NCBI GenBank assembly: GCA_039589315.1
Contig: JBDHHQ010000089.1
Coordinates: 1 to 17,792 of the forward strand
Direction: 5' to 3'
DNA from: Gemmatimonadota bacterium
GTDB lineage: Bacteria > Gemmatimonadota > Gemmatimonadetes > Longimicrobiales > Gaopeijiaceae
Length of the DNA: 17,792 nt
In this document: positions 1-17,792 of the stretch, in pieces
Position numbering within the stretch: position 1 is the first letter of the stretch
How the letters are laid out: each line of letters begins with the position of its first letter
The notes under the pieces: generated by a model
The model's database searches: none
Seen by the model: only the letters and a program-made list of their open reading frames with translations
Told to the model about the DNA's origin: nothing
Program-made: the position numbers and the translations under genes

Positions 1-1
1 C

Positions 2-1816
2 GTCTTCATCGACCCGGATCCGGACCCGGCCTCCTCGTTCGCCGAACGGAAGCGACTGTTCGAGCTGGGTCGGTCGAGTTGGGACGACTACGACCGCAGT
101 GCCTTGAGTCCCGGCGGCATGATCGTCGATCGTGGGGTGAAGCAGGTGGACCTGAGCGCCGAGGCGCGAGCGGCCCTGGGCATCGAAGGTGACACGGAGG
201 AGATGGATGGGGAGGCGCTCGTACGCAGTGTGCTGCGGGCACCAGCGGAGCTTCTCTGGAACGGGGGAATCGGCACCTACGTCAAAGCCTCCACCGAGAT
301 CCACGCTGACGTGGGCGATCCGTCCAACGACGCGGTTCGGATCGACCTGCCCGAGCTCCGCGTGGAGGTCGTCGGCGAGGGCGGGAACCTGGGGCTCACC
401 CAGGCAGCCCGCATCGAATACGCGCTGCGCGGCGGACGGATCAACACGGACGCGCTGGACAATTCGGGCGGTGTGGACCTGTCGGACCGGGAGGTCAACC
501 TCAAGATCCTCCTGAATCCCGGGACCGAGGCGTCGATGAGCCAGCGCAACGCACTCCTGGTGGATCTCACCGACGCAGTGGCCGCCCTGGTTCTCAAGGA
601 CAACGAGTCCCAGAGCATGGCGATCTCCCTGGACGAGATCCGCGCCCGGGAGTCGGCCGACGACTTCAGGGGACTCATGTCCGGCCTCGAACGGGCCGGA
701 GAGCTGGATCGGCAGGCCGAGCACCTGCCCACCCTAGAGGCCCTGGTGGAGCGGATGGAGGGCGGTAAGACCCTCTGCCGCCCCGAGCTGTGCGTGCTGC
801 TCGCCTACGCGAAGCTGAACCTGAAGGGCCACATCCTGAGGAGTCCGCTCCCCGACGACCTCGCCGCGACCAGCTACCTGTTGGGGTACTTCCCTGCCGC
901 GGCGGTGCGAGCGGCAGGCTCCCGCAACCTCAACAGCCACCGCCTGCGGCGGGAGATCATCGCGAGTCAGCTCACCAACGACCTCGTGGACACGATGGGA
1001 GCCGCCTTCGTTCAGCGGATCGTCAGTGACACCGGCAGCCGGCCGGAAGAGGTGGCCCGAGCCTGGCTGGTTGCCGCTCGTCTGTCGGGCCACCGGGCCA
1101 TTGTCGAGCGGCTGCGGTCCCAGCGGTCGAACCTGACCACCAACGTGGCCTACCGCTGGCTCATGGGACTCGCCAGGGTGCTGGAACGGACCACTCGCTG
1201 GGTGTTGGCCAACGTGGATGCGTCGGAGTCCACGGCCGGCATCGTGGACGAGAGCCTGGACGGGCTCGCGGCACTCCGCCGTCGTTTCGGTGAGATCGTG
1301 GCGGGAGAGGACCGAGGCGACTTCTTCGAACGGGTGCAGGAGATCCAGGAGCTCGGCGCGGACGAGGAGTCCGCGAAGAGCCTCGTGACGCTCCGGTACC
1401 TGGACCACCTGCTGGACGTGCTTCGCGTGGCGAAGGACACGGACGGTGACCCGCTGGACTCGGCGCGGGCCTACTACCGCGTGTCAGAGCTGCTGCAGCT
1501 GCCCTGGCTGCGGCGGTCGATCTTCGACGTCGCCGAGGACGATCGCTGGGAGCAGCGCGCGGCTCAGGCCCTCATGGAGGACCTGAACCGTGCGCACCAC
1601 CGTATGGCCGCGCGCGTCATGGTGGTGCGGCGTTCCAGTGACGACGTGGACGCCGCCGTCGAGGAGCTCCAGCAGTCGATATCCCGGGAGTGGGCTCGAT
1701 ACGCCGAGCTCGTCGAAGAAGTCCGATCCGAGGAGTACCTGAGTCTGGCCGGCCTATCCGTCGTGGTCCGTGAGGCGACGGTGTTGGCCGGGCGGAACGG
1801 ACGCCCGGAAGCCTAG
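2..1816 (+). CDS. gdhB: Large NAD-specific glutamate dehydrogenase (bacterial GdhB/GDH2 type), 5'-truncated by window edge
   Basis: Frame is open from base 2 (VFIDPDPDPASSFAERKRLF...SSWDDY). Motifs LLWNGGIGTYVK, VVGEGGNLGLTQ.ARIEY, INTDALDNSGGVD.SD.EVNLKI, PEL.VLLAYAK and HRLRREII are typical of this family. Stop TAG at 1814-1816. Confidence 0.95.
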   Translation, partial: VFIDPDPDPASSFAERKRLFELGRSSWDDYDRSALSPGGMIVDRGVKQVDLSAEARAALGIEGDTEEMDGEALVRSVLRAPAELLWNGGIGTYVKASTEIHADVGDPSNDAVRIDLPELRVEVVGEGGNLGLTQAARIEYALRGGRINTDALDNSGGVDLSDREVNLKILLNPGTEASMSQRNALLVDLTDAVAALVLKDNESQSMAISLDEIRARESADDFRGLMSGLERAGELDRQAEHLPTLEALVERMEGGKTLCRPELCVLLAYAKLNLKGHILRSPLPDDLAATSYLLGYFPAAAVRAAGSRNLNSHRLRREIIASQLTNDLVDTMGAAFVQRIVSDTGSRPEEVARAWLVAARLSGHRAIVERLRSQRSNLTTNVAYRWLMGLARVLERTTRWVLANVDASESTAGIVDESLDGLAALRRRFGEIVAGEDRGDFFERVQEIQELGADEESAKSLVTLRYLDHLLDVLRVAKDTDGDPLDSARAYYRVSELLQLPWLRRSIFDVAEDDRWEQRAAQALMEDLNRAHHRMAARVMVVRRSSDDVDAAVEELQQSISREWARYAELVEEVRSEEYLSLAGLSVVVREATVLAGRNGRPEA

Positions 1817-1833
1817 TCGGACCGTAGGGGCCG

Positions 1834-2298
1834 TTATCCTACGGCCTTGGCCACCGCGTCGACGTACTTGTCGACATTCGCGAGCACTTTGACGAGGTCC
1901 TTGCGAGCTTCGGCCGCCGCGATGTCGGAGGCGAAACTGAGGAACTGCGCGCGTACCTCGTCCCGGTCCACGGAGCGTTCGGCAGCCGGCGCCGAAGCCG
2001 GCGCTGCGGTCCGACGGGTGCGTCGGGGCCGACCTGGCTTCCTACCTGCCGCTGCGGCGCGCCGCGTGCGGGGCTTTCTCGGGGCGGCCTTGGCGTCAGG
2101 CTTCTTCTTGGCGCCCGCTCCCGGCTTGCGGCGCTTGATCTGCAGGACGTAACGCGCGTTGAACTGGCGCTTGGTCAGGGGGCCAACGCTCGGGTACTTC
2201 TTTTTCACCTGGTTCTGAAGCTCTTCCGTTGTGGCGGCAGGGTTCTTCTTCAGTGCCGCCTCGACCATGCCCAGGATCTTCTCTTTGTTATCGGCCAC
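1834..2298 (-). CDS. Small Lys/Arg/Ala/Pro-rich protein (154 aa), candidate histone-like nucleoid-associated protein
   Basis: GTG start at 2298 with GAGGAG RBS 9 nt upstream. Helical N-terminal domain (KILGMVEAALKKNP...RQFNARYVLQIKRR), basic low-complexity linker containing RKPGRPRR, amphipathic helical C-terminus. The ORF-track extension to 2499 runs through promoter-like AT-rich DNA. Confidence 0.8.
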   Translation of the reverse strand: MADNKEKILGMVEAALKKNPAATTEELQNQVKKKYPSVGPLTKRQFNARYVLQIKRRKPGAGAKKKPDAKAAPRKPRTRRAAAAGRKPGRPRRTRRTAAPASAPAAERSVDRDEVRAQFLSFASDIAAAEARKDLVKVLANVDKYVDAVAKAVG

Positions 2299-2307
2299 CG
2301 GGGGGAT

Positions 2308-2313
2308 CTCCTC
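2308..2313 (-). promoter_or_regulatory. Shine-Dalgarno site of the basic protein gene
   Basis: + strand ctcctc reads GAGGAG on the minus strand, 9 nt before GTG at 2298. Confidence 0.75.
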
Positions 2314-2343
2314 TCGACTGATTATCTGGAAGCAAGCGTCGCC

Positions 2344-2372
2344 AATAGAACGGCCAGGTGTCGGGTTGTCAA
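2344..2372 (-). promoter_or_regulatory. Putative sigma70-type promoter for the basic protein gene
   Basis: Minus strand TTGACA (2372-2367), 17 nt spacer, TCTATT (2349-2344), inside a conspicuously AT-rich intergenic patch. The -10 box is imperfect. Confidence 0.5.
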
Positions 2373-2726
2373 TTGAGAGCGAATTTACGGCGCACATTGA
2401 TAGTCGACATATTCGCGACGTATTTCGATCGTGCCTCCGCTCCACCTCACCCCCCGCACACGAGGCATAGGCCCGAGTTGGCGCCGAGCATCCGCCCAAT
2501 CATCTTCCGTCGCGGAGCGGACCCCCTCCGGAGGAGTGCACAACCGCCACGCCGCCGTCTGGGTCGGCGGTGCGGACAGGATCGCAACGAAGAGCCGGCC
2601 GCACCGAAGCGGATCGGCTGGACTGGCAGGGCAACTGGCCGGGCCCTATCGTGAATCCCGGCAACCGGCGGGCTCGTAGGGATCGAGCCGCACTGGAACC
2701 GCCCTGAAAGTCGGAGAGGTGGAGAC

Positions 2727-3044
2727 ATGGATCCGGCAGTGATCGACATTCTCGCACCCATGCTGTTCGCCGTCGTTCTGACGCTCACCGTCGGCGGCGT
2801 GATACTCCTGAAGCCCATCTCGGGCAAGATCGGCGATTTGCTCGAGGCCATGGCCGAGGAGCGCAAGAACCCGTCCCTGGCCGCGGAGCTCAACCAGCTC
2901 AGGGGACAGCTCGACACCATGAGCTCGCGAATGGCGTTGCTGGAGGAGCGCCAGGATTTCCATGAGAAGCTCATGGAGTCCCCGAGCCGTCTGCCCGCCA
3001 TCGAGTCCGGCTCCGGGGGGGCGACGGCTCCGCCGACCGGGTAG
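2727..3044 (+). CDS. Small membrane-anchored coiled-coil protein (105 aa), PspB-like architecture
   Basis: GGAG/GAGG RBS before ATG. One hydrophobic segment (ILAPMLFAVVLTLTVGGVILL) followed by a heptad-like helix ELNQLRGQLDTMSSRMALLEERQDFHEKLM. Confidence 0.8.
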   Translation: MDPAVIDILAPMLFAVVLTLTVGGVILLKPISGKIGDLLEAMAEERKNPSLAAELNQLRGQLDTMSSRMALLEERQDFHEKLMESPSRLPAIESGSGGATAPPTG

Positions 3045-3197
3045 AGGCGGCGAGTCCGCCGGGCCGGCCGAGGTCTCTGATTCGGCCACGGCCCAGATAC
3101 GGGAACTTCCACGCCCGAACCGACTACGCACTGTGCGAAGTCCGGGGCGGTCGGCAGATCCCCCGGCCAACAACCCGAGGCGACCAGTAAGAGGCCC

Positions 3198-4031
3198 ATG
3201 TCAAAGACGATCGTGCGCGTGGGAGATGTGGCGTGCGGTGACGATCAACTCTTCCTCATCTCGGGCCCGTGCGTGATCGAGGACGAGACCGTCATGCTCC
3301 GAACGGCCGAGGAGCTGGCGCGGGTGTCCGATGCACTGGACGTGCCCGTCATCTACAAGTCCTCGTTCACCAAGGACAATCGGAGCTCGCTGTCGTATTA
3401 CACGGGCCCGGGCATGGAAGACGGTCTCAGGACGCTGGCCCGGATCCGCGACGAGTTCGGCTTTCCGATACTCTCGGATATCCACCACCCAGACCAGGCG
3501 GCCCCCTCCGGTGAAGTACTGGATGTGATCCAGATACCGGCGTATCTGTGCATGCAGTCCGAGTTGATGGTCGCAGCAGCTCGGACCGGGAGAGCCGTGA
3601 ACATCAAGCACGGCCAGTTCCTCGCGCCGGAAAACATGACCAAGCCGATCCAGAAGTGCCTGGATTCGGGCAATGACCAGGTCATCTTGACCGAGCGAGG
3701 CTACACCTTCGGCTACAACGATCTTATAGTTGACCCGCGGAGCTTCTATCAACTCCAACAGACCGGCTATCCGGTGGTCTTTGACATAACCCACTCGATC
3801 CGCCGCTATGGGATCCCCAGCGCGGACCCCAGCGGAGGGGCCAGGGAGTTCCTACCGACGATTGCCCGAGCCGGCGTCGCGGCGGGTGTGGATGGTGTCT
3901 TCATCGAGACACACCCCGAACCGTCGAGTGCTCTTTGTGATGCCGCGAGCCAGCTCTCCGTATTCGACCTGGAGAGCTTCCTCGTCCCCCTGCTGGAGCT
4001 CCACAGCGTCGAAGTCTTGCACCGTGGGTAG
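3198..4031 (+). CDS. kdsA: 3-deoxy-8-phosphooctulonate (KDO8P) synthase family protein, metal-dependent type, divergent
   Basis: Motifs SGPCVIE, YKSSF.K.NRSS, QIPA.LC.Q, NIK.GQFLAP, TERG.TFGYNDL.VD.R, FD.THS, GG.REF, G.F.ETHPEP..ALCD. The Cys/His/Glu/Asp metal ligands are present. Confidence 0.9.
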   Translation: MSKTIVRVGDVACGDDQLFLISGPCVIEDETVMLRTAEELARVSDALDVPVIYKSSFTKDNRSSLSYYTGPGMEDGLRTLARIRDEFGFPILSDIHHPDQAAPSGEVLDVIQIPAYLCMQSELMVAAARTGRAVNIKHGQFLAPENMTKPIQKCLDSGNDQVILTERGYTFGYNDLIVDPRSFYQLQQTGYPVVFDITHSIRRYGIPSADPSGGAREFLPTIARAGVAAGVDGVFIETHPEPSSALCDAASQLSVFDLESFLVPLLELHSVEVLHRG

Positions 4032-4091
4032 CCCTGAAACGGATTGTCCGCCGCGCGGGACTGGAGAAGCCGATCCGAACCGGAATCGACC

Positions 4092-5096
4092 ATGGAACTA
4101 TATCTGGACAGCGCCGACCTCGCGGAAATCGAAGAGGCCTTCAAGCTCGGCTTCCTGGATGGCCTCACGACCACACCCACCTTCATGCACCGGCATGGGG
4201 TGACGGACACGGACGGTCTGGTCCTGAGGTTGGCCGAGATCGTTCCCGTTCTTCAGGTGGAGGCGCTGGGCGAGACCGCGGACCAGATCCACGGCGAGGC
4301 TCACCGTCTGCTGGATCTGGGACTGGACCGGGAGCGGACCGTCTTCAAGATCCCCGTCTCACTCGAGGGCGTCCGGGCCTGCAAGATGCTCAGGGACGAG
4401 GACTTCCTGGTGAATGTGCACCTGGTGTATACCCTGCAGCAGGCGTATATGGCCATGCACGCGGGCGCGACCTATGTGTGCCCGCTGGTGGGTCGTCTTC
4501 AGGATCAGGGGCACGACGCCCTCGATCTGGTCCGCCAGATCGTGGACGCGGTGGTATACTACGGGTACGCCACCAAGGTCATGTTCTCGTCGGTGCGACA
4601 TCCCGAGCACGTTCGGAACGCGCTCAACCTCGGCGTCCATACCATCACCGCCCCCTGGCGCGTCCTGGCTCGGCTGACGGAGAACAACTTCACCACGGTG
4701 GGTGCCGACCAGTTCTTCAAGCACACGCGTCTGCTCACCAAGACGGTGGCCGACGTCATGAGCAGCGTGAACCCACTGGTTGACTCGGAGACGACCCTCC
4801 AGGAAGCCATCGTGAAGATGACCGAGTACGGATTCGGATGCGTGACCGTCGTGAACGGAGACGGGAGCCTCTCGGGTGTGTTCACCGACGGGGATCTTCG
4901 TCGATTGCTCGAGAAGAACGGCCGTGAGGTCCTGAGCCGCAGGATGGCCGACCTCGTCTACAACGAGCCCATCAGCGTGGAGGCGGGCACGCTGCTCCAG
5001 CGGGCCGAGGAGCTGTTCCACGAGCACAAGGTGGACAACCTCCTCGTGCTGAGGAACGGGGCCCCGGTGGGGATGTTGGACATCCAGGATCTCTGA
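4092..5096 (+). CDS. Fusion of transaldolase/fructose-6-phosphate-aldolase family barrel (aa 1 to ~216) and KdsD/GutQ-type CBS pair (aa ~217-334)
   Basis: N-terminal MELYLDSA..EI, DGLTTTP, VFKIPVSLEG (Schiff-base Lys86), AGATYV.P.VGR, SSVRHPEHV. C-terminal TVADVM...GVFTDGDLRR...VGMLDIQDL. ATG at 4092 aligns with the family N-terminus. Confidence 0.9.
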   Translation: MELYLDSADLAEIEEAFKLGFLDGLTTTPTFMHRHGVTDTDGLVLRLAEIVPVLQVEALGETADQIHGEAHRLLDLGLDRERTVFKIPVSLEGVRACKMLRDEDFLVNVHLVYTLQQAYMAMHAGATYVCPLVGRLQDQGHDALDLVRQIVDAVVYYGYATKVMFSSVRHPEHVRNALNLGVHTITAPWRVLARLTENNFTTVGADQFFKHTRLLTKTVADVMSSVNPLVDSETTLQEAIVKMTEYGFGCVTVVNGDGSLSGVFTDGDLRRLLEKNGREVLSRRMADLVYNEPISVEAGTLLQRAEELFHEHKVDNLLVLRNGAPVGMLDIQDL

Positions 5097-5199
5097 GCCG
5101 GGTCACCATGCCGACGTCACTCCTCACCATCGTGCGCAGCTCCGGCGCCGCAGGCTCATCGGCGGGCGCGTCCGCCGGCTTGTTTCCGGGCAGGTCGCG

Positions 5200-5910
5200 G
5201 TGAGCCTCCGCACAGAGGAGTGGTTCCAGCGGCTCGGCGGGGAGCTTGTCTCACCCCTCGAGGACATTCGCCGGCGCCTTGGGGGGATTCGCGCGTTCGT
5301 ATTCGACTGGGACGGTGTGTTCAACGCCGGCGCCAAGGGGGAAGGTGCGCCCAGCCCGTTCTCCGAGGCCGATTCGATGGGGCAGAACCTGCTCCGCTTC
5401 GGCTGGTGGCTACGCGACGGCGGATCCATGCCTGCTACCGCCGTGCTCACGGGTCAGCACAACCCCTCGGCGGTCCAGTTCGCGCGGCGCGAGCGGTTCC
5501 ACGCCGTGTACCAGGGGTTCCTCGACAAGCGGGTGGCGCTGGAGCACTTCATGGAGACTTCCGGGTTGACCCCACGAAGCGTCGCCTTCTTCTTCGACGA
5601 TGCGCTGGATCTGCCGGTGGCCGAGCGTGTAGGCTTGCGGGTGCTGGTTCGGCGGGCGGCCTCGCCTCTCTTCCAGCGTCATGTCGTCGACGCGGGCGCG
5701 GCGGACTACGTCACCGGCCGCGAGGGCGGGGAGCACGCGGTCCGGGAGGCGGCAGAGCTGCTGCTGGGGCTGTCGGACCTGTATGCACGGGTCATCACGG
5801 AGCGGGCGGCGTTCGGGGACGCGTACGGAGCCTATTTTGCTGAGCGCCAGGGGCAGCCGGTACAAGTGTACCGCTCGAGCGAGGGGGACGTGGAGCCGGT
5901 CGAGGAATGA
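5200..5910 (+). CDS. HAD-superfamily phosphatase, KdsC (KDO8P phosphatase)-like with terminal extensions
   Basis: FDWDGV (motif I), VLTG (motif II), YQG..DK (motif III), FDDALD (motif IV variant) and the KdsC-type tail ADYVT..EGG..AVRE..ELLL. Confidence 0.85.
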   Translation: MSLRTEEWFQRLGGELVSPLEDIRRRLGGIRAFVFDWDGVFNAGAKGEGAPSPFSEADSMGQNLLRFGWWLRDGGSMPATAVLTGQHNPSAVQFARRERFHAVYQGFLDKRVALEHFMETSGLTPRSVAFFFDDALDLPVAERVGLRVLVRRAASPLFQRHVVDAGAADYVTGREGGEHAVREAAELLLGLSDLYARVITERAAFGDAYGAYFAERQGQPVQVYRSSEGDVEPVEE

Positions 5911-7859
5911 GGACGGCCGAGGCTGGCGCCTCCCCTTCTCCCCGACTCCAGATGCCCGCGACGTCCGAGGGTGGAAGCGCCAGCCGGTTGCGCCTGACCC
6001 GTTCCGTGCCGCAGTCTCCTCGTATGCTCCGTCACGACCGCACCAGAACGCCCGCACGCCGGCTCCCCGTCACGGCCGCCATCGCGTGCGGATCCGCCGC
6101 CCTGGGACTCGGGGGGGGCGTCGGCCCGGTGACGGCACAGGAATCCACTCCGCCGCGCCTGGTGGTGGTAGTGGTCGTGGACCAACTGCCTCAGCCGCTG
6201 CTGGCGGAGTACGACTCGCTCTTCACCGGCGGCTTCCGCCGGATTCTCGACCGGGGCTTTCGGTTCACCCAGGCCAGCCACGCCTACGCCCAGACCCATA
6301 CGGCAGCTGGTCACGCCACGGTGGCGACCGGCGTCGTACCGGCCCGACACGGCGTGGTGGCCAACGGGTGGCGGGAGAAGGAGGAGCGGGATTGGGTCGG
6401 CGTGAACGCGGTGGGGGACAGCACCGTACGCATCGTGGGGGTCCCGTGGGCCGAGGGCCGCTCGCCGGCGAACCTGCTACGCGAGGGCTTCGCCGACTGG
6501 CTGACGGCGGCGGACGCCCGATCCCGCGTGGTGACCGTGGGCGCCAAGGACCGTTCGGCCATCGGGCTCGCCGCCCGAGTCCGCGGTCACGTGTACTGGA
6601 TCAACACCTTCGAGGGCAGCTGGGTCACGTCCACGTACTACCGGGACAAGAACCCGGAGTGGCTCGACCGCTTCAACGAGGACGTGATGCCCACCTTCTT
6701 CACCGATTCGGTGTGGACGAGCGCCGTTCCTCCCGAATGGGCGCCCCTCAGTCGGCGGGACACGGTGTCGTATGAGGGGGACGGGGTGAACACCTTCTTC
6801 CCCCATCGCTATCTGGCCGAGGCCGATCTGGACGAGGAAGGCGCGCACAGGTTCTGGGTGGGCGGAACGCCGGCCTTCGACGCGGCTACGCTGGCCATGG
6901 CTGCCTTCGCCGCCGAGGAGTTGGAGCTGGGCCAGGACGACGTACCCGACTACCTGGGAGTGTCGTTGTCCCAGACGGACATCGTCGGGCACGGCTACGG
7001 ACCCCATTCCCGGGAGCAGCTCGACAACCTGCTGCGGCTCGACGGGGAGCTGGGTGGCTTCCTCGATGGCTTGGACGAGCTCGTCGGCGAGGGCCAATGG
7101 GCGCTCGCCTTCACGTCGGACCACGGCGCACTGCCCATGCCGGAGCACCTGGCGGAGGAGGGCGTGAGCGCCCGACGCACCACGACGGCCGAGCTTCAGG
7201 AAATGATCGTGGCCGCCCGCACCGCCGAGCGGGCAGGCCCGCCCGAGGGCGCACCGGAACGGGTGGCCGAGGCCCTCGAGCCGTTCCCGCTGGCCGTCCA
7301 GGTCTTCACCGGCCGGGACCTGACGGAGGGTGAGCCGGCCGACTCGTTCTGGACGCTCTTCGCCCGGGCCTACTACCCCGGGCGGGCCCTGGGCTACTTC
7401 GGCGACATGGGCGTCCTGGTCCGATTCCCGGAGCGGGTCATCCCCACCACCCGCACCACCGGCACCGACCACCGGAGCGGGTACTGGTACGACCGACACG
7501 TGCCGTTGGTCTTCCTCGGGCCGGGCATCGAGCCGGGCGTATCGGACGCGCCGGTCCGAGCCGTAGACATTGCGCCCACGCTGGCCTCGCTCCTGGACCT
7601 GGGCGTGCCGGACGATCTGGACGGCCGAGTGATCCTCCCCGGGCCCGAGGGCGGCTCCGCCGGAGCGGAGGGCGACTCGTCCGAGGTCGGTGAAGGCTCC
7701 TCGGAGGCAGCGGGCAGCCTACCCGAGTCCGATGCCGCCACCCCGGAGACGGGAAACGACCCACCCCCGCCCGGGTTCCAGGGCGGAGACCCGGAGCGAC
7801 GCAGCGACCCATCGGGTCCGCCGGGAGCCCAGAGAGTGTCCTCCACCCCGCCGCGATGA
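5907..7859 (+). CDS. Alkaline phosphatase superfamily protein, PafA/PhoK type, probably exported
   Basis: VVVVVDQL, THTAAGHATVATG (Thr nucleophile), KDRSAI, SQTDIVGHGYGP, TSDHG, YDRHVPLVF, VDIAPTLA. Signal-like segment ends in TAQ. Start uncertain (5907 overlapping the upstream stop, or 6024). Confidence 0.9.
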   Translation: MRTAEAGASPSPRLQMPATSEGGSASRLRLTRSVPQSPRMLRHDRTRTPARRLPVTAAIACGSAALGLGGGVGPVTAQESTPPRLVVVVVVDQLPQPLLAEYDSLFTGGFRRILDRGFRFTQASHAYAQTHTAAGHATVATGVVPARHGVVANGWREKEERDWVGVNAVGDSTVRIVGVPWAEGRSPANLLREGFADWLTAADARSRVVTVGAKDRSAIGLAARVRGHVYWINTFEGSWVTSTYYRDKNPEWLDRFNEDVMPTFFTDSVWTSAVPPEWAPLSRRDTVSYEGDGVNTFFPHRYLAEADLDEEGAHRFWVGGTPAFDAATLAMAAFAAEELELGQDDVPDYLGVSLSQTDIVGHGYGPHSREQLDNLLRLDGELGGFLDGLDELVGEGQWALAFTSDHGALPMPEHLAEEGVSARRTTTAELQEMIVAARTAERAGPPEGAPERVAEALEPFPLAVQVFTGRDLTEGEPADSFWTLFARAYYPGRALGYFGDMGVLVRFPERVIPTTRTTGTDHRSGYWYDRHVPLVFLGPGIEPGVSDAPVRAVDIAPTLASLLDLGVPDDLDGRVILPGPEGGSAGAEGDSSEVGEGSSEAAGSLPESDAATPETGNDPPPPGFQGGDPERRSDPSGPPGAQRVSSTPPR

Positions 7860-9073
7860 TCGCCGACCCCGTCGCGGTCCTGGTCGTCCTGGCCGTGGTG
7901 GTGTGGCTCGCCGTCCAGCTCGAAGAGCGATACAAGCTCTTTCGGTCGCTGGGCTCTGCACTCGTGGGGATCCTGGCGGCCATGGTCCTCTCCAATGCGG
8001 GTGTCATTCCGGGCGAGTCGTCGACCTACGAGTTCCTGATGGGGCCGGGGGTCAGCGTGGGCATCGCCCTGATCCTCTTCAGCGTCGACGTCCGTACCGT
8101 CTTCTCGGCGGGGCCCAAGATGCTCATTGCCTTCGCCATCGGCGCAACGGCCACGGCGGTGGGCGCCACCGTGGGGGCCCTGGCGTGGGCACCTTCGGTA
8201 GGCGAAGAGACGTGGAAGCTCGCCGGACAGTTCACGGGCACCTACACGGGCGGCGGCATGAACTTCGCCGCCCTCGGGCAGGCCCTCGACACGAGCCCGG
8301 ACCTGTTCACCGCCGCCACCGCGGCCGACGTGATCGTGACGGCCTTCTGGATGGCCGCGTGCCTGTCCGCACCCCTGCTGCTGGGCCGTGGTGGTGGGGC
8401 GGCGCCCGCGGCGAGGTGGGCCGGGGCAAAGGCGGCTGCCGGCGCCGCCCCCCCCACCGGCTCGCCCGAGGACGAGCCGCGGAGTGCGGGCGCAGCCGAC
8501 AGCGCCGCGACCGACACGCTGGAGAAGGCACTGTTCGGAACGGGCCGAGCTTTGCGCCTTACCGACGTGTCCGCTCTCGTGGTCCTGGCCGTGGGCAGTG
8601 TGGCCGTGGCCGGATGGCTGGGAGGCCGCCTGCCGGGCCTGCCCGAGGTCCTGTGGCTGACCACCGTCTCCCTGGCTCTGGCCCAGGTGCCGGCCGTGAA
8701 GCGAGTGGCCGGGGCCGCCATGCTGGGCAACTACCTGGTGCTGCTGTTTCTGGCCAGCAACGGTGCCCGGTCCGTCGTGGCCAACATCTTCGAGGTTGGG
8801 CCGGCGGTCTTCTACTACGCGGCCACGACCGTCGCCATACACGGCGCCATCATCTTCGGGGTGGGCAGGCTCGTGGGCCTGGACGCGGGGACGATTACCG
8901 TGGCCTCGCAAGCCAATGTGGGCGGGGCCGCCTCCGCCATGGCCATGGCCAGCGCCCGTGGGTATGGCGAGAAGCTCCTCCCTGGCGTGGCAGTCGGGCT
9001 TCTGGGATACGCCGTGGGGAACTACACGGGCTTCGCGGTGGCGCAATTGCTCCGAGGCGTGCTCGGCGGCTAG
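7856..9073 (+). CDS. DUF819 (YjcL-like) multi-pass membrane protein, putative transporter
   Basis: About 10-11 hydrophobic segments; motifs GTYTGGGMNFAA and VASQANVGG.ASA.AMA...G...L.LLGYA.GNY.G. ATGA overlap with the phosphatase stop. Confidence 0.85.
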   Translation: MIADPVAVLVVLAVVVWLAVQLEERYKLFRSLGSALVGILAAMVLSNAGVIPGESSTYEFLMGPGVSVGIALILFSVDVRTVFSAGPKMLIAFAIGATATAVGATVGALAWAPSVGEETWKLAGQFTGTYTGGGMNFAALGQALDTSPDLFTAATAADVIVTAFWMAACLSAPLLLGRGGGAAPAARWAGAKAAAGAAPPTGSPEDEPRSAGAADSAATDTLEKALFGTGRALRLTDVSALVVLAVGSVAVAGWLGGRLPGLPEVLWLTTVSLALAQVPAVKRVAGAAMLGNYLVLLFLASNGARSVVANIFEVGPAVFYYAATTVAIHGAIIFGVGRLVGLDAGTITVASQANVGGAASAMAMASARGYGEKLLPGVAVGLLGYAVGNYTGFAVAQLLRGVLGG

Positions 9074-9086
9074 CGGTCCGGCCCCC

Positions 9087-10178
9087 TCAATACAGTCGGT
9101 CCGTGTCCAGGACGTTCACGAGCGTCTCTCCCCTGAGAAAGCGGTCGAGGTTTTCGCAGAATAGGTCGATGATGCGTTCGTTCTCCCGGTCGCTCGTGCT
9201 GCCCGAATGCGGGCTCACGATGACGTTCGGCATTTCCCAGAAAGGGCTGTCCTCCGGCAGGGGCTCCTCTTCGAAGACGTCGAGGCTGGCGCCCCCCAGG
9301 TGTCCAGACTGCAGCGCGGCGACCAGGGAGGGTTCGTCGATGAGGGCGCCGCGGCCCACATTGATCACGACGGCGCCCTGGGGCAGAAGAGCGAGCTCCT
9401 CCTCGCCGATCACGTGCTCCGTCTCGGGCGTATGCGGCGCCGAAAGCACCAGGAAGTCCGCGCGGGGCAGGAGCTCCCTCAACCGCTCCGGCCCACCCAG
9501 CTCGTCGACACCGACGCGCTGGGGCTCGATCCCTTCCACGGATCGTTTCACGCCCACGACGTGCATGCCCAGCGACCGACTCACCCGGGCGACGGACTTG
9601 CCGATACCTCCCAGTCCGTAGATCAGCACCGTCCGGCCCAGCAGATCCGTGCCGGCGAAACGCTCCCACGACTTTTCCCGCTGCTGACCGAGGGCCTGAA
9701 GGAGCCCACGGGAGAAGGCGAGCATGGACATGACGGCGTACTCGGCCAGGGGTTGGGCGTGGACGCCGGCAGCACTGGTGAAGACAGCGCCCGGCCACCG
9801 CTCGGCGTACCGCTGCCGCGCGATCAGCTGACCGATGCCGGCGCTGGTGAACTGAATCCAGCGGACATGAGGGGCCAGCTCTGGAAGCTCGTCCTGGTTC
9901 GTGCGGTCGAAGTCGAAGAGGATGCTCGCCCGGGCCAGGAACTCCCGCCACACGCGCTCGTCGGCATCGCCGCGCCGGAGCCTCGAGCCCACGTGGTCGC
10001 TGGCGTACCTCGGCCTGGGGAGCAGGTCGGGCTCGTAGATCACCTCGACGTTGTAGTCTACGTGACGGATGCGCGAGACCAGGTCCGGGTGGATGTAGGA
10101 GCAGATGACCAGCGACTCCTTGAAGTCGACCGGTGTCGGCGGGTCGAGGGGGCGAAACTCGGGGAATTGCTCGTTCAC
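9087..10178 (-). CDS. D-2-hydroxyacid dehydrogenase family protein (NAD(P)-dependent)
   Basis: WIQFTSAG, GVHAQPLAEY, Rossmann GLGGIG, P.TPET, INVGRG, ASLDVFEEEPLP.DSP.W.MPNVIVSPH. GTG at 10178 overlaps the upstream TGA (GTGA). Confidence 0.92.
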   Translation of the reverse strand: MNEQFPEFRPLDPPTPVDFKESLVICSYIHPDLVSRIRHVDYNVEVIYEPDLLPRPRYASDHVGSRLRRGDADERVWREFLARASILFDFDRTNQDELPELAPHVRWIQFTSAGIGQLIARQRYAERWPGAVFTSAAGVHAQPLAEYAVMSMLAFSRGLLQALGQQREKSWERFAGTDLLGRTVLIYGLGGIGKSVARVSRSLGMHVVGVKRSVEGIEPQRVGVDELGGPERLRELLPRADFLVLSAPHTPETEHVIGEEELALLPQGAVVINVGRGALIDEPSLVAALQSGHLGGASLDVFEEEPLPEDSPFWEMPNVIVSPHSGSTSDRENERIIDLFCENLDRFLRGETLVNVLDTDRLY

Positions 10179-11245
10179 AGTGCGGCCGCGTAGGCTGAGA
10201 CGAAGAGTGCCGGCGTGCCACCGGTGTGCCAGAACAGCACGGTCTCGTCGGGGGTGACGGCTCGTCGGGACACCAGCGCCATGAGTCCGCCGAAGGCGCG
10301 GCCCGTGTAGACCGGGTCCAGGAGCAAGCCCTCCGTGGCACCCACGGTGCGGATCGCATGCGCCTCCACTTCGCTCATGACGCCGAAACCGTCTCCCAGG
10401 AAGGTATCGTCCACCTCCACGTCGCCCGCCGTGAACCCGCCGGGGATCCCGAGGCGGGCGGCCGTGCGGTTGGCCAGCTCCGCCACTGCCGCGCGAGCCT
10501 CCGGAGCCGACCGGCTCACGGAGACCCCGAGCACCCGTACGGGCAACCCGGTGGTCCGGGCACCGAGAAGCAAGCCCGCCTGCGTGCCTCCCGATCCGGT
10601 AGGCAGGACGATCGCGTCGACGTGCTCGCCGGTGTCTCGCAGCTGGGAAGACAGCTCCTCCAGGGCGGCGACGTAGCCCATCACCCCGATCTCGTTGCTG
10701 CCACCCGTGGGGATGAGGTACGGCTCGTGTCCCCCGTCGCGAAGCTCCTGCCCGGTCTCCTCGAGGGAGGGCGCGCCAAAGCGCAGGCTCGCGCCCAGGA
10801 TGTGGTTCAGAAGCAGGTTGGCCTCGGCGGTGTCGGGCTCCTGGCCACGGAGCAGCAGCACGCAGCCGAGGCCGTGGCGGGCCGCGGCGGCCGCCGTTTG
10901 TCGGCAGTGATTCGACTGGGCGGAGCCCTGCGTGACCAGGGTATCGGCTCCCTGGCGCAGCGCGTCTGCCACGAGAAACTCCAGCTTCCGGGCCTTGTTG
11001 CCGCCGGTTGCCAGCCCGGTCTGATCGTCGCGCTTGACCAGGATCCGGGGACCGCCCAGTTGGCGGGAAAGGCGAGGCAGCTCCTCCACCGGCGTCGGGA
11101 GGTGGGCCAGCGAGACCCGCGGCGCCCCGGCGGTGGTCGGTGAGATGGAGCCCGGTGGGGCCTGTGCACCACCGCACCCCACGAGCGCCACCGCGCTCCC
11201 GGTCCCCGTCATGCGCAGGAAGCTCCTTCGGTCCAGGCTGTTCAC
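10175..11245 (-). CDS. PLP-dependent D-cysteine desulfhydrase/ACC deaminase family enzyme with N-terminal Tat lipoprotein signal
   Basis: LPTP..LPRLS, VKRDD.TGLA.GGNK.RKLEF (PLP Lys), QSNHCR.TAA, IPTGGS, GSGGTQAG, EGLLLDPVYTG, HTGG. N-terminus DRRSFL...LVGC. Confidence 0.92.
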   Translation of the reverse strand: MNSLDRRSFLRMTGTGSAVALVGCGGAQAPPGSISPTTAGAPRVSLAHLPTPVEELPRLSRQLGGPRILVKRDDQTGLATGGNKARKLEFLVADALRQGADTLVTQGSAQSNHCRQTAAAAARHGLGCVLLLRGQEPDTAEANLLLNHILGASLRFGAPSLEETGQELRDGGHEPYLIPTGGSNEIGVMGYVAALEELSSQLRDTGEHVDAIVLPTGSGGTQAGLLLGARTTGLPVRVLGVSVSRSAPEARAAVAELANRTAARLGIPGGFTAGDVEVDDTFLGDGFGVMSEVEAHAIRTVGATEGLLLDPVYTGRAFGGLMALVSRRAVTPDETVLFWHTGGTPALFVSAYAAAL

Positions 11246-12303
11246 CCGGCCTCCCGGTTCAGGTCGTACTTCATGATGGCTGCGTGGGGGCCCTGTCGGT
11301 CTCGCTCCAGGTCGAAGCAGTCGCCACGGGGACCCGGTGCGGACGTCCCGAGACGTCGAATGCGCTCAACCTGGGACGGGGAAAGCGTCAGGTCCATGGC
11401 AGAATGGGCCTCTTTGATCCGATTTGCTCGGCTCATACCCACCACCGCGGCGGCCACGCCCGGTCGGTCCAACACGTACCGGAGCGCCACCTGCGCGATG
11501 GAGCCTCCCCGGTCGTCGGCGATGGCGCGAAGCGTGCGCAAAAGCTCCTGGAACGCGTCCCAGCCTCCGTACTCGTGGATGATGAGGCGGTATTTGGTCA
11601 GGGAACGGTTCTCCACGCTTCGGGCTGGATCCTGGGCGCCCAGATACCGGTCCGAGAGGAAGCCCCCCGCCAATGTGCCGTAGCAGAGCAGGCCCACCCC
11701 GTGCGACTCACAGAGCTCCGTCATTCCGTGCTCGGCCCGGTGGTCCAGGGCCGAGTACTGGAGCTGATTGGCGACGACGGGGACACCGGCGTCCAGGATC
11801 TCCCGCAGCCGGGGGACGTCGAAGTTGCTCACACCGACGTGTCGGATCTTCCCGACCCGGCGTAGCTCGTCCAACCACAGCGCCGTCTCCACGTAGGCCG
11901 GCACGTCGTAGTCCCACCACGCGAACTGCACCAGGTCCAGACGGTCGGTGGCGAGCCGGGCGAGGGACCGGTCCACGATCCTCTCGACGTACGACCGATC
12001 GACATCGGCCAGCTCGGATCGGTCGGGCACCAGCTTGGTGTGGATCCGGATGGACCGGGCCACCTCGTCACCCAGCCTGTTGCGGCAGAGCCGTCGCAAA
12101 TCGCCGAAGAGCGACTCGACGCCAGTGTAGATGTCGGCGCAGTCGAGGACCGTGAAGCCTTCGCCCACGAGATCGAGGAGGTCCTCCAGCACCTGACTCC
12201 GCGCCAGGGGCGACTGTCGGTGCCCCGCCGACAGCTGCCAGCCCCCCAAGATGATGCGGGGAACGGCGTAGTCCGGTGCCAGCCGAGTCCAGGGAAGGCT
12301 CAC
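11242..12303 (-). CDS. Aldo/keto reductase
   Basis: GGWQLS, LDCADIY, IHTKLVP, SLARL.TDRLDLVQF, GKIRHVGVSNF, NQLQYS.LD, YGTLAGGFLS, AQVALRYVL. GTG at 12303 with AGGAG RBS at 12314-12318. Confidence 0.92.
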   Translation of the reverse strand: MSLPWTRLAPDYAVPRIILGGWQLSAGHRQSPLARSQVLEDLLDLVGEGFTVLDCADIYTGVESLFGDLRRLCRNRLGDEVARSIRIHTKLVPDRSELADVDRSYVERIVDRSLARLATDRLDLVQFAWWDYDVPAYVETALWLDELRRVGKIRHVGVSNFDVPRLREILDAGVPVVANQLQYSALDHRAEHGMTELCESHGVGLLCYGTLAGGFLSDRYLGAQDPARSVENRSLTKYRLIIHEYGGWDAFQELLRTLRAIADDRGGSIAQVALRYVLDRPGVAAAVVGMSRANRIKEAHSAMDLTLSPSQVERIRRLGTSAPGPRGDCFDLERDRQGPHAAIMKYDLNREAG

Positions 12304-12310
12304 GTCGCGG

Positions 12311-12715
12311 TCACTCCTGTCCGGGGGGCTCCACGGTGGACGTGCCACCGCCGTCCCCAGGCCTGTCGGCGGGCGGAGGCGGCAGCGGTACCCGTGTGAC
12401 GTCGCCGTGGCGGAACGTGGCTCGGCCGCTACGGCTGATGCGGAACACGGCGCCGCACAGGGGATCCGGACAAGCCACGTCGCTGTCCGTCGTCATCCAG
12501 TCGTGGGGGTGGGTCTCGCGTTGCTTGGCTGGAAGCAGGGGCAGGAGCGCCGCCAGCGGGTAGAGCGGAAAGGTCTGGCCGGGGGGAAAGCTGAGGTTCT
12601 CGCCCGAGAGCTCGAAATAGTCACCGACCCGGTGGTTGCAGACCATCTCGTCCTCGTTTCCCACCACCTCCACCCTGAGGTCGTAGAGAGTGAAGGCGTC
12701 CGAGGCTCTGGTCAC
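12311..12715 (-). CDS. TIGR04076-family small Cys-containing protein
   Basis: LYDLRVEV, VCNH..GDYFEL.GE, F.LY.LAALLPLLPAKQR...DWM.TD..VACPDP.CG..FRI.R pattern. GTG at 12715 with AAGGAG RBS; alternative start 12736. Confidence 0.75.
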   Translation of the reverse strand: MTRASDAFTLYDLRVEVVGNEDEMVCNHRVGDYFELSGENLSFPPGQTFPLYPLAALLPLLPAKQRETHPHDWMTTDSDVACPDPLCGAVFRISRSGRATFRHGDVTRVPLPPPPADRPGDGGGTSTVEPPGQE

Positions 12716-12844
12716 GGGGATCTCCTTTTCGGGCACGGGGGCCGGGCGCTAGAGTGCGGAACGACGGAACCACGGTGCGAGTCCGTCCTGGGGATCTGGT
12801 GCTCAGAATCTCTCCACCGACCACGTCCAGCAACCCGGCCAGCC

Positions 12845-14230
12845 ATGCCTTCACGACAAGACCGGCCAGAACCCCCGGCCCTCCGCTTCCATGGCGGCAC
12901 CGCAGGAGCCCTGGCCCCGTTCGCGGTCTTCCTGGCGGGCGTGGCATGGCTGGGTCTCTCCGGCGCGCCGGACGAACGGGGGTTCTGGCCGATCCTGCTC
13001 GCCGGGCTGGCCGTGGGCCTGCTCGCCGCCCGGGACCGGACGGCGTACGCCGAGGCCGTGCTGGCGGGGATGAGCCGTCCCATCGTGATGCTGGTGGTGA
13101 TGGCGTGGCTGTTGGCGGGTGTGCTGGGGGCGCTCGTGGGTGCCAGCGGCTTCGTGGAGGGCCTGGTGGCCCTCGCCGGCCGCACCGGGGTCGCCGGCGG
13201 GGGGTTCGTGGCCGCGGCCTTCCTGGTCTGTGCGGCGGTGTCCACGGCCACGGGCACGAGCCTGGGCACCATGATCATCTGCGCTCCGCTTCTCTTCCCC
13301 GCCGGGGGCATGGCCGGGGCAGACCCCGTGATGCTGATCGGCGCCATCATGGCGGGCGCCACGTTCGGCGACAACGTCTCGCCCATCTCGGACACCACCA
13401 TCGCCTCGGCCTCCACCCAGGCGGCGGACATCGGCGGCGTGGTGCGGAGCCGCCTGAAGTACGCGCTCCCGGCTGCCGCCGTAGCGCTGGTGGTGTATGG
13501 GGCGTTCGGTGCGGGGGACACAGCCGGCACGGCTGTGCCCGAGTCCGCCACCAGGCTCCGCGGGCTCTGGATGGGGCTGGCCCCCGCCCTGGTCCTCGCT
13601 CTCCTCTTCCTGCATCGCCACCTGGTGGAGAGCCTGGTCGCCGGCTGCGTGGCGGCCGCAGCCCTCGGCCTCGTGATGGGCCTGATCGAGCTGCCACAGC
13701 TCCTGTCCATCGACCGGAATGCGTTCATCGCCCGGGGGCTGATCCTGGACGGAATGGAGCGGGGCGTGGGGATCAGCGTCTTCACCATCCTGCTCATGGG
13801 TCTCGTGGGTGGTCTCGAGGCATCCGGAGTGCTGGACCGGGTGGTGGCCAGAGCCCGGACGGTGGCCACGACGCCGGCCCGGGCGGAGTGGTCCATCTTC
13901 GGCGCGGTGACGGCCGCCGTGTTCCTGACGACCCATTCCGTGGTGGCGATCCTGACCGTGGGCCGGCTCGCCAGCGAGGCAGGAGGATCGGCCGGGCTCT
14001 CCGCCTACCGGCGAGCGAACATCCTGGACATCACCGTCTGTACGTACCCGTTCCTGCTGCCCTTCTTCGTGCCTACGATCCTGGCCGGCTCGCTGACCGC
14101 GTCGGGCGCGGACTTCGGGGTCGGTAGGGTGAGCGCCTTCGACGCTGGCTTGGCCAACGTGCACTCTTGGGCTCTTCTGGTGATCGTCCTCGCCGCCATC
14201 GTCACGGGGTACGGTCGCATGGAGGCCTAG
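12845..14230 (+). CDS. Na+/H+ antiporter NhaC-family protein (probable amino-acid/organic-acid transporter)
   Basis: STATGTSLGT and GATFGDNVSPISDTT signatures plus many TM segments. ATG at 12845; the ORF-track extension to 12407 overlaps the opposite-strand gene. Confidence 0.9.
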   Translation: MPSRQDRPEPPALRFHGGTAGALAPFAVFLAGVAWLGLSGAPDERGFWPILLAGLAVGLLAARDRTAYAEAVLAGMSRPIVMLVVMAWLLAGVLGALVGASGFVEGLVALAGRTGVAGGGFVAAAFLVCAAVSTATGTSLGTMIICAPLLFPAGGMAGADPVMLIGAIMAGATFGDNVSPISDTTIASASTQAADIGGVVRSRLKYALPAAAVALVVYGAFGAGDTAGTAVPESATRLRGLWMGLAPALVLALLFLHRHLVESLVAGCVAAAALGLVMGLIELPQLLSIDRNAFIARGLILDGMERGVGISVFTILLMGLVGGLEASGVLDRVVARARTVATTPARAEWSIFGAVTAAVFLTTHSVVAILTVGRLASEAGGSAGLSAYRRANILDITVCTYPFLLPFFVPTILAGSLTASGADFGVGRVSAFDAGLANVHSWALLVIVLAAIVTGYGRMEA

Positions 14231-14255
14231 TGTGGTGCACTAGCGTCGTGCCTCC

Positions 14256-15494
14256 CTACAGCAACGCCATCACCAGGCCGCTCCTGATCTTCGGCTCGAA
14301 CCAGGTGGACTTGGGCGGCATCAATCGGTTCTGAAGGCAGACCCGGGTGAACTGCTCCATGGTGACCGGCGGCAGCGTCACGGCCATGGCGTAGCCGCCG
14401 CGGTCGACCTGATCTCGAAGGTAGGCGGCGTCCCGGTTGCTCCCGACGAAGCGGAGGCGATCGTCCCGGGCGTCTTCGACGTCCAGCGTCGTGCCGAACA
14501 GGTGGCGCTGGACGATGTCCGCGTCGATGTCCTGGGCAGCGTCCCCCGGGTCGTACGTGCCCGCCCTGGGCGTCAGCTCGTACCAGAGCCCCCCCGCATA
14601 GACGCCGATGTGATGGGTCTCCTCCGGTTGGTACGCGTCCACGTCGGGACGGATCTGGACGTCGAAGGCGTCTGTCAGAGCGCCGGGCAGGTCGTCCGGG
14701 AGGGTCACGCGGGCCGAAACCAACCGGTTGTACGGCCGGATTCCCATGGACGCACTCGGAAAGAAGACCGTGAGGAACTCTGCGTGGCCAAGCATGGCAG
14801 CGGCCGCGCTCCGGTGGTTTCCATCCGCTACGTACGCGTGGGGCTCGGCGGCCAGCAGCGACTGCAGCCGCTCGATGGTCCATGAGTCCTGCACGAGCCA
14901 GATCCGATGCCGATTCTCGTGACCATCCGTCACCGAGTAGTCGGGGGGCCGCTCGTCCGCCAGGGCCTCCAGAGCCGAGGCCAGGCGCCCGTCCTCGTCG
15001 TCGACGGCGTTGTTGACGGTACCGATGATGGCGCGGGTGGCCTTGATGAGATCGGCACGACCGCGCGACTTGGCCTCCCGTATCCCCTCGTTTCGGATGA
15101 TGGAGCCCGTGGGCGTCGCCTTTGTCCGGATCTCCTCGAGCAGGCCCATGCCGCCCAGGCCGATCTGACGGACGCCGGGGCGGGCGGCGTCGAGGATCTC
15201 GTAGATCCAGAGAACGTCCTCGAGCTCTCGAGTCAGCGGACTCCCTGCCAGCTCGACCATGTTGCGGGCGGCTCGCTCCAGGGCGGGGCCCGATCCCTCC
15301 TCCACTGGTGCGGCGCCCGGGGGCACGTCACAGTGGGCCATGGTGATCCGCAACACGGACTCGGGATTCTGGGCGATGACCTCCTGGATCTCGCGGTCGC
15401 TCTGGAACTCGTCGTAGTTCGGCGCGCTGACGCGGGCAGCGGCTGCGGCATCCACGGGGACCAGAGCCCGATTGACGGGTCTTATCGTTATCAC
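14256..15494 (-). CDS. DUF1015 family protein
   Basis: AP.YD, YVADGNHRSAAA, I.PYNRLV and C-terminal MPPKSTWFEPK.RSGL. GTG at 15494 with a purine-rich upstream tract; alternative start 15536. Confidence 0.85.
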   Translation of the reverse strand: MITIRPVNRALVPVDAAAAARVSAPNYDEFQSDREIQEVIAQNPESVLRITMAHCDVPPGAAPVEEGSGPALERAARNMVELAGSPLTRELEDVLWIYEILDAARPGVRQIGLGGMGLLEEIRTKATPTGSIIRNEGIREAKSRGRADLIKATRAIIGTVNNAVDDEDGRLASALEALADERPPDYSVTDGHENRHRIWLVQDSWTIERLQSLLAAEPHAYVADGNHRSAAAAMLGHAEFLTVFFPSASMGIRPYNRLVSARVTLPDDLPGALTDAFDVQIRPDVDAYQPEETHHIGVYAGGLWYELTPRAGTYDPGDAAQDIDADIVQRHLFGTTLDVEDARDDRLRFVGSNRDAAYLRDQVDRGGYAMAVTLPPVTMEQFTRVCLQNRLMPPKSTWFEPKIRSGLVMALL

Positions 15495-15584
15495 GGTGCT
15501 CGGTTCTTCCTGTGGAGGGTGCTGTGGCCGGTCCACCCGGCCTACGGGACCCCGCGAACATGTCCACCCGGAGCGGCCGGATCA

Positions 15585-15815
15585 ATGCACGTGACCTTGC
15601 CGGATCCTTCGTTCTCGACGCTGCCTCCCACGCTGATCCTCTTCATCGTCGCATGGCTGACGAGCCTGGCCCTGCGGGATACCGGCATCGTGGACGTCTT
15701 CTGGGGTCTGGGTTTCGGGGTGGCGGCCGGGGCGGCAGCCGCCGGGACGTCTTTGTCCCTCCCGGCACGCGGGCCCACCGTTCCGCCTGGTCCTGGGGAC
15801 AGCGCCGAGGGATGA
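15585..15815 (+). pseudogene. Truncated DUF1295 (steroid 5-alpha-reductase-like membrane protein) N-terminal remnant
   Basis: WLTSLALRDTGIVDVFWGLGF matches the DUF1295 N-terminal signature (W..S....D.SIVD.FWG.GF). The frame then loses resemblance and stops after 76 aa, far short of a full-length member. Confidence 0.7.
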
Positions 15816-15929
15816 GGGCGCCGGGCCCGCCGCTCGGGCCGAAAGGTGCGCCCGCCCCCTTTCCTCGCGCTCACGGCGGGTCCATTCTGACTCACCGCAG
15901 ATTCTCGACCGGCTGTTCCGGAGGATACC

Positions 15930-17323
15930 ATGCGCAGGCTCGCATCCGTCACCCTCGTCCTGGCTGTAATCGCTCTCCCCTCGTCGGTCCGGGCCCAGGA
16001 CACGCCCGACGCGGTGGTGGCTGCGCTGGAGGCCAGGACTGCCCACATGACCGACGTGGCCATGGAGATCTGGCGCCTGGCCGAGCTGGGGTACCTGGAG
16101 GAGAAGAGCTCGGCGCTGCTCCAGTCCGAGCTGGTAGACGCGGGCTTCAGCGTGGACGCCGGCGTAGCGGAGATCCCCACCGCGTTCGTGGCCAGCTGGG
16201 GCAGTGGGGCGCCCGTGATCGGCGTGCTGGCCGAGTTCGACGCGCTACCCGGGATCAACCAGGATGCCGTGCCGACCAGGCAGCCCATCGAGGGGAAACA
16301 CGCCGGACACGCCTGCGGCCACCACCTCTTCGGGACCGCCTCCACCCACGCGGCCATCGCCGCGAAGCAGTGGCTGGAGGCCACAGGCTCGTCGGGCACG
16401 ATCCGCCTTTACGGCACGCCGGCCGAGGAGGGTGGGTCGGGGAAGGTCTACATGGCCCGGGCGGGGTTGTTCGATGACGTGGACGCGGTCATCTCGTGGC
16501 ACGCCGGCGACCGCAACTACGCGGGGCCGAACACGAACCTGGCGGTGAAGTCGGCCAAGTTCCGCTTCCACGGCGTCTCGGCCCACGCCGCCGCGCCATG
16601 GTCAACATGCTCCGGGAGCATGTCCCGCAGGAGACGCGCATCCACTACGTCATCACCGCCGGTGGCAACGCTCCCAACGTGGTGCCCGACTTCGCCGAGG
16701 TCTACTACTACGTCCGAAATCCCGAGCCCGAGATGGTGAAGGCCATCTTCGACCGGGTGGTGACCGCGGCGGAGGGTGCCGCCCTGGGGACCGGCACCGA
16801 CATGGAGCTCGAGATCATCGCGGGTGCCTACAACCGTCTGCCCAACGTGGCGCTCCAGGAGGTGATGCACAGGAGCCTCGAGCGGGTCGGTGGCGTGGAG
16901 TACGACGAGCGCGAGCGGGAGTTCGCCCGGACGATCCAATCCTCCTTCCCGGATCCGCCGCCCCTGGACCAGGCCTGGGTCATCCAGCCCTTCGAGTTTC
17001 GTCAGACATACGCCTCGGCCGATACGGGGGACATCACGTGGCTCGTGCCCTCAGCCAACCTGAGCACGGCAACCTGGGTGCCGGGCACGTCGGCGCACTC
17101 GTGGCAGGCCATCGCCTCGGGGGGGATGAGCATCGGCGCAAAGGGGATGATGGTGGCCGCCAAGACGCTGGCGCTGACCGCCATCGACCTGTTCAGCACC
17201 CCCGACGTGATCGCGGCGGCACAGAGCGAATTCGACGAACGGCGGGGCTCGGACTTCGTCTATGAGGCCCTCCTGGGCGACAGGGATCCGCCGCTGGACT
17301 ACCGGGCCAGCGTCGCCCGGTAG
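15930..17323 (+). pseudogene. M20-family amidohydrolase (AbgB-like) with Sec signal peptide, split by an out-of-frame internal deletion near 16597
   Basis: Frame 1 (from 15930, GGAGG RBS): ELGY.E.KSS, IPTAFVA, LAEFDALPG, HACGHHL.G, GTPAEEGG.GKVYM, WH, FHGVSAHAAAP. Frame 2 (from 16598): MVNMLREHVP...RIHYVIT.GG.APNVVP, S.D.GD.TW.VP, PGT.AHSWQ. The intervening GRSALD segment is absent. Confidence 0.85.
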
Positions 17324-17343
17324 CGCGGACGCGGACTGCGGGC

Positions 17344-17792
17344 CTAGGGGATCTGCGCTCCCCCGCGCCGGCCCAAACCCCACTCGACTCCCAGGATGAA
17401 CCCCGTCGGGCCTGTCGCCGGGCCATTGGCGCTGTCGGCGCCGTGCCAACCGGCGGCGAAGGCCGCCGCGACGCCGAACACGCCCTTCGACCGGTACACG
17501 ATTCCGATTCGGGTTTCGACTAGCCAACCGAGCTCGGACTCCTCCAGCGCGCCTCCCACGCGGGCGACGGCGAAGGGTGAGACCGGCCTTGCCGGGAAAA
17601 GCCGCACCTCGGGCCCGACGCTGAACCCCACCAGGGTTTCGTCGGCCGTGGCCACCGCCAGTGCCGCCTCCAGTCCCACGACCCCCGAGCTGCCGAAACG
17701 GCGCTGACCGGCGCCACCCAGCACCGGGCCGGGGTCCGGCGACCCGTGGACGTTCACCCAGCCGGCTTCGGCCCTGACCACCCAAGTGGGAG
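17344..17792 (-). CDS. Hypothetical protein, probable small outer-membrane beta-barrel; 5' end lies beyond the window
   Basis: Frame is open to the window edge. Alternating hydrophobic strands (VGLEAALAV, FSVGPEVRLF, SPFAVARVGG, IGIVYR, FILGVEWG). Stop TAG at 17346-17344. Confidence 0.6.
   Translation of the reverse strand, partial: PTWVVRAEAGWVNVHGSPDPGPVLGGAGQRRFGSSGVVGLEAALAVATADETLVGFSVGPEVRLFPARPVSPFAVARVGGALEESELGWLVETRIGIVYRSKGVFGVAAAFAAGWHGADSANGPATGPTGFILGVEWGLGRRGGAQIP

Follow-up and report, generated by a model that had tools for sequence, protein, structure and literature searches.

The 17,792-nucleotide stretch of Gemmatimonadota DNA analyzed here (the window) carries a three-gene cassette in which a fusion of a transaldolase/FSA-type barrel with a pair of CBS domains probably acts as a non-orthologous replacement of KdsD, as judged from sequence comparisons. 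For the outer membrane of most Gram-negative bacteria, Kdo is indispensable, and KdsD is, to our knowledge, regarded as the universal first committed enzyme of the pathway and as a drug target. In the reading that we favor, the fusion would supply D-arabinose 5-phosphate (A5P) to the KDO8P synthase, the task otherwise carried out by KdsD, while the CBS pair, inherited from a KdsD-type protein, would probably keep the end-product control. The initial annotation had proposed that the fusion, although not orthologous to KdsD, supplies the KdsA enzyme of the cassette with its aldose phosphate, and every comparative test that it put forward supports this function, which we infer along with the chemistry. 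The findings point to an undescribed way of making A5P, and no description of a transaldolase-CBS protein in Kdo synthesis was found in full-text searches of the literature outside subscription journals.

The genes for KdsA, the fusion and a KdsC-like phosphatase are consecutive and arranged head to tail on the plus strand (Table 1), as had been claimed, and none of the 19 open reading frames of the window scanned against Pfam encodes a SIS domain, in agreement with the earlier statement that a SIS-domain isomerase is missing from it. This arrangement is not due to chance; it recurs at dozens of independent loci. The two genes that follow are lineage-specific neighbors outside the conserved cassette: the PafA-like gene is also present in a second genome of the same genus (G151), and neither this gene nor that for the DUF819 protein occurs at any of 80 related loci. 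Scanning of positions 2400 to 9300 for promoters and terminators yielded no promoter-like and four terminator-like sites, compared with 2.3 ± 1.6 in shuffled sequences.

Table 1. Predicted features of the cassette and of its downstream neighbors (positions refer to the window).
Feature	Position	Strand	Remarks
kdsA, cassette type	3198-4031	+	277 aa; metal-type KDO8P synthase, distinct subfamily
TAL-CBS fusion	4092-5096	+	334 aa; alternative TTG start at 4044 (ORF 4044-5096)
Remodelled transaldolase/FSA barrel	4092-4727	+	about aa 1-212 of the fusion
KdsD-type CBS pair	4776-5093	+	about aa 229-334 of the fusion
kdsC, cassette type	5200-5910	+	divergent YrbI/KdsC-family HAD phosphatase
PafA-like alkaline phosphatase/phosphodiesterase	5907-7859	+	start overlaps the kdsC stop
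DUF819 membrane protein	7856-9073	+	start overlaps the stop of the PafA-like gene

Translation of the fusion most likely begins at the ATG at position 4092, since every homologue starts with MELYLDS. Counted on the long form, the TAL_FSA domain spans residues 19 to 218 (E = 4e-33; PF00923, 115 bits; cut-off, 27), and two CBS stretches are also recognized by Pfam (E = 3e-17). Foldseek aligned the AF2 model of the protein (pLDDT 78) with small transaldolases at TM values between 0.82 and 0.88, while its score against TIGR00875 (152 bits; cut-off, 246) stays far under the cut-offs of the transaldolase/FSA equivalogs. When aligned with the T. acidophilum transaldolase, the barrel retains Asp6, Glu57 and the Schiff-base lysine Lys86, and Asn108, Arg135, Ser167 and Arg169 are conserved as well. 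In contrast, the Asn, Thr, Ser and Phe residues of classical transaldolases are substituted by Thr28, His110, Cys130 and Leu132, which are invariant in the fusion family; the threonine present at position 110 in the classical enzymes is presumably the holder of the catalytic water. By its residue signature (His110, Cys130 and Leu132 in place of Thr, Ser and Phe/Tyr), the fusion is assigned to an uncharacterized clade of the transaldolase/FSA superfamily. The housekeeping transaldolase of the cell is a different protein; a classical enzyme with the motifs TTNPS, NVTL and SPFVGR is encoded on another contig (C84) of the same genome, and a better-scoring classical transaldolase is likewise present in all five other carriers examined.

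The top family matches of the CBS part are kpsF, KdsD and GutQ (kpsF, E = 1.7e-16; KdsD, E = 1.4e-13; residues 229 to 350 of the long form), and these profiles cover this part of the fusion alone (profile positions 152 to 259 of 268). The only solved CBS structures that match at E ≤ 1e-8 are the pairs of A5P isomerases, 4O9K (E = 5e-15) and 3K2V (E = 5e-9), both of which we take to be CMP-Kdo-bound. From residue 213 to its end, the fusion is collinear with the KdsD protein of a relative (34% identity over 124 amino acids). Judged by these matches, the CBS pair is specifically KdsD-like, and in the alignment the barrel takes the position of the catalytic domain of KdsD rather than standing alongside it.

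The upstream gene encodes a protein with a DAHP_synth_1 match (E = 7e-61) that exceeds the curated cut-offs of two KDO8P synthase equivalogs (NF003543, 335.7 bits against 242; TIGR01362, 324 against 314). Its metal ligands Cys25, His199, Glu237 and Asp248 align with Cys11, His185, Glu222 and Asp233 of the Aquifex enzyme, and the KxNRSS motif is retained. Residue alignment places Met119 at the position of Arg106 of the Aquifex aeolicus KDO8P synthase (motif PAFLCRQ), an arginine that we take to be a ligand of the A5P phosphate. Each of the 63 distinct cassette-type KdsA sequences has methionine here, and each of the 12 canonical ones used for comparison has arginine; the same comparison identified Asp60, Tyr116, His138, Arg202, Tyr204 and Cys247 as further positions characteristic of the subfamily. 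The changes around the aldose-phosphate site thus comprise Arg to Met119, Ala to Asp60 and Gln to Arg202, among others, with Arg202 presumably located in the L7 loop. Within 301 Bacteroidota genomes, the motif QIPAYLxMQ is restricted to the four that carry the fusion. Loss of the Arg106 equivalent could signify a different substrate, a point that we count against a supply of A5P; yet with one arginine lost at position 119 and another gained at 202, the sequence looks like that of a phosphate site that has been rebuilt rather than lost.

The product of the downstream gene has no Pfam match at E = 1e-3 and remains below the cut-offs of the KdsC models (NF007019, E = 8e-16, 58 bits against 208; TIGR01670, 51 against 107). 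Its closest solved relative is the E. coli KdsC protein (2R8E; E = 4e-12), and in an alignment of the two the HAD motifs DxDG (as DWDG), TG, K and DD are all present, with TGQ instead of TGR. The residue and motif alignments therefore agree with the initial annotation that all three enzymes of the cassette depart from the canonical motifs.

The genome under study (G000) can be regarded as a natural replacement experiment, in which the native kdsA, kdsC and kdsD genes have disappeared, with nothing but the cassette to substitute for them. Its kdsB-pyrG-...-lptB-rpoN operon (contig C2) is devoid of kdsA, kdsC and kdsD, while relatives possess kdsB-pyrG-kdsA-kdsC, with or without kdsD, at the same place. 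No kdsA, kdsC or kdsD was detected in the assembly outside the cassette, so that the cassette kdsA is the sole kdsA of the genome; each of six kpsF-family matches is limited to the CBS part of the profile, and SIS matches are confined to contigs C30, C32 and C9. The genome has two GlmS-like genes and has kept waaA and, in the conserved operon, the native kdsB. The native kdsD was lost along with kdsA and kdsC on arrival of the cassette, a three-for-three replacement. We suggest that a horizontally acquired cassette replaced the three native genes in this genus, and that its product would be handled downstream by the native KdsB and WaaA enzymes. The canonical kdsD whose presence the initial annotation had named as an argument against its own proposal is absent from the genome, and the ordinary transaldolase is a separate gene.

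At least 583 species genomes carry the fusion. A kdsA gene lies upstream of it on the same strand at 58 of 76 evaluable loci (at the other 18 the fusion does not adjoin kdsA), and the cassette-type kdsC follows it at 64 of 80 genome loci. Among the relatives, the full-length fusion is confined to G000 and the same-genus genome G151, both without KdsD, while the other relatives have KdsD in 16 of 19 cases and the fusion in none; in samples of the phylum, the fusion is missing from all 150 other genomes and KdsD is present in 51 of 60. The latter tally includes one unpublished genome (G057) and that of the relatives another (G097), and the conclusions are independent of both. With only four fusion carriers among its 301 genomes, the Bacteroidota sample had little power, and carrier genomes were therefore searched directly. 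A kpsF-family match was lacking in 45 of 50 carrier genomes, picked from 80 fetched carrier loci, as compared with 84 of the 301 genomes of the Bacteroidota sample; KdsD coexists with the fusion in the five others. KdsD is also missing from all three carriers newly found in the Bacteroidota sample, and the cultured carriers without it include Thermonema rossianum and Thermoflexibacter ruber. The cassette kdsA is the only kdsA gene in 47 of the 50 carriers, and three genomes hold canonical KdsA with KdsD and cassette-type KdsA with the fusion as two full modules side by side. The checks that had been proposed on the neighbors of homologous fusions, on kdsD and on a second kdsA thus all turned out in favor of the proposal. 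Since the three genes are inherited together and the genomes are related, the anti-correlation of fusion and KdsD may rest on few evolutionary events.

The 84 KdsD-less Bacteroidota genomes were considered as a possible source of hidden divergent fusions; the five that were checked contain only classical transaldolases, only GlmS as SIS protein, and no KdsA, and they simply lack the Kdo pathway. In the phylum of the studied bacterium, 12 genomes, several of them single-contig, have neither KdsD nor the fusion, and kdsA was confirmed in nine, those covered by the kdsA search. A stand-alone form of the remodelled barrel was not found in these 12 either: eight have one classical transaldolase (TSF signature), three have one long-form enzyme whose signature was not alignable, one has none, and a second transaldolase is present in none of them. 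In the five such genomes whose SIS proteins were checked, only GlmS matched strongly; two of the five also gave faint, short matches. Other sources of A5P must therefore exist, and from a lack of KdsD alone it does not follow that the fusion forms A5P.

An independent, distant clade (28-40% identity) shares the His/Cys/Leu signature and occurs with or without the CBS pair. In metagenomes, kdsA lies upstream of its members at 61 of 62 evaluable loci, and at neither of two loci with a classical signature that were retrieved along with them; the scan used an alignment narrower than the full range of distant forms. The adjoining KdsA is of the canonical type, with the equivalent of the Aquifex Arg106 kept, at 21 of these 61 loci. 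As the remodelled barrel pairs with both KdsA subtypes, its product is probably ordinary A5P. Some distant fusions are devoid of Lys86 and resemble pseudoenzymes.

With respect to the chemistry, our leading, still tentative candidate is a non-covalent isomerization of ribulose 5-phosphate (Ru5P) to A5P by Glu57, His110 and Lys86. Schiff-base chemistry, by our own reasoning, does not readily lead from Ru5P to A5P, which we count against a supply of A5P by this fold. Somewhat less probable than the isomerization is an epimerization of ribose 5-phosphate (R5P) at C2 through a Schiff base with Lys86 and an enamine; here, the lysine would act on the aldehyde of R5P, and the new His110, together with Glu57, would abstract the proton at C2 and redeliver it. 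It is accordingly possible, if rather doubtful, that the remodelled barrel is an A5P-forming R5P 2-epimerase (or catalyzes a related enamine-based reaction), without Ru5P isomerization, in many bacterial lineages and with or without the KdsD-derived CBS switch. An FSA-like aldol addition of glycolaldehyde to glyceraldehyde 3-phosphate is given a considerably smaller chance, and some other reaction takes the remainder. E. coli FsaA reversibly interconverts A5P with glycolaldehyde and glyceraldehyde 3-phosphate and cleaves A5P with a KM of 0.65 mM and a kcat of 3.6 s−1 (PMC6900487); because FsaA acts on A5P, the latter is a plausible ligand for the transaldolase/FSA fold, bound via its aldehyde.

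Unlikely, but the strongest of the competing functional explanations, is that the fusion does not form A5P at all and instead is a transaldolase/FSA-type enzyme under CBS control or a protein that regulates the pentose-phosphate or A5P pool near kdsA, with A5P coming from elsewhere, for instance from a moonlighting GlmS. Eukaryotic GFAT, a homologue of GlmS, isomerizes Ru5P to A5P and rescues an E. coli kdsD gutQ mutant (PMC11301363), an activity that fits this explanation, as do the two GlmS-like genes of the genome, the pseudoenzyme-like distant fusions, and the kdsA-containing members of the phylum with neither KdsD nor the remodelled barrel. The tight linkage to kdsA in two distant clades speaks against it, as do the concerted loss of the native kdsD, the invariance of the catalytic residues (Asp, Glu, Lys) and of the phosphate-binding Arg and Ser together with a fixed new His/Cys/Leu set, the separate classical transaldolase of every genome tested, and a barrel that stands in place of, and not beside, the catalytic domain of KdsD. 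Even less probable is the production of a Kdo variant, in which the remodelled barrel would supply another aldose phosphate to which the cassette KdsA and KdsC are tuned. The altered surroundings of the aldose-phosphate site in the 63 cassette-type KdsA sequences, the confinement of QIPAYLxMQ to fusion carriers and the three genomes with two modules are in its favor, but KdsA of the cassette passes both KDO8P synthase cut-offs with its four metal ligands and NRSS in place, has gained an arginine at 202 that matches the one lost at 119, and is the sole KdsA of nearly all carriers. The variant ulosonate that the initial annotation had left as an option is thus less likely, given that the remodelled barrel also follows canonical, arginine-type KdsA and that the retained native kdsB and waaA would need Kdo. 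Finally, an assembly or binning artefact from contaminating Bacteroidota or Gemmatimonadales, by which nothing was replaced in this genome, is highly improbable: the 288 contigs and 5% estimated contamination of the assembly, the lack of the fusion in the 150 other genomes of the phylum and the closeness of the cassette proteins to those of Bacteroidota and Gemmatimonadales metagenome-assembled genomes are outweighed by an adjoining glutamate dehydrogenase gene on the same contig (57-63% identical to those of family members), the same gene order on a 115-kb contig of G151 (87-97% identity for this gene, the cassette genes and the two immediate downstream neighbors; 65-91% further along), a GC content of the contig (C89) equal to that of the rest of the genome, and the absence of any other kdsA, kdsC or kdsD.

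If the fusion replaces KdsD as proposed, it would fill a gap in the metabolic reconstruction of hundreds of species that seemingly are without an A5P-forming step, correct the present annotation of these proteins as "transaldolase" or "fructose-6-phosphate aldolase", and broaden the range of activities of a well-studied aldolase fold by a new one. The fusion would further be a clean example of a domain swap, in which the regulatory half of an enzyme was kept and the catalytic half replaced. Should the 2-epimerase reading be true, it would reveal a route into Kdo and LPS synthesis that was not known before.

Among known proteins, the small decameric transaldolases (T. maritima, 1VPX; B. subtilis, 3R8R; T. 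acidophilum, 3S0C) have the fold in common with the fusion at 30-35% identity, and Glu57 corresponds to Glu60 of the T. acidophilum enzyme. Unlike them, the fusion carries four exchanges (Thr for Asn28, His for Thr110, Cys for Ser130 and Leu for Phe132) as well as a CBS pair; its gene shows linkage to kdsA, and a classical transaldolase is present besides it. E. coli FsaA belongs to the same superfamily, but its solved chains match the fusion more weakly (E = 1e-15) than the transaldolases do. Gln59, Thr109 and Tyr131 of FsaA align with Glu, His and Leu of the fusion, and the cassette encodes no source of glycolaldehyde. The KdsD/GutQ/KpsF proteins (SIS domain plus CBS pair) act at the step of the pathway to which the fusion is assigned, often occupy an equivalent position in the operon, and share with it their length, the two-part layout and a homologous C-terminal CBS pair. 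They differ in that the fusion has a TIM-barrel of the transaldolase/FSA superfamily instead of the SIS domain, and the same chemistry should not be assumed. The canonical kdsA-kdsC-kdsD operon of the relatives likewise comprises one gene each for the synthase, the phosphatase and the supply of the precursor, and its product proceeds to KdsB and WaaA; in comparison, the genes of the cassette are all divergent, are arranged in the order kdsA, TAL-CBS fusion, kdsC, and reside at another locus.

The arrangement claimed in the initial annotation, in which a kdsA-like gene, a transaldolase/FSA barrel joined to a CBS pair, and a kdsC-like gene follow one another and no SIS domain occurs in the window, was borne out: the genes occupy 3198-5910 of the forward strand and carry the expected domains. 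KdsA scores 336 bits against NF003543 (cut-off 242) and 324 bits against TIGR01362 (cut-off 314), and four of four HAD motifs are found in the KdsC-type phosphatase. The ORF of the fusion opens with a TTG at 4044, yet MELYLDS is the N-terminus of all homologues.

Coordinates of the cassette genes and of further features in the window
Feature	Position	Strand	Description
kdsA (cassette type)	3198-4031	+	277 aa; above two curated KDO8P synthase equivalog cut-offs
Transaldolase-CBS fusion	4092-5096	+	334 aa; TAL_FSA barrel and two CBS motifs
kdsC (cassette type)	5200-5910	+	HAD phosphatase; KdsC is the top family and structure match, scores under family cut-offs
PafA-like alkaline phosphatase/phosphodiesterase and DUF819 membrane protein	5907-9073		3' of kdsC, stop/start codons overlapping
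Peptidase_M20, catalytic part	15930-16739		overlaps the next ORF, different frame
Peptidase_M20, dimerisation part	16496-17323		overlaps the preceding ORF, different frame

The PafA-like/DUF819 pair follows kdsC in the window's genome (G000) and in G151, a genome of the same genus, only, and at 0 of 80 carrier loci; given the overlapping codons, both genes may be co-transcribed with the cassette in this genus. The split M20 ORFs (15930-17323) possibly reflect a frameshift, a pseudogene or a sequencing error. The G000 assembly, in which the window corresponds to contig C89, comprises 6.67 Mb in 288 contigs (68% GC; estimated completeness 95%, contamination 5%), and at 6.7 Mb it exceeds the 2-4.7 Mb of most family members. 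A second fragment, 94% identical to the glutamate dehydrogenase gene of the window, lies on contig C96 (16777-17484); this fragment and two GlmS-like genes on contigs C30 and C32 may point to two related strains or to true duplications.

G000 needs Kdo and is without KdsD. It encodes both waaA and kdsB, and the window's KdsA is its sole one, as two further DAHP-synthase-family genes reach just ~120-128 bits on the KdsA model. A profile search of the genome found no kpsF/KdsD/GutQ-type protein: the six kpsF-profile matches are each restricted to the CBS part of the profile, the top one being the fusion, and the SIS matches comprise the two GlmS-like genes and two faint ones. An ordinary small transaldolase with all classical motifs (TTNPS, SAEV, VKVP, NVTL, SPFVGRIDD, ASIR) is encoded separately on contig C84.

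In relatives from the same phylum, the corresponding operon has the order kdsB-pyrG-kdsA-kdsC, to which kdsD is added in some genomes, and then lpt genes, lptB and rpoN. Contig C2 of G000 carries kdsB, pyrG, an LptC-like ORF, a 754-aa LptA-like ORF, lptB and rpoN, and neither there nor elsewhere in the genome outside the window were kdsA, kdsC or kdsD found. The window KdsA shares 43-53% identity with KdsA proteins of its own phylum versus 66-77% with fusion-adjacent ones from Bacteroidota and Gemmatimonadales-labelled MAGs. In samples of the phylum, kdsA is present in 60 of 61 genomes (G000 counted), KdsD in 51 of 60 (G000 left out) and the fusion in none of 150 other genomes. Among 20 close relatives, only G151 possesses the fusion and likewise lacks KdsD, which occurs in 16 of the other 19; the phylum and close-relative tallies take in one unpublished genome each (G057 and G097, respectively), and nothing depends on either. 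A binning artefact is very unlikely, given the adjoining glutamate dehydrogenase gene (57-63% identity to family members) and the same gene order on a 115-kb contig of G151, where glutamate dehydrogenase, the cassette genes and the two immediate downstream neighbours are 87-97% identical and genes further along 65-91%. The most parsimonious scenario has an imported cassette displacing all three native genes, which would equate the fusion with the role of KdsD. In a phylum that otherwise relies on KdsD, G000 exhibits a full replacement of the three native genes.

The best 120 database matches to the fusion are all transaldolase-CBS proteins of 325-337 aa, and a pattern scan with one genome per species yielded at least 583 carriers; among the matches listed, these are mostly Cytophagales, Chitinophagales, non-Flavobacteriaceae Flavobacteriales, some Bacteroidales and Gemmatimonadales MAGs, with Thermonema rossianum, Thermoflexibacter ruber and Chryseolinea serpens as cultured representatives. 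The full kdsA-fusion-kdsC order is kept in 54 of 80 retained loci; in 58 of the 76 loci with room to judge, kdsA precedes the fusion on the same strand (absent in 18), and the cassette-type kdsC follows it in 64 of 80. In 50 carrier genomes chosen from the 80 loci with preference for long ones, 45 have no kpsF-family match at a threshold of E 1e-25 and five also possess KdsD; all 50 encode KdsA (one copy in 47, two in three). Related genomes are not independent in these counts, and the cassette moves as one unit. Of 301 evenly sampled Bacteroidota genomes, four contain the fusion and 217 KdsD; the latter occurs in one of the four carriers versus 216 of the 297 non-carriers. Five KdsD-less non-carriers that were checked (G173, G178, G183, G188, G193) have no KdsA, and their missing KdsD is therefore no argument against the pattern. 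A separate, better-scoring classical transaldolase was found in five of five carriers tested.

A KdsD-family match is missing from 84 of the 301 Bacteroidota genomes, and the Kdo pathway seems to be absent from a sizeable part of this phylum. Three large Cytophagales-type genomes (G167, G478, G479; loci L126-L128) possess both a canonical KdsA and a cassette-type KdsA with the fusion; all three encode KdsD, and in two of them it lies beside or near the canonical KdsA, which in the third is flanked by a canonical kdsC. The two coexisting routes may serve different glycans.

Judged by an alignment of 63 distinct cassette-type with 12 canonical proteins, the KdsA partner (window gene; loci L015-L094 and L126-L229) forms a distinct subfamily. 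Its Asp60, Tyr116, Met119, His138, Arg202, Tyr204 and Cys247 (window numbering) replace Ala47, Phe103, Arg106, Lys125, Gln188, Pro190 and Ser232 of the Aquifex aeolicus enzyme. In the Aquifex enzyme, Arg106 reaches over from the adjacent subunit to bind the phosphate of A5P, and position 202 belongs to the L7 loop; structures of an Aquifex variant that has glycine in place of Arg106 are among the PDB matches. With an arginine lost at 119 and one gained at 202, the phosphate site looks rebuilt rather than missing through an apparent relocation of the phosphate-binding arginine, and the other five changes, likewise fixed, are located close to the active site. A DNA pattern for QIPAYLxMQ retrieved exactly the four fusion carriers from the 301-genome sample, always beside the fusion. 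In genomes whose fusion does not adjoin kdsA, the sole KdsA likewise belongs to the Met type (five of five cases seen), and the second KdsA of three two-copy carriers is canonical and accompanied by KdsD or a canonical kdsC.

When 1.8 billion cluster representatives were searched, the His110/Cys130/Leu132 signature of the fusion barrel proved to mark a broader clade, which comprises fusions of full length (30-42% identity) as well as stand-alone ~215-aa barrels; of the 150 best-matching representatives, 38 have this signature and 60 the classical Thr/Ser/Phe. A profile of the distant forms retrieved 74 metagenome loci. The signature is present in 69 of them, of which 62 are evaluable; 61 of these have an upstream kdsA in the same orientation, the order often being kdsB-kdsA-barrel; no kdsA was found at two classical-signature loci of the same scan. 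At the 61 linked loci, KdsA is of the Met type in 40 and of the canonical Arg type in 21. Since canonical KdsA with a full A5P site also accompanies these distant barrels, their product is most simply A5P itself; on that view, the KdsA changes are a trait of the lineage, not a requirement. Four distant fusions (P0128, P0130, P0137, P0149; 334-339 aa) retain the KdsD-like CBS pair (GVFTDGDLRR); Lys86, Asp6 and the majority of the remaining catalytic residues are gone from their barrels, and they are possibly pseudoenzymes or regulators.

Twelve genomes of the window's phylum have neither KdsD nor the fusion (G025, G039, G043, G044, G045, G058, G059, G060, G018, G157, G159, G161; loci L098-L102, L113-L118, L230-L242), several of them closed or nearly closed. 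kdsA was confirmed in the first nine, those included in the kdsA search, within a kdsB-pyrG-kdsA-kdsC operon where inspected; therefore, a further, third A5P source exists in nature. None of the twelve contains a barrel of the signature clade; their transaldolases, where present, are of the classical or the long-form type. GlmS is the sole strong SIS match in the five genomes surveyed for such proteins, with faint short matches in two. An A5P-forming side activity of the eukaryotic GlmS homologue GFAT is described in PMC11301363, and a moonlighting GlmS would be one candidate.

From its context, the fusion is the putative A5P supplier of its cassette. Public annotations call its homologues transaldolase, FSA or CBS-domain protein, and the full-text literature searched contained no description of a transaldolase-CBS A5P enzyme or of such an operon. 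A5P is F6P minus C1, and by our reasoning A5P bound through C1 to Lys86 would place its phosphate at the conserved Arg135/Ser167/Arg169 site. PMC6900487 reports that E. coli FsaA, a member of the same superfamily, binds A5P via its aldehyde and cleaves it to glycolaldehyde and G3P (KM 0.65 mM, kcat 3.6 per s). As a source of glycolaldehyde is not encoded and just one gene links central metabolism with KdsA, a common pentose phosphate is the expected substrate. One candidate reaction would be enediol isomerisation of Ru5P via Glu57, His110 and Lys86, a trio that resembles the Glu, His and Lys of triosephosphate isomerase; because a covalent Ru5P route would come to a halt at a Heyns-type amine, an isomerase with this fold would need to avoid the Schiff base. 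A second would be C2 epimerisation of ribose 5-phosphate through a Lys86 iminium and the enamine intermediate that FSA makes from glycolaldehyde.

Aligned residue by residue to solved transaldolases (Thermoplasma acidophilum numbering; its PDB variants K86A and E60Q/F132Y are among the structure matches), the fusion shares Asp6, Glu57 (T. acidophilum Glu60), Lys86, Asn108, Arg135, Ser167 and Arg169, but differs at positions 28 (Thr instead of Asn), 110 (His instead of Thr), 130 (Cys instead of Ser) and 132 (Leu instead of Phe); retained and altered positions alike are invariant in 15 homologues (67-97% identity). In transaldolases, Thr110 positions the catalytic water, and Phe versus Tyr at position 132 sets transferase versus aldolase activity. 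In an AlphaFold2 model (mean pLDDT 78; linker 197-218 of low confidence), small transaldolases superpose on the barrel at TM 0.82-0.88. The tail matches kpsF (E 1.7e-16), KdsD and GutQ best, and the only solved CBS chains matching it at E <= 1e-8 are 4O9K and 3K2V, the CBS pairs of two A5P isomerases. Its alignment to the KdsD of a relative extends from residue 213 up to the C-terminus (34% identity over 124 aa), so that the junction falls at the end of the SIS domain. If the KdsD CBS pairs 4O9K and 3K2V bind CMP-Kdo, with which they are reported to have been solved, the retained tail would confer end-product control. In the fusion, the catalytic half of KdsD has been exchanged and its regulatory half retained.

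Follow-up and report, generated by a model that had tools for sequence, protein, structure and literature searches.

Kdo is the sugar by which lipid A is linked with the remaining lipopolysaccharide (LPS), and its synthesis is considered to begin with KdsD. The window analysed here, a stretch of 17,792 nucleotides from a Gemmatimonadota bacterium, carries between kdsA and a kdsC-like gene a gene for a protein of 334 amino acids (4092-5096, forward strand), in which a small-transaldolase barrel is fused to a KdsD-type CBS pair. In the genome to which the window belongs (95% complete), we found no SIS part of KdsD; kdsB, waaA and an ordinary transaldolase are present, and kdnA/kdnB, kdsB and waaA lie on contigs other than that of the window. 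The question raised by this locus is which step of Kdo synthesis such a fusion protein serves, and by which reaction.

The fusion combines a rebuilt transaldolase barrel with a KdsD-type CBS pair

Residues 1-212 (4092..4727, +) form a barrel of the small transaldolase/FSA type with a rebuilt active site, and residues 213-334 together with the stop codon (4728..5096, +) correspond to the CBS pair, as assigned from profile and PDB matches and from a tree. The original prediction had placed the transaldolase barrel at 4092..4598; this is correct as far as residues 1-169, but the gene continues to 5096 and includes the CBS pair, which that range left out. The translation of 4092-5096 contains D6, T26-T27-T28-P29-T30, E57, K86, N108-V-H110-L, Y128-V-C130-P-L132-V-G-R135, S167 and R169, and thereby all residues that had been predicted as kept or substituted (codons: T28, 4173-4175; E57, 4260-4262; K86, 4347-4349; H110, 4419-4421; C130, 4479-4481; L132, 4485-4487; R169, 4596-4598). 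Alignments to the T. acidophilum transaldolase (PDB 3s0c; N28, S58, E60, K86, N108, T110, S130, F132, R135, S167, R169) and to E. coli FsaA (N28, F57, Q59, L107, T109, A129, Y131) likewise bore out the reference residues used in that prediction.

With the fold of the barrel and a Schiff-base Lys on strand 4, the fusion belongs to the Transaldolase/FSA superfamily (PF00923), and its database homologues are named transaldolase or FSA. Its scores are 152.1 bits against a cut-off of 245.95 for small transaldolases (TIGR00875) and 87.9 against 306 bits for FSA (NF009296). The window has T, H, C and L where small transaldolases have Asn28, Thr110, Ser130 and Phe132, and E57, N108, C130 and L132 where FSA has Gln59, Leu107, Ala129 and Tyr131; thus, the protein is indeed neither a canonical transaldolase nor an FSA, as had been proposed. 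As compared to the small decameric transaldolases (T. acidophilum 3s0c, T. maritima 1vpx, B. subtilis 3r8r; TIGR00875), it shares the fold and Lys86 but carries the exchanges N28T, S58Q, T110H, S130C, F132L and A166S, adds a C-terminal CBS pair, scores below the family cut-off and is tied to Kdo genes. It resembles FsaA/FsaB (E. coli, 1l6w) in the fold, the Schiff-base Lys, the lack of a Ser at position 129/130 and the large size of the residue at 57/58, whereas Glu replaces Gln59, Leu replaces Tyr131, Asn replaces Leu107, His replaces Thr109 and Thr replaces Asn28.

To the CBS-fused clade as a whole these substitutions are common property: among 316 distinct intact sequences with a barrel identity of at least 60% (four degenerate rows were kept separate and one truncated row was dropped), T28, C130 and L132 are found in 316/316 and H110 in 315/316, and in the best 120 homologues (67-97% identical) each of the four occurs in 120/120. 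This fixation excludes drift or sequencing error as their source. D6, E57, K86, N108, R135, S167 and R169 are each retained in 316/316, that is, both the Glu acid/base (Glu60, corresponding to E57) and the Arg/Ser/Arg phosphate site (R135, S167, R169) are kept. Further fixed changes, beyond those originally noted, are S58 to Q55 (312/316) and L to M164, A/V to F165 and A to S166 (316/316 each). In a control set of 31 ordinary small transaldolases, chosen by length and identity from fusion-bearing genomes (30) and from the window's own genome (one), N28, S58, T110, S130 and F132 are present in 31/31. By its residues and domains, the fusion is a member of the superfamily that stands outside transaldolase, FSA and KdsD, and it likely has a new function. 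The family comprises 3539 database clusters at E<=1e-100. In a literature collection with few subscription journals, we found no account of the fusion, of KdsA with KDNRS or of a 2-epimerase acting on A5P.

KdsD is described as a protein of one SIS domain and two CBS domains (PMC10448790). The best CBS matches of the fusion are KpsF/KdsD/GutQ models and PDB 4o9k. A profile of the fusion CBS pair gave 27.6-68 bits with the CBS pairs of KdsD and at most 26 bits with other CBS proteins, and in a quick tree the fusion pair nests, on a long branch, within those of KdsD (SH-aLRT 97). TIGR00393 matches the fusion only at model positions 152-259, residues 1-212 being transaldolase barrel without SIS. 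By these relationships the CBS pair of the fusion is derived from KdsD, and it is likely regulatory, exerting feedback control that would probably be mediated by CMP-Kdo.

The fusion gene lies beside a variant kdsA in Kdo gene clusters

The kdsA gene of the window (3198..4031, +) is the only one of its genome (one match over the cut-off) and exceeds the cut-offs of both TIGR01362 (324 versus 314) and NF003543 (335.7 versus 242 bits). Aligned to KdsA of A. aeolicus and E. coli, its product keeps the metal and PEP residues C25, K54, K59, K137, R167, H199, E237 and D248, but differs from ordinary KdsA by KDNRS for KANRS, PAYLCM for PAFLCR, Arg202 for Gln and a remodelled loop after residue 202. 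That is, it has neither the KANR(S/T) motif nor the Arg of PAFLxR, which is M119 here. We take the KANR(S/T) motif, the Arg of PAFLxR and position 202 to be the positions at which KdsA binds the aldose phosphate, arabinose-5-phosphate (A5P). Among 150 distinct KdsA sequences, 125 have D60/(M or Q)119/R202 and 24 have A/R/Q, none is mixed, and in one the motif lies beyond the matched stretch; KDNRG occurs in nine of the 150. In a quick tree of 44 rows, a branch with an SH-aLRT of 97 sets this 'KD' type of KdsA apart from the other sequences. On the other side of the fusion gene, at 5200..5910 (+), lies a divergent kdsC-like gene for a HAD phosphatase with a DWDGVFN motif, whose best match, KdsC (NF007019), reaches 58 bits against a cut-off of 208. 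This phosphatase belongs to a divergent, longer clade of its own with invariant MG.N.LR and Y..Y...R motifs.

In a survey of 81 loci (80 loci and the window), we found kdsA in 74 and kdsC-like genes in 66. Fifty loci encode an iron alcohol dehydrogenase and 47 a DegT aminotransferase; kdsB and waaA are present in 27 and 19, respectively. The gene order across loci is waaA-kdnA-kdnB-kdsA-fusion-kdsC-kdsB. The dehydrogenase and the aminotransferase are close to Shewanella KdnB (PDB 5k8c, E 1.5e-124) and KdnA (5k8b, E 1.5e-130), respectively, which convert Kdo to Kdo8N (PMC4402001). The presence of KdnA/KdnB orthologues in the clusters points to true Kdo as the product. An obligate link of the fusion to Kdo8N was rejected, as KdnB orthologues occur in 24/44 fusion genomes and in 7/152 KdsD genomes of the class sample described below. 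No co-substrate gene is conserved across the 81 loci, and transketolase is absent among their labelled conserved neighbours. Orthologues of kdnA/kdnB are located at 20462-22891 of contig C50 in the window's own genome and in many Bacteroidota loci. At locus L211, a single open frame (1468-2883) matches ordinary KdsA and KdsC and is possibly a KdsA-KdsC fusion. A database protein of 584 amino acids, P0155, that joins KdsA to the fusion was discarded as a likely frameshift artefact, its KdsA part turning into unrelated sequence before the barrel.

The fusion probably takes the place of KdsD in most genomes that carry it

To place the fusion among genomes, we used a sample of 251 genomes of the class Bacteroidia, which are mostly incomplete and related, and a threshold of E<=1e-23 for KdsD/SIS matches. 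The fusion is present in 44 genomes, a KdsD/SIS match in 152, and both in 0. The Fisher p of 1e-21 for this exclusion is overstated, the genomes being related and mostly incomplete, and the counts likewise overstate the number of independent events among kin. Leaving out the KdsD genomes G287 and G365 (150/205) does not change the result. No KdsA match (E<=1e-45) was obtained in 61/251 genomes. The 190 KdsA-bearing genomes comprise 149 with ordinary KdsA and KdsD, 40 with KD-type KdsA and the fusion, and one with neither combination; KD-type KdsA occurs in 40/44 fusion genomes but in 0/152 KdsD genomes. In 12 of the 40, coordinates place KD-type kdsA and the fusion gene on different contigs. 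Hence, about one in five KdsA-bearing genomes of the class (40/190) is without KdsD and has instead the fusion and a KdsA of different aldose-binding motif.

Of 50 fusion-bearing genomes (the first 50 among the genomes of the 80 loci), five also have an SIS part, three of them together with an ordinary KANRS/T KdsA, and genome G038 has KdsD with only a KD-type KdsA. Among 150 other genomes of the window's phylum, KdsD was detected in 116 and the fusion in none; of the 30 nearest relatives, 23 have KdsD, six have neither, and the congener alone yields a CBS-only match. The fusion cassette is therefore patchy in this phylum and was probably acquired.

The fusion shares with KdsD, KpsF and GutQ (SIS plus CBS pair) the CBS pair, the location in Kdo clusters and, as we infer, the pathway step, but it has no SIS domain, its catalytic fold is unrelated and its distribution is complementary (KdsD in 0/44 genomes with the fusion versus 152/207 without). 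Since KdsD is missing where the fusion occurs and the fusion travels together with a special KdsA, it probably supplies A5P for Kdo in place of KdsD. The placement at the A5P step, which had been presumed in the original prediction, is thus supported as far as gene context and genome distribution are concerned. A housekeeping transaldolase role can be rejected, as the window's genome and 43/44 fusion genomes have a separate transaldolase over the cut-off. If the role holds, a pathway hole would be filled across Bacteroidota, Gemmatimonadota and deltaproteobacterial lineages. Among the fusion carriers, we found no cultured one of known LPS structure.

Cys130 also occurs in unfused barrels next to KD-type KdsA

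A search with the window KdsA against 201 genomes of the phylum of genome G003 returned seven fusion-type and eight weaker matches. Seven of the eight weaker matches are also of the D-type, and five of these adjoin an unfused transaldolase; five fusion genomes of this phylum have no KdsD. The unfused transaldolase is near-canonical, keeping N28, E57, T110 and F132 and differing by S130C and S58N. In 140 unfused sequences, i.e. the 120 best database matches (81-99% identical, not chosen by motif) and 20 chosen by C130, after removal of 11 misfiled fused rows, N28, N58, T110, C130 and F132 are each present in 140/140. Among close metagenome loci, kdsA lies in the locus in 10/14 with C130, as compared to 0/66 other loci. 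At loci L214-L218 and L368-L372, the S130C/S58N transaldolase gene lies beside a KDNRS/KDNRG kdsA, and several loci of the unfused module are found downstream of hisB-hisH-like genes.

The two kinds of KdsA-linked barrel, fused and unfused, thus have the Cys130 change in common, and His110 need not be present. The original prediction had cast a His/Cys pair as the catalytic novelty; as an obligatory pair it does not hold, since the unfused barrels next to KD-type KdsA combine C130 with N28, T110 and F132. Position 58 carries an amide in both forms (Q in fused, N in unfused barrels). Genomes with the unfused module have a full KdsD in 10/10 cases, a second transaldolase in 7/7 and, where tested, only D-type KdsA (5/5); with KdsD retained, a second A5P source looks redundant there. 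In 5/10 cases, the residue of their KdsD that corresponds to E. coli His88 is Asn, versus His in 26/26 others; the H88N variants belong to loci L355, L356 and L377-L379. Fused and unfused barrels were joined in 0/200 bootstrap trees (two trait columns dropped), the fused branch being very long, and AU tests did not reject their joint origin (p 0.58 and p 0.43).

Barrels have decayed in four genomes without KdsA

Four fusion genomes (G299, G333, G416 and G442) are without KdsA. Their Lys86 is replaced by R, R, R and S, respectively, and H110, C130 and L132 are lost in 4/4, with the CBS motif still present. These genomes have kdsB and waaA over the cut-offs and gave no kdsA and no kdsD match; a divergent KdsA was considered and rejected, the weak matches being DAHP synthase-type proteins with KPRT/KPRS. 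As the four loci (L152-L155) share one neighbourhood, the decay was probably a single event.

Reactions by which the fusion may supply A5P

Regarding the chemistry, our preference is a tentative one, held with less than even confidence: the fusion may be a ribose-5-phosphate (R5P)/A5P 2-epimerase that acts via a Lys86 aldimine. R135/S167/R169 would bind the phosphate of open-chain R5P, whose C1 aldehyde would form an imine with Lys86. Such an imine at C1 of an aldose is suggested by the larger side chains at positions 58, 110 and 130 round the C1 pocket. A5P equals fructose-6-phosphate minus C1, also in its configuration, so that its chain length would fit the barrel, and the vacated C1 pocket would be occupied by the exchanges S58 to Q, S130 to C and T110 to H. 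The imine would acidify H-C2, Glu57 or His110 would take the proton, and Cys130 on the opposite face would return one, thereby inverting C2; hydrolysis would then release A5P to the partner KdsA. The placement of H110 and C130 on opposite faces is suggested by the alternation of residues along a beta-strand and by known structures. According to this scheme, Cys130 would be the new acid/base, and His110, T28 and L132 would represent later tuning, with C-C cleavage dropped.

Inversion at C2 of R5P is preferred because, given an aldimine, it leads most simply from a common metabolite to A5P and needs no co-substrate. Retention of K86, E57, D6 and the phosphate site in 316/316 sequences and the lack of a conserved co-substrate gene speak for it. 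To our knowledge, there is no natural aldose 2-epimerase that employs a Lys imine; if the chemistry is true, it would be a new reaction on a class I aldolase scaffold, useful for rare aldose phosphates. By its title, PDB entry 3upb shows a transaldolase to which A5P is covalently bound, and PMC3962226 reports that the residue at FSA 129/TalB 176, the position of C130, governs whether dihydroxyacetone or a less polar donor is preferred. A two-carbon donor had originally been suggested as an alternative; a pocket that takes such a unit or an aldose accounts better for the residue changes than does Schiff-base isomerisation of Ru5P. However, the complete C-C cleavage set of the unfused barrels (N28, E57, T110, F132) fits a transfer reaction equally well, and the epimerase leaves the changed aldose-binding loops of KdsA and the KdsD beside the unfused barrel unaccounted for, which are the main results against it. 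Taken as a whole, the fusion might represent a widespread second entrance to Kdo, in which a lysine-imine R5P/A5P 2-epimerase under KdsD's CBS regulator works only with a co-evolved KdsA clade, and of which an intermediate stage (unfused Cys130 barrel plus KdsD) and a decayed stage (Lys86 lost, KdsA gone) survive; this composite picture is speculative to a similar degree.

The fusion could instead be a direct analogue of KdsD that converts Ru5P to A5P non-covalently via an enediol, with Cys130 or His110 as base and Lys86 only polarising the carbonyl. RpiB and KdsD are examples of enzymes with a Cys or a His base. It holds KdsD's place and CBS pair, and the loss of N28, T110 and F132 in the fused clade argues against aldol chemistry. 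However, the Schiff-base set D6/E57/K86/N108 is kept in 316/316 sequences, and there is an unfused form without the His that stands alongside KdsD in 10/10 genomes, which makes this reading rather unlikely. Covalent isomerisation of Ru5P, as originally envisaged, is chemically improbable by our reasoning: a C2 imine of Ru5P cannot yield A5P, since the C2 oxygen is lost and the sugar would end as a Lys-bound amino sugar, a dead end, so that isomerisation would be workable only non-covalently.

The cleavage residues N28, E57, T110 and F132 of the unfused barrels would instead suit a specialised transaldolase that converts D-glycero-D-ido-octulose-8-phosphate and G3P to A5P and F6P, as in the proposed L-type pentose phosphate pathway; A166 is moreover changed to S, where an inverted acceptor hydroxyl could sit. 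The octulose phosphate would derive from glucose-6-phosphate by transketolase, but the conserved neighbours that carry a label include no such enzyme. PMC4470864 lists A5P and ido-octulose phosphate as intermediates of the L-type pathway, for which confirmation is limited. Moreover, N28, T110, S130 and F132 are gone from the fused clade, and both clades show changes in the pocket for the C1 hydroxyl. We therefore regard this transaldolase as improbable.

Equally improbable, in our estimate, is that the aldose phosphate consumed by KD-type KdsA is not free A5P but another one, which the fusion would make or hand over, so that the product may be an isomer or homologue of Kdo. In the unfused clade, such an enzyme and KdsD would act consecutively; the genomes of that clade keep KdsD, with the H88N exchange in 5/10 as compared to His in 26/26 others. 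The joint change of three aldose-site positions of KdsA (125 versus 24 of 150 sequences) and the separation of the KD type from the rest by a branch with an SH-aLRT of 97 are in favour as well. On the other hand, N61, R62 and the five-residue spacing of the KdsA motif are kept, the three changes could amount to one compensating swap with R202 replacing the lost Arg, the KdsB, WaaA and KdnA/KdnB orthologues point to Kdo, and G038 combines KdsD with only a KD-type KdsA.

FSA can make A5P from glycolaldehyde and G3P. The same product could arise in the fusion through an A5P aldolase or two-carbon transferase that joins G3P to glycolaldehyde, either free or from an aldose donor; the filled C1 pocket suits a two-carbon unit, and His110 with L132 could protonate the enamine like Tyr131 of FSA. 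This is quite doubtful, however, as no glycolaldehyde source is conserved in the 81 loci, Q59 and Y131 of FSA are absent, and N28, invariant in the transaldolases and FSA compared here, is lost. Finally, an ordinary F6P/E4P transaldolase with drifted substitutions, to which the fold, Lys86 and the database labels would point, is scarcely credible in view of the fixation of the substitutions (315-316/316), the other transaldolase in 43/44 genomes and the strict link to KdsA type and KdsD absence.

Other features of the window

A promoter scan gave 0 sigma-70-like sites, and two terminator-like sites were found versus 1.2 expected, an uninformative outcome. At 15930-17323, an M20-family peptidase is divided between two frames that overlap (15930-16739 and 16496-17323), which probably reflects a frameshift. 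The open reading frames at 1834-2499 (-) and 2727-3044 (+) have no Pfam match; the former encodes a Lys/Ala/Arg-rich product that may be a histone-like DNA-binding protein.
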